Virus record (IMG/VR): IMGVR_UViG_3300021514_000002
Span: 32,001 to 96,000 of that record
Strand: one strand, 5' to 3'
From: a virus
Lineage: Duplodnaviria > Caudoviricetes
DNA length: 64,000 bases
In this document: one piece after another, positions 1-64,000 of the stretch
How the letters are laid out: each line of letters begins with the position of its first letter
How positions within the stretch are numbered: position 1 is the first letter of the stretch
The notes under the pieces: generated by a model
What the model was told of the DNA's origin: nothing
Databases searched by the model: none
The model's input: only the letters and a program-made list of their open reading frames with translations
Translations under genes and position numbers: made by a program

Positions 1-561
1 AGGATCTAAGGTAAGCAGCTCGTCTATATCTTTGGTAAATTGTGCATATTCTTTTACTAAATCATTATACCCTGTGTAGTAGGTCACATGTTGTTCTCGA
101 TCCCAATTTTCAAATGTTATGTTATTAATAATACCATCATATACTTCTTTGCGAATAACAATATGTTTAATACGAACCCCATCGCGCATGTCATGCATCA
201 TTTTTTGGTTTATAATAAACAGTCTACCTTCATGATCAAGTTCAAATAATTTATCTACATCAAAATCATCTTTTCTTGCGGGAATATCATGATATTCGTT
301 TTCGCCCACTTCCATTTCAAGAAGATGATGTTGTAGTGATTCTAATAGTGTTTTGAGCGCTACACCTTCACAATTTTCTACAGCACCATAATCGTCGTAA
401 TCGCCTGAAAAGGTAAACGGCATCGGCAAATGATATGCATCAGGATGACAAAATGAAGAGTCATCATATCCAACTCTACTTTTCAATAAAACAACTTCAA
501 CCTTTTCACCAGCATAAATTGGTAAATTAGTAATTGCACATGTATGATTCCAACAACCCAT
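1..561 (-). CDS. hypothetical protein, runs off window start (MGCWNHTCAITNLPI...)
   Basis: manually translated open frame from ATG at 561 to window edge; not in ORF track. Confidence 0.75.
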   Translation of the reverse strand, partial: MGCWNHTCAITNLPIYAGEKVEVVLLKSRVGYDDSSFCHPDAYHLPMPFTFSGDYDDYGAVENCEGVALKTLLESLQHHLLEMEVGENEYHDIPARKDDFDVDKLFELDHEGRLFIINQKMMHDMRDGVRIKHIVIRKEVYDGIINNITFENWDREQHVTYYTGYNDLVKEYAQFTKDIDELLTLDP

Positions 562-562
562 A

Positions 563-889
563 TTATTCTCCCTTACCCATTTCAGTAACTATTTGTTGAT
601 CGCAATCCATCCAGACCCGATTAATATTTTTCAATAAACCAATAGCATTATCTAACCTAACCATTGGTTTTCGTTGTTCTCTTGTTACGATGGCCAAATG
701 ACATAACCTATTGCCAATTTCTGTAATAATGCCTTTGCATTTCATTCCTGCTACGTGATACTTTTCACCACCATGAGGAATAACAATTATACTATTTTCA
801 TCAACCACATCCCCGTTATCTGGAAAGCATAATTTGCCTGTTATTTCAAGCCCAGATCCTGTGATAATGTCTACATCAAATACGTTCAT
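563..889 (-). CDS. stand-alone PEP-utilising enzyme mobile (phospho-His) domain protein
   Basis: GIITEIGNRLCHLAIVTREQRKPMV matches the G..T..G....H.AIV.RE...P motif. Confidence 0.7.
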   Translation of the reverse strand: MNVFDVDIITGSGLEITGKLCFPDNGDVVDENSIIVIPHGGEKYHVAGMKCKGIITEIGNRLCHLAIVTREQRKPMVRLDNAIGLLKNINRVWMDCDQQIVTEMGKGE

Positions 890-1509
890 ATACCTACCTT
901 TTTAAGATAATGTTCATGGTGTTCAGGACTACAAAAATGTATTTTGTGTTCCACTAAAGTTTTCTTAATAAATTTGCCACAACATAAACACTTTGGATGT
1001 TTGTGTGGCTTTACAGTCGTTTCTAATAATGGAACATCAGTAGGTGCTTCATCGCCATCTTCTTCTGCAGCTTTAAATATAAGCCAATTAATAAAAAGTT
1101 CTATTGGCACATCTAATACTTCATTTTGTTTAACGCCCAACTCACCTAAATCTTTAATAAATGCTTCTAATAGATCACTTGCATTAATATGTTTGTTGAA
1201 CTCGCGTGCATTGTTACCCTTATGTGTTATTATAGCATCTTCGTCTGATATTGTAAAATTACCATCCCCATCAACATTAACAACACTACCATCTGGCAAT
1301 TTTAAACTTGAGTACGGTTTTACTTCAATATCACCTTCAAGATATTGGGTTTCACCTTGAATAACATCAGATACTGTTAATCCTGATGCCGTGCTAGTTC
1401 CCGAAGAACTAATAGTATACCACGCTGCTGTCGAAGCAGTTGTACCAATAAACGTATTATTACTGACAGTAGCATGACTTCCATTATTAATGGTAATCGC
1501 AGATGTCAT
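886..1509 (-). CDS. hypothetical protein with C-terminal Cys/His zinc-finger-like motif
   Basis: ORF track; CLCCG...HFCSPEH; overlaps neighbour. Confidence 0.6.
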   Translation of the reverse strand: MTSAITINNGSHATVSNNTFIGTTASTAAWYTISSSGTSTASGLTVSDVIQGETQYLEGDIEVKPYSSLKLPDGSVVNVDGDGNFTISDEDAIITHKGNNAREFNKHINASDLLEAFIKDLGELGVKQNEVLDVPIELFINWLIFKAAEEDGDEAPTDVPLLETTVKPHKHPKCLCCGKFIKKTLVEHKIHFCSPEHHEHYLKKVGI

Positions 1510-1818
1510 TTATCGTATCCATTTATTTCTTAAATAGTTAGCAGCAGAAGACGTTTCCATTTTCAATGATTGATGGCTCCACACACGTTCAGTCCTATCT
1601 ATAGTGTCACCCCATTTACTATCCCATCGTTCACTTGTAACTTGACCATTTTCAATTACACGACAATGTTCATGTCCACAATACGGACAAATGATAGTAT
1701 GATTACCATCAATATCAAAATCAATAGATGCGTAAAAGGTTTTATTGCAGTCGTGACAATGCATGTCCGTACGAATAATTCCTTCTGCTTTCCCATCTTC
1801 TGATATAACTTCGGCCAT
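1510..1818 (-). CDS. zinc-ribbon hypothetical protein
   Basis: CHDC...CPYCGHEHC. Confidence 0.6.
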   Translation of the reverse strand: MAEVISEDGKAEGIIRTDMHCHDCNKTFYASIDFDIDGNHTIICPYCGHEHCRVIENGQVTSERWDSKWGDTIDRTERVWSHQSLKMETSSAANYLRNKWIR

Positions 1819-1819
1819 G

Positions 1820-2308
1820 TTAATTCCTCAATTCACTAACAGCTCGTTGGATCTTGTCAATGATTGCACGCCCCTTACGCCCAACCTGTTCAACACGATG
1901 CGCCCATTTATCTTCATGGAAGGTTTCTTTGCGCAGTTTCATAGATTCTGCTACGCGCTGTGCTGCATTTAATTGGTCGGCGGCTGATGCATATCTCATA
2001 CCATCTTTACCACCAGCGGCCATAATTTTATCCCATGGGAAAGGTGTCTTATCGTGGAATACCCATCCTGCATCTACTTTTGAATTTTTATTACCAAAAG
2101 AAAATGTTTCTTTAAAGCCTTTTTCTGGCATGGCATCGCGATATTCCACGATAGGTTCTTGCGCCATATCAAAAATAGAATAAATTACCTTTCCACCTTC
2201 TGTGGATTCAACGAATAGTAAACTACCATCATTGTGTTCACCCCAAACTCCCATACATAGGGTATCGCTTTTGGCGCTACCATGACCAGGTACGTCTTGT
2301 GTACTCAT
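1820..2308 (-). CDS. hypothetical protein
   Basis: ORF track, RBS GGAG upstream, tight packing. Confidence 0.65.
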   Translation of the reverse strand: MSTQDVPGHGSAKSDTLCMGVWGEHNDGSLLFVESTEGGKVIYSIFDMAQEPIVEYRDAMPEKGFKETFSFGNKNSKVDAGWVFHDKTPFPWDKIMAAGGKDGMRYASAADQLNAAQRVAESMKLRKETFHEDKWAHRVEQVGRKGRAIIDKIQRAVSELRN

Positions 2309-2320
2309 ATTATTTTCTCC

Positions 2321-2608
2321 TTAGTAACTGTTAACAAATTGTATTTTTTTAATCTGTGGCATTTCTTTTGCCAATACTACAAGATCGATTTCAAAACCAT
2401 CTGCACAATCATGTGGACTGACATTGGTTACGAACTTATCAATATCAAATGAAACACCCGCATCATTTGGCGGTTCATTGTCAAAAAATTCCCACACTTC
2501 GCTCGGTGGATCAATGTCTGCTGCCATACAAGCATCATATATGCTTTTCATCTTTTTAAATGTTTCGTCTGGCGGTACAAAACCAATTACATATGTGCTC
2601 ATACTCAT
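2321..2608 (-). CDS. hypothetical protein
   Basis: ORF track, operon packing. Confidence 0.6.
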   Translation of the reverse strand: MSMSTYVIGFVPPDETFKKMKSIYDACMAADIDPPSEVWEFFDNEPPNDAGVSFDIDKFVTNVSPHDCADGFEIDLVVLAKEMPQIKKIQFVNSY

Positions 2609-2774
2609 ATTATTCTACCTTTTCGTTTTTAATTAATTTAAGTGCATGTTCAAATTCTTTGGTTTTTCTTGCCAATACTTTTTCGTAATTCTGTCTGACC
2701 AATGCAACCATGTCTATAGTCGAGTTGTATGAATGCCTTTCAATATCTTTAAGTTTTTCACGTAAGGATTTCAT

Positions 2775-3287
2775 TTAAAATTCATATTCTTCAATTGAAA
2801 TAATTTTATGCGCATATGCACCTTCAATGTTTCTAGCCACATTTGCACCCATTTTAATATTCCTTTCAAAACAATCCATAAAGTCTTCAACGTCGGTGTC
2901 ATTATCTATTTCAATAATCACATTAACCTTTATGCGTTTTTTATTTCCTTTATTTCTGCCTTGATATTGATAAGCGAGTTCATTGTTCGTTTCCCAGTAA
3001 AATATTTCCCAAAACCCATATAAACTATATCCAATATGTTTGTATAGTTCACGGATGCGTGGATCATTTTTATCGGCACCTTTCATAAACAAATCATTTA
3101 AATCTCTCGCACCGAACATGTCCATCATTTCCTGTTCTTTTTCGGGATCTGCAACCCAACGAATAGTTCCATGCTCGTTGACATAAAGTTCATGTCCAAG
3201 TTCTTCGGTTTCTAAAATTTCAGCATATTCTTCACTTATCGCTGCTGCATCTTCCCAACTGATTGGACCTGGTTTTAATTCACTCAT
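2775..3287 (-). CDS. hypothetical protein
   Basis: ORF track, RBS AGGT upstream. Confidence 0.6.
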   Translation of the reverse strand: MSELKPGPISWEDAAAISEEYAEILETEELGHELYVNEHGTIRWVADPEKEQEMMDMFGARDLNDLFMKGADKNDPRIRELYKHIGYSLYGFWEIFYWETNNELAYQYQGRNKGNKKRIKVNVIIEIDNDTDVEDFMDCFERNIKMGANVARNIEGAYAHKIISIEEYEF

Positions 3288-3301
3288 TTATTTTCACCTT
3301 T

Positions 3302-3529
3302 TTAATTAAACGGAAATTCTTCGTTATAATTCTCCGACATATTGTAATCTGCTTCCACTTTGATAGTTAAATCTTTACGTGAATGTGAGGTAGGAACATT
3401 ATCAGGAAGATTAACAATAACTCTGAAAACATATTCGCTTCCAATAGAATATAAAAATTCAACGTCAACCCGTTTAGGATCAACGTTATATTGAACAGCT
3501 AACATAGATTGTATTGCACGATTTTTCAT
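3302..3529 (-). CDS. hypothetical protein
   Basis: ORF track. Confidence 0.5.
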   Translation of the reverse strand: MKNRAIQSMLAVQYNVDPKRVDVEFLYSIGSEYVFRVIVNLPDNVPTSHSRKDLTIKVEADYNMSENYNEEFPFN

Positions 3530-3547
3530 TTTTCTACTTCCACCTTT

Positions 3548-3760
3548 TCATCTTTGCGACCAAAGTTCTTTCCAATGATTTCGTATATCTGCGGCATCAT
3601 CAAATTTACCTAATTTATTATATGAGATATTGTTATGCAGCTCACCTTCTTCGATCCCCATTGCAATAGCAAGATCTTCAGACATTGTTACGATCCCAAA
3701 TGCCTCGCCAAGTTCTGATAATAGAACATAAACAACTTTTGCGTGGTCACCATTATTCAT
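3548..3760 (-). CDS. hypothetical protein
   Basis: ORF track, overlap with ligase stop. Confidence 0.5.
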   Translation of the reverse strand: MNNGDHAKVVYVLLSELGEAFGIVTMSEDLAIAMGIEEGELHNNISYNKLGKFDDAADIRNHWKELWSQR

Positions 3761-4899
3761 TCTATTTCCACTTTTTCATCTTTAAGACCTAATGATTTCC
3801 AACGCTTTTTCATAACGTCTTTATAAGAAAAATCGTTGCCAATATACTTCTGCATAACTAAACCAAATTGTAATTTGTCTAGTTCTTTCTGTCCAAGAAT
3901 CGCATAATCTTTACGTTCAAGATCTTTATTACGTTCGTAAAAACGTTCAACAGTATCTACTAAATGATTATACTTAACTTCAACAAAAGTTTCCATTTCG
4001 CTAATTAATTTAATAGCAAGCGGATCATCGTGAAATAAAGAACGCATATCATCAGTAGCTTCTTCCAATACAGCTTCATACAACCGTCGTGGACAGTTGA
4101 TTGAGTCTTTTGTGTGGTGCAAAGCTAAGTACCAAGTACATTTCTTTTTCACACGCTGACCAGATGGAAGTTCAAACACAACACCTTCAACGCCCTGCAT
4201 ATCATCAATAGAATTAATGTATGCTTCTGGATCGTCAACAGTGATGATTTTAACCCAACGGTTTAATATTTCTGGAAAGTGTTCAGCATCAATATCATAG
4301 AAGCTAATGTATTCACCTGTTTTACGGTTACGCACAGCCAATACTTTCAAATGTGCTTCCATGTAAGGCAACACAATTCGGTTGTCTGGTGCACACCATT
4401 CCATGATAACAGTACAATCCAACTTTTCAGCGTGAAGCAATTCGTTTCGGAATGTATTGTTTTCATCAAGGCGTAAGTATGCATTGGCGTTTATCGCCTG
4501 ATCAGAAGTCAAAGAACCCTTTGTCTTAACTTGAAGAACACTATCGTGTAGGTATGTACTGATCATAGAACAATCAGCCTTGTCTGCAATTTCTTTAATC
4601 GTAGACAAGTCCAAGTCCATAGTATATGGATTTTCATATAAATTAAAGAATTTCTGGGGCGGTAAAGAAGCCAGACGAACAGCCATCGGATCAAGTGGAT
4701 CGACCATTTCAAACATAATACCACGACATTCCAAAGCGCTTGGTTGCAGAAACTCAGTATAAGAGGCCAAGCGATAGTTGAAGATACGATACCAAGTATC
4801 GTTAGTTTCATCTAAATCGTGGTCACTGAAAAAGAACGCTTCACTGAAAGCAACAAGGCGCATTAAGTCTTCGTATATTTTTGTTTGATATGTGTTCAC
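3757..4899 (-). CDS. rnlA: T4 Rnl1-like RNA ligase (tRNA repair)
   Basis: FNYRLASY, ECRGIMFE, KFFNL.EN, K.D.S.I, KTKGS, EG.V, KC.WY..LHHTKDS motifs of T4 RnlA; GTG start. Motif I reads KADCS instead of KEDGS. Confidence 0.85.
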   Translation of the reverse strand: MNTYQTKIYEDLMRLVAFSEAFFFSDHDLDETNDTWYRIFNYRLASYTEFLQPSALECRGIMFEMVDPLDPMAVRLASLPPQKFFNLYENPYTMDLDLSTIKEIADKADCSMISTYLHDSVLQVKTKGSLTSDQAINANAYLRLDENNTFRNELLHAEKLDCTVIMEWCAPDNRIVLPYMEAHLKVLAVRNRKTGEYISFYDIDAEHFPEILNRWVKIITVDDPEAYINSIDDMQGVEGVVFELPSGQRVKKKCTWYLALHHTKDSINCPRRLYEAVLEEATDDMRSLFHDDPLAIKLISEMETFVEVKYNHLVDTVERFYERNKDLERKDYAILGQKELDKLQFGLVMQKYIGNDFSYKDVMKKRWKSLGLKDEKVEIE

Positions 4900-4934
4900 T
4901 ATAAATACCTACGTAAAAGTTTTTCAAGATAAAC

Positions 4935-4962
4935 ATTATAGGTTATTTTTTGATAAAGTCAA
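4935..4962 (-). promoter_or_regulatory. sigma70-like promoter for RNA ligase
   Basis: TTGACT-N16-TATAAT. Confidence 0.6.
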
Positions 4963-4974
4963 GAGAAATCTACA

Positions 4975-5508
4975 TCAAAACTTGTTTTCAACACCAATTC
5001 TAATAAAATCTCTACCGTCATTAGGTTTATGTGATTCATCTAGGTTACAAATTTTTTGACAATTTGAAAAATGTGTTAATCCTACCAATACATTCCAATC
5101 ATCATTTATTTTGTATCCACCACCAATATTCACCTCAAATTGTCTGTGTCCTGTTAAGTATCCATTCTTTACGCGTCTACCATCTGGATTATCTAAATAT
5201 CCTATTCCAAAAGAACCTTCAACGAAAAATTTTGTTGATGTTCTTCCGCCTATATTAATTGAAATAATTTTTCCATTTTCAAAATCTTGTTTACCACTAT
5301 TCCAAGTAGTATATTTACCCATGAAATATAAGTTTTCATTAACATAATATCTAATACCAATCCCAAGTGATTGGTTGTTGGGACTAAGATCATTTGTTCC
5401 TGGTAAAGCATACGATGAACCAATGTCAATCGTATAGGTTACAGTTTCCTCAGCAGCAAATGTGGTAAAAGGAAAGATAAGCGACAAAAATAACCATATT
5501 GTTTTCAT
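4975..5508 (-). CDS. PagL/acyloxyacyl-hydrolase-like outer-membrane beta-barrel
   Basis: signal peptide MKTIWLFLSLIFPFTTFA, amphipathic strands, HFSN motif, PN.G.D, C-terminal Phe; start moved to ATG 5508. Confidence 0.65.
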   Translation of the reverse strand: MKTIWLFLSLIFPFTTFAAEETVTYTIDIGSSYALPGTNDLSPNNQSLGIGIRYYVNENLYFMGKYTTWNSGKQDFENGKIISINIGGRTSTKFFVEGSFGIGYLDNPDGRRVKNGYLTGHRQFEVNIGGGYKINDDWNVLVGLTHFSNCQKICNLDESHKPNDGRDFIRIGVENKF

Positions 5509-5538
5509 AGTTAATATACCGTTTTTTAATTGAACTAC

Positions 5539-5567
5539 ATTATAGGTTATTTTTTTGGAGGTGTCAA
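5539..5567 (-). promoter_or_regulatory. sigma70-like promoter for PagL-like gene
   Basis: TTGACA-N17-TATAAT perfect consensus. Confidence 0.75.
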
Positions 5568-5818
5568 GGATTTCTTGGTTTAAATTTATACCATAAGATG
5601 ATACTACCAATCAGAATATTGAAGGTATAATTGAGAATTAAAGGTAATAATCCTGTTGGTAGGATGTATATTAGGACAAATACTTCACCCCAAAACCATA
5701 ATCCAATGAAGCCCCATGAAATTCCATAACTATGTCCGTCTTTGTAGCTTTTCCATGCTTGAGGAGCACCACAGATTGCAAGCATGAAACCACCTAACCA
5801 ACCAATAATTTCTAACAT
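5564..5818 (-). CDS. PQ-loop / SemiSWEET-like membrane protein
   Basis: IGWLGGFMLAICGAPQAWKSY...GISW, three TM helices. Confidence 0.75.
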   Translation of the reverse strand: MLEIIGWLGGFMLAICGAPQAWKSYKDGHSYGISWGFIGLWFWGEVFVLIYILPTGLLPLILNYTFNILIGSIILWYKFKPRNP

Positions 5819-5819
5819 T

Positions 5820-6659
5820 TCACATTGATAAAAGATCATGCATTTTACGAAATCTGCCTAATCTTTCTTCTGCGATTGCGTAATATTCTGGTACTATTTC
5901 TGTACCTATAAAACTTCGGTTATTCTTTAACGCCATTTTACCTGTCGTACCACTACCAGTAAACGGGTCAAATATAACATCCCCTTCATTACTCCATGAT
6001 AGGATATGATCTTCTGCTATTTTTTCGGGAAATATCGCTGGATGTTTAAATGCGATTTTTTCTTCGGCAGATATACCACCACCTACAGGAACTGTCCATA
6101 CATTACGATTCTTTACGGGTTGGTCGAGATTAAGATCAACCCGCCGCGAATCAAAATTACCATCTTTATCACGTACGAAGCTTTTGTTCCGTGATATTCT
6201 TTTATCGTTCCATTTGTTGGTGCGTTTAACCATGATTGGGTTAAAGGTTTTTGGGGTGCCTTTGGAAAAGACGAACATATATTCAAACGCTTGAAAATAT
6301 CTAGTGTTGCCACCCGTTGGTACAGGATTTTCTTTTTGGTAAATCATGGTATCGTGTAAGTTAAACCCACAATCTTTGAAGTATAGTGCTTGTATGAAAC
6401 TATTACCAGTTTCACTACCATCAATAGTTGCATCATTTACTATCCAAACAACAACACCACCTTCTTTGGTTATGTTATATAAATTATCAACAACACGCTC
6501 GAATATGTTCCAGTCCCATTTAAGAGTATTTTCATAATTGCGGATATCGTCGTATGGAGGGGATGTTACAGTTAAGTCAATGGAACTAGGTTCCATTTTC
6601 TGCATATATTCAATGCAGTCACCTAGATGTAGTGTGAGATTTATAGCATTATTTTCCAT
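5820..6659 (-). CDS. DNA N4-cytosine/N6-adenine methyltransferase (beta class)
   Basis: TSPPY, HPAIFP, DPFTGSGTT. Confidence 0.9.
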   Translation of the reverse strand: MENNAINLTLHLGDCIEYMQKMEPSSIDLTVTSPPYDDIRNYENTLKWDWNIFERVVDNLYNITKEGGVVVWIVNDATIDGSETGNSFIQALYFKDCGFNLHDTMIYQKENPVPTGGNTRYFQAFEYMFVFSKGTPKTFNPIMVKRTNKWNDKRISRNKSFVRDKDGNFDSRRVDLNLDQPVKNRNVWTVPVGGGISAEEKIAFKHPAIFPEKIAEDHILSWSNEGDVIFDPFTGSGTTGKMALKNNRSFIGTEIVPEYYAIAEERLGRFRKMHDLLSM

Positions 6660-6695
6660 AGACGGAAGTATACTGCTAAATTAGGTTATTGTCAA

Positions 6696-7247
6696 TTACA
6701 ATCTTTGTAATTTTACGTGATAAGATCGTTTGATTCCCTGATAAGAGAATCTACAAGTACAGGAACTTGGATCGCGTTCTTCAACATCCATCTCAAAAGC
6801 TTTTTCACCTGCTTGCTTTCTGATCATTTCAATGACTTCTTCCATATTTCTTGCTTCTACAGTATGTCCTTTGCCAAACCTATCGCCAATTTCTTGCACG
6901 CGGACTTTGATACGTTTTTCCATTGCTTCGCGAAAAACAGTGGAAGACATTCTCCAACTTGAATCAACACCCTTACGAGCATCAGCTAATTCACCAACTC
7001 CCGTTTGAAGCAACTCTTCGTATTGTTGCCAGCCACCTTTTTCAGCAGGTGTTGGGCGTTCAACACCAGCAATCTTGTATGCTTGGTGTACCAACTCTAA
7101 CGCATTTGACCAATCTTGTTCTTGATCAGCGGCTCCTGCTTTAATATTCTTTTTCAGTTCCTTGATGATATCTTGACCAAGGACGGACAAATCACCTTTC
7201 TTAGGATTCGCTTCTGATAGCAGGTAAATACTTTTTAAGAGATCCAT
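6696..7247 (-). CDS. putative internal head protein
   Basis: N-terminal MDLLKSIYLLSEA resembles a prohead-protease-cleaved leader (inference). Confidence 0.5.
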   Translation of the reverse strand: MDLLKSIYLLSEANPKKGDLSVLGQDIIKELKKNIKAGAADQEQDWSNALELVHQAYKIAGVERPTPAEKGGWQQYEELLQTGVGELADARKGVDSSWRMSSTVFREAMEKRIKVRVQEIGDRFGKGHTVEARNMEEVIEMIRKQAGEKAFEMDVEERDPSSCTCRFSYQGIKRSYHVKLQRL

Positions 7248-7525
7248 TACGATGTTCCTTTGATAAAACTGTGGTATTTTGAAATCGCAGCCTTGAGTGA
7301 TTTTTCTGCTGCATATGCTCTGTGAGTATTTGTAATATATGTAGATTTGTCATCTTTGTTAACACTTTTCCAAACAGCTGGCGTTGCTTCACCATTATGC
7401 CCATGATGCCAAACTGCGTCTGCTTTCATAACTTGTTCGCGTTCTTCATCTGATAATGGTTTTTTATTCTTTTGAAGACTCGCAAATTCGCTTGCTTCTA
7501 TTAAAAATTCTCTAAACGTACTCAT
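7247..7525 (-). CDS. putative internal head protein
   Basis: MSTFREFLIE resembles the T4 capsid-targeting sequence MKTYQEFIAE. Confidence 0.55.
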   Translation of the reverse strand: MSTFREFLIEASEFASLQKNKKPLSDEEREQVMKADAVWHHGHNGEATPAVWKSVNKDDKSTYITNTHRAYAAEKSLKAAISKYHSFIKGTS

Positions 7526-7902
7526 TAGAAACCTATCTTGATTTGTTTTAATTCGTAATAACGACCACCGTCTGCGTATCGGGTTCTATGTAATTTGAAT
7601 TGTTTAGATTGTATCATTGCATCTACAACTCTACGTATCATTCTCTTTTCATATGGGGATTTCGCGAAGAGTTTAACCGTATTGCGTTTATTTGTTTTGT
7701 ATTGTTGATAGGCTGCTACCGCATTCACTGCAGCAGCCGCAGTTAATTTCGGATTGCTTTTAATAAAGTCTGCAATCATTTTATTATTTACCGCACCGCC
7801 GCGCTTTTGCATTTGTAATTGCTTTACGGATTGGCTAATAGCTTCCATTAACGGAAGTATTTCGCTACTATATTCTTCTGCAATTTCTTGTAGTAAATCC
7901 AT
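7525..7902 (-). CDS. putative internal head protein
   Basis: MDLLQEIAEE leader, basic body. Confidence 0.45.
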   Translation of the reverse strand: MDLLQEIAEEYSSEILPLMEAISQSVKQLQMQKRGGAVNNKMIADFIKSNPKLTAAAAVNAVAAYQQYKTNKRNTVKLFAKSPYEKRMIRRVVDAMIQSKQFKLHRTRYADGGRYYELKQIKIGF

Positions 7903-7915
7903 TTTCTACGTTTCC

Positions 7916-8158
7916 TTAATTATCGAGATCTAGTTGTTCAATGTTATCTAAAAGGTATAACATACCATCGATCCATCGATCCATACTTTCTTTCTTACTT
8001 TCTGATTCCGACACCATAACTACCTGAATATCACATTTACCCTGTTCTATTATTTTAATATCACTAGTTTCACAATCTTCAAGATAACACATGTTATAAT
8101 ATTCACAGGCAGGAGCCATATCAATTTTACTTTCTACTGTAAATGGCTCGTCTATCAT
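7916..8158 (-). CDS. hypothetical protein
   Basis: ORF track. Confidence 0.5.
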   Translation of the reverse strand: MIDEPFTVESKIDMAPACEYYNMCYLEDCETSDIKIIEQGKCDIQVVMVSESESKKESMDRWIDGMLYLLDNIEQLDLDN

Positions 8159-8520
8159 TATTTAACTGGTTCTGGTTGCTTTGCTGCTTTTTTCGCTGCT
8201 ATTTTAGCTTCTATTTTTTTGCGTTCTGTTTCATATGCTTTGTTAATTTTATTATATTCATCTAACGCCTTTTGCAATTCTTCTGAGTATCCCATGAGAA
8301 CCTTGACGGTCGCTTTATAATATTTCGCAACAACCCCATCTTCTTTTACTTGCGCTTCTGTCATTTGATGAATAGGCAATTTTGGTTGTTTAATAACAGG
8401 CGGTTTAGGTGAATATAATACAGGAACTAAAGTTTCCTTTACATCCGTGGTGAATTTTATTGGGTCTGCACCACAACCTACTAATAATAACACGAATCCT
8501 GCTAAGATTATTTTTTCCAT
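8158..8520 (-). CDS. o-spanin (Rz1-like lipoprotein)
   Basis: lipobox LLLVG-C, Pro-rich linker, overlaps i-spanin. Confidence 0.75.
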   Translation of the reverse strand: MEKIILAGFVLLLVGCGADPIKFTTDVKETLVPVLYSPKPPVIKQPKLPIHQMTEAQVKEDGVVAKYYKATVKVLMGYSEELQKALDEYNKINKAYETERKKIEAKIAAKKAAKQPEPVK

Positions 8521-8951
8521 TGTAAGTCCTTCCTGCCGTCACGGAGATAGTCAATAGCCGCTTTACACGTCTTTGGTGTCTTATCTTTTAATATGTTATT
8601 AACTTCTTTATCGGTTTTAACTCTAGCATCGTCTAGGTCTTTTTGTAATATTCCAATATCGCCTTCTAGATTTTTGGTTATATCTTTCCACTTTTTAACT
8701 TCTGCATTTCTTTCATCTATTGCAGCCGTTAAGGTTTCGTTGCCAGTCTTGCATACATTTACGGCGCGAAGCGCCGCATCTAGACGTAATTCTAAACTAG
8801 GAATGGTTTCCGCACCAAACAAAAAGCGTGTTTCGTTGAAATTTTGGTACCAGATTATAAAAGCCATGCCACCAACCAATACTTCTCGCCAATTCTTTAT
8901 AAGAAAGCCCATAATTTTTTTAACATTGAAAATCAATCCAAGAAATCCCAT
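8508..8951 (-). CDS. i-spanin (Rz-like)
   Basis: N-terminal TM, coiled coil, C-terminal Cys, paired with lipoprotein. Confidence 0.7.
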   Translation of the reverse strand: MGFLGLIFNVKKIMGFLIKNWREVLVGGMAFIIWYQNFNETRFLFGAETIPSLELRLDAALRAVNVCKTGNETLTAAIDERNAEVKKWKDITKNLEGDIGILQKDLDDARVKTDKEVNNILKDKTPKTCKAAIDYLRDGRKDLQWKK

Positions 8952-9163
8952 TATCTATTATTCCTCAATATACCATTAAGACTATTTATATCATTGGAGT
9001 TCTTTCTACTAGTTTCATAAGCCCTATTAGTCTTTTTAGATAGCATTATAACCGTTTGCTGTAGACCTGACACGACATTTTTTAAGATGCGTATCTGCTT
9101 GGCCTGCTCTTTGAGTTGTTTTTCTAATTTTACTGTTTCTGTAATCATGGCAGTATTTATCAC
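8951..9163 (-). CDS. coiled-coil hypothetical protein
   Basis: ORF track. Confidence 0.5.
   Translation of the reverse strand: MINTAMITETVKLEKQLKEQAKQIRILKNVVSGLQQTVIMLSKKTNRAYETSRKNSNDINSLNGILRNNR
8983..8990 (-). promoter_or_regulatory. T4-like late promoter upstream of spanins
   Basis: TATAAATA 32 nt upstream of i-spanin start. Confidence 0.55.
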
Positions 9164-9178
9164 TATTGATATGAAAGA

Positions 9179-9526
9179 TTACGTTATTATGTTAATATTT
9201 GATATAACTACTACCAAATATATAACATTTAGTATTCCAAATACCCATTCCATTCTTTTTGTTTGACACGCTTCTCTGAATTTCTCAATGAAAATATAAG
9301 GAATAATGAGCAAAATCCCAATAATGGCGGTTTTAAACCATAAAATTGACCAAACAGTATCTGTTTTAGCCATCAAATAGTCTAATATTGGATACGCTTC
9401 ACCATATCCATGTTGTTCAATTGCAACCCTTGTGGTTTCAAAATCAAGAATATTTAGTATAATAAGCGAGATAATTAACCATGTATTTAAGTGCCAATTA
9501 AAATTACTCTGTGTTGTTGTGTTCAT
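9179..9526 (-). CDS. small membrane protein (DUF5658-like)
   Basis: LNILDFETT...E.YPI...K motif, three TM segments. Confidence 0.55.
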   Translation of the reverse strand: MNTTTQSNFNWHLNTWLIISLIILNILDFETTRVAIEQHGYGEAYPILDYLMAKTDTVWSILWFKTAIIGILLIIPYIFIEKFREACQTKRMEWVFGILNVIYLVVVISNINIIT

Positions 9527-9692
9527 TTTTAACCTCTATAAATATTTTGGCAGCGTCAAATGCGGCAACTGCTACTCTTCTTGCGTGATGTCCGTTGAAT
9601 TTTTGTTCAACTATTATATTATTAGCATAAATTAATTTAGCCAATTCACTAATCTCATAAATTGCATTTACATCTTCATCTTTATTACTCAT
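9504..9692 (-). CDS. hypothetical protein
   Basis: ORF track, ATG overlapping upstream stop. Confidence 0.45.
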   Translation of the reverse strand: MSNKDEDVNAIYEISELAKLIYANNIIVEQKFNGHHARRVAVAAFDAAKIFIEVKNEHNNTE

Positions 9693-10167
9693 GATTTGAC
9701 GGCACCAACAATGCATGGACTAGGCCAATAGCTTCATCTAAATCATTGACAATAAATGGACAGGCTTCTCGTATCATTGGATGATCGTGGATATTACCCT
9801 CTCCCATTATTAGTACCACAGGAGTATTATTTTGTGCAGCCCATGCTATTTCCATCACGGTGCCAATACTTACACTTTGTTTTCCAGTATCGTCCGCAGC
9901 AAGATCAAGTAAATTGACCAGTACCACATCTGCCCGATGACAATCAAATCTATCACGAGCGTAAATTCCACGTTGTGTAGATAATGGCCAGTTTTCATAT
10001 GTTCCTGTTAGATTATCCTGATCTTTAAGATATGGTTTTTTTCGCAACGGCGAAAGACCTTCAATCACGGGATCAAGATTATCAATTACGTATTGTCGCC
10101 AATCAGTACTTTCTTTAAAATTAAGACCTGCGATTGGCCCTGCTAAGTATATTAAATAATTTGTCAT
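9685..10167 (-). CDS. nucleoside 2-deoxyribosyltransferase family protein
   Basis: IYLAGPI...D...ADVVLV...SIGTVMEIAWA. Confidence 0.8.
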   Translation of the reverse strand: MTNYLIYLAGPIAGLNFKESTDWRQYVIDNLDPVIEGLSPLRKKPYLKDQDNLTGTYENWPLSTQRGIYARDRFDCHRADVVLVNLLDLAADDTGKQSVSIGTVMEIAWAAQNNTPVVLIMGEGNIHDHPMIREACPFIVNDLDEAIGLVHALLVPSNHE

Positions 10168-10183
10168 TCTGTAACCTATATTA

Positions 10184-10396
10184 TTATTTTTGGCAAGCTA
10201 TTAGCCAATTTGGTATTTCTTTTTTATTTCTTTGAAAATGTGCCACTAGTGCGCAAGCAGCATCGCAATATGGCGTCTTCCCATCGTCTTTTTCGCGATG
10301 CCAATACTTTGTCGCTCGGGGGTCGTACCGTTGCTCATCGTCAGTTTCTGCTAGGAATACTTCTTTACCACAGGCATTGCATTTAGTTCTTATCAT
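10184..10396 (-). CDS. hypothetical zinc-binding protein
   Basis: CNAC...CDAAC. Confidence 0.5.
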   Translation of the reverse strand: MIRTKCNACGKEVFLAETDDEQRYDPRATKYWHREKDDGKTPYCDAACALVAHFQRNKKEIPNWLIACQK

Positions 10397-10692
10397 CGTT
10401 TTCTCTTTCTTTTTCGTTCACATGTATCTTTGTGCGACGAATAAAAATCAGGAGGTTGTTTACTTACCCATTTTACGAATTTTTGTATTTCTTCATGCTC
10501 CAACAGACGTTCTATCGTGTGATAATGGTGTTGCATTTCTCTTTCAGATATCGTGTGGTGTAATTTATCATGACAGACGATATGTAATGTTATTTTTTCT
10601 TTACCTTTAAAGGTAGCAGGTATCAGATGATGCTCATTGTATGAACCTTCTGGCATTGGTCTTTTACATAAGGGGCAAATTTCTTCAGTCAT
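10393..10692 (-). CDS. small HNH endonuclease-family protein
   Basis: CPLC...EHHLIP...LHIVCHDKLH. Confidence 0.75.
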   Translation of the reverse strand: MTEEICPLCKRPMPEGSYNEHHLIPATFKGKEKITLHIVCHDKLHHTISEREMQHHYHTIERLLEHEEIQKFVKWVSKQPPDFYSSHKDTCERKRKRKR

Positions 10693-11170
10693 TGTCTTGG
10701 TGATGTTTAATAAGTTGTTCTAAGTTATCAAGAGCGTCTGATAACTTATCATCGAATCGTATTCCGTGATAATCGCAAAAAATTTCTACGTTGCCTTTTC
10801 GGAAATACCCATCAGGACAACATACCATCATTTTTCCATCTTCGCAATGTGCACCCAGTTCTAATAACGATATTGGTGAAATTGTATCAGGATCAAAATA
10901 CATGAAAATATATGATGCAGCAGAAAGATTTTCTAGTTCCCATAGTACTTGTTCTTCAAAACATGGATTATCAGCTGATTGTCTTTGCAGACTATCCCAA
11001 TAATTGCGCCTTGGATTAAGAAGGGTTAAATTTTCATATTTACTAAATCTTCCTTCAACCATCGCTTGCCAATTATCCGCTTTATCCATTTCAATTGAAC
11101 CAGCAAGAAAAATAGATATTCCAGTTTCGGTACATTGATCAAATACTTCTGGAGCTTTTATCACTTTCAT
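10685..11170 (-). CDS. nucleoside 2-deoxyribosyltransferase-like (NDT2) protein
   Basis: IFLAGSI...NWQ...NPRR...Q..WE...SPISLLELG. Confidence 0.8.
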   Translation of the reverse strand: MKVIKAPEVFDQCTETGISIFLAGSIEMDKADNWQAMVEGRFSKYENLTLLNPRRNYWDSLQRQSADNPCFEEQVLWELENLSAASYIFMYFDPDTISPISLLELGAHCEDGKMMVCCPDGYFRKGNVEIFCDYHGIRFDDKLSDALDNLEQLIKHHQDND

Positions 11171-11493
11171 AGTTTTTTAACGTCCTTTATATCCACACTA
11201 TATTTCGTCTTAACGCCTGAATGAAAACTGTCAGCCACAAGTTGAAAATATTTCCCCTTATAATAAAGCGGTGTTTTATAATCTTCTTTGTTGTTATAAA
11301 TGCCATCTGCGAGTTGTTTACATACTTCGTTGCGCTTCTTCTCGAGTCTTTCACCGTTTGCCCATAATCGTTTTTGTGTCTCGTATATTTTCTGTTTTTC
11401 TTGATCATATACAAGAAGCGTATCCATCAACGCTTTCTTTTCTCTTACTAACATGCGTCGTTTTTTTGTTGCTGCTTTATTAACCATTACCAA
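11167..11493 (-). CDS. hypothetical protein
   Basis: ORF track. Confidence 0.5.
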   Translation of the reverse strand: MVMVNKAATKKRRMLVREKKALMDTLLVYDQEKQKIYETQKRLWANGERLEKKRNEVCKQLADGIYNNKEDYKTPLYYKGKYFQLVADSFHSGVKTKYSVDIKDVKKL

Positions 11494-11750
11494 TCTTCCC
11501 CTGCATTCTCTTCAAACCGTTCTTGATTAAGTTCAGCAACATCTAATGTTATTATTTTTTCAACTATATCCAATACCGATTCAGTATATGTAATGTATAA
11601 ACTAAAATACGATGATTCGAATTTATCAGACCACCAACAATCGTTGGTATCTGTAACTAATTTCATTCCCATAGTTTTTAATATCAGAGGTGTTATTTTA
11701 CTATTTGGATTATCACGCAATATATTAAATAAGGTATTATAATTATACAT
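11487..11750 (-). CDS. hypothetical protein
   Basis: ORF track. Confidence 0.5.
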   Translation of the reverse strand: MYNYNTLFNILRDNPNSKITPLILKTMGMKLVTDTNDCWWSDKFESSYFSLYITYTESVLDIVEKIITLDVAELNQERFEENAGEDW

Positions 11751-11751
11751 A

Positions 11752-12219
11752 TTAAAATTCCATAAATTGTGCTGCCTTTAACTTAGCACGAATTTTCATT
11801 AATCTGGAACAGAATTCTTGTTTAGTCAAGACGGTTTCGTTCATCTTACTACGTCCGATACTATGTGTCAAGTTTGCATCACCAGACGCTAATAGAGTCT
11901 TTTTTGCTTTTTCGTTGGTAGTGTATAATGTTTCATATGCTTCATCTAAAAGTTGTTGGTATTCATCAGAATCACGAGGGATGGCTTCGCCTTGCCACCA
12001 AAGGGTTTGAGTTCTTTGCCAGTTCTTTTTTGAACCAAATTTTTTAGCTTTAAATCCGACTAAAGTGCAACAATGTTTTTGCATTTCGGGATCTTTGAAT
12101 TTGACTGCTTGTAATAAACCTTCCATGGAATTGCATTCCACACCCCTAAATATAAAGGGTCGTGGCGTGAAATTAGATAATTTTCCACTTGGGCCTGATT
12201 TTTTTGAACCTATATCCAT
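11752..12219 (-). CDS. NADAR family protein (T4 gp30.3-like)
   Basis: LSNFTPRPF...SMEGLLQAVK...W...TLWWQG. Confidence 0.8.
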   Translation of the reverse strand: MDIGSKKSGPSGKLSNFTPRPFIFRGVECNSMEGLLQAVKFKDPEMQKHCCTLVGFKAKKFGSKKNWQRTQTLWWQGEAIPRDSDEYQQLLDEAYETLYTTNEKAKKTLLASGDANLTHSIGRSKMNETVLTKQEFCSRLMKIRAKLKAAQFMEF

Positions 12220-12285
12220 TTACGTAACCTTTTGAATTTTATCGAAAAGTGAGTATAGAACAATCTTTAGGTGGAAGTCAAGTAC

Positions 12286-12930
12286 TTATTTGTTAAATAC
12301 TTCCTCAACGGATAGAATATCAAATTCTGTCAAATTTGTACCTTCTGGGGTATTTACGTTAATAACATCAACCCCCGTATCAAGCAGAGGCTGCTTTATG
12401 GTTTTGTAAGAAGCACGCATTTTTTGATAAACAGCTTCACCATCAATCCGCGCATGAGGTCTTGTATTAGAATGCCAATGGGATGTAGATTTAATGTTAC
12501 GTTCCCCCCATTTCATATCTAGGCCAAGTAAATATATTCGTTTAAATCCAAGGTGAACAGCCGCCATATTAAGTGCAGCATACGACGAATTTGACCCATG
12601 TCGCATACTTCCTGCTTTTGTTTCAAGTCCTTGTTGTCCTGTTAGATGCCATCGTTTATCGACTACATCCATTTTCGTCGGTTTAGTAAGATTAAGAACA
12701 CCCTGCCAAATCAAACCTTTGAAGTCAACTAAATCCTTTTCATGATCCTTAATCCATGGTTCATCTGTACAATAAAGAATTTGGGCATTTGGTAATTTCA
12801 TGTATGAGTTATTAATGGCTATAACAAATTTACCATCAAGTAAAGACCAATCAAAATCGGTTAGTGATGTACCACCACCAACTATGTAACACGTATTGTT
12901 ATATTGTAGGGGATTTATTCCTTCGATCAT
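12286..12930 (-). CDS. MptE/DUF115-like (motility-associated-factor / glycan transferase-type fold) protein
   Basis: YIVGGGTSL...IAINN...NSSYAALNMA...IYLLGLDM. Confidence 0.65.
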   Translation of the reverse strand: MIEGINPLQYNNTCYIVGGGTSLTDFDWSLLDGKFVIAINNSYMKLPNAQILYCTDEPWIKDHEKDLVDFKGLIWQGVLNLTKPTKMDVVDKRWHLTGQQGLETKAGSMRHGSNSSYAALNMAAVHLGFKRIYLLGLDMKWGERNIKSTSHWHSNTRPHARIDGEAVYQKMRASYKTIKQPLLDTGVDVINVNTPEGTNLTEFDILSVEEVFNK

Positions 12931-13442
12931 GCAGGCAATCCTATTATCGTAAATTCACGTTCGCTACCGAACGTTTCAGTTATATTAAATCTATTTTCTA
13001 GTTTTTTCAACCACCAATCTTTATCTTCTATGATTAAATGTGCATTTCGTCCATCGGCAAGTGTTTTGCACGCAGGTCGTGTAGCGATTGTTAAGAAAAC
13101 TACTTTTTTTGCTAAATCATGTAATTCATTAAGTACATCGTCTAAGCATTCGGGTTCAATGTGTTCTAATACATCAGTACAAACGACAATATCATGTTGT
13201 GTTGGTTTTTGTGAAAATTCTAATATAGCGGGATCGTATTGTGTTATATTAAATGATAGCTTTTCTTGTAATGTGCTTTTACCACAACCATAGTCAAGAA
13301 CATCCCGCGATTGGTATTTTTTTGTTAAACCATTGATGTGTGTAGCCCATTTCCAACCACCTGTTCCATATGTTTCATTGCTATCATGGAGTTGTTCGTT
13401 TAGCTCTTTATATTCTTTGGTTATCGTGTTAGACATTTTCAA
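12927..13442 (-). CDS. class I SAM-dependent methyltransferase
   Basis: VLDYGCGK, D.VVCTDVLEHI. Confidence 0.85.
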   Translation of the reverse strand: MKMSNTITKEYKELNEQLHDSNETYGTGGWKWATHINGLTKKYQSRDVLDYGCGKSTLQEKLSFNITQYDPAILEFSQKPTQHDIVVCTDVLEHIEPECLDDVLNELHDLAKKVVFLTIATRPACKTLADGRNAHLIIEDKDWWLKKLENRFNITETFGSEREFTIIGLPA

Positions 13443-13989
13443 ACATTCCGGTCTTTGGCATTATAAAATTATCATCTTCGGTTTTGATTAATCTACAACA
13501 GACTAAATGTTTTCCTTCGTCCACCCATAGATCTTTTATTTCGTACTTATTTAGTTCAGCAAAATTCTCAAAAAATGCTGGATATGGGTAGTATATGCCA
13601 GGGAAGCCGCTTGGTATGCCATGTCGTTTCCAGTATTTTGGTTGCGGTAACGCACACGATAATTGCCCACCAATCTTTAACATGTTATGAATATTGCGCC
13701 AACATGCCGCTTGGCCATCCACTGTTTGTACGTGTTCAGTGAACCCGAAATTAGTCACCACATCCACTGGCAAAAGATCGCTGATTTTTTTGGGTGGTTC
13801 CCTTCGTATATCCCACCCAATTGCGCCATTTTCTGCATTTATATCTGTGCACCAGTATTCTATCCCTTTGGAAATATACCAATCACGATATAATCCCGTT
13901 GGGTTCTTTTTATTACCAAGTTCCAATAGTCGTGTTCCTGCTGGTAAATCGCCAAGTGTACGGAGTTCACCTAATGGTATGTCTGTCAT
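13429..13989 (-). CDS. methyltransferase-like protein
   Basis: LLELGN...D...DVVTNFGFTEHV...GG. Confidence 0.6.
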   Translation of the reverse strand: MTDIPLGELRTLGDLPAGTRLLELGNKKNPTGLYRDWYISKGIEYWCTDINAENGAIGWDIRREPPKKISDLLPVDVVTNFGFTEHVQTVDGQAACWRNIHNMLKIGGQLSCALPQPKYWKRHGIPSGFPGIYYPYPAFFENFAELNKYEIKDLWVDEGKHLVCCRLIKTEDDNFIMPKTGMFENV

Positions 13990-13990
13990 T

Positions 13991-14731
13991 TTATTTCCAA
14001 TTGTCCTTAATATAATCTTCTGTTGCTTCGTGTGGTTTTGGTTGTCCATGAAATACTATAATTGCCGTGTCTTCATTGGCATGTTTCCACTGTGGAACTT
14101 TCTCGTATTTGTATGAGACTACCCAACTTTTTGGATAATTGTATATATTATCCCTTAGAACGCGCCAAATATAACATTGATCGCCGTGTAATTGTTTCAT
14201 TACATCTGCGGAAAATTTATTGTGTATATTTTTAGTACTTTCTGATGGTGTCCAAACCATTATAGACGAATTGTGTGCTGCATGTCTTTTATTTGGGCCA
14301 TAATTTTCAATCATGCAGAAAGGTTCTTGTACGCTGACAATATTGTCCAGTGAACCAACAATCACCACATCTAAATCCAAATAAAGAATTCTACTATCAG
14401 AAGGAAATAAATCTGGATGGAATAGTCCTACCTTCTGCCACCACCCCTTACTTGCGTCTGATAATGGCGGTTTTATTTTTATTACACCTTCTGGTACTTC
14501 ATTGTTAGTAATACAAACAAATTCATGTGGAATAGAAAGATTTCGTTTAACTGAATTCTTTAATTTTTCAACATATTCTACGGGGTATAATGTTCCCCAC
14601 CATACACATACTACAATTAATTTTTCTGGTGGTGTGCCGACTGTTACTCTTGGTGGCGGCTCTAATAAATCTGGGGTTTTAAGATCAATACCATTTACGG
14701 TTAAGGTAGACTGTGTAATCATTCTAGACAT
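13991..14731 (-). CDS. GT-A glycosyltransferase (GT8-like)
   Basis: GWWQKVGLF, ILYLDLDVVI (DxD), NSSIM, GDQ, FHGQPKP. Confidence 0.85.
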   Translation of the reverse strand: MSRMITQSTLTVNGIDLKTPDLLEPPPRVTVGTPPEKLIVVCVWWGTLYPVEYVEKLKNSVKRNLSIPHEFVCITNNEVPEGVIKIKPPLSDASKGWWQKVGLFHPDLFPSDSRILYLDLDVVIVGSLDNIVSVQEPFCMIENYGPNKRHAAHNSSIMVWTPSESTKNIHNKFSADVMKQLHGDQCYIWRVLRDNIYNYPKSWVVSYKYEKVPQWKHANEDTAIIVFHGQPKPHEATEDYIKDNWK

Positions 14732-14829
14732 ATTATTTCCTTATTTTCTATGGGTTGTATTGTATTTATTATCTTATGAAAGTCCAATTTATAAGATAAT
14801 AAATACTGTAAATATAAAAGGAGATAATA

Positions 14830-15402
14830 GTGGAATACGATATAGAAACTTGGAATAAAAATAAAGCTAAACCGACTATAGATGTGCCTGCTAACTGGGG
14901 GCGTGAAAGATGGATAGCGCACATGGCAAATGAAAATAAATGGACACGTGGTGCGGAATTGGGCGTTTGGAAAGGTCGCACATTTTTACATGTTTTGGCT
15001 TCCTGTCCTCAAGTTAAACTAATTGGTGTTGATGCATGGACGCCGCAAGCAGACAACGAAGGACCTGAAAATTATCTTGATTGGCCACATCATGAAAACG
15101 AACGTATGGTACGGGAAGGCGCAAAACGATTTGGCGATAGAGCAATTATTCATAAGATGTTTACACATGAAGCTGCGGAATTAGTAGAAGATAATAGTTT
15201 AGATTTTATTTTCATAGATGCAGATCATGGAACAGATGCGGTACGAAATGATATTTTAACATGGATGTCTAAAATAAAAGATAATGGTACGATTATTGGT
15301 CATGATATAAATTGGCCAACTGTTAAAGTAGTTGCTGATGAATTATTACCTGGATATGTAATTGGTCCAGATAATGCATGGTGTAGAAAGAAAATCGTAT
15401 GA
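14830..15402 (+). CDS. class I SAM methyltransferase (Methyltransf_24-like)
   Basis: GAELGVWKG, LDFIFIDADH, GHD. Confidence 0.85.
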   Translation: MEYDIETWNKNKAKPTIDVPANWGRERWIAHMANENKWTRGAELGVWKGRTFLHVLASCPQVKLIGVDAWTPQADNEGPENYLDWPHHENERMVREGAKRFGDRAIIHKMFTHEAAELVEDNSLDFIFIDADHGTDAVRNDILTWMSKIKDNGTIIGHDINWPTVKVVADELLPGYVIGPDNAWCRKKIV

Positions 15403-15962
15403 TTAAACATAGAGATTTTTGGCAAGGTCAGCGAGGGTTAAATAATATAAAACCTAAACGTATTGGTCTACTCTGGGAGAGTTTCAATGCCATTGATTTG
15501 GTCGTTGACTTCGTAGGCGATAACACCGTAGTCGAAGTTGGATGTGGGAACGGAAGATTTTCGCAAGGGTTTACCCCTGAGCAATATGTAGGGGTAGACT
15601 TAAACGTAGATGCTATTAATGTTTCACGTGAAAATTATCCAAAATACCAATTTAATATATTAGAAAAATATTCAGAAATTCCAGCCCGCGATGTAATGTT
15701 GCTACATTCTGCTGCATTGTATGTACCAGATGATGAAATTGCAGATGTATTTGCACAGGCAAAGAAACGTATTGTCTTGGCTGAGACTATGGGCGTAAGA
15801 GTAATTAAAGATCGTGAACAACCAGAGAATTTGGCATATCACTATGCAAGAACTGCCGATGAGTATGAGGCAATACTTAAAGATTGGAAACTGGTTGATA
15901 CAATTAATAAGAGAGATGCTAATAGCGGGAAAACGTTTACATATATGGTATTTGAAAAATAA
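15399..15962 (+). CDS. class I SAM methyltransferase-like
   Basis: VVEVGCGNGR, YVGVDLN. Confidence 0.75.
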   Translation: MIKHRDFWQGQRGLNNIKPKRIGLLWESFNAIDLVVDFVGDNTVVEVGCGNGRFSQGFTPEQYVGVDLNVDAINVSRENYPKYQFNILEKYSEIPARDVMLLHSAALYVPDDEIADVFAQAKKRIVLAETMGVRVIKDREQPENLAYHYARTADEYEAILKDWKLVDTINKRDANSGKTFTYMVFEK

Positions 15963-15972
15963 TTGGTGATAT

Positions 15973-16773
15973 ATGTCTAAAATCGTTATACATATGCGCC
16001 CAACTATTCCATGGCATAAACGCTGGGTTAAATTTTTTGTTACAGGGTTTAAAAAACATGGTATTGATGTTGTAGTATCATCATCGGCTCAAGTAACAAG
16101 AGGTTGTGATATTGCAATATTGTTTGGTCCTAATATGTGGAAAGCCATTGAATCATCAGGCGTATCATATCTTATGGTTAACCGAAAATTTTTTGGTGTT
16201 GAGGAACACGTAGCTGGTGATATTGTTGCAATGGGATGGAATGGTTTTAATGGTCCAGCAACATTTTGTGTCGAAGATGTATCACCTGATAGGTTACGTA
16301 AATTTTTAGATCCTGAAAAAGAAATCCAAGAATGGAAATCTGGTGGAACTAATATTTTAATTTGTGGTCAAGCTGACTTAGGTAGGTGTACTAGTTATAG
16401 TAACTTAGAAAAATGGTATAATCAAGTAAAGATTACAGTGAATTCACTAGTTAAATTTAGATCACATCCTACGCGTAAGAAACTTATACCATTAGATGAA
16501 GAATTAGAAAATGTAAAAGTTGCAATAACATTAAATTCTTTAGTCGCAATTGAAATTCTTATGGCTGGCATTCCGGTAATTTCAATGGATGAAAATAGTC
16601 CAGTGTACGGTGTCACAGGACATTCACTTAATGATATTAAATATCCTAATCGTTTAGAATTATTTCAGTATTTGGCACATTGCCAATGGTACTATACAGA
16701 AATTGAGAGTGGAAAATTTTGGGAACAGTTATATCCCAAAAGGGGATTACCCCTCAAGGAATATGCGCAGTAA
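15973..16773 (+). CDS. capsule-synthesis / GT-B-like glycan transferase-like protein
   Basis: FRSHP...VAITLNSLVAIEILMAGIPVI. Confidence 0.55.
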   Translation: MSKIVIHMRPTIPWHKRWVKFFVTGFKKHGIDVVVSSSAQVTRGCDIAILFGPNMWKAIESSGVSYLMVNRKFFGVEEHVAGDIVAMGWNGFNGPATFCVEDVSPDRLRKFLDPEKEIQEWKSGGTNILICGQADLGRCTSYSNLEKWYNQVKITVNSLVKFRSHPTRKKLIPLDEELENVKVAITLNSLVAIEILMAGIPVISMDENSPVYGVTGHSLNDIKYPNRLELFQYLAHCQWYYTEIESGKFWEQLYPKRGLPLKEYAQ

Positions 16774-16776
16774 GTT

Positions 16777-17775
16777 TTATTTTTCTTTGCCGTAATTTAA
16801 AAAGTTAAGAGTTGCTAAGTTTTTACTTTGTCCATATTCACGCCCTTGAATATCGCACCATACTAATGCTTCTGGTGTTTCTATTAATTGATCACAACCT
16901 TTACAATATGGTATGTCATCAAAACGTTCTTCTTCGTGTGCTTTTCGTAGTTCTATAAATTCTGGACTGTTAACAACTTCTTCAATTGTAGTTGTATCAA
17001 GATGTCCCAGTACGCCTTGACTATCTTTCCCCAATACCATACAACAGGCGACCACAGCCGCCATATGACCATCTAAACCACCCGCGCGCACTTGTAATAG
17101 TGGTGCGAATGGTCTACCACAAGTTCGTAGTTTAGGTGCTTCTTGTTTTTCGTCGCGACCATAATTAAGTTCAACTTTATCACTATCACTCCAGTTGTGC
17201 ATTAACCAAATTTCAGAAGAAGCACCAGTATATTCACCCCAATTTTTACGATACATTTCTATTTCATAATCAATATTATCGCGGTCTATGATAAGATGGT
17301 TTATGTGCATCTCTGTTGAGGTTCCTTTTGTTAGTTCGACAAAGCGTTTAGCGTTTTCACGAACAATGTTATAGTCACCTTTTTCCATCCATTCGACGTA
17401 AGTTTCTTCATTATAACCAATACAAGAAAGACGTAGAATATCAATACCTGCATTAATTAATTCTTTTGAAAGTTTTTCGGTAAGTTTTAAACCATTTGTA
17501 AAACTAATACATGTTAATCCACGTTCCTTTACCACACGAACGAAATCAGGCATGTCGCGATTAAGAGTTGGTTCACCACTACCATGTAATGTAACAGTTT
17601 TTAAACCATACTGCATAGCATCATCGATTGTTTTTATAAACGTGTCAAGGGAAAGCTTTTTAAGAAATTCTTTCTCACGGCTAATAGACTGTGGACACAT
17701 TTTACATTTGTAATTACAACCACCATTAAGTTCCATGTCAAGAACATGTACTTGGATGTCTTCTGATACTGGCAT
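16777..17775 (-). CDS. radical SAM/SPASM-domain protein
   Basis: CNYKCKMC, HGSGEPTL, C-terminal CGRPF...CC...CKGC. Confidence 0.9.
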   Translation of the reverse strand: MPVSEDIQVHVLDMELNGGCNYKCKMCPQSISREKEFLKKLSLDTFIKTIDDAMQYGLKTVTLHGSGEPTLNRDMPDFVRVVKERGLTCISFTNGLKLTEKLSKELINAGIDILRLSCIGYNEETYVEWMEKGDYNIVRENAKRFVELTKGTSTEMHINHLIIDRDNIDYEIEMYRKNWGEYTGASSEIWLMHNWSDSDKVELNYGRDEKQEAPKLRTCGRPFAPLLQVRAGGLDGHMAAVVACCMVLGKDSQGVLGHLDTTTIEEVVNSPEFIELRKAHEEERFDDIPYCKGCDQLIETPEALVWCDIQGREYGQSKNLATLNFLNYGKEK

Positions 17776-17786
17776 ATTTTTTCCTT

Positions 17787-17990
17787 TTATTTTGATACCA
17801 TAATTTAATCGTTACCAATCTGATGCTCGAGATGGCGGGCACGCTTAATGAGCCAGGATTTTGCGTCATTAACATTTACACCAAATGTTCTCATTTGTGA
17901 TAACCAATGTTGTTCAATTACAACTACAGGTTTAAATTCTTCAATAACATTTTCACCACTTTGTAAACATTTAACTTCATAATTCTTCTT
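17787..17990 (-). pseudogene. C-terminal remnant of an FkbM-family methyltransferase
   Basis: startless frame NYEVKCLQSGENVIEEFKPVVVIE...IGND*IMVSK* resembling the FkbM EG.E...L.G....I....PV..IE motif. Confidence 0.55.
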
Positions 17991-18750
17991 CTAATGTAGA
18001 CATATGAAAACTAGTTAGTGCAGAACCTGGTGTACAATTAATAACTTCCATATCAAGTGCTTCAAGTTGTGGAACCATTTTATCGTAGGCTTCAATTAAT
18101 CCATCCAAAACACCTGGTTTAGATAATCCAACCTTAACACTAGGCCAATGTTGTAGTGGTTTAGGGTATTCTTGGAAATAATGCCGTGGTTCAGAACCTG
18201 CTTGTTGTTGTTGGCCGTTATAATCAGGCGCGAATTTCATATCATGTCCAATTAACAACACACGCTTGACACCATAATGTAATGCAAGATTAATACACAT
18301 TGGTCCACTACCATGATTAATGTGGATAATACTTGGATCTGTAGATAGTCCATGTTTTTCTACACCACCAATATAATTAATATTAAATTGTTTTGCTAGT
18401 TTAGGATACCAAGTATACTTAGGACATGATAATTCACGAAGTTCTTTTGACCGTGGATAGTACCAATGCCACCAAGGACCATCACATGAAAGATGGATAT
18501 CTGTCCATGGCACCCGCTGATATACATTGTTTATTGTGAAAACCCTGCAGTTGCCAGCTGCTTGATGTTGTTTAATAAGATCCAAATGTTCATCTGTTAG
18601 ACTTGGACCTGTTGCAATTATAACCGCAGTTTCGCCAGCAAATACTGGTTCAATTGGGGTTGCAGTTTTCTGTGCAGGTGGTATTCGCAAATCCGCCAAT
18701 TCCTTAAGCTCACGTGGTGTTAAATTTTTAACTTCTTCTTCAAAACTCAT
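17977..18750 (-). CDS. second MptE/DUF115-like protein
   Basis: VIIATGPSL...TINN...GSGPMCINLALHYGVKRVLLIGHDM...VINCTP. Confidence 0.65.
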   Translation of the reverse strand: MSFEEEVKNLTPRELKELADLRIPPAQKTATPIEPVFAGETAVIIATGPSLTDEHLDLIKQHQAAGNCRVFTINNVYQRVPWTDIHLSCDGPWWHWYYPRSKELRELSCPKYTWYPKLAKQFNINYIGGVEKHGLSTDPSIIHINHGSGPMCINLALHYGVKRVLLIGHDMKFAPDYNGQQQQAGSEPRHYFQEYPKPLQHWPSVKVGLSKPGVLDGLIEAYDKMVPQLEALDMEVINCTPGSALTSFHMSTLEEEL

Positions 18751-19328
18751 TTCGTTATCGCCATTTTCGCTGCTTCCTTATGGTATGTGAGGTTGCAATA
18801 TTCAATTGCTTGTTGTATTTCAGACATGTCCCCAGCTATAATTTTGTCAGTATCAACAAACACCCCACCATCCTTCGCAGCCAGTTGTTTCATGTAGTTA
18901 AATCTCCACAAGGTCACTTCCAGTGAATATTTATAATCCGCGTCTTTTCGCTTTTGGCAAATTGAATTCGCCACATCTTCTGGTTTTCTTGTAATAAAAA
19001 CGTTAAAGGGATTTAATCCACTATACGCTGGATAGTATTCAATACCCGTTTTCATTGACCATATTTGATCGGAGGGAACGATTTGTTTAATTCTATCATG
19101 AAACAGTTCAAATATTTCTGGGTTAGCATCGACAGCTCGCATGTGTGCACTCCCCCACAAAGGCTTAAACTCTTTTTGTAGAATCTTTATGTTATTGTTT
19201 TCGTATGTATCATAACCTGCCGATTTTACTTGTCTTTCACCCCAGAATATTCCATGCGCGGCAAAAATAGCTGATACCATTGATGAACGACTGCGTGATG
19301 TCATCCAAAGTAATATTGGTCTTGTCAT
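18747..19328 (-). CDS. sulfotransferase-like protein
   Basis: PAPS-binding-like TSRSRSSMVS, WSMK, ITRKPEDVANS. Confidence 0.55.
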   Translation of the reverse strand: MTRPILLWMTSRSRSSMVSAIFAAHGIFWGERQVKSAGYDTYENNNIKILQKEFKPLWGSAHMRAVDANPEIFELFHDRIKQIVPSDQIWSMKTGIEYYPAYSGLNPFNVFITRKPEDVANSICQKRKDADYKYSLEVTLWRFNYMKQLAAKDGGVFVDTDKIIAGDMSEIQQAIEYCNLTYHKEAAKMAITK

Positions 19329-19330
19329 TA

Positions 19331-19621
19331 TTATAATTCTTTTATTTGATTGTTATAATCTTCCAGTGCTTTTTTCTCTTGCATTGTAAGACATTCTTTT
19401 TTAGTTTCCCAACCATTATGGCGTGGATTGCAACACATTAGACACGAACAAGGCGTTGGTGTACTTGCAACGATTCCTGCAGTTTTTGCTGGCATTTCTA
19501 TTATACCGTGAATACAATAACTACGATGACCATATTTACCGTATCCCCAATAACCCTGACGGTTATGTTTTATACGTGCACGCTGATGGCGGCGGTTCGC
19601 ACGAGCCATATTTTTGAACAT
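19331..19621 (-). CDS. basic hypothetical protein
   Basis: TPTPCSCLMCCNPR motif. Confidence 0.6.
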   Translation of the reverse strand: MFKNMARANRRHQRARIKHNRQGYWGYGKYGHRSYCIHGIIEMPAKTAGIVASTPTPCSCLMCCNPRHNGWETKKECLTMQEKKALEDYNNQIKEL

Positions 19622-19748
19622 ATTTTACTCCAGACCCACGTCCAGCACCCAACACAATTGTTAGTAGCGGCGTGGGCTTTATATGTTTAATGTTGACATG
19701 ATATGTTTCTCCTTTCATAAATACGTAGAATATAAGGTATATTATACT

Positions 19749-20456
19749 ATGTTTACTACTATTTATCAACGAAAAAACGACTGGAAACGTGCAGTTAATG
19801 AAACCCATAATGATTTTTATGACTATTCTTCTGTTGATTATATAAATGCTAACATAAAAGTTACCATTATATGTCCAAAACATGGCAAATTTCAACAAAC
19901 CCCACATGATCATAAAAATAAAAGACATGGATGTGCAAGATGTTTCGGTAACGCAAAGTTGACCAATAAAGATATAGACGAAAAAATTATTACTACAAAA
20001 AAACCAATACGTCGTATTGGTGATGTGCAGAACGCGATGACAAATTTAAAATGGTTGTGTTTAGACGATAAGTGTGGTGGAACATGGAATGCAGCACCAG
20101 ATAATGTGTTGAATAAGAATACGGGATGTCCATATTGTAAAATTGGTTACATTTCAAATCATTATGGGATTTTATATTTTGTTAAAATTGTTGATAATGA
20201 AACAAAATATGAATTTTTGAAAATTGGTATAACTAAAAAAGAAATACATGATAGGTTTTCTGGAAAACGATTTAGGGTAACGAAAGAAATTTTTATAAAA
20301 TCTTTGCCCCTTAGTGAAGCATATGGGATTGAACAAGAAATTATCAATAGCATGAAAGAATATGCTTATCTTGCGCCAATGTCATTTGGTGGGAGAACAG
20401 AATGTTTTATAAATTCAACACTGGTGGAAGAACATATTGCTGTTTTATTAAAATAG
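19749..20456 (+). mobile_element. free-standing endonuclease (Zn-finger repeats plus GIY-YIG/T5orf172-like domain), homing-endonuclease-like
   Basis: CPKHG, GCARC, GCPYC repeats; LYF...KIGIT...GRTECF; antisense to neighbours; CATAAATA at 19716-19723. Confidence 0.7.
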
Positions 20457-20483
20457 AAGGCAGATTATTATCTGCCTTCTATT
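20452..20483. terminator. bidirectional hairpin between convergent genes
   Basis: 14-bp perfect inverted repeat AATAGAAGGCAGAT/ATCTGCCTTCTATT. Confidence 0.7.
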
Positions 20484-20487
20484 AATA

Positions 20488-21858
20488 TTATCGCTGCATA
20501 GGTTTACAAACTTTATTCTTCATATCCAAGTACCATAAACGTACTGTACGTTGTTTTGGTGGAATTAACTTAATATCTGGTACAAGGTTTAACTCGTCTT
20601 TTGGACATAATAGTTCACGAATTTCTGTATAGTCGTTATTTTCTGGTGCAACAGTATATATGTTATTTAATCGTTCAATAATAGCTTCACCATATACCAT
20701 TAATAATACCATAACTATTAGAACGGGTACTAGAAAAATCCCAACAGTTATGAATATACTAGAAAATGTAATTACTATTGTAGCGATAATACTATATCCA
20801 AACCATTTTAAATATTTCCAACGGTTATTTTCATCAAGATATTCTACCATTGCACTAATTTTATTAACAACATCCTCGAACATTTTTCCAAATAACTCAG
20901 TTTTTTCAAGCCAGTGTTTTAATACTACACCAAGATCCCAAAGTACCCCAATAAAGAAAATAATTGCTGTAACGATAAGCATGTTCTGTGCAAAATGTTC
21001 TGCTGCTGCCCACACGATAAATGTTTGTATTAGCAATATTAATGGATTAAATGCCATAGTAAAGAACATTAGGGTCGTTTGCTCATCGCCGCTTTTATCG
21101 ATACGTTTTCGTTTAACCAAAAATGGATTGTCCGCAGGTTTGTTAATCTCATCTAATATATGATATTCTAAACTGCCCCATTTATAAGGTCTAAAGGAAC
21201 GCCAAAATTTATTACCTTTATAATATCCAGCTAATGCTACTGCACCAGCTACACCAACTCTAAACATGATTAACATTGCTGCCCAAATTAAAACTGGAAG
21301 CCATTTTAATGAAAATGCAATCATTACACGGCGGTTATAGTGACATTCATCAACAACTTTACTGCGGCTGTTGTGCCATAAATTTACAAACCATTTCATC
21401 CATGGACCTGGTTCTTTACCAAATACATCCGCTGGAATACTTACCGTTACTTCGGTACGATCATGTACGAAGGGAAGGTAATCATGTGGCTGACCTGTAT
21501 AATAAAAAATAATATCAGTCGCATACTCATTAGCAATGAATTGCATATACGTACTGTGGAGTTTTTTACGACCACATGCTCCATCAACAATAAAACCATA
21601 TAGTTTCATATCACCAGCTTTAGTAAACCGCACATATGTCATTAATTCCGCAATTGGTACTAATTGTCGTTGCATTTCTTGAGCATCGTCAGTTACAGTA
21701 ACTAAAAGGATATGAGGGTCTTTAATGTCATCATCTTCTAATTGTTTGACGAGTTCTGGTGTAACACACCATCGTACAGGAACGTCACCATTCATTATTT
21801 CGCCAGTTTCACTACCGACGATTAATTCAAATGGGAGTTTGTGTTCTTTAGTTTCCAT
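20488..21858 (-). CDS. multi-pass membrane protein
   Basis: 456 aa with several hydrophobic segments. Confidence 0.7.
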   Translation of the reverse strand: METKEHKLPFELIVGSETGEIMNGDVPVRWCVTPELVKQLEDDDIKDPHILLVTVTDDAQEMQRQLVPIAELMTYVRFTKAGDMKLYGFIVDGACGRKKLHSTYMQFIANEYATDIIFYYTGQPHDYLPFVHDRTEVTVSIPADVFGKEPGPWMKWFVNLWHNSRSKVVDECHYNRRVMIAFSLKWLPVLIWAAMLIMFRVGVAGAVALAGYYKGNKFWRSFRPYKWGSLEYHILDEINKPADNPFLVKRKRIDKSGDEQTTLMFFTMAFNPLILLIQTFIVWAAAEHFAQNMLIVTAIIFFIGVLWDLGVVLKHWLEKTELFGKMFEDVVNKISAMVEYLDENNRWKYLKWFGYSIIATIVITFSSIFITVGIFLVPVLIVMVLLMVYGEAIIERLNNIYTVAPENNDYTEIRELLCPKDELNLVPDIKLIPPKQRTVRLWYLDMKNKVCKPMQR

Positions 21859-21950
21859 ATTTTTATACCTTTATATTAAAAGTTAACATTGATTGCAGAA
21901 ATATTAACATAAAAGGGTTAAAAAGTAAAGAGGTTATTTGGATTTTTTAA

Positions 21951-22778
21951 TTAGACGAGCTTTTTAGCATCAAAATATTTTATGGCGCGATTCAGAAGTT
22001 GACGATAATCCTTATTATCCAATGGCTTAGAAGGCATTCCTGCCGCATATCCTGCGATTTGTCTACTGCTTTGCCTAAGTGCATTCTCTTTTTCATCTTT
22101 AGTTGGGTATATTTCGCCCAAATCTCTATGATGCAAAAGATTATACAATTCGCTCATGAAGTCTTTAATAGACAAGGTTTCATTATTTCGTATCTTTGAT
22201 TTTATTAAAATTGTTATATCACGTTGGACTTGCGAAAACCGTGCGTTTATTTCGTGTGGTGATGCCAGATATTCGTAATCGCCGCCACCTTGAACCTCAT
22301 TGCGTTTATTCAATGGATGTGTTGTATCTTTTGCACCCTTTTTGTTTCTTGGGGTACTCCAAAGTGCCCAACCCGCCGATATTGAACTATCAAGGGCATG
22401 TCTAAGTTCATGAACAAGTGTAGATTCCATATCACTCATCATATTTTTGGCATTGGCAGGATAGTTAAGTTCTATTGATTTCTTTTCAGTATCAAAAACC
22501 CCTTCAACTTCTTTGGCTTCTTTGCCATAATTGACATCAATTTTAATTTTTCCCAATCGGTTAAATAGATCACTTAGTGCTTTTGAAGGAATAAGATCTT
22601 TAATAAACCCCAATTCAACATAAGGTGGCTCAGGGGGAAGCCCCCGCTTCACATCTTGTATGTGATATTTCTTTTCTTTTTCAACTTCTTTGCGTATTGT
22701 GCGTATCAGGTGTTTGGCAATGAGTTGAAGACGGTGCTCGTCTTTTGTGGTTTCATTTAATAATTCATTAACTTTCAT
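21951..22778 (-). CDS. putative virion-internal zincin-like protein (HExxH)
   Basis: MKVNELLNE leader, LVHELRH, E..A; CATAAATA at 22784-22791. Confidence 0.55.
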   Translation of the reverse strand: MKVNELLNETTKDEHRLQLIAKHLIRTIRKEVEKEKKYHIQDVKRGLPPEPPYVELGFIKDLIPSKALSDLFNRLGKIKIDVNYGKEAKEVEGVFDTEKKSIELNYPANAKNMMSDMESTLVHELRHALDSSISAGWALWSTPRNKKGAKDTTHPLNKRNEVQGGGDYEYLASPHEINARFSQVQRDITILIKSKIRNNETLSIKDFMSELYNLLHHRDLGEIYPTKDEKENALRQSSRQIAGYAAGMPSKPLDNKDYRQLLNRAIKYFDAKKLV

Positions 22779-22794
22779 ATTATTATTTATGATT

Positions 22795-22869
22795 TGGAGC
22801 TTGATGGCGGAGTCGAACCGCCTTCCGCATCCTTACGAGGGATGGCTTCACCAGCAAAGTTTATCAAGC
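22795..22869 (-). tRNA. tRNA-Thr(CGT)
   Basis: cloverleaf, CATCC-CTCGTAA-GGATG, encoded CCA. Confidence 0.9.
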
Positions 22870-22873
22870 ATTT

Positions 22874-23158
22874 TTATCGGGCATCTTCAAACAACCATTC
22901 GGGCGTATCTTCTATCCAAATATCTGGATTTCCACCATATTGTATACGAAACGCGATTTTTTTAGCCTTTCTATTAGTATAGATTATTCTATCTACTTTA
23001 TCCCCAAGATTTTCTTCAACTTCTTGATTTTCTTTATCCGCATAGCGCATGGTTACACAAAATACTTTGTGACCTCTTTGTTTTGCTTGTTTAATAAATA
23101 AATCCCATAAAATAGGGTCTGCTGTATATGTGTCATCATAATCTAGTGCAATTATCAT
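22874..23158 (-). CDS. HAD-superfamily small phosphatase-like protein
   Basis: IALDYDDT (DxD), VFCVTMR, DIWIED. Confidence 0.65.
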   Translation of the reverse strand: MIIALDYDDTYTADPILWDLFIKQAKQRGHKVFCVTMRYADKENQEVEENLGDKVDRIIYTNRKAKKIAFRIQYGGNPDIWIEDTPEWLFEDAR

Positions 23159-23400
23159 TATTCACCTACTATTGCTTCAATTCTTCTTTCATATATCAGA
23201 TTAAGACTGTACCACATAGAATTGCGGTAAGTACGCCATGACATACACTCTTCATTGTAATCATCAATCATATTATTTTCAATCCATTCCCGTTCAGGTT
23301 CTAACAGATGAACAACCTTTTCCAATTGTTCATCTGTAACATTACCAAAGAAAGAATCTTCAACGAAAAATTCTAGTGTATATTCATCGCAGCTTGACAT
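23158..23400 (-). CDS. hypothetical protein
   Basis: 3' part of track ORF; start moved to ATG 23400 after GGAAGG. Confidence 0.5.
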   Translation of the reverse strand: MSSCDEYTLEFFVEDSFFGNVTDEQLEKVVHLLEPEREWIENNMIDDYNEECMSWRTYRNSMWYSLNLIYERRIEAIVGE

Positions 23401-24031
23401 TTCTTTTTTCCTTCCACTGATGGTTGTGTTTGCTTTGTGTTTTCCAAGATTTATCGCCGTGGCGATGATAATCATCCCAAGAATCTGGTAAGTTGCCTCC
23501 TTGCCGCGCAGCACGCACTTTTGGTGCGAACTCTTCATCATCCCAAGCATGTGCCCATTTACGTTCTTGGTGGGTTTTTATACTACGAAAACCACCCCAG
23601 ACTGATTTCTTGCAACCATTACGTCTGAACCAACGTTGTTTGTAGAGATTACTTGGTCTATTTTTTACCCATTCACGATAAAGACCAATTAAATGATCGG
23701 GTGTATATAATTCACGAAGATGATCATAAACCGCCCATGCTAAACGATATTCATTGTGTTCATGGCAATTTATTTTCCCACAATGGTGTGTATGTTTAAC
23801 ATAACGCCGTTTACAATAACCCCTACCGTAATCGATATGTGTAATACCAGTGCAAATTTTATCATTAATAGAATAACCTACATATTCTTTAATAATATAT
23901 TCATTTTCGTGTTCAAAAAAATCTTCTAACGACTTATAATAAGAAGCAATGATTTTTCTAGTCGCAAAGGTTTCGTAGTATACTACTTTATAGCGATATA
24001 CGTAAATACCTGGTTCGTTCTGATAGTACAT
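23384..24031 (-). CDS. basic hypothetical protein
   Basis: C-terminal R.AR...NLPDSWDD...KSWK.Q. Confidence 0.6.
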   Translation of the reverse strand: MYYQNEPGIYVYRYKVVYYETFATRKIIASYYKSLEDFFEHENEYIIKEYVGYSINDKICTGITHIDYGRGYCKRRYVKHTHHCGKINCHEHNEYRLAWAVYDHLRELYTPDHLIGLYREWVKNRPSNLYKQRWFRRNGCKKSVWGGFRSIKTHQERKWAHAWDDEEFAPKVRAARQGGNLPDSWDDYHRHGDKSWKTQSKHNHQWKEKRNVKLR

Positions 24032-24120
24032 TGTTTTCTCCTCTTAGTTTAACTAAGATCGAAAACCATGCCCCTTTTGAAAAAATAAAATTATAATATT
24101 CATCTGCTTCTTCTTTAAAT

Positions 24121-24197
24121 TGGTTGGTCTGGTCGGATTCGAGCCGACGACTTCTGCCATGTCATGACAGCGCTCTGACCTACTGAGCTACAGACCA
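24121..24197 (-). tRNA. tRNA-Val(GAC)
   Basis: cloverleaf, CTGTC-ATGACAT-GGCAG, CCA; T-loop CTCGAAT. Confidence 0.85.
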
Positions 24198-24221
24198 CTT
24201 GTATTCTATTTACTCGTTGTG

Positions 24222-24581
24222 TTAATTTGTTTTACCCGCTTCCATTAAGAAATTACGAAACATATCGTTGCAGTCTTCGCTTGGAAATCTGAGATCTTCT
24301 AACATTTCTGTAACTAACGCAATGCCTACTTCCTCATCACTGTCGCCCGTTCTTCCAACTTCAAAAGTTCTTCCAACTTCAAAAGTACAAATGTCATTTA
24401 TCAAGACCCGTTCTTCATCAGCATTTTCTACCTCGACAAACACGAATTTGGAAAGTGACAAGTCTTCATAAATTCCATCAAAATCGGATAACGGTCCAAA
24501 CTCACGGATTGTATCTTCTTCATACAACCCAAGCCAGATCCCATTATCACCATCATTAAATATTAAACCGTATGAATCCAT
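24222..24581 (-). CDS. acidic hypothetical protein
   Basis: ORF track; internal 18-nt tandem duplication (TFEVGR x2). Confidence 0.55.
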   Translation of the reverse strand: MDSYGLIFNDGDNGIWLGLYEEDTIREFGPLSDFDGIYEDLSLSKFVFVEVENADEERVLINDICTFEVGRTFEVGRTGDSDEEVGIALVTEMLEDLRFPSEDCNDMFRNFLMEAGKTN

Positions 24582-24590
24582 AATTTATTC

Positions 24591-25094
24591 CTAAGCACAA
24601 TATCCCGTACGTAATGCATTGTAGTCATTAATATTCTTTGCTAAGCTGACAGCAAGTTTCTTCATTTCTGCTAATGAATCGACAACAAATACATTAGGAT
24701 GTTTCACGCCAAGCAACTTACTTTTGACCAGTTTGCGTGTTCTTACACTCGTTTTTCTTTCATCTTCGGTTTTTCTATCATCGGTACAATCATCGTCAAT
24801 CATAATGATTAGATGTTGATTACTACCATTCGCGATATTGCGAAGAATATTTAGAATTGAGAATCCGATTTCGCCAAGTGAGCCAAGACCCAAGCTGTCT
24901 TTTAAGACAGGAAACAAAATAATATCATCTTCCATAAGATGTCGATTTTCATCATCAATCATTCCAGGGTGCCAGTTATCGCCAGCATCAGGATTGAAAA
25001 ATTCAATGTCGTTATTATTGAACGCAGAAATAAAACTGTTGCGCCATGTAATATTGTCACATGTTCCGAATAGTCCTATACATAAATTCTTCAT
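24591..25094 (-). CDS. NDT2/TIR-like fold protein
   Basis: IGLFGTC...WR...FFNP...W...E...GSLGEIG. Confidence 0.55.
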   Translation of the reverse strand: MKNLCIGLFGTCDNITWRNSFISAFNNNDIEFFNPDAGDNWHPGMIDDENRHLMEDDIILFPVLKDSLGLGSLGEIGFSILNILRNIANGSNQHLIIMIDDDCTDDRKTEDERKTSVRTRKLVKSKLLGVKHPNVFVVDSLAEMKKLAVSLAKNINDYNALRTGYCA

Positions 25095-25489
25095 AATAAT
25101 TGTAAATCCCCTGTGATTTTGTCAACTTCTTCTTTTAGTGCAGGACCAACCGCAACCGCAGTATATGTAGGAACCCCACCAAACTCAGTTAAGCCTGCGT
25201 CTTTTATCAAACTGCACACTAAACCTGCATCTATTGCTTGCCTGTAGATGCAGATAAGCTCTTCTTCACTATCTACTCTAACGCAAATTTTAGTGAAAAG
25301 CCCTGCTAACCACGAATCCATTTCGGGCGTCATTGGTATAATATAACAAGGCAATCCAATTTCGTCGCGTTGAATATAACCATTATCTAATATAGCTTTC
25401 ATTGACGCATGGCAGCCTTGTGAAATTTCCTTCCCGCGACGCATCTTTAAATCTTTACGAATTACTATAACTTGTTTAGTATCCATCAT
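25091..25489 (-). CDS. pth2: peptidyl-tRNA hydrolase 2
   Basis: [14 protein letters not shown]...Q..HA, KI..., DAGLTE, T..A.GP. Confidence 0.9.
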
Positions 25490-25809
25490 TTTTTCAAATA
25501 TTGTAATTTATCTTCCACACCATCCCATTTTTCAGCATCTGGTAATGGGTCAATTTGCTTCGTAAGATTTGGCCAAATCATCGCCAATTCTACATTTAGT
25601 TCTATAAAATGTTCTTGTCCTTCTGGAATATCGTCTGCAGGAAAAATTGCATCAGCAGGACATTCGGGTACACACAAGTCGCAAGCTATACATTCTTCTG
25701 GATTTATTACCAAGAAATTCGGCCCTTCATGGAAACAATCTACGGGGCATATTTCTACACAATCAGTATACTTGCACTTAATGCAATTTTCTGTAACAAC
25801 AAACGTCAT
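25486..25809 (-). CDS. fdxA: 7Fe ferredoxin (FdxA type)
   Basis: [26 protein letters not shown]...[12 protein letters not shown]. Confidence 0.9.
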
Positions 25810-25810
25810 A

Positions 25811-26626
25811 TTAACCCTTTTTAATACAATTGTCAATATCTATTAATTGACTTAATAAATCTTCCATCATTGTCAATGGTAACATATTTGGGCCATCACT
25901 TAAAGCTTTTTCTGGATTAGGGTGTGTTTCTATGAATAATCCAGATATTCCAACTGCAACTGCCGCTCTTGCTAAAGTAGGAACGAATTCACTTTGTCCG
26001 CCAGATGTCGTACCATTACCACCGGGCATTTGAACAGAATGTGTAGCATCAAATACGACAGGACAATGTGTTTGTTCATGCATTATAACAAGTGACCGCA
26101 TATCAGAAACAAGAGTATTGTAACCAAAAGACGTGCCGCGTTCACAAACCATAAGTTGTTCGTTGCCTGTCTTTTCCGCTTTGACCACAACATTTACCAT
26201 ATCTGCTGGTGCCATAAATTGTGCTTTTTTAATATTAACCGGCTTGCCAGCGGCTGCAACCCTTTGAATGAAGTTTGTTTGTCTACATAAAAAAGCTGGT
26301 GTTTGTAATACATCAACAACATCTGCAACTTCATCTATTGGTGTGTCTTCATGTACATCGGTTAATACGGGTATGCCTAATTCGTCTTTTACCTTTTGTA
26401 AGATACGCAACCCTTCTTCTATTCCAGGCCCACGATAACTAACAATGGAAGTACGATTCGCTTTATCAAAAGAAGATTTGAAGATAAAAGGAATTCCTAA
26501 TCTATCCGTAACCTTCTTTAAATATTCGGCTGATTCTAAAACAATCTTTTCACTTTCAATAACACATGGACCAGCAATCAAAAAAAGCGGGCGATTAAGT
26601 CCTACTTCAAAGTTACATAATTTCAT
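25811..26626 (-). CDS. kdsA: KDO-8-phosphate synthase
   Basis: [46 protein letters not shown]. Confidence 0.95.
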
Positions 26627-26915
26627 GGTTTTTTCCCTCATGTAAAAATTTTATCAATGCACTTCTGGCTGCAGCAACGAGATATCCAAACACATTATCG
26701 TTTTTCGTTGGATCGAATGTTCGGTAACTTATCATTATTTGCATTATCGCTTGCTGTTTCATGTCTTCATTGTATGTAAGCCTTTTAAAGTGGGGAGGAT
26801 TTATTAATCGTTCCGCAATACAAACAAACATCCCTGCCAGTGCTTCCGTAATTCTTCCATTTTGTTTAGATTTTTCAATTTCAACAAGAAGATCGGCATT
26901 TATAACTTTAGTCAT
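26613..26915 (-). CDS. short gp55-like sigma-factor fragment/paralog
   Basis: IAERL...P.F...Y.EDM...FDP.K..N.F.Y resembles region 2 of T4-type late sigma. Confidence 0.5.
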
Positions 26916-27255
26916 TCCCGCCAACATTTTCACGAACGATATCATGCGCGTCAAGGTCAACCCAATAAATCTCATATACTACGGAATCTTCGAGTGATAT
27001 AAATTTGTGATAACATCCTGGTTTAACTGTCGTACTTTCACCAGCAGAAATGATAGTTGAATCAACAAGGTCATAATCATTTTGCCAAACATCAACTTGG
27101 AATTTTCCGCTTTCAACGAAGAATTTATTGAATTTATGTTCATGTTTATGTTTAGAACAAAATCCACCTTTAGTTGTTTCTATACGATGTACTTCTGAAT
27201 TACCGTTTCTGAAAATTAATTGAGTCTTACCCCAAACTTTACCTTGTATAGGCAT
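26908..27255 (-). CDS. cupin (mannose-6-P isomerase C-terminal-like) protein
   Basis: KVWG, CSKHKH..K...F.V.SG, H.F. Confidence 0.7.
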   Translation of the reverse strand: MPIQGKVWGKTQLIFRNGNSEVHRIETTKGGFCSKHKHEHKFNKFFVESGKFQVDVWQNDYDLVDSTIISAGESTTVKPGCYHKFISLEDSVVYEIYWVDLDAHDIVRENVGGND

Positions 27256-27285
27256 GTAATATCCCCTGTTTTTATTGTTATTATT

Positions 27286-27360
27286 TGGTGGAGCTAGTTG
27301 GAGTCAAACCAACGACCTCTACATTGCAAGTGTAGCGCTCTATCACTGAGCTACAGCCCC
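27286..27360 (-). tRNA. tRNA-Ala(TGC)
   Basis: CTACA-CTTGCAA-TGTAG, G3:U70, CCA. Confidence 0.9.
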
Positions 27361-27413
27361 AATACTTATTTATTCGTGCAAATGAACAGTAGTATCATCT
27401 TTTAAATATACCA

Positions 27414-27653
27414 TCATAAATTATCGCGCAATTTTTTTAATATCATAAATGCAGCAATATCATCATCGGTTGCTTTACGAAATATTCTATATTCTTGACA
27501 TTCAGGAAAATCAACCACAATATTACCATCTTTTATGTATCCAAATTCAGGCAAGTCAAATATTTCACAAAATTTTGTTAAAACAATTTCACTTATAAGA
27601 ATATCATCAATTTCAACTTCAATTTTTTTTGTATGTTTCGCGTTTACTTTCAT
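27414..27653 (-). CDS. hypothetical protein
   Basis: ORF track. Confidence 0.5.
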   Translation of the reverse strand: MKVNAKHTKKIEVEIDDILISEIVLTKFCEIFDLPEFGYIKDGNIVVDFPECQEYRIFRKATDDDIAAFMILKKLRDNL

Positions 27654-27662
27654 TTCATTACC

Positions 27663-27914
27663 TTAGTCTGTAAGAATGTGTTTTAGTGTTTGGGCATATT
27701 CTTGTGATTCGTTATCTGTTAAATTAAATTCAGCGTTTATTTCTTGAATGATTATAGATATGATTTCATCTGTTGCATCAAGTTCTGGATGATAGCTATT
27801 AAGTTCCGTAATAATTTCTGGTCGCCATTTTGCGACCGCGATTTTACCATCAACAGAAATAGTGACACCACCATTATCTTCAATTTTAACATTAAATGTT
27901 CTACTCATCGTCAT
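27663..27914 (-). CDS. hypothetical protein
   Basis: ORF track. Confidence 0.5.
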   Translation of the reverse strand: MTMSRTFNVKIEDNGGVTISVDGKIAVAKWRPEIITELNSYHPELDATDEIISIIIQEINAEFNLTDNESQEYAQTLKHILTD

Positions 27915-28097
27915 CCGACTCCTGTTCTAACGCTTCTTCCAAACACAGTTTACATAAGTCAGTATATTTTTCGCTTAATATAACTTTGGGTCTAGCGAGG
28001 TATTCAAGCTTGCAACTAGGACAAGCTTGATATACCATTTCAGTTGTTTTAGTATTCATAGTACTATCGTACCATTTTATCCTTTAATTGTCAATAA

Positions 28098-28781
28098 TTA
28101 TTCCCATAATCTATCCATGTTACCACGAAAAACCTGCTTTAGGTTGGTCTTCTGACCAGTCATATGATCAATGATTATATCTTCCTGAAAACGATAAGTT
28201 CTAATCTTATCCCCGCGCATTCCCGAACCTACCATATCATGTCTTTCGGTATTTTGGTTGGCGTGCCGCTCGCCAAATATCAAAGAATCCAACATTTTAT
28301 CTACAGCTGCACGTGCTTCTATCTTATTCTTACTCTGACTTCGGCTATCCCGTTCTTGTTTGATTCCTGTAGGTAGATGAATGCATTTTATAGCAGATAA
28401 CGTCTTATTTTTCTTTTGGCCACCACAGCCCGTGGACTTAAATAGTTCAAAGAAATAATGATGATCTTCCCGTAAGGAATATTTGGAATGTGCAGAATAT
28501 TCGTCATCAAGCACAGCTACTGTAACAGTAGACGTATGAACTCTGCCTTTTCGTTCAGTCGGAGGCACTCGTTGGATACGATGCCCACCTGCTTCATTTT
28601 TTAATTTGTTTAGATTTTTTCCGATAACTTCAAGGGATATGAAACCATCGCGCTCAGATAAGCGGCTAGACTTTCAGCCTAGTTTAGAAAAGGTTTTTTC
28701 GTAAGCAACACAAAGATTGTTCACGAATAATTTTGAGTCTTGGCCACCTTCAGCGGCACGTATTTCTATAATTTTTTTCAT
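28098..28781 (-). CDS. RF1-like class I peptide release factor lacking domain 1, with in-frame TGA at codon 36
   Basis: EIRAAEGG, E.GGHRIQRVPPTE (PxT), HTST.TVAV, GCGGQ, RTY; TGA at 28676-28674, same frame on both sides. Confidence 0.85.
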
Positions 28782-29041
28782 TTTATTTTTCCTTTTTGTA
28801 CTTATCGACTAGATGTTTAATAGCTAAGTAAGATGTTAGATCTATTTCTAATATCTTACTTATTTTAGGGTTTCTTTCTGTTTTTAATAACTCTTTAAAT
28901 AATTTAATCTTTTGATTAATTTCAAAAATAGTTACACTTCACCAGAAGTTATACCGCAACTAGAACCACCTAACTCCAGTACAATATTGCCTGTTTTTAT
29001 TTCTATATGTTTCATTCCATTTCTCCTTATTCTAGTATTTA

Positions 29042-29350
29042 TTAATAGAATACTTTCAATATTAAATCGCCCATGTCGGCATCCTTCAACATTTCACCCT
29101 TTACATGATATATAGTATTGTCTGTTTCAACGATACCATTTTCTTCATCATAAGCTATAACCAAAGACGAACGCATGTGCCAACCTATTTGGAATCTGCC
29201 AGTAGGATCTTCAACAACATTACCAGATAAAATCATAGCTTTGTCAACTTTAACATCCGGTCGTTTTTCTTTAAGCATCTCTATTGGAACCGACAATATA
29301 TTAAATGTCCAGTTTTCTATAGTTCCACCATCTTTTTTATCGTTGTTCAT
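29042..29350 (-). CDS. hypothetical protein
   Basis: ORF track. Confidence 0.55.
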   Translation of the reverse strand: MNNDKKDGGTIENWTFNILSVPIEMLKEKRPDVKVDKAMILSGNVVEDPTGRFQIGWHMRSSLVIAYDEENGIVETDNTIYHVKGEMLKDADMGDLILKVFY

Positions 29351-29598
29351 TCAATCACCTCTATAAAACAAGGCGTGCCTTCGCCAACCCATGCTCCTAT
29401 TTGATTAAACTCGTAATATTCGACCGCTTCTTCATATGTCATACCTTCGGCTATCAACGATTCAAATATTTTAGTTACATCGTATGCGACTATTGGCTCT
29501 TGTCCAAATCTTTGACAAATTCCAATAATACAATCATCAAATCCATCCATTAACATAATTTCTGGATATAGATCTGCTATTTGTTCTGCTTTAGTCAT
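29347..29598 (-). CDS. conserved phage hypothetical protein
   Basis: DGFDDCIIG...EEAVEYYEFN..GAWVGE.TP.F. Confidence 0.65.
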   Translation of the reverse strand: MTKAEQIADLYPEIMLMDGFDDCIIGICQRFGQEPIVAYDVTKIFESLIAEGMTYEEAVEYYEFNQIGAWVGEGTPCFIEVIE

Positions 29599-29786
29599 TA
29601 CGTCTTAATATTCCATACTTATAGCATTTTTCTTCTGTTAAGTTAACATCAATGTCACCACCGCCTTCATTGACAGCCCAGACACTCCAGCCTTCTTCTT
29701 CACAGAAGTAATCCCAGTCGTTACATCTGTCTAATACTTCTGATAATGTTAATGAAATTCTTATGACAATTTCCTATTTTTAAAGT

Positions 29787-30071
29787 TTAATCAATTACCG
29801 CAACAATATCTTCTTCGCGCATAACCAACAGCTCTTCACCGTCAACTTTGATTTCTGTGCCCGCGAACTTGCCAAACATGACTTTGTCGCCAACCTTCAC
29901 ATCTAAAGCACGAACGCCGTTATCTGTAATCTGGCCATTACCCACAGCAATAATTTCACCTTGTGCTGGTTTTTCAGTTGCTGAATCTGGAATGACGATG
30001 CCACCCGCTGATGTTGTTTCTTCTTCCATACGACGAACGACCACACGGTCATGTAAAGGACGGATCTTCAT
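29787..30071 (-). CDS. groES: co-chaperonin GroES
   Basis: [10 protein letters not shown]...[12 protein letters not shown]...VKVGDKV. Confidence 0.97.
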
Positions 30072-30132
30072 TTTTGTTTTCTCCTAAGTTATATTAATTG
30101 GATAGCCATATTTTCAATTTCATCTTTCATTG

Positions 30133-30411
30133 TTAATCTTCTTTTATAATTGGTCCTAAAGTAACACCAGTAGGACAATCGTCTTCTTTAGAATCTCGAA
30201 AATCCTTATAACTGTTTCCACAGAAGGAACAACGGTCATATAGTTCTATGCCACTACAATTACCACCATAATATTTTTGCTGTTTGTCTTCTGATAAAGT
30301 ATTAAAATAATCATTAAAACGTTTAACTTCTGCTTCGGCATGTTCTCTCGTCACACCAAAGTGAACCCAACCACATTTATTACATGTACGTTCGTTATAA
30401 TCAATTTCCAT
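30133..30411 (-). CDS. zinc-binding hypothetical protein
   Basis: CNKCGWVH...CSFCG...GVTLGPII. Confidence 0.6.
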   Translation of the reverse strand: MEIDYNERTCNKCGWVHFGVTREHAEAEVKRFNDYFNTLSEDKQQKYYGGNCSGIELYDRCSFCGNSYKDFRDSKEDDCPTGVTLGPIIKED

Positions 30412-31313
30412 TATATTTGAATCCCATGTTCACTAGTTCTGCTGTAATTTTCCAAGTCTTCCAACGCGGCGACAATTTTCTGACAATCGGCAGCGTAAAA
30501 ACCAGCAGAATTGATATTATTAATTTCAATAACTTTCATTCCAAGTGCAGTAACAGCAACATCCATAACAAACGCGTCTGCTGGAACACGCGTATCAGGA
30601 ATAATTTTACAATCTACCTTAGATTGCCATTCACCTATCATACGTTCACAGAACGCGTATACTTGTGGTTCAACATATTCATCTGATATTACTTGACTAC
30701 CACGTTTATATAAGCTTCCTGTTATAATGTTACCATCAACAATAAACATTCTGTATTCTGTTATAATATTTTTTGCACTAGAAATCATTATTTCTGTGTT
30801 TTTATGCAACAGGAGAAATTCATCAATCTCTTCAATTTTACTAATATCTTTTAACCATTCGTGTAATGCATCAATACTCATCACTTCACCCGAAAACGAT
30901 TTGTTATCATGAACAGGTCTTACAAATACATAATCATATGGTGGTATAGTTATATTTTTAATCAACCCAACACTTGCATCGCCATTTAAAATATTGTCTT
31001 TACCAAATCCATCACGCCATTTAGAAAAATCAAAATTTTCATTTAAATACGTACCCGGTGTCCATCCACGGGCTTTGGCTATACGTGTTAACGTTGTCGC
31101 ACCCATGACCATAATTTTCTGGTTAGTATCAATGAAAGGTTCTTCGACATCATCCACTTCTTGTGTCATGGAATCAAAGTCTGCTGGAACAAATTGATTA
31201 GTGAAAGGAATTGGTTTTATAACCAAATAATCAACTTGAAGTCGTTCTAAAGCTTCAATGAATCTAACGTAACCTGCTTCGTTGTATAAATCATTTTGTA
31301 CTACCCAAAACAT
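30411..31313 (-). CDS. ATP-grasp domain protein (DUF4343-like)
   Basis: FVRP..D.KSFSG, EYRMFIVDG, DVA...KVIEIN..N.AGFY. Confidence 0.75.
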   Translation of the reverse strand: MFWVVQNDLYNEAGYVRFIEALERLQVDYLVIKPIPFTNQFVPADFDSMTQEVDDVEEPFIDTNQKIMVMGATTLTRIAKARGWTPGTYLNENFDFSKWRDGFGKDNILNGDASVGLIKNITIPPYDYVFVRPVHDNKSFSGEVMSIDALHEWLKDISKIEEIDEFLLLHKNTEIMISSAKNIITEYRMFIVDGNIITGSLYKRGSQVISDEYVEPQVYAFCERMIGEWQSKVDCKIIPDTRVPADAFVMDVAVTALGMKVIEINNINSAGFYAADCQKIVAALEDLENYSRTSEHGIQI

Positions 31314-31316
31314 ATT

Positions 31317-31526
31317 TTATTCTGCCTTTTTTAAATTTGCCACGCGTTTCGTTTCTGTTATTAGGAATGATTCAACGATTCCAAGAACTTCATCAATAGT
31401 ATCAACTGTATTAACCTCGTGTTGCTCTCCATCTACTTGCCAACGCACGTTTACAAAATATGAACCATCTACATTTAGTGCAATATCTATGTATTTGTCA
31501 TTTCCACACATTTTAATGTATTCCAA
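31317..31526 (-). CDS. hypothetical protein
   Basis: ORF track. Confidence 0.5.
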   Translation of the reverse strand: MEYIKMCGNDKYIDIALNVDGSYFVNVRWQVDGEQHEVNTVDTIDEVLGIVESFLITETKRVANLKKAE

Positions 31527-31529
31527 TCC

Positions 31530-32015
31530 TTAACTATAAAAATGAACTAAACCGTATTGTACTTTAACAGATTTGCACTGTTTTTGCAAGGCGATAAGAA
31601 AATCTTCAAATTCAGTAGTGAAATTGGCAACCATTTCGGGGTTATTCTCAAGAACTGTACCACCCAATGATAAGTTATCCAATAAGAACGTTCCGTATTT
31701 GCCTTTGGTAAGGTTTTGTATTAACCAAGTTTTATCAGATGAATCAACATTGATATATCTAAAATCATCAATGTCTACAGGCAATAACCCATCGCTGTTT
31801 TCGTCTTCACCGTATACTAAATCAATATATGATTCTAGTTCTTCGATTGGATTGTTTGTAGATACTATTTCAGCACCACATTCACTACAAAATTTTTGTT
31901 TTGGAGATGTTACACGGTGACCATTTGGACAACTACGTGTAACATGATCAACAGTGTAAGAACGCATTTCTAATTCAATATAAGCGCCAAGGTATATTTC
32001 CTGATACATTCCCAT
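31530..32015 (-). CDS. zinc-ribbon hypothetical protein
   Basis: CPNGH...FCSECG. Confidence 0.55.
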   Translation of the reverse strand: MGMYQEIYLGAYIELEMRSYTVDHVTRSCPNGHRVTSPKQKFCSECGAEIVSTNNPIEELESYIDLVYGEDENSDGLLPVDIDDFRYINVDSSDKTWLIQNLTKGKYGTFLLDNLSLGGTVLENNPEMVANFTTEFEDFLIALQKQCKSVKVQYGLVHFYS

Positions 32016-32036
32016 TATTCTTTCCTATATGTTATG

Positions 32037-32237
32037 TTAAACGTAGTTTGGTAATATGTGTAGAAACTTTTTAAATAGATCTTCTGGCATTCCCGTCCCC
32101 ATGTATTCAAGTAAAGTATATACGTCAATTCCAAGACCGTGTGCAATTGCGCAAGTATTGCCCCGACCTTGTCGAATTGCATACTCCATTCCTTCTGGTG
32201 TATTTGGAATATCGCTTAGTTCACAGTTATTAATCAT
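32037..32237 (-). CDS. hypothetical protein
   Basis: ORF track. Confidence 0.45.
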   Translation of the reverse strand: MINNCELSDIPNTPEGMEYAIRQGRGNTCAIAHGLGIDVYTLLEYMGTGMPEDLFKKFLHILPNYV

Positions 32238-32254
32238 GTTTTTTACCTTTTATA

Positions 32255-32758
32255 TTATTCATCGATTTCTACAATGTTCATTGTTTCTTCGATACCTTTG
32301 AAAAGATTGTCATTGAGAAGTGGATTTATCACTTCTACAGTAAATAAAGACGTTTCTACACCAATGTTGACATTATCCTTTAACAGACAAGATACGGATA
32401 TAATATTTAAATCATTAACAATTTTATCGTCTGTGATTTTTCCTGATGCTGTAGGTAGAGAAACCACCTTATCTTTATCTTGACCTGTCAATATACTTTT
32501 TAACATTATCCCATGTGGCGTATCAAAAACATTCATTTTTGCCATCACATATCCATCTTCTGAATATTCTAATTTGACAGTACCTACTGTTTTGGCTAGA
32601 TCTACTTTGTCAAGTGGTAAAGGTGGATAGTTACCAAACGTGACAAAATTCTCACTAAGATTAAATTTGTCAACGGCTTTTTTTAATTCATCTTTTGGGT
32701 AAATGATTCCATTGAGGTTTGGTGTATCACTAGCATATATTTTGGATTTTACTTTCAT
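32255..32758 (-). CDS. prohead-protease (gp21)-like paralog, probably inactive
   Basis: N.NG.IYP, ..DL..., AK..VFDTPHG..LKS; catalytic His/Ser motifs not recognisable. Confidence 0.45.
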   Translation of the reverse strand: MKVKSKIYASDTPNLNGIIYPKDELKKAVDKFNLSENFVTFGNYPPLPLDKVDLAKTVGTVKLEYSEDGYVMAKMNVFDTPHGIMLKSILTGQDKDKVVSLPTASGKITDDKIVNDLNIISVSCLLKDNVNIGVETSLFTVEVINPLLNDNLFKGIEETMNIVEIDE

Positions 32759-32780
32759 ATGTTTACCTTATGTTTTATAT

Positions 32781-32855
32781 TGGAGCTTAGGATGGGGTTT
32801 GAACCCACGTTTCGACAATACCAATGTCGTGTTCTGCCAATTGAACTACCTAAGC
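32781..32855 (-). tRNA. tRNA-Thr(GGT)
   Basis: CGACA-TTGGTAT-TGTCG, CCA. Confidence 0.9.
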
Positions 32856-32860
32856 AATAA

Positions 32861-32984
32861 GTGTCATTTCGTTGGCATCGAACCAATCTTCTCCCACTGC
32901 GGAATTACGTTACCATATTCAAGGAGGAATCGAACCCCAACAACCCTCGGGCGGGTGTTTTACCCGTTAAACTACAAACAACAC
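32861..32984 (-). pseudogene. degenerate/chimeric tRNA-like element with two T-arms
   Basis: D-arm GTTT-AACGGGTA-AAAC, T-arms GGGG-TTCGATT-CCTC and TTGG-TTCGATG-CCAA, no CCA. Confidence 0.45.
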
Positions 32985-32990
32985 TGTTCT

Positions 32991-33218
32991 TTAATTTTCT
33001 ATACTAATATAATAAGCCAATGGTGGTGTTATCGCCATGCCGCTTCTTGCATCAAATTCATGCTTTTCACAACAAATAACTTTGTATGGTTCACCTGTAT
33101 TCTCATCGTACTTAGTTTTTGTTTCGGTTACAACTTCATAACCACCTTGACAAAAACCACTATCACCATCAATGTATACAACATCACCAGCTTCTATATC
33201 ACTAAAAAAATCTTTCAT
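32991..33218 (-). CDS. hypothetical protein
   Basis: ORF track. Confidence 0.55.
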   Translation of the reverse strand: MKDFFSDIEAGDVVYIDGDSGFCQGGYEVVTETKTKYDENTGEPYKVICCEKHEFDARSGMAITPPLAYYISIEN

Positions 33219-33220
33219 CG

Positions 33221-33415
33221 TTAATCTTCTCTGATTATTTTAAAACCTTTAATTTCTGAAAAATCGGGAAACTGGTTCCCGTTATAAATTAATCGCCATG
33301 TTCCATCATCTAATTGATCAAGATGGATCATTTGTTTACTGGTTTTAACTGCTGTTACTTTAGATAATTCTAAAATTTCATCAGTACCTTCTACTTCTAT
33401 TGCACGTCTTGTCAT
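33221..33415 (-). CDS. hypothetical protein
   Basis: ORF track. Confidence 0.5.
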   Translation of the reverse strand: MTRRAIEVEGTDEILELSKVTAVKTSKQMIHLDQLDDGTWRLIYNGNQFPDFSEIKGFKIIRED

Positions 33416-33702
33416 TTTAATATTTCCATCGCTCTATTAAAACTAGTAATGATATTTTTTTGTTTAACTTCTACATTTTTATCAAGATAATCTTCAACCA
33501 TTTCTTGAATGACTTCATCATATGATTCTAATTTCATTTCAGATTCAGAATCATTAATTTCTTTGATAATACTTGTTATCAATTCATCTGCGTTTTCACA
33601 ATCTCCCCGTAAAAAAACTGGGCAATCTTCACCACATTCACCACTCATGCCAACACTATGGCAGCTAAAGTTATATTGATCATCCCAATCATCATCTATC
33701 AT
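33412..33702 (-). CDS. acidic Cys-rich protein ending FNRAMEILK
   Basis: C...G.CGEDCPVF..GDC; paralog of neighbour. Confidence 0.6.
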   Translation of the reverse strand: MIDDDWDDQYNFSCHSVGMSGECGEDCPVFLRGDCENADELITSIIKEINDSESEMKLESYDEVIQEMVEDYLDKNVEVKQKNIITSFNRAMEILK

Positions 33703-33905
33703 TTCAATATTTCCATCGCATCATCGAACGCATCATGTGGATTATAATCGTCTTCAATTAAACCCCAATCAATTAATTCTTCTATCAACCCTTGTTCTTT
33801 TAGCATGTCAACGATTTCATCTTCTATTGGGCAGTCAGCTTCACGTAAAACAGGACAATCCATACCACATCCCCCATTTATACTAATTGTATCACAACTA
33901 TTCAT
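33699..33905 (-). CDS. acidic Cys-rich protein ending FDDAMEILK
   Basis: C...GGCGMDCPVL..ADC. Confidence 0.6.
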   Translation of the reverse strand: MNSCDTISINGGCGMDCPVLREADCPIEDEIVDMLKEQGLIEELIDWGLIEDDYNPHDAFDDAMEILK

Positions 33906-34171
33906 GTCATTTCCTTACTAAATTTGACTGCATTTTAGGAGTCGAACTGTACCAGTAAATTGCGTTTTATAATTCTGTTACGTATTCTAATGTAATATCT
34001 ACAATTTCTTCATTGCCATCATCAAATGTGTATATGACTATATTATTTGCGTCCATTGTTACGTCTAGCAATTTTGCATTGGGGGTAAACCCTTAGTACA
34101 TTTTCGTGCTATCGTGCTTTTACGGTATAAATCTTCAACCGCTTCATGTGTAATTTTTAACCTAAGCATTG

Positions 34172-34462
34172 TTATTCCTTATTCTTACTTTCACAGCGTG
34201 GACATTTTGCACCTGTTGGATAAGGTACACCATGAACTGCGCATTCATAGTACATTTCTGAACCAAACCCAGAGTAATAAGCTTTGTCTTGGGTTGTTTT
34301 ATAAATTTTTTCAAGTTTAATTGTAAGGTTATTTAAAGTCCTATGGATAAATTCACGATCTTTTTTGGATTCATTCATATATTCAAACCAATCATCGATC
34401 TTATTGATAGCTTTCTTATATTCTTCCAATACCAATTTCGTGTTTTTATTTTGTGTGCTCAT
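34172..34462 (-). CDS. hypothetical protein with C-terminal Zn finger
   Basis: C..HG......C..C. Confidence 0.5.
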   Translation of the reverse strand: MSTQNKNTKLVLEEYKKAINKIDDWFEYMNESKKDREFIHRTLNNLTIKLEKIYKTTQDKAYYSGFGSEMYYECAVHGVPYPTGAKCPRCESKNKE

Positions 34463-34672
34463 AAGTAATCCTATTTTATTGTAATTTCCCTTACCACCTT
34501 ATCGTGGCTAGTTAATACCATGTTAGCATATTTGATAATCTCTTCTTCTGCAGATTTTATATCATTATATCTGCCCATTATTTGTGACCACTTACCAAAA
34601 ATCCAAATGCCTTCAAATGACTGAATACAATAGGAACCATTATTTTTAATAACACGATATTTAAGTTTCATT

Positions 34673-34855
34673 TTATTTTGCCTTTGATATCTTTGTTGCA
34701 GCAACAATAATGCTTGCTACAAACGAAATAAGAAGAGTAAGAACAAATGGATACGTCCACCAATTTTCAAATACATGGCTATCTATTAATAGATAGCCGA
34801 ACCAAAAACATAACCACAAAGTAACAAATGGCAATAGCCACCATATATATTTCAT
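34673..34855 (-). CDS. small membrane protein
   Basis: two hydrophobic segments. Confidence 0.5.
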   Translation of the reverse strand: MKYIWWLLPFVTLWLCFWFGYLLIDSHVFENWWTYPFVLTLLISFVASIIVAATKISKAK

Positions 34856-34857
34856 AA

Positions 34858-35277
34858 TTAATCCTTCAAATATTCATACGCAGTGAAATACTTTTCAAGA
34901 CGTTCAAAGTCTTTTTTACGCAAACCTTTCATACGCAAGATACGAGAATTGTGATCTAGATCTTCTCTTTTAACTAAACGTGCGTCAGTATTCATTGCAA
35001 GGATTTTAATATATTCCATATAAGGCATACCATCTTCGTGTGTCAGAGCTTTAACTGCGGCAAGAACGCGTTCAGAAAATCCCATAGCTCTAAGATTTTC
35101 AATAGTATAATCAGTATCTTCAATTAAATCATGAAGTACTGCTATTGTCATAAGTTCTTCATCATCCATGCCCACTTGAAACATTACATATAAGCAATGT
35201 AATACGTAATATTTTCCGCCTTTATCTTTGCGACCTTCAAATGCCTTTGATACTAATGTGATTGCTTTGTCTAACAT
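34858..35277 (-). CDS. HD-domain (SpoT/Mesh1-like) hydrolase
   Basis: Y..H...V, AVLHDLIEDT, ALTH, VK..DL.HN. Confidence 0.8.
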   Translation of the reverse strand: MLDKAITLVSKAFEGRKDKGGKYYVLHCLYVMFQVGMDDEELMTIAVLHDLIEDTDYTIENLRAMGFSERVLAAVKALTHEDGMPYMEYIKILAMNTDARLVKREDLDHNSRILRMKGLRKKDFERLEKYFTAYEYLKD

Positions 35278-35350
35278 GTTAATTTCCTTGAGTTTTTGTA
35301 TTATAACACAATTAATTATATTTTGCAACCTAAATTGATTACACTATTAC

Positions 35351-36763
35351 TTACCATTTCATTAAATAAGATAAGAATGTACGAACCCCAAATCCAGTTC
35401 CACCTGATTGGTTTGTACCAAACGGCTTATCAGCAAAAGCAGGTCCAGCAATATCTAAATGTAAATATTTTTTCTTTCCCTCTTCGGTCAATGCATTTGT
35501 CAAGAACAATCCCGCCTTATGACATCCTTGGTATTTTGTTCCCATGTTTGACAAGTCTGCAAGTTTGTCATCAACACCATCGAGCATAAATTTATGGAAT
35601 TCCGCGTTACAGAAAATTTCACCTTCTTTAAGTCCTACGGTTTTGATTTTATCTTTCATTTCATCTGCGAATCCGACCATGCCTGCCGCTTCTGCACCAA
35701 ATGCCGCCAATGCAGCACCTGTCAAGGTAGCGAACGTATACATTTCATCAAAATCTGGATTTTCTTCTTCAGCCAATACCATGTTGTCAAATAATACTAG
35801 GCGTCCTTCTGCATCGGTATTTTTAACATGAACGGTTTTCTTGTTCTTCATAGTAAGAACATCCCCAGGTTTATACGAGTGTTCATTAATCATATTTTCT
35901 GCTAAAGCAATATAGGCAGTTACATAATATGGTGAGCCGATTTCCACAAGACCTTTCATGATTCCCAAAACAGTCATAGCACCTGCTTTATCGCATTTCA
36001 TATTAACCATGCTGTCGGTTGGTTTAATAGAAAGCCCACCACTATCGTATGTCAATCCTTTACCAATTAATACCACATGTTTTGAAAAATCGCTTCTTCG
36101 TAATCCTTGCGGCGTGTATGTTAATTTTACGGTCATGGCAGGATGCGGGGACGAACGATTGACGGCAAGGTGTCCGTTCATTTCTAACTTTGATAATTCT
36201 GATTCGTCATATTTGGTGACTGTGATATTATCTACATCTGCAAACATATCAATAATTGTGTTAGTTATCGTAACAGAAGTCATATCTTCGGCGGTGCCAT
36301 TAACCATATCACGCGTAAAACATTGCGCGTTTGCACGGTTAGTGGCTCTGTGTATACATTGTTCTATCACTTCATCGTGAGCATCTTTTAGAACATTAGG
36401 ATAAAGGATAATTTTATTAAGAATGTTACTTTTTGGTTCTGATTTGTACTTTTGAAAACTATAATCACCTAAAACCAAACCTTCTAAAAACTCTTGACAA
36501 TTTGCAGGTACTTCAATATCTACAGATTCAATATTAAGATTATTAAGATGTTGCATTAGGTTGAAACCAGATTCCCGCCAATCATCTTGCAGCATATCTT
36601 CTTTTTGTAAAACGTAAACATAGCCAGCTGTGGCATCGGTATGTATTTTGAAACTTTCGCCAAGCATTACAATACTTGGAATTGTTTTGACTTTTTCTTT
36701 AGTAAGAAATTTTACGCCTAATTTTGATTTTTTTTGGTCATCTATCGCTAATATTAATTTCAT
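35351..36763 (-). CDS. pepA: leucyl aminopeptidase (M17)
   Basis: GKGLTYDSGG, MKCDKAGA, AEN, NTDAEGRL, ATLTGA, HLDIAG. Confidence 0.92.
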   Translation of the reverse strand: MKLILAIDDQKKSKLGVKFLTKEKVKTIPSIVMLGESFKIHTDATAGYVYVLQKEDMLQDDWRESGFNLMQHLNNLNIESVDIEVPANCQEFLEGLVLGDYSFQKYKSEPKSNILNKIILYPNVLKDAHDEVIEQCIHRATNRANAQCFTRDMVNGTAEDMTSVTITNTIIDMFADVDNITVTKYDESELSKLEMNGHLAVNRSSPHPAMTVKLTYTPQGLRRSDFSKHVVLIGKGLTYDSGGLSIKPTDSMVNMKCDKAGAMTVLGIMKGLVEIGSPYYVTAYIALAENMINEHSYKPGDVLTMKNKKTVHVKNTDAEGRLVLFDNMVLAEEENPDFDEMYTFATLTGAALAAFGAEAAGMVGFADEMKDKIKTVGLKEGEIFCNAEFHKFMLDGVDDKLADLSNMGTKYQGCHKAGLFLTNALTEEGKKKYLHLDIAGPAFADKPFGTNQSGGTGFGVRTFLSYLMKW

Positions 36764-36805
36764 CTTACATCCTTTATATTGTATTTTCTCGCGTTACTAC
36801 ACTTC

Positions 36806-36834
36806 AGTATACAGGATTTAAAAAGGAATGTCAA
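36806..36834 (-). promoter_or_regulatory. sigma70-like promoter for pepA
   Basis: TTGACA-N17-TATACT. Confidence 0.7.
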
Positions 36835-36840
36835 TAATTT

Positions 36841-36916
36841 TGGTGGGAACGGTGGGAGTTGAACCCACGCCTTTCTGATTAAGAGTCAGATATACTAGCC
36901 ACTATACGACGTTCCC
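36841..36916 (-). tRNA. tRNA-Lys(CTT)
   Basis: TCTGA-CTCTTAA-TCAGA, CCA. Confidence 0.92.
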
Positions 36917-36922
36917 GTTATT

Positions 36923-36998
36923 TGGTAGTCCCGCACGGAATCGAACCGTGTGTAGTCTTCTTTGTAAGAGAAGTGCGTCGCCATTCAGCATCGGGACT
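36923..36998 (-). tRNA. tRNA-Val(TAC)
   Basis: CTTCT-CTTACAA-AGAAG, CCA. Confidence 0.88.
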
Positions 36999-37179
36999 AG
37001 TGTTTATTTTTTCTGGCTATCATTAAAGACTAAAGGTTCACCTTCATCTTTTATAACGGCTTCAAGTAATCGTTTTGCTTCTTCAAAATATTCCATGGAT
37101 GATTCATCAACGCCATCTGCAGGACAAAAATAAATATTCATTTTCTTTTTCCGTTGTTTCATTTTCGTTCTCCGTTGTT

Positions 37180-37270
37180 TGGCTCCCTCGGGTGGATTCG
37201 AACCACCATAACGCTTTCAAGTATACGCTTGTTTAACAGACAAGTCTCTTACCAGTTAGAGTACAAGGGA
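37180..37270 (-). tRNA. tRNA-Asn(GTT) with about 20-nt variable region
   Basis: CTTGT-CTGTTAA-ACAAG, G73, CCA; V region CGTATACTTGAAAGCGTTAT. Confidence 0.85.
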
Positions 37271-37277
37271 ATAAATT

Positions 37278-37353
37278 TGGCTGGCACGGTGGGATTCGAA
37301 CCCACATACACTTGTTTAACAGACAAGCCTCCTACCGGATAGAGCACACGCCA
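37278..37353 (-). tRNA. tRNA-Asn(GTT), canonical length
   Basis: same 17-nt anticodon arm as the long copy, G73, CCA. Confidence 0.9.
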
Positions 37354-37469
37354 ATAACTTTTTACTTATCAAACCATAGATGTAAAATCCTTTCAACTTC
37401 ATCTAACAATTCGTTCATTTCTTTAATTAATTCATCTTTACTTTTCATTTCTTTTCCTATCTTTCAATT

Positions 37470-37557
37470 TGGTGCCAGCAGTAGGATTCGAACCTACAGT
37501 GAGTTTTCACCCGCCGGATTACAAAACCGGTGCAATACCTGATTATGCGATACTGGC
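37470..37557 (-). tRNA. tRNA-Thr(TGT) with 16-nt variable arm
   Basis: CCGGT-TTTGTAA-TCCGG, G1-C72/C2-G71, V hairpin GTGA-AAAC-TCAC, CCA. Confidence 0.8.
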
Positions 37558-38060
37558 AATTGTACTACTTTGCGACATTTCAGCCCTCGTCAAATATAGC
37601 ACGTATTCGTTTACCTAAAGCAGCAGCCTGTTCTCTTACATGTTTAGAACTTTCAAGCTGTTCAGGTGTAATTTCTTTTTGTTCAAATTCTTTGGCACCT
37701 TCACCAACAAATTTTAAATTAGGAAACGCTTCTTTCATGTTCATGTTTTTCACCTATATAATATTTTAATCTTTTAATAACTTCTTCGCTGTATTCTTTA
37801 CCTTTAGTATCTAATAAAGACATTTCAATTTTTAAAAGAATTGTTTTAATATTCCAGTTACTGATTAAACCGTTTTCATAAAAATCGATCCAATCAATAA
37901 CCATATTTTGTTTTTCAAATTCATCAATAATAAAATCAAGGGGTAAACCATGTGTTTCTACTATTTTAAAAACACCTTTTATTACTTGTTTATTATCTGA
38001 TGTTATCCCTGAAGTGTCAAGGTGTTTCTTTTTCCTACCGCGTTTGGCGATTTCATTTCA

Positions 38061-38276
38061 TTATCCCCCGTCTTTAGATTCTTCAATAAGGTTTAAATGT
38101 TTTCTTATCCATCGCATGAATAATATTGCTTTGTCTTCACTATTAAATGCTGCAGTGCCTGCATCACTTATTGGTACAGGAAATTCAAATCCACATTCAG
38201 TAACGTACCATAATTCGCCTTCTTTATAAAATAAAAACTTTACTACTTTACCTTTAACCATATCTTTAATAGACAT
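38061..38276 (-). CDS. conserved phage hypothetical protein
   Basis: V.F..Y.EGELWY...GFEFPVP..D.G.A.F...DKAI.FMRWIRK. Confidence 0.65.
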   Translation of the reverse strand: MSIKDMVKGKVVKFLFYKEGELWYVTECGFEFPVPISDAGTAAFNSEDKAILFMRWIRKHLNLIEESKDGG

Positions 38277-38294
38277 TTTCTTCTTCCTAGTTTG

Positions 38295-38367
38295 TGGAGC
38301 AGACGGGATTTGAACCCGCCGCAGAAAATCTTGCCAGAATTTCTCGTCCCCTTAGACATACTGCCCC
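38295..38367 (-). tRNA. tRNA-Ala(GGC), CCA not encoded
   Basis: G3:U70, loop CTGGCAA, weak anticodon stem. Confidence 0.75.
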
Positions 38368-38376
38368 GTTGTTGTT

Positions 38377-38451
38377 TGGTAGCCCCGTCAAGACTCGAAC
38401 TTGACTCTAACGGTTATCAGCCGTTTGTAATCACCCATATACTACGGGGCT
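38377..38451 (-). tRNA. tRNA-Ile(GAT)
   Basis: AACGG-CTGATAA-CCGTT, CCA. Confidence 0.92.
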
Positions 38452-38615
38452 ATAGCCGTCTTTTACTGCTGTCATACAGCACCTACAAGTAGGAGGTCGA
38501 TTACAACGGTCGCCTATTTTAATATAATCTTTATTCTTCCACTCAGTCCGGTAACTAGTATGGATGTGGGAGGCTCATTCAACCTGTGTACTATATTAAA
38601 ATTCTTTTATACTAA

Positions 38616-38939
38616 TTACTTCTTATCTGGATACTGTGCATCCAGTTCATCAATGTAAGCGTAAGGACTTTGCCCTGGCTTAAATATTTTGATATTCTTA
38701 AAACCATTATCTTCGGTAATAAGACTATCTTTTTCATCAATGGAACCACGATGTTTTGCACCATATTTTCCTTCAACTTTACCAGTCGCGGGATTTAAAT
38801 CACCCCATTTAATATGAGGATCTCCCATTGGTTCTACTGCATACGTTTTTCCTGTTCTGAAAGAAACAATCATATGTCTTCCAGTATCTTCGGTTTTTTC
38901 AAAAAACTTCTTTCTAAATTCTGGTGACAACATTGTCAT
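38616..38939 (-). CDS. conserved phage hypothetical protein
   Basis: 3' part of track ORF; start moved to MTML after GGAG. Confidence 0.6.
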   Translation of the reverse strand: MTMLSPEFRKKFFEKTEDTGRHMIVSFRTGKTYAVEPMGDPHIKWGDLNPATGKVEGKYGAKHRGSIDEKDSLITEDNGFKNIKIFKPGQSPYAYIDELDAQYPDKK

Positions 38940-38959
38940 TCTCCTTTTTATTATAAATT

Positions 38960-39035
38960 TGGTGGACTGCCCCAGCCACGATCTGGGAACCTCTCGATTA
39001 AAAGTCGAGTACTCTGCCAATTGAGTTAGCAGTCC
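38960..39035 (-). tRNA. tRNA-Lys(TTT), atypical T-loop ATCGTGG
   Basis: CTCGA-CTTTTAA-TCGAG, CCA. Confidence 0.88.
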
Positions 39036-39040
39036 TAATC

Positions 39041-39664
39041 TTAATATTCTATTCCCCATTCATTTAATGTCGTTTTGACTCTGTTATAATTGTTACCCTT
39101 TGCCGCCAATCCAAGCTTTAATAAACATTGTCTAATATTACCAGTTTCTATATACGTTTTAACTATCTGCTCTGCCGTAATAGGTTCTTTAGTTACTTTC
39201 TTTTTATTTCTACCACGCCAAGTAAGTGTTAAACTATGACAATTGGGACATAACCCTTCAAGGTTCCCCCTTTCATTATTTTGATTATCCCCATCTTTAT
39301 GTTCTAGTTCAAGAACTAATGGTTGATTTAACCATCTGTCCAGTTTACATCTATTACATTTATGTTCCTGTTCAAGAAAAACTCGCTTACGAATCCTTCC
39401 AAACTTCAAACTACTAAAATCTTCCGCTAGTAGTTTAGTTTCCCAAGTCTTCTTTCGTTTTTCTATCATATTTTCTATTACTATTGGATCTAATAATGGG
39501 GTCTTCAATCTCCCCTCCTGCATAGCACTCTTAACGCTATTAGAAATTTTTCTTTTTGTTTCGGCAGTCTTGATTCTACTGTTTGCACATCCACGGGAAC
39601 AAAACTTCCCACTTCCGAACGTACCATCATGCTCTTTATTGCATTTTATATTTTTACATTTCAT
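39041..39664 (-). mobile_element. HNH endonuclease inserted in tRNA cluster
   Basis: CNRC...ELEHKDGD..NN...NL..LCPNCH; TATAAATA at 39684-39691. Confidence 0.85.
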
Positions 39665-39720
39665 ATTCGTACCCCTTTTAACTTATTTATATCAATAGTT
39701 AAAAAGTGTGCGATTAAAAT

Positions 39721-39794
39721 TGGTGGAGCTACAGGGAATCGAACCCTGGTCTTCGCGGTGCAAGCGCAACGTAATCCCGTTATACTACAGCCCC
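39721..39794 (-). tRNA. tRNA-Ala(TGC), second copy
   Basis: TTGCG-CTTGCAC-CGCGA, G3:U70, CCA. Confidence 0.9.
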
Positions 39795-39934
39795 AAAATG
39801 TAGTCCCTATCGCTGACGTACTTCACATACGCTTAGGATGATTACCATCGTCCCAGTTATGATAGGATTTACCTACACAAACTAATCTACTTGTTAAAGA
39901 ACAAATACACCATCAAGGGTATATTTTAAAAACT

Positions 39935-40020
39935 TGGTGGGGCCGCAGGGATTCGAACCCTGAATGCGTATTCCGCGCCGGATTAAAAGTCCGGTATCCT
40001 AGCCGTTAGATGACAGCCCC
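39935..40020 (-). tRNA. tRNA-Lys(TTT) with 15-nt variable arm
   Basis: CCGGA-CTTTTAA-TCCGG, V hairpin GCG-GAATA-CGC, CCA. Confidence 0.85.
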
Positions 40021-40027
40021 ATAAATC

Positions 40028-40642
40028 TTAAACTAATCTTTTGAATAATGCATCGTTACCGTTACATTTTTCTTTAAGTCGATCAATCCATTTTCTATTC
40101 TTAATCTTAAACATTCTAACAATTTTGTTTTTCTTGTTGTGATACTTACATACCACCCCTTCAAACGTCATATCTTCTAATGTTCCATTTTTAATAGAAG
40201 TAACTAAATCTTCTGTTAACACACCTTTGTATAAAACTTTGGGTATACCTACATCTTCAAATAATTCTATGAAGTGTAACGGTTCAACCATTCCACGTTT
40301 ATACACATTGACATCAATCAATGTCACTTGGTGTTCTTCGTTCATATCATGCGAGCCAGCAAATGAGCTCTCACCATGAAACTCAAAAAATACTACTACA
40401 CGTTCCCACTTCTTATTAGAAAATATTTCAGCTAATCGTTCCTGATGTTTTTCTAATATTATATCAACCGCTTCACCCAACATAGGATGTTTATTATCAA
40501 TCAGTTGATTTCTTGAACCAAATTTATAAAACCCTTTCTTCTTTGACCATTCTGCTCTTATATTAGAACCGTCAAGTTTATCAAACACTACTACTTTTGT
40601 TCTTTCTAACTTTGTACTTATTGATGGATATGATTTCATCAT
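40028..40642 (-). CDS. ATP-dependent RNA ligase-like nucleotidyltransferase (short Rnl2-like)
   Basis: motif I KLDGSN, FFEFHG, FEGVV, FKIKN. Confidence 0.7.
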   Translation of the reverse strand: MMKSYPSISTKLERTKVVVFDKLDGSNIRAEWSKKKGFYKFGSRNQLIDNKHPMLGEAVDIILEKHQERLAEIFSNKKWERVVVFFEFHGESSFAGSHDMNEEHQVTLIDVNVYKRGMVEPLHFIELFEDVGIPKVLYKGVLTEDLVTSIKNGTLEDMTFEGVVCKYHNKKNKIVRMFKIKNRKWIDRLKEKCNGNDALFKRLV

Positions 40643-40667
40643 AAACCCCTTGTTTTTTGCGGGGCAT

Positions 40668-40702
40668 AAAAAAAGCCCCTTACTTTCGCTTGGGGCTTTT
40701 TT
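40668..40702 (-). terminator. intrinsic terminator / attenuator (segments 3:4)
   Basis: AAAAAAGCCCC-AAGCGAAAGTAA-GGGGCTTTTTTT. Confidence 0.85.
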
Positions 40703-40722
40703 GAATTCTTTGGAAAATGTTT

Positions 40723-40824
40723 TTAAATAACTTTCTTTTCCTCAGTCAAAACCCCACGTTGCAGATTGGCATTAATAGCCACCGCATTCGTTTTAATTGT
40801 ATTGGTTTTGATTGTAACAAACAT
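40723..40824 (-). CDS. leader peptide MFVTIKTNTIKTNAVAINANLQRGVLTEEKKVI (33 aa)
   Basis: manually translated; AGGA RBS; lies between promoter and terminator; below ORF-track length cutoff. Confidence 0.75.
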   Translation of the reverse strand: MFVTIKTNTIKTNAVAINANLQRGVLTEEKKVI

Positions 40825-40867
40825 TTTAATTTTTCCTAAAATTTCTAATTTCGTTTAAGTTATACAG

Positions 40868-40896
40868 ACTATATATCATCGTGTTCTTAATGTCAA
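40868..40896 (-). promoter_or_regulatory. sigma70-like promoter of leader/ligase/tRNA operon
   Basis: TTGACA-N17-TATAGT. Confidence 0.75.
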
Positions 40897-40913
40897 GCAT
40901 TTTCTGCAAATAT

Positions 40914-41138
40914 TTATTTTTTTGTCTGTATTCTTATTAATGCGGTCATTGCCTTGCTCAATTCTTCTTGTACGCCCTGCATATTATTTTGCTCTAATGC
41001 ATTTTTTAACGTTCTAAGGTTGCTTAATACCATATCAATTACAAGTGATTCTTTAGATCTTTTTTTACCGTAATCATCACCATATCCAGGCAATCCTTCT
41101 GTAATACCAGCAAGTTCCTTTAATCTTCCATTGTCCAT
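40914..41138 (-). CDS. putative internal head protein
   Basis: RLKELAGITEG leader; TATAAATA at 41163-41170. Confidence 0.55.
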   Translation of the reverse strand: MDNGRLKELAGITEGLPGYGDDYGKKRSKESLVIDMVLSNLRTLKNALEQNNMQGVQEELSKAMTALIRIQTKK

Positions 41139-41230
41139 ATCTAACTCCTTAATAGTTAATACTATTTATAAGGACAATAAAAAAGAGCACGAAAATGGGT
41201 TCTGTGGCATAAATTACAGTATATTGCTTA

Positions 41231-41491
41231 TTATATTTGTGTTTCTTTATAGGCGGTTAATCGTGCCATGCCCGTTTCTTTTGTTTCTTGTTTTGGCCAG
41301 TACATACATAGAGCATCTTTAACATTTTCGGGTAACCGTTCGTTTGGTTTTACAAAAATGAGAAATTCGTCATATTTACAATTCTCGGCGGCATTTGCTT
41401 CATCGTAAAATACCCCTTCACACATCCAAGTATCGTTAACTAATACACCTATGAGCCAAACACCTTCTTTTGTTTCCATATTTGTCACCAT
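41231..41491 (-). CDS. hypothetical protein
   Basis: ORF track. Confidence 0.5.
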   Translation of the reverse strand: MVTNMETKEGVWLIGVLVNDTWMCEGVFYDEANAAENCKYDEFLIFVKPNERLPENVKDALCMYWPKQETKETGMARLTAYKETQI

Positions 41492-41532
41492 TTTTCCATG
41501 ATTTCGTCTATTTTAGATACCATATCACTATT

Positions 41533-41727
41533 TTACTTAAAAGTTATTCTATTTGAATCTTCGGTGCTAAAATATTTAACATTGAGCACTGCATCATTAA
41601 ATAACGCGGCTGCTTCAACACATCTGGCTTTTTTGCGTTTCTTATCAACATAACAAATGAATACATGTTGTATATTATTATATGTAAAAAAATCACCAAG
41701 CTTCATCTTCGGCCATATCTTCGGCAT
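41533..41727 (-). CDS. hypothetical protein
   Basis: ORF track. Confidence 0.4.
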   Translation of the reverse strand: MPKIWPKMKLGDFFTYNNIQHVFICYVDKKRKKARCVEAAALFNDAVLNVKYFSTEDSNRITFK

Positions 41728-41852
41728 CTTTCTAAGGGTATATTCTATATTATGGATTCAATTTTCTTGGAAATTGAATCCATAATATATTCTTTGTCGC
41801 TATCTAAAACATTGGATATGACTATAGTTAATTCTTTACGTTCATCCATGAT

Positions 41853-44093
41853 TTATACCCAATTAGCAAGAATTTCATCTACTTTAGAAGCCATCCCTAC
41901 ATCAAAGATGGTATCATATTCTTTGCCCTCTTGACGTTCATAGTCAATGGAATAGCCTCGTGCTTCGGCGTGTAAACGAAGTAGATCAAACATGTTAGGT
42001 TTATCAACCAACATGGATTCAATAGATTTTGCCATTAAAATAATACTTCCAGCTTTATTTTCCACGTTTGAATTGCGAAAAGAGCTTAATGAGACATCTG
42101 CCCAAATTATTTGATTTGTTTCTAAATCTAAAATCAATGGGATATTATACCTCGTATCACCATCAATATCAAATTTGTGCTTAACTGTAGTAGGTTCAAA
42201 TACTTTACCACTATTAACCTTATCGCGTCCCATAACACCTGCAAAACATTCAAAAGTATTAAATCCTTGACCAGTATATGAAATAACATTCATTACAACA
42301 TATCGTATATGATTACGACGCGCAGTGTCAATATCAATATCAATAAACTCTGCTGCGCCATTAGGTGCAGACTGAATATCGCCAGAATGTACGCCGCCAA
42401 CATCAGATAAGCGCGTATAAGATAACTGGCCTTTGTAGTTCCAATTAGCATCATAAGATACTGCGCTTAAATCAACATCAACACGATCATCTTTATTTTC
42501 TTTCCAATATAAGAACATTCTTGTTGCATTATTCTTTGCTAATGGTATATGAGAACCACGGGCAACCGTAACTAAACTTTTGCTTGCATTTCTTTGCACC
42601 AATGGCACTAAGTAACCTTTTAAATCTTTGTTAATATAAATATTACCCAAATCTTCAAGTTTAGCAAAGCGTTGTAATAATTCATTAGTGATTGTATTGA
42701 CGACATTGATTGCAAAATCCGCATCAATTGTATCACGTTCATCTTTAATAACTTGGATCTTCGCCAAGCTACCTTTAGGCATGAAGTAACGCTCGCCTGA
42801 ATTAATAGAACGATACTTAAAATGCGAAGACAATGTTAACAACATTGGCGTAGGTATTTTTTCTACCAATTCATTAAAAGTCGTTAACACGGGTACAGGT
42901 GCATCAAACGCACGCAACATCCAATCCATGCGTCGTGCAAACTCGCCGGGTCTGGTTGCCAAAATCGCAATCAAGTCCCGCTCAGCGATCCATGCATCGG
43001 AACCAGTAAGTGATTTAATAGTAACAACAAACTTTTCAACCTTGCTATTAAATGTTTCAATTGTGTCAGCACGATTTCTTAGCGTGTCACATGCATTGAA
43101 AGCATTTGGATATTTCTTGGCATACTTACCAATATGTAAAACTTCTGCAAGACGAATCCAACGCATTTTATAGCGAAGCATATCTTCTTCTGGACTATTT
43201 ACATTGTCCAGTAACCACATAATAACCCTGCGTTCTTTATTTGATAAACGGAAACGTGTAACTTCTTTCAAAGATACATCACCACCAGATAACTGAACAG
43301 CAAGACGCAATACGTCTGTTGCCGTTTTGATATAATCAATCAATATGTATGATGCTATGGTGGTGTAGTCACTATGTGAACCGTTCGGATCGTATGTATA
43401 ATCTACCGCAAGCCCAGCAATCAATGCTACGTTTTCTTTCATGGTAATCATATTTGATACACATGTAAACATGCTTGGATCTTCTTTGACTAACTTCGTA
43501 ATAATATCACGATTATCTTCTGAAATAGAAGACTTAGCTTCTAATAGATTCGTAAAGATTTGTTTAACATCTTCTACATTAATTAATTTAATAATTTTTA
43601 AAGGGGTAATATCTTCCAATACTGGACGATCATTTTCATCCGTAGTTTCATCTACTTGGCATTGACAAATTGGGCAGGCACCAAAATCATCCATATTAAA
43701 TAAACGCGTATCAATAACATGACCACATGAAAGTGGTTTAATGTCTTCTGGTACGCAATCAATTAAATTGGTCACAAATCCAATAATACGTCTGAAAAAA
43801 TATTCATCATCATCGGGAATATCCTGTGGGAAATTCTTAAATAATGGACGATACTTTACATGATCGCCAACCATTTTGGATAAGTTTTCGACTAACATTG
43901 TATGGAAATTTCTGAAATCGGTTTCAGTTAAGGTACGGATGGCACGAATAACATTACCATCTAGCGTATACCCAAGTTGAGATATATCTAATAAAAGATC
44001 GCGAATATGAACTGCTGGTGTTTTCCATGTTGATTCAGTAACTACGACAGACTGTTTGTATTGTAAAGCAATGGCATTTTGTAACACGTTCAT
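41853..44093 (-). CDS. prokaryotic RING-4 + ROT/TROVE-like helical repeats + C-terminal TerD domain protein
   Basis: SCGH...GACPIC RING-like motif; RPGEFARR..W.LR; C-terminal FLYW...DVDLSA...HSGDIQSAPNGAAEFIDI (TerD-like). Confidence 0.7.
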   Translation of the reverse strand: MNVLQNAIALQYKQSVVVTESTWKTPAVHIRDLLLDISQLGYTLDGNVIRAIRTLTETDFRNFHTMLVENLSKMVGDHVKYRPLFKNFPQDIPDDDEYFFRRIIGFVTNLIDCVPEDIKPLSCGHVIDTRLFNMDDFGACPICQCQVDETTDENDRPVLEDITPLKIIKLINVEDVKQIFTNLLEAKSSISEDNRDIITKLVKEDPSMFTCVSNMITMKENVALIAGLAVDYTYDPNGSHSDYTTIASYILIDYIKTATDVLRLAVQLSGGDVSLKEVTRFRLSNKERRVIMWLLDNVNSPEEDMLRYKMRWIRLAEVLHIGKYAKKYPNAFNACDTLRNRADTIETFNSKVEKFVVTIKSLTGSDAWIAERDLIAILATRPGEFARRMDWMLRAFDAPVPVLTTFNELVEKIPTPMLLTLSSHFKYRSINSGERYFMPKGSLAKIQVIKDERDTIDADFAINVVNTITNELLQRFAKLEDLGNIYINKDLKGYLVPLVQRNASKSLVTVARGSHIPLAKNNATRMFLYWKENKDDRVDVDLSAVSYDANWNYKGQLSYTRLSDVGGVHSGDIQSAPNGAAEFIDIDIDTARRNHIRYVVMNVISYTGQGFNTFECFAGVMGRDKVNSGKVFEPTTVKHKFDIDGDTRYNIPLILDLETNQIIWADVSLSSFRNSNVENKAGSIILMAKSIESMLVDKPNMFDLLRLHAEARGYSIDYERQEGKEYDTIFDVGMASKVDEILANWV

Positions 44094-44121
44094 ATTATTA
44101 TCCTTTATTAGACGAAAAGAA

Positions 44122-44215
44122 AACGGGAATTGGACTCTCTATTTCGGGCTACCTTTGGGCGTGAACCCGCAGGTTGCGTTAGCTGATTTAGAAGGAAGAG
44201 AATTCCATAGCCGTT
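44122..44215 (-). ncRNA. structured RNA copy 2 (Y-RNA-like candidate)
   Basis: AACGG-CTATG-GAATT-CTCTTCC-TTCTA...TAGAG-AGTCC-AATTC-CCGTT. Confidence 0.6.
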
Positions 44216-44231
44216 TATTTCAAATTTAAGT

Positions 44232-44297
44232 GTCAGGAATTGGAGACTCTAATTCACATTTAAAGTAGTTTAGAAGGAAGAGAACTTCATAGCTGAC
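44232..44297 (-). ncRNA. structured RNA copy 1 (Y-RNA-like candidate)
   Basis: GTCAG-CTAT-GAAGTT-CTCTTCCT-TCTAA...TTAGA-GTCTCC-AATTC-CTGAC. Confidence 0.6.
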
Positions 44298-44306
44298 GAA
44301 AGATAT

Positions 44307-44333
44307 ATTATAATAAAGGGGTTAAAATGTCAA
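44307..44333 (-). promoter_or_regulatory. sigma70-like promoter directly upstream of RNA copy 1
   Basis: TTGACA then TATAAT at 15 nt (or TAATAT at 17 nt). Confidence 0.6.
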
Positions 44334-44343
44334 GGGTTTTTTA

Positions 44344-45108
44344 CTAAAAATTCAAAAAATTTATAACTTGTTGATTTTCTTGAATTCTTTTCTTAGCCAT
44401 TTCTATGTATTTTTGTGACAATTCAATACCAATGAAATCACGGTGTAGTTTTTTTGCAGCCAATGCGGTAGTTCCAGACCCCATGAAAGGATCAAGAATG
44501 GTTTTTGCTGTAGTTGAAGATATAATTCGTTCAGGTAATTCTATGGGAAAAGGCGCAGGATGTTCATTATTAGATTCTTGTCCAATATCCCAGACATCCC
44601 CAAACCCGTTTGCTTTATCTGCTAATTTAAAGTCAGGTTTGCATATCATGTATATTACTTCATATGTAGGAAGGAAATAACTTTTATTGAAGTTTATCCC
44701 TCCATTTCGTCGCCAAATTATGACTTGTCGTACAGGGAATCCTTCAAGAATATCATGCCTATCCTGTAATAATCCATTTTGTACACGCCATTTGTGGTTA
44801 TAAAAAATCGCACCATTTTCAGGAATAATACGGAACATTTCAGTTAAGCAATCACGTTGCCATTGGACATATTCATCATGGGGCATATTATCATTATGTT
44901 CTGAATAACCGTCTTTTAATGCTGCGTTTGGCCATTTACTACTTTTGGTGCCAATAGAACTTAGGCCATTCCCAGATGAATTTTTTATATTATATGGTGG
45001 GGATGTTACAATTAATTCAATGCTATTATCTGGAATTTCTTTCATTACTTGCAGCGAATCACCACAAATGAAATTATTTGTGAAGTCGGAAGGATATTGT
45101 AAAGTCAT
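44344..45108 (-). CDS. DNA N4-cytosine/N6-adenine methyltransferase (beta class)
   Basis: TSPPYN, HPAPFP, DPFMGSGTT. Confidence 0.9.
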   Translation of the reverse strand: MTLQYPSDFTNNFICGDSLQVMKEIPDNSIELIVTSPPYNIKNSSGNGLSSIGTKSSKWPNAALKDGYSEHNDNMPHDEYVQWQRDCLTEMFRIIPENGAIFYNHKWRVQNGLLQDRHDILEGFPVRQVIIWRRNGGINFNKSYFLPTYEVIYMICKPDFKLADKANGFGDVWDIGQESNNEHPAPFPIELPERIISSTTAKTILDPFMGSGTTALAAKKLHRDFIGIELSQKYIEMAKKRIQENQQVINFLNF

Positions 45109-45169
45109 ATTTTCTATCTTAATACGTTACATACAACAAGTCAATATTATTTTTCAAAATCTTGCCTGA

Positions 45170-45421
45170 TTATGTTAATCTAATTTCGTATTCAGTAATT
45201 GCATCTGCAAGTGTTGCAAAAATGTCTGCATCTAAAAATTCGTCAGTGCCTGCTTCGGTACCTAAACGGATATCATATTTAACAACCGTTCCTGTTGATA
45301 ATACATTTGCCCGAACTTGAACAATAACGCCAGTTTTTACTGCACTGTTGCAACTTCCACCTGGGGTAATAACCCAAATAGCTGTTTCTGGTTCATATGA
45401 ATATGCAATTGGTGATGCCAT
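45170..45421 (-). CDS. late-expressed hypothetical (possibly structural) protein
   Basis: TATAAATA at 45438-45445, RBS GGAG. Confidence 0.5.
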   Translation of the reverse strand: MASPIAYSYEPETAIWVITPGGSCNSAVKTGVIVQVRANVLSTGTVVKYDIRLGTEAGTDEFLDADIFATLADAITEYEIRLT

Positions 45422-45638
45422 TGAAAATCTCCTAAAATATTTATAATGTATTTATGACAATTTACTTTTTATTGAATAAATCTTCAATAGAATCAAGATA
45501 ATCCTTTTCTGGATCTAATGCACGTTTAAGCATATTTTCTTGTTCAGGAGAAAGCGTTGGTTCTTTTTCAACACCAATATCGGATAGAATTTTGATTACA
45601 GCAACATCTTGTTTATTCATAGATGTATTTATAAATGC

Positions 45639-46802
45639 CTACGAAAGGCTAACCTTCCGTAGGACTTCTTTGCGTAAATCTTCGATAGCTTCGCCGATTT
45701 GTTTACCTTCCAATCTTTCCTTTTGTCCAGTTGTCAACATCTCAAACTCAACAACAATTCCTGCTTTAAACATCTTCAAGAATTTAAAGGCAATTGAATG
45801 AATAAAATGGTTATCAAAAATAATCAACGTAGTTGCTGTTTTATGAAACGTAGTAGGCAATTTCCATGCATGGACTTTGTCTAATACTTTAATAAAACCT
45901 TCCGCAGTATCAAAATCATTAGAATGATCCAAAATATCATTAATCATAGTGCAAGACATTTTTAATGCATTTTTAACAGATCTTGGAGCCTTCAATCGTT
46001 CAAGCATGTTTAATACTTGTTCAGTATTGGAGCCAGCAGCAAGAATTACCATTCGGTCAATAAAATCACTGAACAGTAAGACAGCCCTGTCTAGTGTTTC
46101 GTTGGTTTGAATTGGTAATTTGTTTTCATCAAACAATTCTGGAAACAATACATCAAGGGCATTAACATCATGTAGAACCATAAAAAACTGCATAGGAAAA
46201 TCTTCCATCACTGCTTTTTCTAATTCAGCGAAAACACGTTCTGGGGTTAATTCATCCAATTCACCAGACTTTGTTAGTTGTGCCATCAATTTGAGCGTAT
46301 CAGTAGAAACACTAAAATTGTATCGTGCTGCAAATCTTGCCACGCGAAGAACACGTACTGGATCTTCTGCAAACGCATCACTAACATGCCGAAGCAGACC
46401 GCTTTCTAAATCCTGCATCCCATTAAATGGATCAATAACAAAATGTGTACTTCGTGTCTCTTGGAATTTTTCCCAATTGTCACGGTTTACCGCCATTGAA
46501 TTGACAGTCAAATCCCGACGGAACAAGTCATCTCTCAATGTTACAGAAGGGTCAAAGTCGGTTTCAAAGCCATGGTAGCCAGAACCAATTTTCCGTTCGG
46601 TACGCGCCAGTGCAAATTCTTGACCTTTTTCGTCAAGGAAAACAGGAAAATCAGCGCCTACTTGTTGAAAGCCGTCAGCAAGCATTTCTTCTGGTGTTGA
46701 ACCAACAACAACAAAATCCATATCCTTAACTGGCCGACCGAGTAAGGTATCCCTGACGGCACCGCCGACTACGAAAGTTTCTGTGTGAGTGTGAGTTGTC
46801 AT
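45639..46802 (-). CDS. cca: CCA-adding tRNA nucleotidyltransferase
   Basis: [50 protein letters not shown]. Confidence 0.92.
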
Positions 46803-46844
46803 AATAGGATTATTATAACAAAGGGTTACGCAAATGTCAAATGA

Positions 46845-47300
46845 TTATTGACACCAATCCTGTTTAGTACCACTACCATAGTATTCTACGGCAAGACCTT
46901 CATTTATAAGGGTTTTTCCTATATCATTACCACCAACTGATACGTTGGCAATAATCCTTGCGCCGTTTCTACCCCATTTATAGTTAGTAATTTTCATACG
47001 TGTATTATAACCTACAAGGTCAATCACACGGTCTCTTACTTTTAGTGCCATTTCAGCTTCTTTAACGCATTTAGCGCGATTAAGCTTGCCAGTAGTAGCA
47101 TAACTTTTTGCAGGCAGTTCTGGGGTATCAATACCGTATATACGAATGCTTACTTTGTTTAGTGGGGTTGGTAATCGCCATGATAAATCGGTTTTAATTG
47201 TATCGCCGTCGTAAACTTCTACGATAGGCAACAACATATAATTTTGTGCCGCAGCACTTGTTGAAATTAAAAATAGCCAAAGTGTAAGACTTTTTCTCAT
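46845..47300 (-). CDS. thermonuclease (SNase-like) with signal peptide
   Basis: VYDGDT, IRIYGIDTPE, GR..A...LINEGLA. Confidence 0.85.
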   Translation of the reverse strand: MRKSLTLWLFLISTSAAAQNYMLLPIVEVYDGDTIKTDLSWRLPTPLNKVSIRIYGIDTPELPAKSYATTGKLNRAKCVKEAEMALKVRDRVIDLVGYNTRMKITNYKWGRNGARIIANVSVGGNDIGKTLINEGLAVEYYGSGTKQDWCQ

Positions 47301-47626
47301 CTTGCTATTACAAACATAGGTTTGCCGCTTGGTGCTTTACCTGCGGGTTTGAATTTGGTTCCATGTGGAAGCATTGCAGTTTTTTGTCCGCCTGCCTGTT
47401 GTACTAAGATACCATCAGGAGACATTTTTGCTACGATAAACATACCTGTTTTTGTTTGGATAACATCACCCTGTGATGGGCTTGCAGCAGTCATTTTTTC
47501 TTTAAAGCCGCCTCGGGCTTGGGCATCCGCAGCATTTGCCATATCTTGTTCCCGTGCTTGTTTTGTTAATTGCAAATCACCAACATCTACTTCTATTAAA
47601 AATTGTTTAAATGATAATTTAGACAT
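47297..47626 (-). CDS. putative internal head protein
   Basis: MSKLSFKQFLIE. Confidence 0.55.
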   Translation of the reverse strand: MSKLSFKQFLIEVDVGDLQLTKQAREQDMANAADAQARGGFKEKMTAASPSQGDVIQTKTGMFIVAKMSPDGILVQQAGGQKTAMLPHGTKFKPAGKAPSGKPMFVIAR

Positions 47627-47627
47627 A

Positions 47628-47852
47628 TTAATCCTTTAATGCTGCTTCGTTTAATAAGAATTCTCTAAAGGTTATACTTTCTGCTACTTTCGTAGGAAGT
47701 CCTTTATGTTTAGTTTCGGCAAAATCACGAATTTCTTTTTCTGTCATGTTTTCGGCGGCTTTTTTTATCGCGGCACTGGGGCATTCGCCGTCTGTTTTAC
47801 ATTTTAGCACCATGGCCATAAACTTTTGTTGGTTTTTTGATTCTGCTGGCAT
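47628..47852 (-). CDS. DUF3008-like protein
   Basis: MPAES..QQKFM...M...I.DFA.TKHKGLP. Confidence 0.6.
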   Translation of the reverse strand: MPAESKNQQKFMAMVLKCKTDGECPSAAIKKAAENMTEKEIRDFAETKHKGLPTKVAESITFREFLLNEAALKD

Positions 47853-47853
47853 T

Positions 47854-48138
47854 TTATTTTCCTTCTACCTCGTTTCCTTGAATTTCTTCAAGTTCTTCAT
47901 TGGCTTCTTGTATTGCATTAAGCATAGCTTCTACAACACCACTAGTGTATATTAAATGTCTGGCTGATTGCCAAGCTCTTGGTTCATCTGAATTTTTGAT
48001 GAAGGAAATTGCTTTTTCTAAACGCTTAATAGCTGATTTTTTTGCAGTATCCAAAGCCATTCTACCGTAACCCTGAATTAGGATTTCAGATTTTTCAGGA
48101 TTTTCTTTATTTAATTGGTAAATTGATTCAAGTAGCAT
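47854..48138 (-). CDS. putative internal head protein
   Basis: MLLES leader; CATAAATA at 48172-48179. Confidence 0.5.
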   Translation of the reverse strand: MLLESIYQLNKENPEKSEILIQGYGRMALDTAKKSAIKRLEKAISFIKNSDEPRAWQSARHLIYTSGVVEAMLNAIQEANEELEEIQGNEVEGK

Positions 48139-48440
48139 ATTAATTATTTTCCATAAAATTTCATCTGATTGTATTTATGCGGCAGGTATTTTACAAGTAA
48201 TATTTTTGCTATTCTTGTAAAGCGATGATTTCATCACGTAGTTGTTCTGCTACTTCAAGTGACGTTTTAAAATCAGGATCAATCAATCCCTGTTCTTCAA
48301 TTTTTTCAATCATAGCTTCCATATTTTCTACTAATTCTGCTATTAATGTATCTCTATTCATTCTCACCATTCCTTATTTTTAGTGGTTTATTCTTTACTT
48401 ATATATCTATTGTAATTTTTATGTAATAAATTCTGAGAGA

Positions 48441-48466
48441 GAAATGTCCCTAATAAGGGACATTTC
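48441..48466. terminator. hairpin terminator
   Basis: GAAATGTCCCT-AATA-AGGGACATTTC, 11-bp inverted repeat. Confidence 0.65.
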
Positions 48467-48504
48467 CGTTGATATCTTATTGTTTGACCCGTATTAGGGA
48501 CATT

Positions 48505-48696
48505 TTATCCTAACAATAGTTGATTTCCATCAGCAGTAACAGGTACTACTTCGGCCAGCATCATTTGCTCTTCTGGTAGGTTGCTTTTTGCCATTTCAGC
48601 CAGCATTCGTTCATTAAATGGAGCAGATACTGCTACACCATTAACCTTTACCACGTAAAACACGGTATCTACATCATCTGTAATCATATTATCCAT
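48505..48696 (-). CDS. hypothetical protein
   Basis: ORF track, GGAG RBS. Confidence 0.55.
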   Translation of the reverse strand: MDNMITDDVDTVFYVVKVNGVAVSAPFNERMLAEMAKSNLPEEQMMLAEVVPVTADGNQLLLG

Positions 48697-48738
48697 TTTT
48701 ATCTCCTAAAAATTATATACCTATTTACCATAATAATT

Positions 48739-49134
48739 TTACGAGGTACCTTCTTCTTTAAGAAAATCGTCAATAAAACTTTTTAATATTGTACAAGTTT
48801 CCATATCACATAACATACCATCAATGTGTGAACAGCCCTGTGTTTTGTATACAGCACATGATCCTACGGGGTCATTGTAAGATATATAGTAGTTGTTTTC
48901 TTCCATGCGGTTTTGTCTTACAGCTTCAGGTTGCCCTAAATTATGTGTAATATTCATATGGATGCGGTACGCTGTCCAAAAATTTTCAACGGACGATTCA
49001 ATATATTTTATTATATTTGCCCGTTCGGGTATTGTGTCTTTAATTCCCCATCCATCACTCAGCATTTGGTTAATATCGTCGTGCAATTCAGTCAAAAATT
49101 GCGTTTTTAGATGTTGGTCATTTAAATGTCGCAT
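48739..49134 (-). CDS. hypothetical protein
   Basis: ORF track. Confidence 0.5.
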   Translation of the reverse strand: MRHLNDQHLKTQFLTELHDDINQMLSDGWGIKDTIPERANIIKYIESSVENFWTAYRIHMNITHNLGQPEAVRQNRMEENNYYISYNDPVGSCAVYKTQGCSHIDGMLCDMETCTILKSFIDDFLKEEGTS

Positions 49135-49577
49135 ATGAATATATTTACATCAGGAAAATCTGAAGAGACCTTCTCAATGATAGGTTTAACTTCATCTTCC
49201 CATGAAAGTCCACCTAAACCACATCCTATCTTTGGCATATACACAGGAAGATCGAAAGCTTCTGCATATTCAACGGCAGCGTTTGTACATTTTGCAACAG
49301 CATGTGGATCGGCGTATCGTTTACCATCGCTACCATAGTTTATTTGCGTATAACCATTGGCTATAACTAATTTAGGATGTTCAGAACGCATATAAAATTC
49401 TGTAAGACCAAGCAAATGCTTTCCTGTACCATTTTCTTTATAAGATTCATAGACGAATGGCCATTTACGCATTATTGCAAGTGCAATTCCACTTCCCATG
49501 GCTCCCGATGTATTTACTCCTTGTAATATTATCCCTTCTTCTACAGTTGTAATGTTTTTTGTAATATATTCAATCAT
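49122..49577 (-). CDS. macrodomain protein (DarG/Poa1-like)
   Basis: QGVN..G.MGSGIA..I...P, MPKIGCGLGGLSW. Confidence 0.85.
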   Translation of the reverse strand: MIEYITKNITTVEEGIILQGVNTSGAMGSGIALAIMRKWPFVYESYKENGTGKHLLGLTEFYMRSEHPKLVIANGYTQINYGSDGKRYADPHAVAKCTNAAVEYAEAFDLPVYMPKIGCGLGGLSWEDEVKPIIEKVSSDFPDVNIFICDI

Positions 49578-49693
49578 TTAATTCAACCCTTGTTTTGTGC
49601 TTTATTGTATTATATAACAAATAACTATTTTTGTCAACTTTTAAGTGTAATTGTATAAATACATTTATGTGTGGTGCTGCAAAGGGGGAAAAC

Positions 49694-50593
49694 ATGGGAA
49701 CAAGAATACAAGGTAAAAAAAATACTAAATTTACAAATGACGAAATTTATAAGTTGTGTATAAAATATAATATTGAGTTATTAGATAATGAATATGTTGG
49801 TAATAATTATTGCCATACTTGGTTTTGTAAAGAACATAAAAAAGAACAGGTTCAACGTTTAGATAAAATACAGAGAAGTGGTGGATTAAAATGTTGTAGT
49901 CATGCAAAAAAATTAGCAAGTAACAAACAAGAACTTGATGAAATAGAAAAACAACTCAATATTACTTTATTATCAGAATATTTTTCAAATAGTAAACCTC
50001 TAACATGGAAATGTAATAAACATAATAAAATTTTTAATAGATCGTTGCAAATTATTCGCAGAACCTCACAACCCCCATGTTGTAAATGTGAAGAAAAATT
50101 AACCATAGTAAAAAATATAATTGAACCATTGGGGTATGTTTTATTAGATAAGGAATATAGTGGCTCGACGCATACTTGGTATTGCGTCCATCATGATAGA
50201 ACATATTACAATAGACGTACTACATATAAGGATTTTGAACATGGACAATTATTAAAATGTTGTGCAAATGAAAGAAATAGTGGTAAAAATCACCCTAATT
50301 ATAATCATAATGTGACAGATGAACAACGTGCAAATGATCGACGTTCTCAAAAAAATAAAACTTGGAGACAACAAGTGATAAAGCGTGATAACTTAACATG
50401 TCAACGTTGTAGTATATCGGAAACTAAAATAGTTGCACATCATCTTGAAAATTATTTAGAAAATCCAGAACTACGATATGAACCATCTAATGGGATAACA
50501 TTGTGTGTCCCCTGTCATATAGCATTTCATTCTATATATGGCAAGGGGAATACAACAAAAATCCAAACCGAAGAATGGATCAACGATTACTAA
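49694..50593 (+). mobile_element. HNH homing-endonuclease-like protein with Zn-finger repeats
   Basis: W.C..H repeats; CQRC...AHH...NGITLC..CH; antisense to neighbours; TATAAATA at 49654-49661. Confidence 0.8.
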
Positions 50594-51096
50594 TCAAAAC
50601 TGCCACCACTGTCACTTCCGCCACTATCATAGCTACCACCACTATCGTAAGAACTACCACTATCGTAAGATGGTTCTGGTGCTGAATAAGATGGTTCTGG
50701 GGTAGGAGCTATGTATGGTTCTGGTGCAACGTAGGTTTCACGAACTTCTTCTACTGCGGCGTCAATTGCCGACACATCATCCTCAATGCTGCTTGTTTCT
50801 TCAACAACATCGGCAGTAATTTCAGCTGCTTCTACATCTTGTGCATCAAAAACGTCAGTCAAAAGTGCGAGTAATATTAGGTCTTCAATCAGACTGTCAT
50901 CATTGACACTGTAATAACGACCACCACGACGATAATATTTCGCACGATAGTGACTGGTACTTTGGAAATGTTCTGAGTTTTTCTTTAATTGTTCAAGCAC
51001 GTCCGCCCTTTTTACCGCCTCGGTTGAAGGTGTTGGCGCAGCAAGAGTTTCTTTCTTCTTACCAAAGCCAAAAAATGATTTGATCCAATTCCACAT
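50590..51096 (-). CDS. hypothetical protein with SYDSGG low-complexity tail
   Basis: ORF track; repeated SYDSG units. Confidence 0.65.
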   Translation of the reverse strand: MWNWIKSFFGFGKKKETLAAPTPSTEAVKRADVLEQLKKNSEHFQSTSHYRAKYYRRGGRYYSVNDDSLIEDLILLALLTDVFDAQDVEAAEITADVVEETSSIEDDVSAIDAAVEEVRETYVAPEPYIAPTPEPSYSAPEPSYDSGSSYDSGGSYDSGGSDSGGSFD

Positions 51097-51187
51097 ATTT
51101 AAATCCTCTTATTTTATAGTTAACATTATTAATCTGTAATAATATTAACACAATAATAACTAAAATGCAAGCTTAATTGGTTAAAAA

Positions 51188-51535
51188 TTAACAACCTGGT
51201 AATTCATCTTCTTTTATTTCTATAACGATTTCGTCTAATGTTTCAACCACAAGATCAATTTCTATATCCCCATTTTCGAATCGCTTTTGCTCCTCAAAAG
51301 GGACAGCCATCGTTCTATAATGTTCCATCATGACACATTGTAATACACCTATCGCATCGTTTATTTCACCGTATGATTCACTATAGCACATTCGCAATAA
51401 ACGTGTAATAGAATAATTCAAATTTCCTTCCATGTTATTCAGATCATCATCTAATTCTAAATCTACTAATGCTTTATGTAAATTATCTATAACTGTATCT
51501 AGGGCATCTCTTTTTGATTGTTTAATGTATGGCAT
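51188..51535 (-). CDS. conserved phage hypothetical protein
   Basis: MPYIK...G.LNY.IT...E.YR...P.E..K...NGD. Confidence 0.65.
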   Translation of the reverse strand: MPYIKQSKRDALDTVIDNLHKALVDLELDDDLNNMEGNLNYSITRLLRMCYSESYGEINDAIGVLQCVMMEHYRTMAVPFEEQKRFENGDIEIDLVVETLDEIVIEIKEDELPGC

Positions 51536-51538
51536 GTG

Positions 51539-51961
51539 TTAATCTCCTATAACTTTCATTGCATCTTCATAATTTGTTATCGCGTGTGAAACATTAGGAA
51601 TAAATTTATCATTTAATGTATCTTTTACTAATTCCATTATTTCAAATGAACAATTGTCAGGATGTTTAATACTGTCCGCCTCTGGATTTTCTTCGCTTAA
51701 AGGATTCACTAAACATTCCCAAAGACCATATGTATTTCGTATCCACATTCCAAATCCAAGATGTTCCATGGCTAAATCACTACTATTAATACCCTTAAAA
51801 TATAATTTATCTTCTTCTGATAATCTATTAGTAATAATATCGTAAATAATCTCATCACGCGTTAGAAGCATGTCAGAAGTGAGACCAATCGTAACACCTT
51901 CTTCATATTCAAAATTTTTATCTTTTATTACATTATTTTCTTTAACTATATAATTTACCAC
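51539..51961 (-). CDS. DUF6794-like protein
   Basis: H.GFGMWIRN.YGLW...HPD..S. Confidence 0.55.
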   Translation of the reverse strand: MVNYIVKENNVIKDKNFEYEEGVTIGLTSDMLLTRDEIIYDIITNRLSEEDKLYFKGINSSDLAMEHLGFGMWIRNTYGLWECLVNPLSEENPEADSIKHPDNCSFEIMELVKDTLNDKFIPNVSHAITNYEDAMKVIGD

Positions 51962-52027
51962 TCATCTTTCTCCAAAATCACACATCATTTTTGTATTATA
52001 ACGCGTATATTAATATTTTTCAACCAG

Positions 52028-52255
52028 TTATAGAATTTCCATTGAAGCATTAAATCGTTTATCATTAATACTAGTTTTTAATATCTTAATAACATCAGGC
52101 CATAACATACCAACGGTTATTTCAATATCATATACTAGGTTTAAATAAATTCTAAGTTCTTCTAAATTTTCAAAGGTATCAATATCTAACGATGAATCAT
52201 CTTGACCAATTAGTATACCAATTTGTACTATTGAAAATTGATACGAATCTGTCAT
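52028..52255 (-). CDS. hypothetical protein ending FNASMEIL
   Basis: ORF track. Confidence 0.45.
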   Translation of the reverse strand: MTDSYQFSIVQIGILIGQDDSSLDIDTFENLEELRIYLNLVYDIEITVGMLWPDVIKILKTSINDKRFNASMEIL

Positions 52256-52827
52256 TGTCTAATACCATATTCATCTAAATTATCAAAGAAGAAATCAACA
52301 AACACATCTTCTTCATTTTCGTTTTTAAAATTGAACACAGGGATTTCCATTTCATTGGCATAAGCAATCGCTTGTCCAGTACCACCCGTTTCTTTCGAGC
52401 GGGTTTCTTTTGTGGTACATCCATCTGGTGTCCAACATAAAATAAATTTGCTTGGTTCATCTAAACCAAACCCCATAACTTGTTGCATATTTCTAGCCAT
52501 GAATTTTTTTGTTGATTGTTTTATATGTTTCCATGATGCACCATATATGTCACCTGCAACTTCAAAAGCTTCAATTGGTATATTATATAACGGTGAATCT
52601 GAACCATTAAAACATTCCCATGGAAGATATATTTCTTTTTTGCCATTTGCTTTATCGCAACCATTTTCAAATGCATGATCGGCACCATCCGCAGCACCGC
52701 TGCGAAGTGTCATACCTAATTTACCTAACCAATATCCCCATCTTCTAAGACGTGATAATGGTGTTGCTTCCAAATGATCAATCATTGGACCTGGTGTTAA
52801 ACGAGCACCGATTCCAGTATAAAACAT
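52252..52827 (-). CDS. SLOG/DprA-like nucleotide-binding protein
   Basis: YTGIGAR.TP, LRSGAADGAD.AFE, ARN, GGTGQAI. Confidence 0.75.
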   Translation of the reverse strand: MFYTGIGARLTPGPMIDHLEATPLSRLRRWGYWLGKLGMTLRSGAADGADHAFENGCDKANGKKEIYLPWECFNGSDSPLYNIPIEAFEVAGDIYGASWKHIKQSTKKFMARNMQQVMGFGLDEPSKFILCWTPDGCTTKETRSKETGGTGQAIAYANEMEIPVFNFKNENEEDVFVDFFFDNLDEYGIRQ

Positions 52828-52833
52828 TATTAT

Positions 52834-53808
52834 CTAAAACCCCATCTTCTTTTCATTATCTTCATAATAAGATACGGTTGCTTCCATCATTGACTGTAAA
52901 CGTTTAGCCGCTTCATTAACCGTTTTACCAAAACATTCCACGGATATGATAAGTTCTTTTAAATGTGCTACAGAAAATCCTTTTGATAACTCGACCCAAG
53001 TTTCTAATTCCCGCTGATTATTATTAAGTCGTGGATTTTTGCATGAAAGGTAATGTTTTCTTGCTGCGTCTGTTGGCATTCCAATTTTTATAATTTCATC
53101 GAAACGGCTTGGACGATTTATAAATCGTTTATCAAGTCTTTGTGGATAATTTGTCGTTGCAACAAACACAACGTTATCGATTTGCAATTCGCCATCTAAC
53201 ATTGCTAACACTTCCGATTCGCCATATTCCTGAACGATAGCATCTATATCTTCAAAAATACAAACCAATGGACGCTTTGGTTCAATGCGCCGTAAAATAT
53301 CTAAACCACTAGATGTTAATGATGGGTTAACACAATATACGGTGATACCACCAGCATCAACGATCTGTTTAGATAACTGTTGAACTGTCGAAGTCTTGCC
53401 ACTACCAGGAGGTCCCCATAGCATAATACCGCGCTTCCATAAAAAACCGTAATCACGGAATATATCTTCGCGTCCCCAAAACTCTTCAATATGTTTTAAT
53501 ACGTGTTCGGAATTACTATCGGGAAGTACAATGAGATTATCTAAATTAATATCACGTTTGGAAAAATACACACCTGATGATGAAGAATGTTTAACAACAT
53601 ATTGCCCCGGTGTAAGTTCATCAACAGCAGATTCGGCAGGGAAGAAATCTTGTCCAGAGGTTGCCCACATTTTAACGTCTATCCTTTTGTCCTTATCCTC
53701 GTCTGAAGCTGATTCGTCTATAGAATCAGCACGTGGCGGATATTTCGCACCTGTGGATTGTTTATTGGTGTTGACAATTTCAACAAATTCATCTATATCA
53801 TCTTTCAT
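52834..53808 (-). CDS. AAA+ ATPase
   Basis: GPPGSGKT, FEDID, TTNYP..LD.RF..RPSRFD. Confidence 0.9.
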   Translation of the reverse strand: MKDDIDEFVEIVNTNKQSTGAKYPPRADSIDESASDEDKDKRIDVKMWATSGQDFFPAESAVDELTPGQYVVKHSSSSGVYFSKRDINLDNLIVLPDSNSEHVLKHIEEFWGREDIFRDYGFLWKRGIMLWGPPGSGKTSTVQQLSKQIVDAGGITVYCVNPSLTSSGLDILRRIEPKRPLVCIFEDIDAIVQEYGESEVLAMLDGELQIDNVVFVATTNYPQRLDKRFINRPSRFDEIIKIGMPTDAARKHYLSCKNPRLNNNQRELETWVELSKGFSVAHLKELIISVECFGKTVNEAAKRLQSMMEATVSYYEDNEKKMGF

Positions 53809-53817
53809 TATTATACC

Positions 53818-54081
53818 TTAATTTATATGTGTTGTATCGAATTTATACCAGCCCATTTTATTCATTTCAGCTTCCGGTAATGATTGGACAGTTACACCAG
53901 CGCGGGTACATAATATAGTAACGTCGTCTGGTATAGTTGGTTGTAATTGTTCAGCAAACAATTGCATTTGTGTAGGATGAATATCATCGGGAAATGTTAT
54001 AACAACAACATCGCCAGCATGAGGACTTAGCGTCTGAAAAGCTATAGTAGCTTTATTATATACTTTATAATCATCTTCCAC
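53818..54081 (-). CDS. hypothetical protein
   Basis: ORF track. Confidence 0.5.
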   Translation of the reverse strand: MEDDYKVYNKATIAFQTLSPHAGDVVVITFPDDIHPTQMQLFAEQLQPTIPDDVTILCTRAGVTVQSLPEAEMNKMGWYKFDTTHIN

Positions 54082-54526
54082 TTAATAACTCCTTGACAAC
54101 TTTACTTGCCAATCCACCATCATATTGACCAGCGTAGTTATATTTTAACCACTTCATTACCGAACCCATTAACTTGGGCGAGATTTCATCAAGTGTAACA
54201 ATACGGGTTTGAACGGCGGTGCGAATATCTTCTTCTGTCATCTGTGATGGTAAATAGTGTGATAATAAATCATTTTCATCCCGTGCGTTCAGATATGAAT
54301 TTGATTCAGATTCTGCGTAACCCATTAACTCTGTATTATTTTTAACGAATTTTTTAATTACTGCGACAACTTCTTCATCCGTTGTTTCGCGATTACCTGC
54401 GTTCTTACCAATCATAATAGCCTCACCCAGTAGAGTGGTTAATAGCGTAGCTTCTACTGTTTGGCTATTTTTTCTTGCTTGTAGTTGGTCTTTTTTGATT
54501 TGTAATATAAGAGACATAGTTTCCAC
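54071..54526 (-). CDS. GatB/YqeY-domain protein
   Basis: E...L..YLP.Q...E...MG.VM...K....G..DG. Confidence 0.8.
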   Translation of the reverse strand: METMSLILQIKKDQLQARKNSQTVEATLLTTLLGEAIMIGKNAGNRETTDEEVVAVIKKFVKNNTELMGYAESESNSYLNARDENDLLSHYLPSQMTEEDIRTAVQTRIVTLDEISPKLMGSVMKWLKYNYAGQYDGGLASKVVKELLSGR

Positions 54527-54619
54527 CTATAGTTATTTGTAATAAGTATTACATAAGGAAATGCTAATGTCAAGGTTACGAATAGAAATATAGGGAAATA
54601 CTAATAGTAAAGTTATTAC

Positions 54620-55069
54620 TTACCAAGGAATCAAATCTTCGTAACAACCACCTGTATTGATTAGGTTACGAACTAGACTTGAGCTTACAAATATATTTTC
54701 AGGTGAGGGGGTTATATAAATGGTTTGTGCATTAAATCGTCGCGTGAATGTTTCATATGTCATTTCGTAATCGAAGTCGGTATTATTTCTTAAACCGCGT
54801 ACGATTACAACAGTTTGCTTCTGTTCTGTTATATAATCATTGATATTTCCAGTGAATCCTTCAACTTTAAACATATTCATATGGTGGGATAGTGTATTTC
54901 TTACCATATCAATTCGTTTATCGTGTGTAAACATATGTTCTTTAGTATCGCTATTCATTACCAAAACAGAAACAGATGTTCCCAGTGTAGTAATACTTGC
55001 TATCTTATTAATGATATCAAGATGTCCGTTAGTTATTGGGTCAAAGCTGCCGGGATATATGAATTTCAT
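54620..55069 (-). CDS. coaD: phosphopantetheine adenylyltransferase
   Basis: YPGSFDPITNGH, RGLR...DF.YE, SSSLVR. Confidence 0.85.
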   Translation of the reverse strand: MKFIYPGSFDPITNGHLDIINKIASITTLGTSVSVLVMNSDTKEHMFTHDKRIDMVRNTLSHHMNMFKVEGFTGNINDYITEQKQTVVIVRGLRNNTDFDYEMTYETFTRRFNAQTIYITPSPENIFVSSSLVRNLINTGGCYEDLIPW

Positions 55070-55082
55070 TTATGCTCTCCAA

Positions 55083-55114
55083 ATTAAAAGGGGACATGTT
55101 TGTCCCCTTTTAAT
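55083..55114. terminator. intrinsic terminator after NAMPT
   Basis: 14-bp inverted repeat ATTAAAAGGGGACA/TGTCCCCTTTTAAT. Confidence 0.75.
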
Positions 55115-55123
55115 ATTGTTGGT

Positions 55124-56608
55124 TTACGTTGTGGCTTCCACCTGTTCACGCACTTCTTCAAACGTATATTCTTTAGTAATTTTACCATTTAAGAATACAG
55201 TTTTAAGTTGTGGATTAGGATAAACACCTTCTCTGTCAGTAAAGTAATTACCATTGACAGCATTTTTATATAACATCAATCGTCCGCGTTTACTCTTCTT
55301 ATTGGTTACGCCATCAGAAGTAATAGGATCTTTATAAACGTCGACATCTTCGCCGTCAATCTTCGCCCATGATGCTTTCATTGCAAATTGATTGGTATCG
55401 CGATCAACTTGTTGAAGCAATCCACCACCTTGACCCAAGACTACATTGTCAGAACTAAATCCATACCCAACTAATGTTGATAAGATATCTTCAATACTTT
55501 CAATATTAATACCATCACCTTGTAAAATACGAACATTATTCAGTACTTTATAACCCTTACTATTAACAGTGCTACCATAAGTAGAATCAATTAACATTGC
55601 AATTTTTGAAACAACTTCTGCAGGGTTTCCACTGTCTGGACGGATAACCAATTGTGAACCACAAGCCAAAACTTCTTCTTTTAGTTCCTTGCCCCACAAT
55701 TCACCAACAGCGTTATAGATGTCATATGAATCAGAGACCACTGAAATAATAGGATATTTTCCACCGAACTGTTTAAGCATATTACGATACGCAGCCAATT
55801 CGCCTTTTTTCATCCAAGTAGTAATAGAACTATGTTCAGCCGCTGGCACAGACCATGCTAACATGTTCCGTGTGTTGTAGTATTTCATGGCATAAATGAT
55901 ACCAGTAATAGTATCTGTACCCTTGAAATTAAGTAAGTGTGCAGAACCGCCGATACCAGCACTTTCTTTTGAACTTACGCCACGTGCGCCAAAGTCATGC
56001 AGTTTAAAATCTAAACCAGCCATAGCTGCTTCATCTGCCGTTTCTTCCATGTATTGACGGATAATCTGTTTAGAAGTCCAACTATTTGACGCAACAGTCA
56101 TAGGATACCAAACGGCTCTATGAATTGAAGTTTCAATATAAGAAGTCAACCATGGCACATTATCATCAGTATTTTCAATTGTAACAACTGCATTTTTGAA
56201 TGGTAGCACTGTACCTTCTGCGACTGCTTTTACTTCAACTGGTAAGTAACCATCTAAGTTATTGACGATATAGTCCCAACCTACGCGGTTGAAAGGCTCG
56301 CCATGTAAGAAGAAGAAAACTTCTGCTTGGTCGACCATTTCTTTGGTGACGCGCTTGGCTAGATATTTCTTTAGATAAATTTGTAAACCGTAGAAAACAG
56401 TACGTTCATATTTTCCACCGCGCGATTCAATATATGAAAACACACGTGTTGTGTTTGGAGGGTATTGTAACCAGTGACTGGCTTTATAAGAATCTACATC
56501 CAGTAAAATATTTTCTTCTGGATCAAAAGAATCAAAATCTAATTCGGGTGGGTTTGTTAGCCATTCTTGTGGAAAGCTAATTGGTTGTTCTAATGTTTTA
56601 ATATTCAT
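55124..56608 (-). CDS. nadV: nicotinamide phosphoribosyltransferase (NAMPT)
   Basis: DSYK.SH..QYP, LHDFGARG, PAAEHS, SDSYD, IRPDSG, QGDG. Confidence 0.92.
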   Translation of the reverse strand: MNIKTLEQPISFPQEWLTNPPELDFDSFDPEENILLDVDSYKASHWLQYPPNTTRVFSYIESRGGKYERTVFYGLQIYLKKYLAKRVTKEMVDQAEVFFFLHGEPFNRVGWDYIVNNLDGYLPVEVKAVAEGTVLPFKNAVVTIENTDDNVPWLTSYIETSIHRAVWYPMTVASNSWTSKQIIRQYMEETADEAAMAGLDFKLHDFGARGVSSKESAGIGGSAHLLNFKGTDTITGIIYAMKYYNTRNMLAWSVPAAEHSSITTWMKKGELAAYRNMLKQFGGKYPIISVVSDSYDIYNAVGELWGKELKEEVLACGSQLVIRPDSGNPAEVVSKIAMLIDSTYGSTVNSKGYKVLNNVRILQGDGINIESIEDILSTLVGYGFSSDNVVLGQGGGLLQQVDRDTNQFAMKASWAKIDGEDVDVYKDPITSDGVTNKKSKRGRLMLYKNAVNGNYFTDREGVYPNPQLKTVFLNGKITKEYTFEEVREQVEATT

Positions 56609-56634
56609 AGGAAATCCTCCTAAGTTGTTGTTAT

Positions 56635-56655
56635 CCGCGAAGTCTATCTTCGCGG
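56635..56655 (-). promoter_or_regulatory. GATAGAC-loop hairpin in NAMPT leader
   Basis: CCGCGAA-GATAGAC-TTCGCGG; promoter TTGACT-N17-TATAAT at 56691-56663. Confidence 0.7.
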
Positions 56656-56687
56656 GTGTTGTATTATATATTACTATAGTATATTAG

Positions 56688-56915
56688 TCAAGCCTTATTT
56701 TGGCTTTGTAAATCCAATATTACTAATGCAAGATTGGCCAATTCTACATCATCTGTAAAATTATGAAGACAGGATTGTTTTGCTTCTGTTGTTACACCAT
56801 CATTTGAAAGTAACGAAAGCACATGTGGTGATGCTTTTTTTACTCTTGTGAGTAACTCATTAATTTCATCTTCGAATTCAACAAGATCAATCTGTAATTG
56901 TTTCATTTTACCCAT
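56688..56915 (-). CDS. hypothetical protein
   Basis: ORF track. Confidence 0.45.
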   Translation of the reverse strand: MGKMKQLQIDLVEFEDEINELLTRVKKASPHVLSLLSNDGVTTEAKQSCLHNFTDDVELANLALVILDLQSQNKA

Positions 56916-57151
56916 TATATTTTCCCCTTTTTAATACAAGTATAAACATCATCACGAAATTGTGTATCGTTCAGTCCCCATTCTAATGCAAGACATTGTA
57001 ATTCACTTGGTAATTCCATAAAGAAGCTTTTTAAATCTGTCTCGTCATAAGACTTTCCACATGCCTCATATATCGCATCATGGAGACCTGCCCCGTTATT
57101 ATTCGCAAAGACTTCTTTCACCATTGCAATTTTAAATTCTGGACTAAACAT
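56915..57151 (-). CDS. hypothetical protein (paralog of 57162-57404)
   Basis: LP...Q..A.EWGL.DT.F.D.VY shared. Confidence 0.6.
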   Translation of the reverse strand: MFSPEFKIAMVKEVFANNNGAGLHDAIYEACGKSYDETDLKSFFMELPSELQCLALEWGLNDTQFRDDVYTCIKKGKI

Positions 57152-57161
57152 TATAACCTTC

Positions 57162-57404
57162 CTATATTAGCGTTCCCGCTGCCTTTTGTGTTGTAATATA
57201 AACATAAACCTCGTCACCAAAGACGGTATCGCTTAGTCCCCATTCAACCGCAGTCATTTGAATACGATGAGGTAATTTTAAAAATAATGCTATCAATTTT
57301 TCTTTAGGATGTGAAATTCCACTGGCTTCGTACACAACATCATGGAAATCATCATAATCTTCATAATTTTCAAAAAGCGAATTAACTGTTGGCATCAAAT
57401 CCAT
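57162..57404 (-). CDS. hypothetical protein (paralog of 56915-57151)
   Basis: same shared motif. Confidence 0.6.
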   Translation of the reverse strand: MDLMPTVNSLFENYEDYDDFHDVVYEASGISHPKEKLIALFLKLPHRIQMTAVEWGLSDTVFGDEVYVYITTQKAAGTLI

Positions 57405-57405
57405 A

Positions 57406-58554
57406 TTATTTCTCCGGCAATCTTGCTAACATTTGTTTTATAATGTGGTAATGATCTTCAAACATTTGATCTTCCATTTTTTCAAACACGTTCAATGGAA
57501 TCCATTTTGCTTTGTCAGCGTCGTCACTACCTTTAACCTTTGGTAATTCCCCCGCAGCCAACTCAATAATATAAGTATGTGTGATAATCCTGCCGCGCAG
57601 TGAACGTTCTGGATGTTCAAATACATGTGAGCTTTTAATACTTCCCTTCAGTACAGGAACAGGAACTTTAATTTTGGTTTCTTCGCGCAATTCACGAAGA
57701 GCACCGTCTATTGACCATTCCTTGTGATTTAAATAACCACCAGGCATCGCATATAATCCACGACCAGGCTCTGCTTTACGTCGTACTAATAATACGTGGC
57801 CTGCTTGAATTACCACCACATCCACTGTATTGAAGTATGGTTTATATGGTGCTACTACATAATTACGGCGCAAACATTCAATAGCGTTTCTTACTGCCGT
57901 TTCCGAACTACCAGTATATCGGGATATTTCGTTTTCTAAGAAATAATCTAACATAGCACTCATATCGTACATGCGATCATGTCCAATTTGAAAATTATAT
58001 TCGCGTACAAGTTGTTCATATTCACGTGTCAACATGAACGATTTTAAGTAATCATGAATTCCTTTTGGAAGATTGGTTCCAATTTTTCCATCAAAATCTT
58101 CGTTTTTGAATAAAGCTTCGCGGATATCTGTCGCATGTAAATCAGCAATATTATTTACGTTAATCGTTTTCCATTGTGGAAACATCTTAAGATAATAAGA
58201 GGTTTCATCTTTAGAATATCCAATGATACCATTTTTATCTTCATCGTTAATGTGTGGCTGAACGACTTCTTGTACTTGTTTAACCCACGCAGGATCGTTA
58301 TACATAACATCACGCAATGGTAAAATAGTAACTCTATCTTGTAATTCATAAGGTAACGATGAATAAATCATCTCAGCACGTTCATGCCATAGCCACGGAT
58401 TCTTAGGTGTACGTGGTTGATTAGCGGAGCCAATCAATATAATAACTTGATTTGCCATGTTTAAAGCTCTCATGACAGTTTCAATATGTGCATTATGTGC
58501 TGGTTGAAATCTACCAATATACATAATGTTATTGTATTCGTATTTTTGGTTCAT
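57406..58554 (-). CDS. nadM: bifunctional NMN adenylyltransferase / ADP-ribose pyrophosphatase (NadM-Nudix)
   Basis: IGRFQPAHNAH, GSAN.PR..KNP, Nudix PGG...E...G.LRELREET, GSDDA. Confidence 0.92.
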   Translation of the reverse strand: MNQKYEYNNIMYIGRFQPAHNAHIETVMRALNMANQVIILIGSANQPRTPKNPWLWHERAEMIYSSLPYELQDRVTILPLRDVMYNDPAWVKQVQEVVQPHINDEDKNGIIGYSKDETSYYLKMFPQWKTINVNNIADLHATDIREALFKNEDFDGKIGTNLPKGIHDYLKSFMLTREYEQLVREYNFQIGHDRMYDMSAMLDYFLENEISRYTGSSETAVRNAIECLRRNYVVAPYKPYFNTVDVVVIQAGHVLLVRRKAEPGRGLYAMPGGYLNHKEWSIDGALRELREETKIKVPVPVLKGSIKSSHVFEHPERSLRGRIITHTYIIELAAGELPKVKGSDDADKAKWIPLNVFEKMEDQMFEDHYHIIKQMLARLPEK

Positions 58555-58580
58555 CTGGAAATCCTCCAAATAGTAATTAT

Positions 58581-58599
58581 GATTAAGTCTGTCTCAATC
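58581..58599 (-). promoter_or_regulatory. GACAGAC-loop hairpin in nadM-Nudix leader
   Basis: GATTGA-GACAGAC-TTAATC; promoter TTGGCA-N18-TATAAT at 58642-58613. Confidence 0.6.
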
Positions 58600-58648
58600 G
58601 TTATTTGTAAATATTATAACACAATTTTCTTAATTGTGCCAATTATAA

Positions 58649-59155
58649 TTAGTGTAAATTTCTGTAGTAGTTATTACATTTTGGTTGTATACAACCATCT
58701 ACAAAAAATAAATATTTTCTATGTAAACTACTACCACATTCATCACATATACTAATACTACCTTCCTTAATTATTCTACCGAGAGGTGCTATTAGCTCTG
58801 GTACGTCTGTTATTGGCTCTGGTACGTCTGGTAATTTTTTTTGTACTACACGAAGTTTTATATCCTTATAAAATAACATAATTTCTTTAGTGTGCCATTC
58901 TTTAATTAAATGTTTTAATCGTTCTGTTGTTAGTTCTGCCTTGAAATAAAAACAGACCTCGCGCTCATTATTTTCTCTATCTTTAATAGAAACATTTTTA
59001 TTGCAAAGAATCTTTAGTTCGCGACATTCCTTAAGAAAATTGACAGCTTCTGACGGTTCAAGTGAAATTTCCGCAGGCACACCACCTTTCTTTTTGGCTT
59101 CTGTAATTAGTGAATCCATTGCCAACATCATTTTATTTTTAATCGTCATTAACAT
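58649..59155 (-). CDS. hypothetical protein
   Basis: ORF track; C-terminal CDEC...C..PKC. Confidence 0.55.
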   Translation of the reverse strand: MLMTIKNKMMLAMDSLITEAKKKGGVPAEISLEPSEAVNFLKECRELKILCNKNVSIKDRENNEREVCFYFKAELTTERLKHLIKEWHTKEIMLFYKDIKLRVVQKKLPDVPEPITDVPELIAPLGRIIKEGSISICDECGSSLHRKYLFFVDGCIQPKCNNYYRNLH

Positions 59156-59417
59156 CGTTTTGCCTTTTAATGTCTTTGATTTCTTTGGTTATGTTAACGA
59201 CCGCTGCGACTGCAACATCTCTTATAATAGTTATTGTTTGTTTAATTTCCGCTTCTGTTTTTAATTCCCATTCTTTTTCCGCATCATTAAAGTTGAGAAA
59301 AAGGAATACAATAAGAGCAGTAATCAAAACAGACCAAAATAAATTATCAATTATAATGAGTTGAACCACCCAAAGTATTAATATAACAAAACAACCCGCT
59401 AAGATAATTGGAATCAT
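59139..59417 (-). CDS. small membrane protein
   Basis: two TM segments. Confidence 0.5.
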   Translation of the reverse strand: MIPIILAGCFVILILWVVQLIIIDNLFWSVLITALIVFLFLNFNDAEKEWELKTEAEIKQTITIIRDVAVAAVVNITKEIKDIKRQNDVNDD

Positions 59418-59692
59418 TGTATTACCTCATAACATGTATAGCTTTCTCTACAAGCCCATAAACTACCATCAGAATGTCGTTGCATTTTAACAGTATTATA
59501 TGAGCGCCTACTATTATCAATATGAATAGGAGGTATAGATTCAACATTTGGTGTTGAATAAGAAATATCGTCATTAATACTATTTTTTACGCTATTCCCC
59601 GCACCGATAGCAATGATGAAAAGAATTGTTATAATTGCCATAACAACAATTAATTCAATTAATGTAAATCCTTTCTCTTTCATGTCTACCAT
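59414..59692 (-). CDS. type IV pilin-like protein (prepilin cleavage/methylation motif)
   Basis: KGFTLIELIVVMAII. Confidence 0.75.
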   Translation of the reverse strand: MVDMKEKGFTLIELIVVMAIITILFIIAIGAGNSVKNSINDDISYSTPNVESIPPIHIDNSRRSYNTVKMQRHSDGSLWACRESYTCYEVIQ

Positions 59693-60543
59693 TTCATTTT
59701 TTCCGTTAACACGCTAAAGAAGTTCCAGTCCTTTGGTCTCCAAATTTTAACTTCTTGCGGATGTTTTCTAACTCTAAATTCAACTATAGTACCAGCAGGC
59801 TTAGTACAGGTAAATATTGGTTGGCCATCGGCAATAATATCAATTCTTGGAACACGGTCGGTTAGTTCAACCTGTACCGTTATTATATCACGGCCTGTTG
59901 TAATAATAGGACGAGAAGTTAATGTATGTGGAATTAATGGAACAACCTGCATGATGTTAGTAGATGGGCTTACGATTGCACCACCTGCCGATAACGTCAT
60001 TGCAGTAGAACCAGTGGAGGATGATACCAGTACACCGCTACCTAATTGTTTACTAACAAAATGTTCATTAATAAACACTTCTGTTATAAGCGGCGCATTT
60101 ATCCCATTACCACTAACCACAAATTCGTTCATTGCTTTCATTTTAAATGGTTCTTTAAAACCTTCCCCATTTATAGAGTATTGGCCTTCAAGAATCATTC
60201 GTTTTTCAAGGATAACATTATTTTCATATAAAATGTCATCAAGATACTTATTTAAATTATGGGGGATTTCTTCTGTTAAAAATCCAAGCGTGCCTGTATT
60301 TAAACCAAGTACGGTAGAATTTTTATAATTAACAGATGCGCGCAATGCACCAAGCATCGTACCATCGCCACCAATAGAAACGATTAAAGCACGTTCTTCA
60401 AAACTATCAGGATACCAAAACGTTGTTGGAATCCCACGCGATTTGCCATAAGAATAAACAAGATCTGCCACCCGCTGGGTTTCGGCATCCTCACCTGGTT
60501 TACAAAAAATCATTATACAATCAAATGTAGTAGGCATATTCAT
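59686..60543 (-). CDS. nadK: NAD kinase
   Basis: SIGGDGTML, GLN.G.LGFL, NE, SSTGSTA..LSAGG. Confidence 0.9.
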   Translation of the reverse strand: MNMPTTFDCIMIFCKPGEDAETQRVADLVYSYGKSRGIPTTFWYPDSFEERALIVSIGGDGTMLGALRASVNYKNSTVLGLNTGTLGFLTEEIPHNLNKYLDDILYENNVILEKRMILEGQYSINGEGFKEPFKMKAMNEFVVSGNGINAPLITEVFINEHFVSKQLGSGVLVSSSTGSTAMTLSAGGAIVSPSTNIMQVVPLIPHTLTSRPIITTGRDIITVQVELTDRVPRIDIIADGQPIFTCTKPAGTIVEFRVRKHPQEVKIWRPKDWNFFSVLTEKMKW

Positions 60544-60553
60544 AATAAATTCC

Positions 60554-61495
60554 TTACTTGCTAAATTCTAACATTCTTTCTACAGGTTTAATTGCAGCTG
60601 CAATCATTTCATCAGAAAGATAATCAATTTCAACACCAGCGGTACCATTAATAGATTCTTGCACCAACTCAAGCGTGTTTTGTTTCATAAACGGACATGC
60701 GTTACACTGACATCCTGTATAAGTTGGTGCCAATCTAATGTCTAAATCTGGCCGAGCTTCACGCATATTATACAGCAAACCTTCTTCCGTTGCAACATAA
60801 ATTATCGCTTGCGTATTGGATGTTTTAGGTAAATCTTTAATAAATTGTAACATCTTACTTGTTGAACCCACCATATCTGCACGCTTTAATACTGGCAATG
60901 GTGATTCAGGATGTGCAATTAAGTACTTAGGGCCGTCTGACCATGTTCCCATAGCCTTGTTAATTTCATCTTCTTTAAATTTATCATGTACGTCGCAAAC
61001 TGCATCCCATACTGTCATATCGTATCCATATTGATAATTCAAATATGCGCCCATGTTTCTGTCAGGTGAAAATATAACTTTATTTCCTTTGGCAATTTCT
61101 GCGGCAACAACATCATCAACATTACGCGATGTTACGATAATATCTGCTAATGATTTCATTTTAGCGTCAGAATTGATATACATTACGTGTGTGGTTTCAT
61201 AGCCAGCCAGTGCATTAAAAAATCGTTGGTTGGCGTCCCATATTTCTAATAGTTGGAAGTTTGTTTGTTCAACTAAAGAGCATGATGACTCTGCGCTTGG
61301 TAGGATGACTTCTGTGTCAGGCACGATCATCTTAGCCGTTTCAGCCATGAACCTAACTCCCGCGAAAACAATACGTTCAGGGTTGATTTCTTTGGCTTTC
61401 ATTGCTAATTCTAATGAGTCACCAACAAAATCTGCCATTTGTTGGACTTCTGGAATCGTATAATAATGAGCGAGAACTAAAGTATTTTTATCCAT
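60554..61495 (-). CDS. nadA: quinolinate synthase
   Basis: LAHYY, AD.VGDS, F.GV.FMAE, CSL, YINS, PD.N.G, C.VH, HPE, GST, CPFM. Confidence 0.9.
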   Translation of the reverse strand: MDKNTLVLAHYYTIPEVQQMADFVGDSLELAMKAKEINPERIVFAGVRFMAETAKMIVPDTEVILPSAESSCSLVEQTNFQLLEIWDANQRFFNALAGYETTHVMYINSDAKMKSLADIIVTSRNVDDVVAAEIAKGNKVIFSPDRNMGAYLNYQYGYDMTVWDAVCDVHDKFKEDEINKAMGTWSDGPKYLIAHPESPLPVLKRADMVGSTSKMLQFIKDLPKTSNTQAIIYVATEEGLLYNMREARPDLDIRLAPTYTGCQCNACPFMKQNTLELVQESINGTAGVEIDYLSDEMIAAAIKPVERMLEFSK

Positions 61496-61496
61496 G

Positions 61497-61841
61497 TTAC
61501 CCCTCCACGAAGGTACAAACCTTCTTCATTTTGCGAATGATAGTAATAAATTTACTGTCGATGGTATTGCTAAATGATCCGCCGAATTCTGGCTGAACGA
61601 ATTCAAAAGTTTTACGTCTTGGATTGTAAGTTCCATCGGGGTTTAATTTACGAATGGTTACAGTCCATCCTGCTGGATAGTAATCACCGGGACCATGACC
61701 ATAACCGTCCCCGTCCATTAAAGCACTTTCGACGATATACACATGACGATTAAGGTCTTTTGGAAATTTTGTAAAATGTGATGGGCTTTTAACATTGGCA
61801 AACGTAATAACATTACCAATTTGTAATTTTTGTGTGTTCAT
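61497..61841 (-). CDS. hypothetical protein heading the nadA-nadK unit
   Basis: ORF track; same RBS GGAGGATTTCC as NAD genes. Confidence 0.65.
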   Translation of the reverse strand: MNTQKLQIGNVITFANVKSPSHFTKFPKDLNRHVYIVESALMDGDGYGHGPGDYYPAGWTVTIRKLNPDGTYNPRRKTFEFVQPEFGGSFSNTIDSKFITIIRKMKKVCTFVEG

Positions 61842-61867
61842 CGGAAATCCTCCAATAAGTTGATACG

Positions 61868-61886
61868 GGTGGGGTCTATCCCCACC
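61868..61886 (-). promoter_or_regulatory. GATAGAC-loop hairpin in leader of hyp-nadA-nadK
   Basis: GGTGGG-GATAGAC-CCCACC; promoter TTGACA-N17-TATAAA at 61927-61899. Confidence 0.7.
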
Positions 61887-61923
61887 GCTTATATTATATT
61901 TATATCATATTGTAGCCATAATG

Positions 61924-62475
61924 TCAAGCTAATTCGTTACAGATTAATCCACGTGTTTCGGTAAGAACCTGACCTAGCCAATTAGTGCCTTTCCATGTAG
62001 TAGGATTAAACGCATCTGGATTATCTTCAGCCAAGCCAACGCCCCAGATTTTATCAACAGGACTTGCTTCGACTAATAAATAATTGGCAGTTTTTTCTAA
62101 TGCTTCAAATAATTCTTCATTCTGTGAGAATTTTGCAAGATTCGCCCGTAATACGAAATCACGACAGACGGCATTCCAAGCTGCAGGATTAAAGTTTTTA
62201 ACACTGCGACCAATCATTTGTTGCGCTCGTGGATATTTTATAAATCCTGATTGTTTTGTTTCTGAACCAATACAATCCATAATTTCTGCTTCAGCAAAAA
62301 AATCACCAAACATTCTTGCCTTTGATGCCATCATGTATTGTTCGGCACAATTATATTCTATGCCTTCAATTTCAAATGGTGAATAAAACCATTGACTAAA
62401 TGGTCCACGCCAGAAACATAACGTCATATATTCTTCTGATGTTGGGTATTGATTAACTAATTCTAACGGTGTCAT
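61924..62475 (-). CDS. NADAR family protein (YbiA-like)
   Basis: FSQW, AEQYMMA.KA..F.D, GR.V.NF, KFSQN, EASP.D.IWG.G, G.NWLG. Confidence 0.9.
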   Translation of the reverse strand: MTPLELVNQYPTSEEYMTLCFWRGPFSQWFYSPFEIEGIEYNCAEQYMMASKARMFGDFFAEAEIMDCIGSETKQSGFIKYPRAQQMIGRSVKNFNPAAWNAVCRDFVLRANLAKFSQNEELFEALEKTANYLLVEASPVDKIWGVGLAEDNPDAFNPTTWKGTNWLGQVLTETRGLICNELA

Positions 62476-63637
62476 CTTTTATATCCTTTCTAGTTGGGCC
62501 GTAGCTCTTGTATTGGAAACGTATGCGTTTCATTGTAAAATCTTCTATGGCTTCCATTCCGTCTTCATTTAGTTGGTCAAGACACGTAATAGTATAAGCA
62601 CGTTTCGCACCACGCGGTGCATAGTTTAGAAAATCTTTATCTGTAATGCTTTGCATTAAGCGTGAATCTAAAATACCAAATCGTAATTCGCCTTGGAATT
62701 GATTTGGAATATTTGTTTCATCTACAATATCATAATATTCTGGCATTGCAGGGCGTTCATCATCTAGTGGACCAGCACCATGGCGTGTAGTATAAGCACG
62801 TGTAACATAATTAACAGTTACATCATGTTCCCCTGGAATCGTTTTAAGTATTTCGCTTATATTTTTCATGCCGCAATTTGAGCGTGTAACATGTGGAAAA
62901 TATCCATAGTCCATGTCAAGTAATAAACCTTGTGCACCTTCAAAGATAAGTGTGTTATTTTCAAAATATGAAGCGTCAACAACTTCTATATGTTGGAGCA
63001 TAAATTTACAATCATCTACAAAATCGTACATAACTTTATCATTATATAAGATTGACAAGAAATTTTCACCAACGTTATCCATGTTGATTCTTGTTGGTAT
63101 ATAATCTTCACGAATTGCATCTTGTTCCATTAACAGTCTATTTAACATTACATCTTTAGATAAATTATAAGATGTTAATAAATCATTAACGGTTAAATGT
63201 GAAAATGTAAGTTTTCGTTCTAGTGTTTCACCGAAACCAACCCCACAACTGCCATGGGCATCATCCCCACGCATCAATTCCAAGCTTTGATTTAATAACA
63301 TATCGAAAGGTGTTGTTATAATACTTTCAGGATCAATATATATTTTAGGTTCAATCCCAAATTCCTTAACAAATAATTCATATTCTTTTCTAAACAATAT
63401 TGGATTGCTTACAAAGAAACTACTTAAAAAAGTTGGAGAACCATTAAATGTTCCTGCTCCAAAGTGTGAAAATACATGTCGTTTCCCATCTGGCGTTACA
63501 ACAGTATGACCAGCTTGTGCCCCACCATTAGAACGAATAACAACAGCATCATTATACTGCGAAGAAAAATAATCAGTCATAAGACCTTTACCACTGTCAC
63601 CATAAGCAGAATCTATTATAGCTATTACGTTACTCAT
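62453..63637 (-). CDS. purA: adenylosuccinate synthetase (phage short type)
   Basis: GDSGKG, R.NGGAQAGHT, HGSCG.G, FEGAQG..LD, Y.TRHG.GP, TCLD. Confidence 0.85.
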   Translation of the reverse strand: MSNVIAIIDSAYGDSGKGLMTDYFSSQYNDAVVIRSNGGAQAGHTVVTPDGKRHVFSHFGAGTFNGSPTFLSSFFVSNPILFRKEYELFVKEFGIEPKIYIDPESIITTPFDMLLNQSLELMRGDDAHGSCGVGFGETLERKLTFSHLTVNDLLTSYNLSKDVMLNRLLMEQDAIREDYIPTRINMDNVGENFLSILYNDKVMYDFVDDCKFMLQHIEVVDASYFENNTLIFEGAQGLLLDMDYGYFPHVTRSNCGMKNISEILKTIPGEHDVTVNYVTRAYTTRHGAGPLDDERPAMPEYYDIVDETNIPNQFQGELRFGILDSRLMQSITDKDFLNYAPRGAKRAYTITCLDQLNEDGMEAIEDFTMKRIRFQYKSYGPTRKDIKDDTVRIS

Positions 63638-63646
63638 AATATTCAC

Positions 63647-64000
63647 CTATTGAAATTGATTTATTGTTTGTATATAATTTTCTGTATTGTCAAATATATC
63701 ATAATTGAATGTTTCAGAATATCCACTTTTAATATATTTTTTTGCTTGTGTAAAAGTATTTCTTTTGTATTTTTTTAAAATATTGCTTTCCATTTTTTGT
63801 GGTATATTGCCATCTTCAAACCATTCATTAAATAATACAATAACCGTAAAATCTTTATTTACTTGTAAACGTTTAATTCTTACATCTATATCACCATTAG
63901 TAATTCCTATTTTATAAAATGTACACTCATCACTTACAAACTTAATATAGTAAAGTAATCCACCTTTTGTTGGAATGAATCCTCGCCTTGCACAATCAGG
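63647..64000 (-). mobile_element. 3' part of GIY-YIG/T5orf172-like endonuclease (paralog of 19749-20456), truncated by window end
   Basis: manual translation ...PDC.RRGF...LLYYIKF...YKIGIT...E..IL...GYSETF. Confidence 0.65.

Follow-up and report, generated by a model that had tools for sequence, protein, structure and literature searches.

An in-frame UGA at a conserved tryptophan codon as a putative readthrough gate in a short RF1-type release-factor gene of large phages

The textbook case of recoding-gated autoregulation of a release factor is the bacterial prfB gene, which encodes RF2. This class-I release-factor gene carries an early in-frame UGA, located at codon 26 in E. coli, and the completion of the protein needs the failure of termination there and a +1 shift made with the aid of an SD-like element and the sequence CUU UGA C, by which RF2 is autoregulated. 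Note that RF2 is the sole factor that reads UGA, with UAA being common to the RF1-type and RF2-type factors. Moreover, UGA is a stop codon that can be misread by tRNA-Trp(CCA): in E. coli this tRNA reads it as Trp at low frequency, with a following A favouring the leakiness and a following T, according to the E. coli data, giving the strongest UGA terminator context. In phage Q-beta, where the A1 protein is a known product of constitutive leaky UGA readthrough, the reading of the coat-gene UGA by tRNA-Trp lengthens a fixed proportion of the protein at its C terminus. Another relevant protein is PrfH (RF-H, paired with RtcB), a homologue of the class-I release factors that has no domain 1, keeps the GGQ and is not known to have a stop-codon-reading tripeptide. 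The natural suppression of UGA by tRNA-Trp in E. coli was reportedly treated by Engelberg-Kulka in 1981, and the Hirsh suppressor is a further instance of such decoding. Among viruses, one example of a gated release factor is known, the class-I release factor R726/mg280 of Mimivirus and Megavirus, the gene of which requires both UGA readthrough and a +1 frameshift, with insertion by tRNA-Trp having been proposed (Jeudy et al. 2012, PMC3521657). Recoded phages have also been described as carrying class-I release factors together with tRNA genes, with RF1 in the TGA-recoded Jade phages and RF2 in the TAG-recoded Lak and Agate phages, the genes there being in the standard code and having no internal stop (Borges et al., 10.1101/2021.08.26.457843).

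The gene considered here lies in a window of 64,000 nucleotides (the whole stretch of DNA that was analysed), which comprises bases 32001-96000 of a 363,531-bp (364-kb) IMG/VR phage record (GC 36%), the source of the phage being hydrothermal-vent metagenomes according to the sequencing-run labels. As had been claimed in the original prediction, a frame on the minus strand runs unbroken from an ATG to a TAA except for a single TGA at codon 36 (Table 1), our translation matching the earlier one, and with the TGA read as Trp the product has 227 aa. It is likewise confirmed that an open-reading-frame listing under table 11 catches only the distal 156 aa of this frame, from a GTG start. The frame across the gate is GGC TGA AAG, with no shift.

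Of the known systems, prfB and R726 of Mimivirus come closest to the present gene. As in prfB, an early in-frame UGA interrupts a class-I release-factor gene, and the completion of the protein needs failed termination. By contrast with prfB, the frame is continuous and neither an SD-like stimulator nor a CUU is present, that is, no prfB-type +1 frameshift site is found in the window gene. Like R726/mg280, the gene is virus-encoded and depends on UGA readthrough, and within the family to which it belongs the +1 frameshift also occurs as a gate. Unlike R726/mg280, which is eRF1-like, belongs to eukaryotic viruses and has both events in one gene, the phage gene is of the bacterial RF1 type, has one gate per gene and has that gate exactly on the conserved Trp, with the UGA-C context and the Hirsh-like viral tRNA-Trp of the Mimivirus case not being seen in the present phage. 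Whereas the Q-beta readthrough extends a protein, the readthrough here would be needed for any functional protein and would restore the native residue. The Jade, Lak and Agate factors, which are also phage-encoded and accompanied by tRNA genes, serve a genome-wide code change, whereas the present genome is not recoded. PrfH resembles the phage protein in lacking domain 1 and keeping the GGQ, but the phage protein keeps a codon-reading tripeptide, PPT; its match to the PrfH model TIGR03072 is 48.2 bits against a cut-off of 166.65 and covers only residues 105-198, i.e. the GGQ domain, and no RtcB is found among the genes neighbouring the release factor. No published account of a UGA-gated phage RF1 was found in the literature searched, a body of literature that is short of most subscription journals.

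Table 1. Coordinates in the window of the features of the release-factor gene and of its neighbours
Feature	Position	Strand	Remark
Short RF1-type release-factor gene	28098..28781	(-)	227 codons + TAA, internal TGA included
Shine-Dalgarno-like AAGGA	28790..28794	(-)	8 nt 5' of ATG; read from the sequence
ATG start	28781-28779	(-)	opens the release-factor frame
Codons 1-35, 5' of the gate	28677..28781	(-)	domain 2 first strand and helix alpha-5, GGxDS helix tip included
In-frame TGA, codon 36 (gate)	28674..28676	(-)	at the conserved RF1 Trp; next base A
Codons 37-227, 3' of the gate	28101..28673	(-)	remainder of domain 2, then domains 3 and 4
PPT (PxT-type codon-recognition tripeptide), residues 73-75	28557..28565	(-)	inside GGHRIQRVPPTE
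Catalytic GGQ, residues 120-122	28416..28424	(-)	invariant across all relatives
TAA end	28100-28098	(-)	closes the release-factor frame
PTH2 peptidyl-tRNA hydrolase	25091-25489	(-)	neighbour gene
DAHP/KDO8P-synthase family enzyme	25811-26641	(-)	neighbour gene
GroES (Cpn10)	29787-30071	(-)	neighbour gene
R2K-clade ATP-grasp protein	30411-31313	(-)	neighbour gene

The gene product is an RF1-type factor that consists of domains 2-4, with domain 1 absent. The read-through product matches the C-terminal part of PCRF (PF03462, E 3e-21) and RF-1 (PF00472, E 1e-16) in Pfam, and the NCBIfam models rank prfA above prfB and prfB above prfH. Since the prfA match is confined to model positions 107-334 (185.6 bits, below the equivalog cut-off of 400), domain 1 is missing, and the four-domain architecture of RF1 is thus not present, the part lacking being the N-terminal domain on the RF3/L11 side. 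With HMMER the product is found against solved RF1 chains in the PDB at E about 1e-35, and in these alignments W36 pairs with the RF1 Trp (...EARRW in E. coli, ...NQGW in S. mutans), as had been claimed for the TGA, and Q70, PPT 73-75, H82-T83 and GGQ 120-122 are kept. The claim that PPT and GGQ are intact while domain 1 is missing is therefore borne out by the motif positions and by the coverage of the prfA model. The GGQ, the PxT-type tripeptide and the Gln and His-Thr readers of the third base are near-invariant in 78 relatives; note that a second 'GGQ', at residues 12-14, is merely the RF1 GGDEA helix tip and not the catalytic motif. We take Q70, PPT and H82-T83 to match those RF1 residues by which a G is kept out of the second codon position and either A or G is tolerated in the third. 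An AlphaFold (AF2) model of the read-through product, made with 42 relatives in the alignment, has a mean pLDDT of 87 and superimposes on ribosome-bound RF1 with a TM of 0.88-0.91, RF1 being ranked above RF2, and the product has thus both the PCRF and RF-1 homology and the fold of the prfA type. In the model, residues 1-35 make up the opening strand of domain 2 together with its long helix, and a protein without them would be predicted to miss part of the codon-reading domain.

We then consider whether the TGA is a feature of the gene or a defect. A scan of IMG/VR with peptide patterns located 3' of the gate gave 331 relatives, the best 80 of which were kept and, together with earlier loci, make up the 93 scored loci that have codon 36 within the alignment and are 44-85% identical to the query. 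TGA stands at codon 36, as the sole internal stop, in 93/93 of these viral loci. The corresponding scan of genome contigs gave only cellular prfA genes, and in this control set of 79 cellular RF1 genes the equivalent codon is TGG in 58, Tyr in 15, Phe in 4 and Leu in 2, with stops in 0, the difference (93/93 versus 0/79) giving a Fisher p of about 5e-51 for sequences that are not phylogenetically independent. The original prediction had named a TGG in reads or close homologues as evidence against it. No TGG was seen: the close homologues L013-L016 carry TGA, the DNA of two of the nearest relatives reads AAC TGA AA at the gate codon amid many substitutions, a contig of depth 23 from the probable source run has no variant at the TGA (contigs being compared), and an identical 151-nt contig spanning codon 36 occurs in a second vent metagenome from a separate study. 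In GenBank phages, megablast of the locus gave no match and tblastn gave only relatives at <=40% identity, Lak-type huge phages being among them.

In the protein databases the family is misrepresented, either by split calls of 35 aa plus 187, 180 or 156 aa, the truncated entries (P0007, P0010, P0013 etc.) having 187, 180, 156 or 142 aa, or by silent table-4 translations. The nearest database proteins (77-88% identity) are truncated calls of 187, 180 and 156 aa, and on the contigs of the nearest relatives a 35-aa ORF ends 12 nt upstream of the truncated call in the same frame. The 'full-length' proteins with W36 (P0002, P0040 and similar ones) arise only with TGA = W, the caller having used table 4 on short contigs.

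A sequencing error, a recent nonsense mutation, a pseudogene or the insertion of selenocysteine might still be considered, as pseudogenes are commonly recognised by one in-frame stop of this kind and UGA also codes for selenocysteine. Against these stand the TGA in 93/93 loci and the strong purifying selection described below, the depth-23 contig and the independent run without a variant, and, for selenocysteine, the fact that there is neither a SECIS-like conserved structure nor a tRNA-Sec and that the homologous residue is Trp. This reading, to which we give scarcely any credence, is refuted as far as sequence data allow.

Selection acts on both sides of the gate. Over 19 phylogenetically independent pairs, dN/dS is about 0.10-0.11 for codons 1-35 and about 0.15 for codons 37-227. 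E6, A10, E11, G12, G13, D15, F19, L23 and Y27 are invariant among 42 relatives; on the other side, PPT is present in 76/78 distinct relatives, with QRV..PPTE and GRVHTST being near-invariant. Both halves are shown by these substitution patterns to encode protein under constraint. A dip in synonymous diversity at codons 34-45 was rejected as a gate-specific signal, equal dips being present at codons 166-177 and 199-207.

With these data we can assess the possibility that the locus is a split gene, the products of which are a peptide of 35 aa and a C-terminal protein with an initiation of its own. Gene callers do annotate two ORFs, and some relatives have a TTG or an ATG at codon 41. In the window gene, however, codon 41 is TTA and the first in-frame start is the GTG at codon 72, which lies within domain 2; across the 78 distinct relatives no conserved restart codon follows the TGA, the distance to the next start ranging from 4 to 148 codons; codons 37-71, which a restart would leave out, are under in-frame purifying selection; and residues 1-35 belong, according to the model, to the domain-2 fold. 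We thus regard the split gene as very improbable. A conserved in-frame stop, constraint on its two sides and no alternative start, which together are taken to mark readthrough, are all found here, and the TGA is, by the comparison of sequences, a conserved, selected, built-in expression gate and not a defect. Rare relatives have no gate (L097 and L098 with Ala36, L200 and L201 with Cys36), which means that the gate can be dispensed with.

The gate is not part of a wider change in the code. As had been claimed, TGA is not reassigned, the genetic code of the phage being standard: ORF coverage is high throughout under table 11, the putative genes that end in TGA number 24/107 for the window and 104/508 for the whole genome (TAA 358, TAG 46), and a codon-usage screen for in-frame stops that have coding flanks, no nearby restart and no overlapping ORF finds the release-factor gene as the sole credible case of an in-frame TGA in 363 kb. 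The genome-wide signs of TGA reassignment (table 4 or 25) are not present, and in the flanks of 74 relatives the gain in coverage from taking TGA as sense is no greater than that from taking TAG as sense. Whole-genome tests for TAG or TGA recoding showed none, despite two tRNA(CUA) genes.

ARAGORN finds 44 tRNAs in the genome, including one tRNA(CCA) and the two tRNA(CUA). The tRNA(CCA) (L180 186-269, genome 5682-5768, minus strand) has 87 nt and a long variable arm that is unusual for tRNA-Trp; it is a candidate for a phage-supplied reader of UGG or UGA. A Hirsh-type A24 was looked for in this tRNA and rejected, position 24 of the D-stem being G in the ARAGORN fold. The two tRNA(CUA), of the amber-suppressor type, are at genome 252271-252344 and 252952-253023 (Rfam tRNA 59 and 68 bits) and would oppose an RF1-type factor. 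A full-length GOLLD RNA is also present (RF02032, 199 bits with a gathering score of 150; L181 531-989, genome about 252630-253088, minus strand), in which the tRNA(CUA) at 252952-253023 is nested. The phage in addition encodes a permuted two-piece tmRNA (L179 427-690, genome about 233926-234189, minus strand; RF04321 106 bits, alpha_tmRNA 63 bits), the tag of which is AANDAFFEETRLAA according to ARAGORN, and which may hint at an alphaproteobacterial host. The tRNA(CCA), the two tRNA(CUA), the GOLLD RNA and the tmRNA all lie outside the window.

The neighbourhood of the gene is translation-flavoured, with a tRNA-Ala 740 nt downstream and a total of 14 tRNA genes across the window. The order R2K, release factor, cupin, PTH2 recurs among close relatives. 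When run with its intron option, ARAGORN also gives a predicted tRNA-Arg(CCG), interrupted by an intron of 46 nt, at window 32861-32982 (-), which directly adjoins a tRNA-Thr(GGT) at 32781-32855. A scan for promoters and terminators gave nothing exceeding the shuffled expectation.

It might be argued that the gate is opened by a temporal switch of the code, where either an opal-suppressor tRNA or the inactivation of RF2 by the phage comes into play at a set stage of infection and the release factor is a late gene in a transient TGA = Trp code. Recoded phages are known to pair RF1 with suppressor tRNA modules (10.1101/2021.08.26.457843), and the genes of the present family are often located within tRNA arrays. 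Moreover, the relative L025 (336-kb) has a candidate 72-nt tRNA(UCA), at 4807-4878 (-), only 1.6 kb from the gated gene; the acceptor stem of this tRNA, however, has an A-A mismatch, and the tRNA is on the opposite strand to the gene. In the present genome a tRNA-Trp(UCA), for which the original prediction left room, is not found by ARAGORN even with relaxed and intron settings. If such a switch occurred, about 20% of the phage's own genes, which end in TGA, would be read through, and the release-factor gene is alone, over 363 kb, in having a credible in-frame TGA. We thus consider the temporal code switch quite unlikely for this phage.

The wider family is informative about the purpose of the gate. 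With the rare ungated member P0028 as the query, sister clades of about 40% identity were found. In seven sister loci an in-frame stop (TGA in six, TAG in one) stands at codon 45-50, where the residue is aromatic both in the window protein and in RF1. In eleven other sister loci a prfB-like signal is present, GGAGG-N-CTT TGA in nine and CTT TAG in two, and the protein continues in the +1 frame; this SD-CTT-stop signal is located in the sister clades L187, L192-L199, L202, L203 and L206, plus L008. The comparison with prfB that had been drawn in the original prediction is thus apt, true SD-CTT-TGA +1 frameshifts being used at the same place. A tree based exclusively on alignment columns 3' of the gates sets the phage family apart from cellular RF1 (SH-aLRT 100) and divides it into a UGA36 clade (99) and a clade with the frameshift or the stop at codon 46. 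Inside the UGA36 clade, the gate is lost in L097, as noted above, and in its place the nested L008 (376-1075) has TAT CTT TAG C, which resembles the +1 site of prfB but has UAG as the stop; the Trp, two codons further on, is encoded there by a normal TGG. Considering all the gates seen here, the stop is TGA in 108, TAG in 4 and TAA in 0. That the family keeps some recoding gate at codons 34-50 and yet changes its type points to regulation rather than accident. The location of one gate type on the Trp codon and of a second on an aromatic position is what would be expected if tRNA-Trp supplies the residue.

We now look at the sequence around the gate. Among 78 distinct relatives, the TGA is followed by A 60 times, by C 10 times and by G 8 times, with T being found in none of them (0/78). 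The context of UGA followed by A, on which the original prediction relied, is therefore true here and in most relatives, but it is not a fixed requirement. At the genuine TGA stops of the whole genome, A is the commonest next base (45/104) and T follows in 28/104. The absence of T after the gate fits the avoidance of the strongest UGA terminator context, an interpretation with which the amino-acid constraint on codon 37 is confounded. The codon before the TGA is GGY in 76/78 distinct genes. No conserved RNA structure was detected at the gate, RNAalifold giving 0 conserved pairs in 31 sequences; a local hairpin around the window UGA (z = -2.2) was not counted, as it is partly kept in the nearest relatives and absent from the others. 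With no conserved stimulatory RNA and with TGA-A being common at real stops, the basal readthrough may be very low.

It is noted that these data could also be read in terms of a fixed attenuator, in which the UGA would serve only to keep the level of an RF3-independent and perhaps harmful factor constantly low, at about 0.1-3% of initiations, with nothing being sensed, as the constitutive leakiness of the Q-beta stop would illustrate. That no stimulatory structure is conserved and that the context after the UGA varies are in accord with this reading. By contrast, a weak ribosome-binding site or a weak promoter could do the same; three recoding devices, including SD-stimulated prfB-type frameshifts, occupy one place and switch between clades; and every gate uses a stop codon read by a single factor, none being TAA. 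From these considerations a fixed attenuator is unlikely, though it deserves to be kept in mind.

Based on the above results, we propose a model in which the competition between near-cognate tRNA-Trp readthrough and RF2 sets the output of a functional RF1-type factor without domain 1, which probably reads UAA and UAG. The model is, on balance, probable in our judgement, though not by a wide measure; its components, namely the Trp readthrough, the sensing of RF2, the feedback loop and the codon specificity of the factor, are what we infer from the data above. In the model, the full factor would be made only if the ribosome passes the UGA at codon 36. The likeliest decoder would be tRNA-Trp(CCA), either of the host or encoded by the phage, whose near-cognate pairing with UGA would restore the native Trp. 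With RF2 plentiful, little phage factor would be made, and with RF2 scarce or busy, more would be made, so that the output of the factor would be inverse to the capacity for UGA termination. As UAA ends 70% of the phage genes, the new factor would take over UAA load, by which RF2 would be freed and the gate would close. The loop would thus be an indirect negative feedback, that is, a cross-regulation via RF2. Note that, with the RF1-type recognition residues, the phage factor should not read its own UGA, unlike RF2 at the prfB site, so any feedback has to pass via RF2, and such an indirect loop is harder to justify than the autoregulation of prfB.

This difficulty would not arise if the short factor also read UGA, so that its synthesis would be cut off at codon 36 by the factor itself, just as prfB is controlled by RF2. 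Such direct autoregulation is the simplest logic for a gate within a release-factor gene, and the sister clades use the prfB signal itself. Moreover, the helix-tip Glu of RF1 and RF2 is Asp in the phage family and PPN, PET or PQN replaces PPT in some sister-clade members, from which it may be argued that the specificity has drifted. In the window protein, however, PPT, Q70 and H82-T83 match the RF1 recognition residues, the model and the HMM scores are nearer to RF1 than to RF2, and the few TAG gates fit an RF1-type reader. Direct autoregulation is, in view of these residues and scores, decidedly improbable, and the indirect loop via RF2 is the reading that we retain.

What is new in the present case is an RF1-type factor of a bacterial virus that appears to depend on simple readthrough of a UGA in the place of a Trp codon, this gate having been retained throughout a deep family, most of whose members are very large phages, with relatives that swap UGA36 for other recoding gates at the same spot. 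The gene thus offers a testable system for the monitoring of termination capacity by a phage, for a release factor without domain 1 and for the regulatory use of UGA-to-Trp readthrough. Going further, we suggest, tentatively and as a proposal that we hold to be somewhat less probable than its contrary, that large phages may run a termination homeostat, in which a gated RF1-type factor without domain 1 would sense and correct a shortage of release factors during infection. In such a homeostat the gate, whether it is UGA or UAG readthrough or a +1 frameshift, would measure the termination at stops that are read by a single factor, the gene would usually be located among tRNA genes, and some lineages may couple the gate to the deliberate loss of RF2 or to suppressor tRNAs. 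If this is true, the homeostat would be a family-wide, convergently maintained translational sensor of a kind undescribed for bacterial viruses.

Follow-up and report, generated by a model that had tools for sequence, protein, structure and literature searches.

Sequence evidence for a probable leader-peptide attenuator in front of an RNA ligase-like gene and a six-amino-acid tRNA block in a giant phage

We analyzed a stretch of 64,000 nucleotides (the window) from the 363.5-kb genome of a hydrothermal-vent phage. The genome contains 45 tRNA genes with two blocks, and 42 of the 45 partition cleanly between a block for six amino acids (block B: solely Thr, Val, Ala, Lys, Asn, and Ile) and a block for the remaining 14 (block A). 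The other three genes, Arg(CCU) and two CUA tRNAs, are far off at 249-253 kb. Within the window, ten tRNAs on the minus strand (40020-36841) follow an RNA ligase-like gene and are for Lys, Ala, Ile, Thr, Asn, and Val only. The remaining four tRNAs of the window are Thr, Val, Ala, and Thr, so the matching description in an earlier sequence-only reading of the window is accurate. The genes behind the putative attenuator are:

40028..40642, minus strand: RNA ligase-like gene, 204 amino acids, PF09414, the first gene behind the attenuator
39935..40020, minus strand: tRNA-Lys(UUU), 86 nt, with a long variable arm
39721..39794, minus strand: tRNA-Ala(UGC)
39041..39664, minus strand: HNH endonuclease gene inserted within the tRNA block (phrog_14736, E = 2e-25)
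38960..39035, minus strand: second copy of tRNA-Lys(UUU)
38294..38451, minus strand: tRNA-Ile(GAU) and tRNA-Ala(GGC)
36841..37557, minus strand: tRNA-Thr(UGU), two copies of Asn(GUU), Val(UAC), and Lys(CUU)

We found no strong minus-strand terminator from 40640 through the tRNA block to 36841. There is a promoter-like site inside the block (38020-37992), upstream of the tRNAs at 36841..37557.

The ligase-like protein matches PF09414 with 35.2 bits (the cut-off is 27) and phrog_548 ("RNA ligase") with E = 3e-13. Its translation includes KLDG, which is nucleotidyltransferase motif I (KxDG). A sequence search found no relative in PDB. Judging from these similarities, the gene at 40642-40028 appears to belong to the ATP-dependent RNA ligase family, but its activity and its substrate are only inferred, and a role in tRNA repair is speculation.

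Upstream of the ligase, also on the minus strand, are a promoter and a short open reading frame (leader 1):

40868..40896, minus strand: sigma-70-type promoter, TTGACA-N17-TATAGT (11/12 match)
40834..40837, minus strand: Shine-Dalgarno sequence AGGA, 9 nt upstream of the leader's ATG
40723..40824, minus strand: leader ORF, 33 codons plus stop, frame kept in eight relatives
40765..40818, minus strand: sensor run, codons 3-20, only Val, Thr, Ile, Lys, Asn, or Ala

The sequence-only reading had reported this promoter, the AGGA, the 33-codon ORF, a U7 terminator, the RNA ligase-like gene, and the ten tRNAs, and we found each of them where it had placed them. In the relatives, TTGAC-N17/18-TAnAnT is found at the same position, and all of them have SD-like purine motifs.

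Codons 3-20 do encode just the six amino acids, as had been claimed. The only refinement is that the adjoining codon, F2 (TTT), has no matching tRNA in block B. All 18 codons of the sensor run can be decoded by tRNAs of the downstream block, and the run covers 10 of that block's 11 anticodons (the AAG codon read by the remaining one, Lys(CUU), comes later, at position 30). The synonymous codons had been described as varied, as if to sample isoacceptors, and the match does hold at the level of the anticodon. The six residues account for 39.7% of the phage's proteome, close to the 40% that had been assumed, and 37.3% of codons can be decoded by the tRNAs of block B, which gives P ~2e-8 per start position. 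Across all six frames of the genome, there are only two runs of 16 or more residues from this alphabet. The sensor run ties for the longest; the other run also has 18 residues, but it has no start codon, is in a 24-codon open frame, and is distant from any tRNA.

The leader overlaps a set of RNA segments that could form mutually exclusive helices:

40804..40811, minus strand: segment 1, TCAAAACC, which pairs with GGTTTTGA of segment 2 (RNAalifold consensus)
40764..40785, minus strand: hairpin inside the sensor run, GCGGTGGC ... GCCA
40746..40756, minus strand: segment 2, TGGGGTTTTGA, codons 23-27, the 5' strand of the antiterminator
40691..40702, minus strand: segment 3, AAAAAAGCCCCA, the 5' arm of the terminator, common to antiterminator and terminator
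40668..40702, minus strand: intrinsic terminator (3:4), a GAAA-capped irregular stem with U7
40646..40665, minus strand: segments 5 and 6, GCCCC ... GGGG hairpin over the ligase's ribosome-binding site

The coordinates that had been given for the 1:2, 2:3, and 3:4 helices are correct. The terminator has a GCCCC/GGGGC stem with an A/U extension (-15.2 kcal/mol). The terminator's 5' arm pairs best with segment 2 (duplex of -13.7 kcal/mol; z = -3.2 versus shuffles). Among the homologs of leader 1 (family 1), the antiterminator strand co-varies with that arm, in four sequence variants (GGGGUUUU/AAAGCCCC, GUCAGGUUUU/AAAGCCUGAC, GUCGGGCUUC/GAAGCCCGAC, and GUCGGGUUUU/AAAACCCGAC). The 1:2 helix is predicted in the RNAalifold consensus and is invariant, but it is not kept in one relative (L035); because the sequence of segment 1 is invariant, there is no covariation test for this helix. 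In the hairpin inside the sensor run, one pair changed on both sides, from G-C to C-G, in 2 of 7 sequences. This hairpin is a candidate for an RNA polymerase pause hairpin, which would account for the invariant Ala-Val-Ala. Segment 5 has an alternative pairing with free segment 4. Segments 5 and 6 are conserved only in the five closest relatives.

We also folded the leader in silico with the transcript truncated before segment 4 and with the ribosome's P-site moved along the leader. For P-sites across the sensor run, the 2:3 helix was predicted with P ≥0.92. It was lost when the footprint met segment 2, at around codon 19-21, in 6 of 7 homologs (and later in L032). In the truncated transcript, the position of the ribosome therefore decides in silico which helix forms. 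The full-length RNA at equilibrium always adopted the terminator fold, which means that the switch, like that of trp, has to work kinetically.

Leader 1 is kept in front of the ligase in eight metagenomic relatives (ligase 61-81% identical). In all nine homologs, the ligase starts 25 nt past the terminator's U-tract and the gap holds no promoter, so the gene can be expressed only by read-through. The indels in leader 1 among the eight relatives are all multiples of 3 and in frame, and the order of the peptide varies while its alphabet stays. Across the nine homologs, the six-letter set accounts for 171 of 177 residues in the sensor, versus 36 of 123 in the tail. Counting distinct column states of the sensor, 52 are within the set and 6 are outside it.

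Where we retrieved the relatives' block tRNAs, they belong to the same six families. In L034, a Phe lies within the sensor run and the block includes a tRNA-Phe. The more distant L033 has a single mixed tRNA block, and every one of the 20 amino acids occurs in its 56-codon leader. These two cases hint that leader composition may track tRNA content. The tracking is imperfect: L036 has a tRNA-Tyr but its leader has no Tyr codon. The out-of-set residues include Leu4 in L034 and L035, and Met within the run in L036 and L037. In more distant relatives (~50% ligase identity), we found no leaders adjoining tRNAs.

A second module of promoter, short ORF, and terminator lies upstream of block A, outside the window (L002:4228-3886). 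Its 48-codon ORF (leader 2) uses, in codons 1-36, only the other 14 amino acids (all of which are present) plus Ile encoded as ATA. Ile codons are ATA in 0 of 24 cases in the homologs of leader 1, versus 6 of 6 in the homologs of leader 2 (family 2); genome-wide, ATA makes up 32% of Ile codons. We assigned ATA to block A by assuming that one of the four CAU tRNAs is tRNA-Ile2, which is unverified. The antiterminator of family 2 has 12 pairs (93% paired), of which 5 changed on both sides, versus 0-1 in slid controls. As far as sequence alone can tell, a leader with the complementary alphabet before the complementary block is an independent replicate of the match between codons and tRNAs. A full tRNA set under one promoter had been named as a result that would refute the attenuator. 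The genome does encode tRNAs for 20 amino acids, but those for the other 14 are behind their own leader, so the idea is strengthened rather than refuted. Downstream of its terminator, leader 2 is followed by a new promoter. Given this promoter and the promoter-like sites inside block B, the attenuators may only modulate tRNA output.

We think it likely that leader 1 is part of a ribosome-mediated attenuator, by which the RNA ligase and the Lys/Ala/Ile/Thr/Asn/Val block respond to the speed of decoding. The module is conserved, covarying, matched to tRNAs codon by codon, and replicated, and the ligase needs read-through, so this reading is well supported computationally. We have no expression, ribosome-profiling, or read-through data. 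(The runs that hold the phage's DNA are DNA contigs, and we did not find an RNA run that contains it.) The proposal of a thr/ilv/his-type attenuator is supported in that the ORF, the terminator, and the competing, covarying antiterminator are conserved in eight relatives.

The mechanism would be as follows. Transcription would start from the promoter at 40896-40868 and the 33-codon leader would be translated; translation of the leader is itself an inference. If decoding is fast, the ribosome would trail the polymerase through codons 21-33 and either cover segment 2 or sit between segments 2 and 3. The 3:4 terminator would then form and transcription would stop at 40668. A shortage in any one of the six aminoacyl-tRNA families would stall the ribosome within codons 3-20 and leave segment 2 free to pair with the terminator's 5' arm, and the polymerase would read through into the ligase and the tRNA genes. 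Among the closest relatives, segment 4, once free, might pair with segment 5 and uncover the ligase's ribosome-binding site. The new tRNAs would restore decoding and shut the switch, giving a negative-feedback tRNA homeostat. The second attenuator, with its 14-amino-acid alphabet, would have the same role for the other tRNA block. The ligase and the ten tRNAs are probably made only when ribosomes read the sensor codons slowly, but the sign of the regulation and the nature of the stall signal are inferred. That host anticodon nucleases (PrrC, PARIS, or RloC) are the trigger is speculation.

A translation-coupled attenuator might instead report how well translation runs overall (ribosome availability or a global shut-off, for example) rather than the supply of particular tRNAs, with the amino-acid bias being a by-product of AT-rich sequence and RNA structure. 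Any slowing of the leading ribosome would indeed have the same structural outcome. Also in its favor, the six amino acids are mutational neighbors (ANN, GUN, GCN), and RNA helices (TCAAAACC and the GCGGTGGC/GCCAC hairpin) fix several of the codons in the sensor. Against it, the complementary alphabet of the second leader is not AT-rich, and the bias stops exactly where stalls cease to favor the antiterminator. This explanation also does not account for the split of Ile codons between the leaders (ATA versus ATT/ATC) or for the 20-amino-acid leader of L033, with its mixed block. We consider it unlikely.

We give slightly less weight to the possibility that the modules are stand-alone genes for small proteins or small RNAs, each with its own promoter and terminator, with the genes downstream relying on other routes of expression and no regulated read-through. 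The position of the ligase's ATG behind the U-tract in nine homologs is difficult to reconcile with this, as is leader 1, in which the alphabet is conserved and the order is not. Leader 2 has an invariant core of 20 residues in which all DNA differences are synonymous, which suggests an extra constraint that we cannot explain, and its own terminator is followed by a new promoter. On the other hand, an ORF-internal segment co-varies with the terminator arm, and L028 retains the antiterminator RNA motif although the reading frame across it differs.

That a low-complexity ORF, a generic terminator, and a tRNA cluster merely happen to lie together is very improbable: the terminator sequence is generic, matching hundreds of unrelated phage terminators, and the genome does contain another 18-residue run, but the probability per position is tiny, eight relatives share the module, and the second block has a replicate of it.

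The leader-peptide attenuator that we propose resembles the enterobacterial attenuators, several of which are multivalent: ilvGMEDA (Ile/Leu/Val), thr (Thr/Ile), and ilvBN (Val/Leu), besides trp, his, leu, and pheA. As in those systems, a promoter-proximal short ORF is rich in the regulatory codons of two or more amino acids; there are mutually exclusive helices (2:3, 3:4, and a 1:2 that is here only predicted), and an intrinsic terminator precedes the first gene; the antiterminator would be favored by a ribosome stalled upstream of segment 2; and, since the terminator has the greater thermodynamic stability, the choice between the two is made kinetically. Unlike those systems, this one is encoded by a phage and would control tRNA genes and an RNA ligase instead of biosynthetic enzymes. 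Its leader samples six families, where the sister leaders sample 14 or 20, and almost all of the anticodons in the block, and its ORF crosses segment 2 and ends ~20 nt before segment 3 instead of between segments 1 and 2. From the Rfam Thr_leader model there was just a 19-bit match to leader 2, too weak to mean anything.

In E. coli, the pheST attenuator (with the pheM leader) uses leader-peptide attenuation to tune a component of the translation apparatus by tRNA charging. It senses only Phe, its target is a synthetase and not tRNAs, and it belongs to a cell. T-box riboswitches bind uncharged tRNA directly, via a specifier codon and the T-box sequence, without a ribosome or an ORF. They likewise use a terminator and an antiterminator to sense a shortage of charged tRNA and to raise the expression of genes for translation supply, but the phage switch would use a ribosome and an ORF. 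We rejected the identification of this element as a T-box, as an Rfam E-value scan of 34000-44000 gave no T-box match.

Phage T4 repairs PrrC-cleaved tRNA-Lys with Pnkp and Rnl1. Phage tRNAs can also escape tRNA-targeting defenses (eLife 2023, PMC10264068), as with the tRNA-Lys of T5 against PARIS (Nature 2024, PMC11464382). Similarly, our phage's RNA ligase adjoins tRNA-Lys(UUU) genes, and its tRNAs may replace depleted host tRNAs. In those systems no demand-sensing transcriptional switch has been described; our phage has a predicted switch, but no nuclease trigger or repair has been shown.

Why phages carry tRNA genes and how these are regulated have been debated for decades, with codon compensation, replacement after the decay of host tRNAs, and escape from anticodon nucleases as the main explanations. 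We found no published account of leader-peptide attenuation of tRNA genes. If our reading is correct, these would be the first tRNA genes known to be regulated this way, by what would be by far the most multivalent attenuators known (6, 14, or 20 amino acids per leader). We lean only slightly towards a broader idea: giant phages may split the genetic code among a few "pangram" leaders, each reading the availability of exactly the tRNA species of its own block and turning the block (in our phage together with an RNA ligase) on only in shortage, which would provide a self-tuning supply and an automatic counter to host defenses that cleave tRNAs. A 300-nt element makes the open question of phage tRNA regulation testable at the bench, and it offers a simple sequence signature for annotating the tRNA regulons of uncultured giant phages.

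We also note two details of block A. Leader 2 has CGU and CGC codons, for which there is no strict-wobble tRNA. A permuted tRNA-Lys-like gene may be present in the block.

The 33-codon open reading frame upstream of the RNA ligase (leader 1) belongs to an element that probably works by ribosome-mediated attenuation. This mechanism class is known; the target, tRNA genes, is new, and for one leader to read so many amino acids is unprecedented. Full-text literature searches gave no account, phage or cellular, of tRNA genes that are governed by a leader-peptide attenuator. The sequence-only reading had described an attenuator that controls a ligase and tRNA operon, and we found all of the features that it described, on the minus strand and in the expected places:

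40896-40868, minus strand: promoter, TTGACA-N17-TATAGT (11/12 match)
40837-40834, minus strand: AGGA (Shine-Dalgarno sequence)
40824-40723, minus strand: leader-1 open reading frame, 33 codons
40702-40668, minus strand: terminator (GCCCC/GGGGC stem with A-U extension, GAAA cap, U7; -15.2 kcal/mol)
40642-40028, minus strand: RNA ligase-like gene, 204 amino acids (PF09414 RNA_ligase above the cut-off; phrog_548; KLDG motif)
40020-36841, minus strand: ten tRNA genes, for Lys, Ala, Ile, Thr, Asn, and Val only

The window has four further tRNAs (Thr, Val, Ala, and Thr). The U-tract and the ATG of the ligase are separated by 25 nt with no promoter-like site between them, so expression of the ligase needs read-through of the terminator. 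There is no strong minus-strand terminator between 40640 and 36841. Promoter-like sites at 38020-37992 and 36834-36806 could supply the distal tRNAs independently.

The controlled block also includes protein-coding sequence. A gene for an HNH endonuclease (39041-39664, minus strand) sits between the tRNA genes. The next open frame (38616-39059, minus strand) overlaps the tRNA-Lys at 38960-39035, so either it starts later in reality or it is not a gene. Directly past the tRNAs, with their own promoter (TTGACA-N17-TATACT, 36834-36806), are genes for an M17 leucyl-aminopeptidase homolog (35351-36763, minus strand) and an HD-domain phosphohydrolase (34858-35328, minus strand), which may share the theme of translation supply.

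The window (bases 32001-96000) is part of a single contig of 363.5 kb with 36% G+C. ARAGORN identified 45 tRNA genes across the whole genome, and between them they serve all 20 amino acids. A full set under the same promoter would have refuted the sequence-only reading, but the set is split (coordinates of the whole genome):

2-24 kb: block A, with Met, Arg, Gly, Trp, Cys, Leu, Gln, Ser, Asp, Phe, His, Glu, Tyr, and Pro
54.8-72 kb: block B (the window's block), with Thr, Val, Ala, Lys, Asn, and Ile only

Codons 3-20 of leader 1 (the sensor run) encode only the six amino acids of block B. These residues make up 39.7% of our proteome proxy, and codons that can be decoded by block-B tRNAs make up 37.3%, so a run of 18 has a probability of about 2e-8 per start position. 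(In a six-frame scan of the genome, the sensor run was one of only two runs above 15; the other has no start codon, lies in a 24-codon open frame, and is remote from any tRNA.) Of the 11 block-B anticodons, 10 are represented in the sensor run, by ACA/ACC/ACG, GTT/GTG, GCG/GCT/GCC, ATC/ATT, AAA, and AAT; codon 30 (AAG) corresponds to the eleventh, Lys(CUU). The match has exceptions: F2 of the window phage is outside the six-letter set, as are Leu4 in two of the relatives and Met within the runs of two.

The ligase has many metagenomic relatives, and we fetched nine of these loci. In eight of the nine, a homologous leader is directly upstream of the ligase (61-81% identical). The order of residues in these peptides (family 1) varies by substitutions and in-frame indels. 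Residues from the six-letter set fill 171/177 cells of the sensor alignment but just 36/123 cells of the tail, and 52 distinct column states of the sensor are within the set and 6 are outside it. Where DNA was available (L029, L030, L031, and L035), the downstream tRNAs are from the same six families. L034 has an extra tRNA-Phe and a Phe codon inside its run. L036 has an extra tRNA-Tyr and a leader without a Tyr codon, which is a counter-example to the leader's alphabet tracking the tRNA content. In the ninth locus, L033, the ligase (65% identity) has no leader. The tRNAs of this locus form a single mixed block, and ahead of them are a promoter, a 56-codon open reading frame, and a terminator; the first 46 codons of this frame include all 20 amino acids. 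(About 3% of 56-residue windows in the window phage's proteome contain all 20.)

In 20 IMG/VR loci with ligase relatives at ~50% identity, tRNAs are nearby, and the leader module is absent beside the ligase or Gln/Arg tRNAs. The 746-amino-acid protein that is encoded upstream has no relatives in IMG/VR. Neither the region nor either leader peptide had a match in 50,697 phage records (megablast and tblastn); the only part matched in a "distant" blastn search was the generic terminator, and Rfam gave only tRNAs and sub-threshold noise. Matching DNA is from hydrothermal-vent and marine-sediment metagenomes, and no RNA sequencing run that contains it is listed.

For block A, there is a second leader, outside the window:

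24228-23886 of the genome, minus strand (L002:4228-3886): leader-2 module, upstream of block A

It has two TTGACA promoters, a Shine-Dalgarno sequence, a 48-codon open reading frame, and a terminator with a GAAA loop and a U-tract, and a fresh promoter lies downstream. Codons 1-36 encode only the 14 amino acids of block A (all of which are present) plus Ile as ATA. The CGU/CGC codons are an imperfect match to the tRNA set. The terminator's 5' arm is complementary, without a mismatch, to the 12 nt of codons 38-41 (CAGCCTTTTGTG). A genome-wide scan for short open reading frames with terminators gave 155 candidates, and only the two leaders were intergenic with a promoter, a Shine-Dalgarno sequence, and a fitting composition.

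Leader 2 has eight metagenomic homologs at the protein level (family 2). They share an invariant 20-residue core, which is unexplained; the DNA differences are all synonymous. Their context is a Gp23-like gene, promoters, the short open reading frame, and a terminator, followed by a promoter, a structured RNA, and tRNA-Pro/Gln/Tyr/Glu. ATA accounts for 0/24 Ile codons in family 1, 6/6 in family 2, and 32% genome-wide. The split is consistent with a block-A tRNA, CAU (lysidine), as the decoder of ATA. Its identity among the four CAU tRNAs is unconfirmed: they had no E. coli match, and phage look-alikes are annotated simply as tRNA-Met.

The structured RNA is about 190 nt (23575-23770 of the genome, minus strand, or L002:3575-3770) and lies ahead of the first tRNA, behind the promoter that follows leader 2. 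It has homologs in L023, L024, L027, L028, and L033. From five sequences, RNAalifold predicts 39 pairs, 24 of them with compensatory changes; the GGUUGAAAUUCC hairpin and ACGGAAC do not vary. It had no match in Rfam at E < 10.

Given seven family-1 sequences, RNAalifold predicts helix 1:2 (TCAAAACC/GGTTTTGA), an internal hairpin, the terminator (3:4), and a hairpin over the ribosome-binding site of the ligase (5:6). The best upstream duplex partner for the terminator's 5' arm is always 6-10 codons before the stop (-12.5 to -19.7 kcal/mol; z of -2.3 to -5.7; reached by 0-1% of shuffles). This antiterminator segment co-varies with the 5' arm, with four variants: GGGGUUUU/AAAGCCCC, GUCAGGUUUU/AAAGCCUGAC, GUCGGGCUUC/GAAGCCCGAC, and GUCGGGUUUU/AAAACCCGAC. 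In family 2, RNAalifold itself chooses the antiterminator, with 12 pairs, 93% of cells paired, and 5 pairs altered on both sides, versus 37-50% paired and 0-1 such pairs in slid controls. In L028, the antiterminator motif is retained in another reading frame, which shows a constraint at the RNA level.

When the full-length RNA was folded at equilibrium with the ribosome masked, the terminator formed every time, so the choice between helices must be kinetic, as in the trp attenuator. If the transcript is cut just before segment 4, the antiterminator helix (2:3) is predicted, with a probability of at least 0.92, when P-sites are placed along the sensor run. In 6/7 homologs the helix is predicted to disappear from about codon 19-21 onward, as the ribosome begins to cover segment 2; in L032 this happens a few codons later. 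Among the five homologs nearest to the window phage, segment 5 can pair with segment 4 if the latter is free, and this pairing releases the ligase's Shine-Dalgarno sequence; when 3:4 forms, 5:6 sequesters it. More distant homologs do not retain this arrangement. The segments involved alternate as a GGGGC/GCCCC/GGGG chain after the terminator (40646-40679, minus strand); through this chain, which no relatives beyond the closest five retain, antitermination could be linked to the unmasking of the ligase's ribosome-binding site.

We propose that fast decoding of the leader would lead to termination, and that a ribosome stalled at codons of any one of the six families would favor the antiterminator and hence read-through. 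The additional ligase and tRNAs would restore decoding and shut the system off. The sign of the regulation, the translation of the leader, and the physiological trigger are inferences. Given the internal promoter-like sites and the promoter after leader 2, both attenuators may add to a basal level rather than being the sole gate. The suggested role in counter-defence is plausible but untested: the first genes are two tRNA-Lys(UUU) beside an RNA ligase, and phage tRNAs bypass tRNA-cleaving defences (PMC10264068, PMC11464382).

We also note some unusual tRNA-related genes. Several tRNAs of 85-91 nt, namely a Lys(UUU), Thr(UGU), Asn, Trp, Glu, and an initiator-like Met, have long paired variable arms, where the normal variable loop is short. 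These arms may affect how host enzymes or nucleases recognize the tRNAs, which are at:

39935-40020, 37470-37557, and 37180-37270 of the window: long-variable-arm tRNAs
2344-2433, 5682-5768, and 22831-22915 of the genome: long-variable-arm tRNAs

In block A, at 10860-10945 of the genome (minus strand; in L001), the halves of a tRNA-Lys(UUU)-like gene are permuted, with the 3' half (anticodon loop and CCA) first and then the 5' half. If functional, it would be a Lys gene within block A. Elsewhere in the genome are a tmRNA-like gene (233835-234219) and a pair of tRNAs whose anticodon is CUA, an amber suppressor (252271-252344 and 252952-253023).

What the first reader, a model, noticed from the sequence alone, without database searches (positions are those of the whole stretch)
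37180..40020. tRNA-Lys(UUU), -Asn(GUU) and -Thr(UGU) carry long class-II-type variable arms
Seen: Lys 40020-39935 (15-nt V region, GCG-GAATA-CGC hairpin), Thr 37557-37470 (16 nt, GTGA-AAAC-TCAC) and Asn 37270-37180 (20 nt). Lys(UUU) and Asn(GUU) each also have a normal-length twin, and the two Asn genes share an identical 17-nt anticodon arm. Established: bacterial long V-arms are normally limited to Leu, Ser, Tyr and Sec, and the long arm is the main SerRS identity element; tRNA-Lys(UUU) is the PrrC/PARIS target. Inference: these are either nuclease-evading backups or tRNAs charged with a different amino acid than the anticodon implies (programmed mistranslation).
Basis: partly seen in the sequence, partly recalled or inferred. 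Interest (0 to 1): 0.72.

Follow-up and report, generated by a model that had tools for sequence, protein, structure and literature searches.

The report
Phage Lys/Thr/Asn tRNAs with extra arm
A 363-kb deep-sea phage carries real lysine, threonine and asparagine tRNAs with an extra hairpin arm; this apparently undescribed design is common in phages, including T5-like coliphages, and most likely keeps the tRNAs working when bacterial defence enzymes cut the normal versions.

Summary
[quoted passage not shown] The same genome holds three more such tRNAs (initiator-like Met, Trp, Glu).

This is not a local oddity. Their arms are 3-5-bp hairpins, mostly with GNRA loops. Cognate identity marks are kept: A73 in Lys, G1/C2 in 87 of 88 Thr, G73 in Asn. 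Codon-by-homology counts show no reassignment, so mistranslation is unlikely.

The trio matches the main targets of the Toprim defence nucleases PARIS AriB and P2 Old.

Hundreds of cultured T5-like phages carry long-armed Thr and Asn alleles. One is BASEL phage Bas33. Its long-armed Thr and Asn keep the host's cleavage-site sequence, yet published work shows Bas33 needs only an added tRNA-Lys to escape PARIS.

Best reading (about 0.5): cognately charged backup tRNAs whose arm shields them from nucleases. The arm's role itself is untested.

This scan has noted the same design before on other DNA (at least 166 genomes). I found no paper that describes it.

The parts
39935..40020 (-). tRNA-Lys(UUU), 86 nt, long variable arm, A73, CCA encoded; anticodon arm CCGGA-CUUUUAA-UCCGG
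   Evidence: ARAGORN; Rfam 57.5 bits; cloverleaf MFE
39963..39977 (-). Variable arm of tRNA-Lys: C-GCG-GAAUA-CGC-AUU, 3-bp stem
   Evidence: Folded alone -4.1 kcal/mol, z = -3.15. In a related metagenome contig the changes fall in the loop and the stem is kept.
37470..37557 (-). tRNA-Thr(UGU), 88 nt, long variable arm, G1-C72, C2-G71, A73. The only Thr(UGU) gene of the phage. The anticodon stem has a U31xU39 mismatch.
   Evidence: ARAGORN; Rfam 55.0 bits
37498..37513 (-). Variable arm of tRNA-Thr: CG-GGUGA-AAAC-UCACU, 5-bp stem
   Evidence: Folded alone -3.6 kcal/mol, z = -3.86, 0 of 200 shuffles as good
37180..37270 (-). tRNA-Asn(GUU), 91 nt, 20-nt variable region, G73. Tandem duplicate of the neighbouring normal tRNA-Asn.
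   Evidence: ARAGORN; Rfam 56.0 bits; core 78% identical to the short twin
37208..37227 (-). Variable region of tRNA-Asn: CGUAU-ACUU-GAAA-GCGU-UAU, an imperfect hairpin with one UxC mismatch
   Evidence: No stable fold alone. Homologues share the flanks around a clean hairpin. A related contig has U->G at the mismatch.
37278..37353 (-). Normal-length twin tRNA-Asn(GUU), 76 nt, same 17-nt anticodon arm
38960..39035 (-). Normal-length twin tRNA-Lys(UUU), 76 nt, with an unusual T loop AUCGUGG
40028..40642 (-). Context: RNA ligase gene directly upstream of the long-armed tRNA-Lys
   Evidence: Pfam PF09414; phrog_548
45639..46802 (-). Context: tRNA nucleotidyltransferase (CCA-adding enzyme)
   Evidence: Pfam PF01743 and PF12627; phrog_2244, E = 1.8e-99

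Best explanation
These are working phage tRNAs that still carry lysine, threonine and asparagine and read AAA, ACA and AAY.

A short hairpin has been added between the anticodon stem and the T stem. It emerges three to four nucleotides from the place (40|41) where Toprim-type defence nucleases such as PARIS AriB and P2 Old cut the anticodon stem of exactly these tRNAs.

I infer that the arm changes the shape of the tRNA core so that such nucleases cannot dock or cut, while the synthetases, EF-Tu and the ribosome still accept it. The ribosome and EF-Tu already handle long-armed Leu, Ser and Tyr tRNAs.

The phage thus keeps translating when the host's own tRNA-Lys, -Thr and -Asn are destroyed. 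The normal-length twins and the neighbouring RNA ligase and CCA-adding enzyme would be parallel safeguards.

Shown: the genes, their folds, the kept identity marks, the wide distribution in phages. Inferred: cognate charging, and that the arm itself gives the protection.
For: 1. Real tRNAs with a structured extra arm.

2. Cognate identity is kept. Lys has A73. Thr has G1-C72, C2-G71 and A73. Asn has G73 but lacks the G1-G2 start of the phage's own tRNA-Ser and has U11:A24. In IMG/VR, 51 of 62 long-armed Lys have A73 and 1 has G73. 87 of 88 long-armed Thr start GC and none has G73. 88 of 106 long-armed Asn have G73.

3. No reassignment. AAA aligns with K in 36% of aligned positions (AAG 39%), ACA with T in 37% (ACT 42%), and AAC/AAT with N in 32-36%.

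4. The arm is under selection. Variable regions fold far better than shuffles in all three families (p = 9e-11, 7e-14, 3e-17), with 30-46 distinct stem sequences each. GNRA loops cap 121 of 217 hairpins.

5. It is mainly a phage trait. 63 of 118 pattern matches in viral contigs are true long-armed Lys(UUU) tRNAs. With a stricter pattern in cellular genomes the count is 13 of 120 (11 once two archaeal intron cases are set aside), and 5 of those lie in dense tRNA arrays.

6. Target match. AriB cuts tRNA-Lys(UUU), Thr(UGU) and Asn(GUU) between 40 and 41, and its second protomer touches the D loop (bioRxiv 10.1101/2025.02.04.636281). P2 Old cuts Thr(UGU) first, then Lys(UUU), Asn(GUU) and Val(UAC), at a paired CNG motif (PMC12445682).

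7. Bas33 (MZ501074) has an 87-nt Thr(UGU) and an 86-nt Asn(GUU) with long arms. Their anticodon arms equal E. coli thrU and asnT at positions 28-31 and 39-42, and Bas33 has no Lys(UUU). The AriB paper reports that T5 tRNA-Lys alone rescues Bas33 on PARIS, whereas T7 needs Lys plus Thr.

8. Wild-type T5 uses normal-length Thr and Asn with mutated anticodon stems. So changing the sequence and changing the shape look like alternative solutions. Across phages, long-armed tRNAs keep the paired CNG motif more often than normal-armed ones: 0.66 v 0.49, 0.60 v 0.17, 0.58 v 0.24.
Against: No experiment has tested the arm itself.

Known resistance of phage tRNAs maps to the anticodon arm and D loop, not to the variable region.

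The window's own tRNAs also carry sequence-type changes that could give resistance without the arm. Lys has C41 and C16, matching two of the three T5 changes. Thr has a U31xU39 mismatch that shortens the stem.

Long arms occur in many isoacceptors that are not known nuclease targets. Cys and Ile(UAU) are the most frequent, and Trp, Met and Pro also occur. The pattern may partly reflect which synthetases tolerate an arm.

The match with the three targets was noticed after the fact. Chance is about 0.007 if six of 27 class-I anticodons are drawn at random (my own arithmetic).

The motif association is weak and not corrected for relatedness (p = 0.11, 0.08, 0.016).

The Bas33 result is indirect: T4, with a normal-length Thr(UGU), is also rescued by Lys alone.

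The host of this phage and its defence systems are unknown.
Confidence: 0.5

Rival explanations
1. Programmed mistranslation. The long arm recruits SerRS (for G73 Asn) or LeuRS (for A73 Lys and Thr), so AAA, ACA or AAY codons are partly read as Ser or Leu during infection.
For: Long arms are the main SerRS determinant in bacteria (established knowledge). Asn has G73. A73 is also the LeuRS discriminator. Nematode V-arm tRNAs with class-I anticodons are a precedent (my own knowledge; the work is cited in PMC5389517).
Against: G73 occurs in 1 of 62 long-armed Lys and 0 of 88 long-armed Thr. G1/C2 is kept in 87 of 88 Thr. The Asn acceptor stem (U1-A72, C2-G71) and U11:A24 differ from the phage's own tRNA-Ser (GGAAG...). 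The arms are 3-5 bp against 5-6 bp in the phage tRNA-Ser. Codons keep their standard meaning by homology. Thr(UGU) has no normal twin, so misreading would fall on every ACA codon that the phage tRNA reads.
Confidence: 0.07
2. Self-mark for the phage's own machinery. The arm lets phage enzymes tell phage tRNAs from host tRNAs. One use would be to spare them from a phage-induced attack on host tRNAs. Another would be to direct repair or maturation by the phage RNA ligase and CCA-adding enzyme.
For: An RNA ligase and a CCA-adding enzyme flank the array. GNRA loops are common protein or RNA docking sites, and 121 of 217 arms carry one. Phage-driven loss of host tRNAs is known (my own knowledge).
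Against: The same arm type occurs in unrelated phages with very different gene sets, from T5-like phages to jumbo phages. Only some tRNAs of each phage carry it. No candidate reader protein was found.
Confidence: 0.13
3. Decoy or sponge. The long-armed tRNAs keep the nuclease recognition motifs so that they are bound but not cut, and so titrate the defence nuclease rather than (or besides) serving in translation.
For: Long-armed tRNAs keep U36AAUC40 and the paired CNG motif more often than normal-armed phage tRNAs. The Bas33 arms are host-identical at the cleavage site. The AriB authors raise competitive inhibition by phage tRNAs as a possibility.
Against: Full cognate identity sets, encoded CCA ends and canonical T loops point to use in translation. 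In the P2 Old study a resistant phage tRNA did not protect the host tRNA from depletion.
Confidence: 0.1
4. Structural or neutral. The hairpin stabilises or helps process poorly modified phage tRNAs. Or it is a tolerated expansion that spreads with tRNA cassettes moved by homing endonucleases, with no link to defence.
For: The spread over isoacceptors (frequent in Cys, Ile UAU, Thr UGU, Asn, Trp, Lys, Met; near zero in Ala, Arg, Gln) may reflect synthetase tolerance. HNH endonuclease genes sit in these arrays. Asn-long looks like a recent tandem duplicate with an insertion and an imperfect stem.
Against: Strong selection keeps the hairpin and GNRA loop across hundreds of sequences. The design seems much rarer in cellular genomes. 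The mirror-image loss of the arm in phage tRNA-Leu suggests pressure on shape rather than drift.
Confidence: 0.2

Closest known systems
[quoted passage not shown]
   Same: The same three anticodons, phage-encoded in a tRNA array, thought to replace host tRNAs that a Toprim nuclease cuts at 40|41. Lys-long shares C41 and C16 with the T5 tRNA-Lys.
   Different: The T5 tRNAs have a normal 4-5-nt variable loop and escape by base changes in the anticodon stem and D loop. Those here add a hairpin arm and largely keep the stem motifs.
Coliphage tRNA-Thr(UGU) variants that resist P2 Old (PMC12445682)
   Same: Thr(UGU) is the main target. Resistance includes a shortened anticodon stem, and Thr-long has a U31xU39 mismatch.
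   Different: The published variants differ from E. coli thrU by a few bases and change the CNG motif. Thr-long and Lys-long keep C28-G-G30 and C40-C-G42. No arm is mentioned in that paper.
[quoted passage not shown] Bas33/HildyBeyeler MZ501074
   Same: The same design (class-I anticodon, 7/5 stems, 3-4-bp arm with a GNRA loop). They are annotated simply as tRNA-Thr and tRNA-Asn. They occur in 92 (Thr) and 291 + 48 (Asn) INPHARED records.
   Different: Only about 60-70% identical in sequence. The Thr allele has a class-II-like D arm (3-bp stem, long loop), whereas the Lys and Asn of this window keep class-I D arms.
Canonical bacterial class II tRNAs (Leu, Ser, Tyr, Sec)
   Same: A stem-loop variable arm; arm size similar to the phage's own tRNA-Tyr (3 bp).
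   Different: The anticodons and acceptor identity marks belong to Lys, Thr and Asn.
allo-tRNAs (Mukai et al. 2017, PMC5389517) and nematode V-arm tRNAs
   Same: A long arm combined with non-Ser/Leu anticodons.
   Different: allo-tRNAs have 8/4 or 9/3 acceptor/T stems and mostly G73 or U73 Ser identity; these have 7/5 stems and cognate marks. The nematode tRNAs are eukaryotic and are charged according to their class II body.

Membership tests
Functional tRNA-Lys, tRNA-Thr, tRNA-Asn (cognate isoacceptors) | Cognate anticodon, discriminator and acceptor identity pairs | tested here: met
   UUU with A73; UGU with G1-C72, C2-G71 and A73; GUU with G73. The same marks hold in 51/62, 87/88 and 88/106 relatives.
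Functional tRNA-Lys, tRNA-Thr, tRNA-Asn (cognate isoacceptors) | Class I body with a 4-5-nt variable loop | tested here: not met
   Variable regions of 15, 16 and 20 nt
Functional tRNA-Lys, tRNA-Thr, tRNA-Asn (cognate isoacceptors) | Charged with the cognate amino acid and used on the ribosome | not testable with these tools
   Only indirect evidence: codons keep their meaning, and the published Bas33 rescue
Bacterial class II tRNA (Leu/Ser/Tyr/Sec) | Variable region over 10 nt that forms a stem-loop | tested here: met
   Lys z = -3.15 and Thr z = -3.86. Asn is met only with one mismatch.
Bacterial class II tRNA (Leu/Ser/Tyr/Sec) | Leu, Ser, Tyr or Sec anticodon and identity set | tested here: not met
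   Anticodons UUU, UGU and GUU. The Ser-type acceptor start GGAAG and C11:G24 are absent.
allo-tRNA | 8/4 or 9/3 acceptor/T-stem layout | tested here: not met
   7-bp acceptor and 5-bp T stems in all three; 61 of 62 Lys relatives have 7 acceptor pairs
Phage counter-defence tRNAs (T5 type) | Same anticodon as a tRNA cut by a defence nuclease | tested here: met
   Lys UUU, Thr UGU and Asn GUU are the AriB main targets and are among the P2 Old targets
Phage counter-defence tRNAs (T5 type) | Sequence changes at the cleavage site or a shortened anticodon stem | tested here: inconclusive
   Lys has C41 and C16. Thr has a U31xU39 mismatch. But U36AAUC40 and the paired CNG motif are kept in both.
Phage counter-defence tRNAs (T5 type) | Resists cleavage and rescues infection | not testable with these tools
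   Indirect only: Bas33, with long-armed Thr and Asn, needs only tRNA-Lys on PARIS

The most novel reading that the evidence does not exclude
The extra arm is a general shape-change counter-defence. It turns a tRNA that still shows the host's nuclease recognition motifs into a molecule that Toprim-type nucleases (AriB, Old) bind but cannot cut. The tRNA would then both replace the lost host tRNA and soak up the nuclease. Together with the mirror-image armless tRNA-Leu, this would mean that phages routinely swap tRNA body plans to escape defences that read tRNA shape.
Probability: 0.2. Interest if true: 0.85.

Novelty: new variant of a known kind. Interest (0 to 1): 0.7.

Why it matters
Textbooks and tRNA identity reviews restrict long variable arms in bacteria to Leu, Ser, Tyr and Sec. 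Here that rule fails for three tRNAs in one 3-kb stretch, and the same design appears in hundreds of phage tRNAs, including alleles in widely used T5-like coliphages that databases label as ordinary tRNA-Thr and tRNA-Asn.

If the arm protects against anticodon-stem nucleases, it is a second route of tRNA-based counter-defence, by shape rather than by point mutation. It would also explain why some phages escape PARIS or Old while keeping a host-like cleavage site.

The idea can be tested now in E. coli with Bas33, PARIS and P2 Old.

It also matters for annotation, because isotype models may mislabel these genes, and for tRNA engineering, because it shows that natural LysRS, ThrRS and AsnRS substrates tolerate an added arm.

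Tried and rejected
- Megablast of the 3.3-kb stretch against cultured phages found no match.
- No RNA holder was listed among public runs, so expression could not be examined.
- RNAalifold on a MAFFT alignment of 25 long-armed Lys tRNAs did not call the arm. Arm length and register vary, and one row (L466) was entered in the wrong orientation. I replaced this with per-sequence folding against shuffles.
- I looked for a phage-encoded LysRS, AsnRS, ThrRS or SerRS. PF00587 gave nothing. PF00152 gave only a 192-aa core fragment.
- I guessed that wild-type T5 itself carries the long-armed Thr and Asn. This is wrong: T5 has 75-nt and 78-nt genes. So the published PARIS rescue tRNAs are class-I shaped.
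- I hoped Bas34 would be a clean contrast with a normal arm and a host-like stem. Its 'tRNA-Asn' is instead a long-armed homologue with a broken acceptor stem that ARAGORN does not call.
- The guessed accession MZ501073 is Bas58, not Bas34.
- The supplement of the P2 Old paper, which holds the sequences of the 245-tRNA library, is not held.
- A simple wobble-base rule for which isoacceptors gain an arm did not hold.
- Codon reassignment is rejected.
- allo-tRNA membership is rejected (7/5 stems).
- The BASEL text gave no usable Old plating data for Bas33.
Full report
**1. What is there**

The window is bases 32001-96000 of a 363,531-bp IMG/VR phage record rated complete. It came from a hydrothermal-vent metagenome.

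ARAGORN finds 14 tRNA genes in the window, all on the minus strand. They include tRNA-Lys(UUU) at 39935-40020 (86 nt), tRNA-Thr(UGU) at 37470-37557 (88 nt) and tRNA-Asn(GUU) at 37180-37270 (91 nt). The Rfam tRNA model scores these 57.5, 55.0 and 56.0 bits against a cut-off of 29. Its alignments show the extra bases as one insertion in the variable region.

Unconstrained folding gives a cloverleaf plus a fifth hairpin for each. Folded alone:
- The Lys arm (GCG-GAAUA-CGC) has z = -3.15.
- The Thr arm (GGUGA-AAAC-UCACU) has z = -3.86.
- The 20-nt Asn insert has no stable fold.

The Asn insert has nearest homologues in other phage contigs. These share its flanks (YGUAU...UAU) around a clean 3-bp hairpin with a GAAA-type loop. 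The window's version, ACUU-GAAA-GCGU, differs by one UxC mismatch. A related contig in a marine-sediment metagenome has U->G at exactly that base (window 37220).

Asn-long is 78% identical to its neighbour outside the insert, so it looks like a tandem duplicate that gained about 15 nt.

**2. The rest of the genome**

The phage has 45 tRNA genes, a permuted tmRNA and two CUA suppressor tRNAs. Six class-I isoacceptors carry long arms. Three are in the window. The other three are an initiator-like Met(CAU), Trp(CCA) and Glu(UUC). All six fold as a cloverleaf plus hairpin.

Two tRNA-Leu genes show the opposite change. They are 78 nt long and lack the arm.

No Lys-, Asn-, Thr- or Ser-tRNA synthetase is encoded. 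The only hit is a 192-aa class-II core fragment.

An RNA ligase gene lies directly upstream of Lys-long, and a CCA-adding enzyme gene lies 5.6 kb further up.

**3. How widespread it is**

Relatives of the RNA ligase mark 20 jumbo-phage contigs. Their arrays hold long-armed Gly(UCC) and Val(UAC).

In five of those genomes (244 tRNAs) I found long-armed Asn(GUU) in two, Lys(CUU) in two and Lys(UUU) in one. I also found Ile(UAU), Arg(ACG), Gly(UCC) and Gln(UUG). Each of the five has armless tRNA-Leu.

I scanned IMG/VR with patterns made of an anticodon loop, a long gap and a T loop. ARAGORN confirmed 62 distinct long-armed Lys(UUU), 88 Thr(UGU) and 106 Asn(GUU) tRNAs.

Their variable regions fold much better than shuffles:
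- Lys: -3.08 v -0.86 kcal/mol, p = 9e-11.
- Thr: -2.09 v -0.38 kcal/mol, p = 7e-14.
- Asn: -2.81 v -0.69 kcal/mol, p = 3e-17.

Each family has 30-46 different stem sequences. GNRA tetraloops cap 121 of 217 hairpins.

A stricter Lys pattern in 185,579 cellular genomes gave 13 hits that ARAGORN calls long tRNA-Lys(UUU) among 120 matches. Two of these are archaeal tRNAs with an intron, which leaves 11 true long-armed cases. Five lie in dense tRNA arrays, and four are solitary genes in Actinomycetota genomes assembled from metagenomes. The ratio of real hits to chance hits still points to a far higher frequency in phages.

**4. Cultured phages**

Some IMG/VR hits came from isolate genomes of about 105-118 kb. 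Megablast against INPHARED shows:
- An 83-nt long-armed tRNA-Asn in 291 records.
- An 86-nt long-armed tRNA-Asn allele in 48 records.
- An 87-nt long-armed tRNA-Thr(UGU) in 92 records.

Nearly all are T5-like phages of Salmonella and E. coli, and the genes are annotated as plain tRNA-Asn and tRNA-Thr.

The T5-type normal-length alleles occur in 134 records (Asn) and 295 records (Thr). Wild-type T5 itself has the normal-length genes.

**5. Which amino acid**

The identity marks fit the anticodons.
- Lys-long has A73.
- Thr-long has G1-C72, C2-G71 and A73.
- Asn-long has G73, but its acceptor stem (UCCCUUG) and its U11:A24 pair are unlike the phage's own tRNA-Ser (GGAAG...).

Across the families:
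- Lys: A73 in 51 of 62, G73 in 1.
- Thr: GC start in 87 of 88; U73 or A73 in 87, G73 in none.
- Asn: G73 in 88 of 106.

All have 7/5 stems, so they are not allo-tRNAs (PMC5389517).

I aligned 32 phage ORFs to relatives and counted the residue opposite each codon. AAA behaves like AAG (K 36% v 39%). ACA behaves like ACT (T 37% v 42%). AAC and AAT pair with N.

This excludes reassignment but not low-level mischarging. LeuRS cannot be excluded from sequence for the two A73 species.

**6. Why the arm**

Two recent papers define Toprim defence nucleases that cut the anticodon stem.
- PARIS AriB of E. coli B185 cuts tRNA-Lys(UUU), Thr(UGU) and Asn(GUU), and weakly Thr(CGU), between 40 and 41 in U36AAUC|A41. 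Its second protomer is modelled on D-loop U16-U17. T5's versions of these three tRNAs together neutralise PARIS (bioRxiv 10.1101/2025.02.04.636281).
- P2 Old cuts Thr(UGU) fastest, then Lys(UUU), Asn(GUU) and Val(UAC), at a paired CNG motif. Phage tRNA-Thr variants resist by changing that motif and shortening the stem. RNA ligases cannot repair the double cut (PMC12445682).

The three long-armed tRNAs of the window are this target set. If six of the genome's 27 class-I anticodons were picked at random, all three would be included with probability about 0.007 (my own arithmetic, and a post hoc test).

The arm leaves the tRNA core at positions 44-48, directly beside the 3' strand of the anticodon stem where the cut falls. 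That it hinders docking is my inference. Neither paper, nor the eLife paper on anticodon-loop escape, mentions the variable region.

**7. A natural experiment**

BASEL phage Bas33 (HildyBeyeler, MZ501074; identity confirmed) has intact long-armed Thr(UGU) (87 nt) and Asn(GUU) (86 nt), and no Lys(UUU).

Their anticodon arms equal E. coli thrU and asnT at positions 28-31 and 39-42, including UAAUC|A and UAAUC|C.

The AriB paper reports that T5 tRNA-Lys alone rescues Bas33 on PARIS, that T7 needs Lys plus Thr, and that Bas34 needs all three. Bas34 (SelmaRatti, MZ501103) has no Thr(UGU). Its annotated tRNA-Asn is a long-armed homologue with three mismatches in the acceptor stem, and ARAGORN does not call it. 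This may explain why the authors found, to their surprise, that Bas34 still needed the T5 Asn.

T5 itself uses normal-length Thr and Asn with altered stems: U28xU42 and G39 in Thr, and two mismatches in Asn.

So within one phage family there seem to be two solutions. One changes the stem sequence. The other keeps it and adds an arm.

Across all the phage loci, long-armed tRNAs keep the paired CNG motif more often than normal-armed ones with the same T loop:
- Lys: 0.66 v 0.49, p = 0.11.
- Thr: 0.60 v 0.17, p = 0.08.
- Asn: 0.58 v 0.24, p = 0.016.

These comparisons are small and are not corrected for relatedness.

**8. Limits**

- The arm's effect is untested.
- The window's Lys-long also has C41 and C16, two of the three T5 resistance changes. 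Thr-long has a U31xU39 mismatch. These could suffice without the arm.
- Long arms are most frequent in Cys(GCA) and Ile(UAU) (33% each among neighbours). They also occur in Trp, Met, Lys(CUU) and Pro, and are near zero in Ala, Arg and Gln. This pattern may reflect which synthetases tolerate an arm as much as which tRNAs are attacked.
- T4, with a normal-length Thr(UGU), is also rescued by Lys alone.
- The host and its defences are unknown, and no RNA data exist.
- Related contigs from other marine samples keep Thr-long and Lys-long. For Lys-long the listed changes lie in the arm's loop (tRNA positions 49-52) and the stem is kept.

**9. Verdict**

The tRNAs are most likely cognately charged (my odds about 0.85). 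The arm most likely serves to escape tRNA-cutting defences (about 0.45-0.5). Rival readings are a self-mark for phage enzymes, a decoy, a structural or neutral feature, and mistranslation, which is unlikely.

Earlier notes of this scan describe the same design in at least 166 other genomes. I reached the wide distribution independently. I also tested one of those notes, on an E. coli phage tRNA-Asn, myself.

I found no publication that describes it.

Noticed in passing
L139:2344-2433, L139:5682-5768, L140:2831-2915 (genome 2344-2433, 5682-5768, 22831-22915): Three more long-armed class-I tRNAs in the same phage: an initiator-like Met(CAU) with a U1xU72 mismatch and three G-C pairs in the anticodon stem, Trp(CCA) with a GUAA-capped arm, and Glu(UUC) with a GCAA-capped arm and no encoded CCA.
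   Followed up: partly
L139:10753-10830 and L139:17762-17839; also L141, L146, L149, L155, L161, L168, L169; L530:1829-1905 and 6791-6867: The mirror image: tRNA-Leu genes of 74-78 nt without the long arm. They occur in this phage, in all five related jumbo phages and in T5-like phages such as Bas33. In the phage loci sampled, 30-50% of tRNA-Leu genes are short.
   Followed up: partly
window 38960-39035 (-): The normal-length tRNA-Lys(UUU) twin has a T loop AUCGUGG, in which the usual U54-A58 pair is swapped to A54-U58. So both Lys(UUU) copies depart from the standard body.
   Followed up: no
L139:18736-19314 (-): A 192-aa ORF inside the tRNA array matches only the catalytic core of class II aminoacyl-tRNA synthetases (PF00152 26.5 bits; phrog_4806 E = 1.5e-50). 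It is a stand-alone core of unknown substrate.
   Followed up: partly
L533:12600-12681 (Bas34, MZ501103 72599-72680): The annotated tRNA-Asn of BASEL phage Bas34 is a long-armed homologue with three mismatches in its acceptor stem, and ARAGORN does not call it. This may explain the published puzzle that Bas34 needs T5 tRNA-Asn on PARIS although it 'encodes' one.
   Followed up: partly
L466, L479, L480, L527 (Actinomycetota, Frankiales and Mycobacteriales genomes assembled from metagenomes): Solitary long-armed tRNA-Lys(UUU) genes in actinobacterial contigs. They have the same anticodon arm (CCGGA-CUUUUAA-UCCGG) and a GCG-GAAA-CGC arm nearly identical to that of the window's Lys-long. Their context (prophage or chromosome) was not examined.
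   Followed up: no
L081:8593-8686, L124:11562-11656, L134:4462-4555, L141:5469-5562, L146:4573-4666: tRNA-Ile(UAU) genes of 92-95 nt with a variable arm of about 24 nt that holds a recurring CCAGAUUAGCG-like motif. They are found in many unrelated phage loci.
   Followed up: no
window 39041-39664 (-): An HNH homing-endonuclease gene sits between tRNA genes, as in T5-like arrays. This suggests that tRNA cassettes move or are swapped by homing.
   Followed up: no
genome 233835-234219, 252271-252344, 252952-253023: A permuted (two-piece) tmRNA with tag AANDAFFEETRLAA, and two tRNAs with the amber anticodon CUA, lie elsewhere in the phage genome.
   Followed up: no
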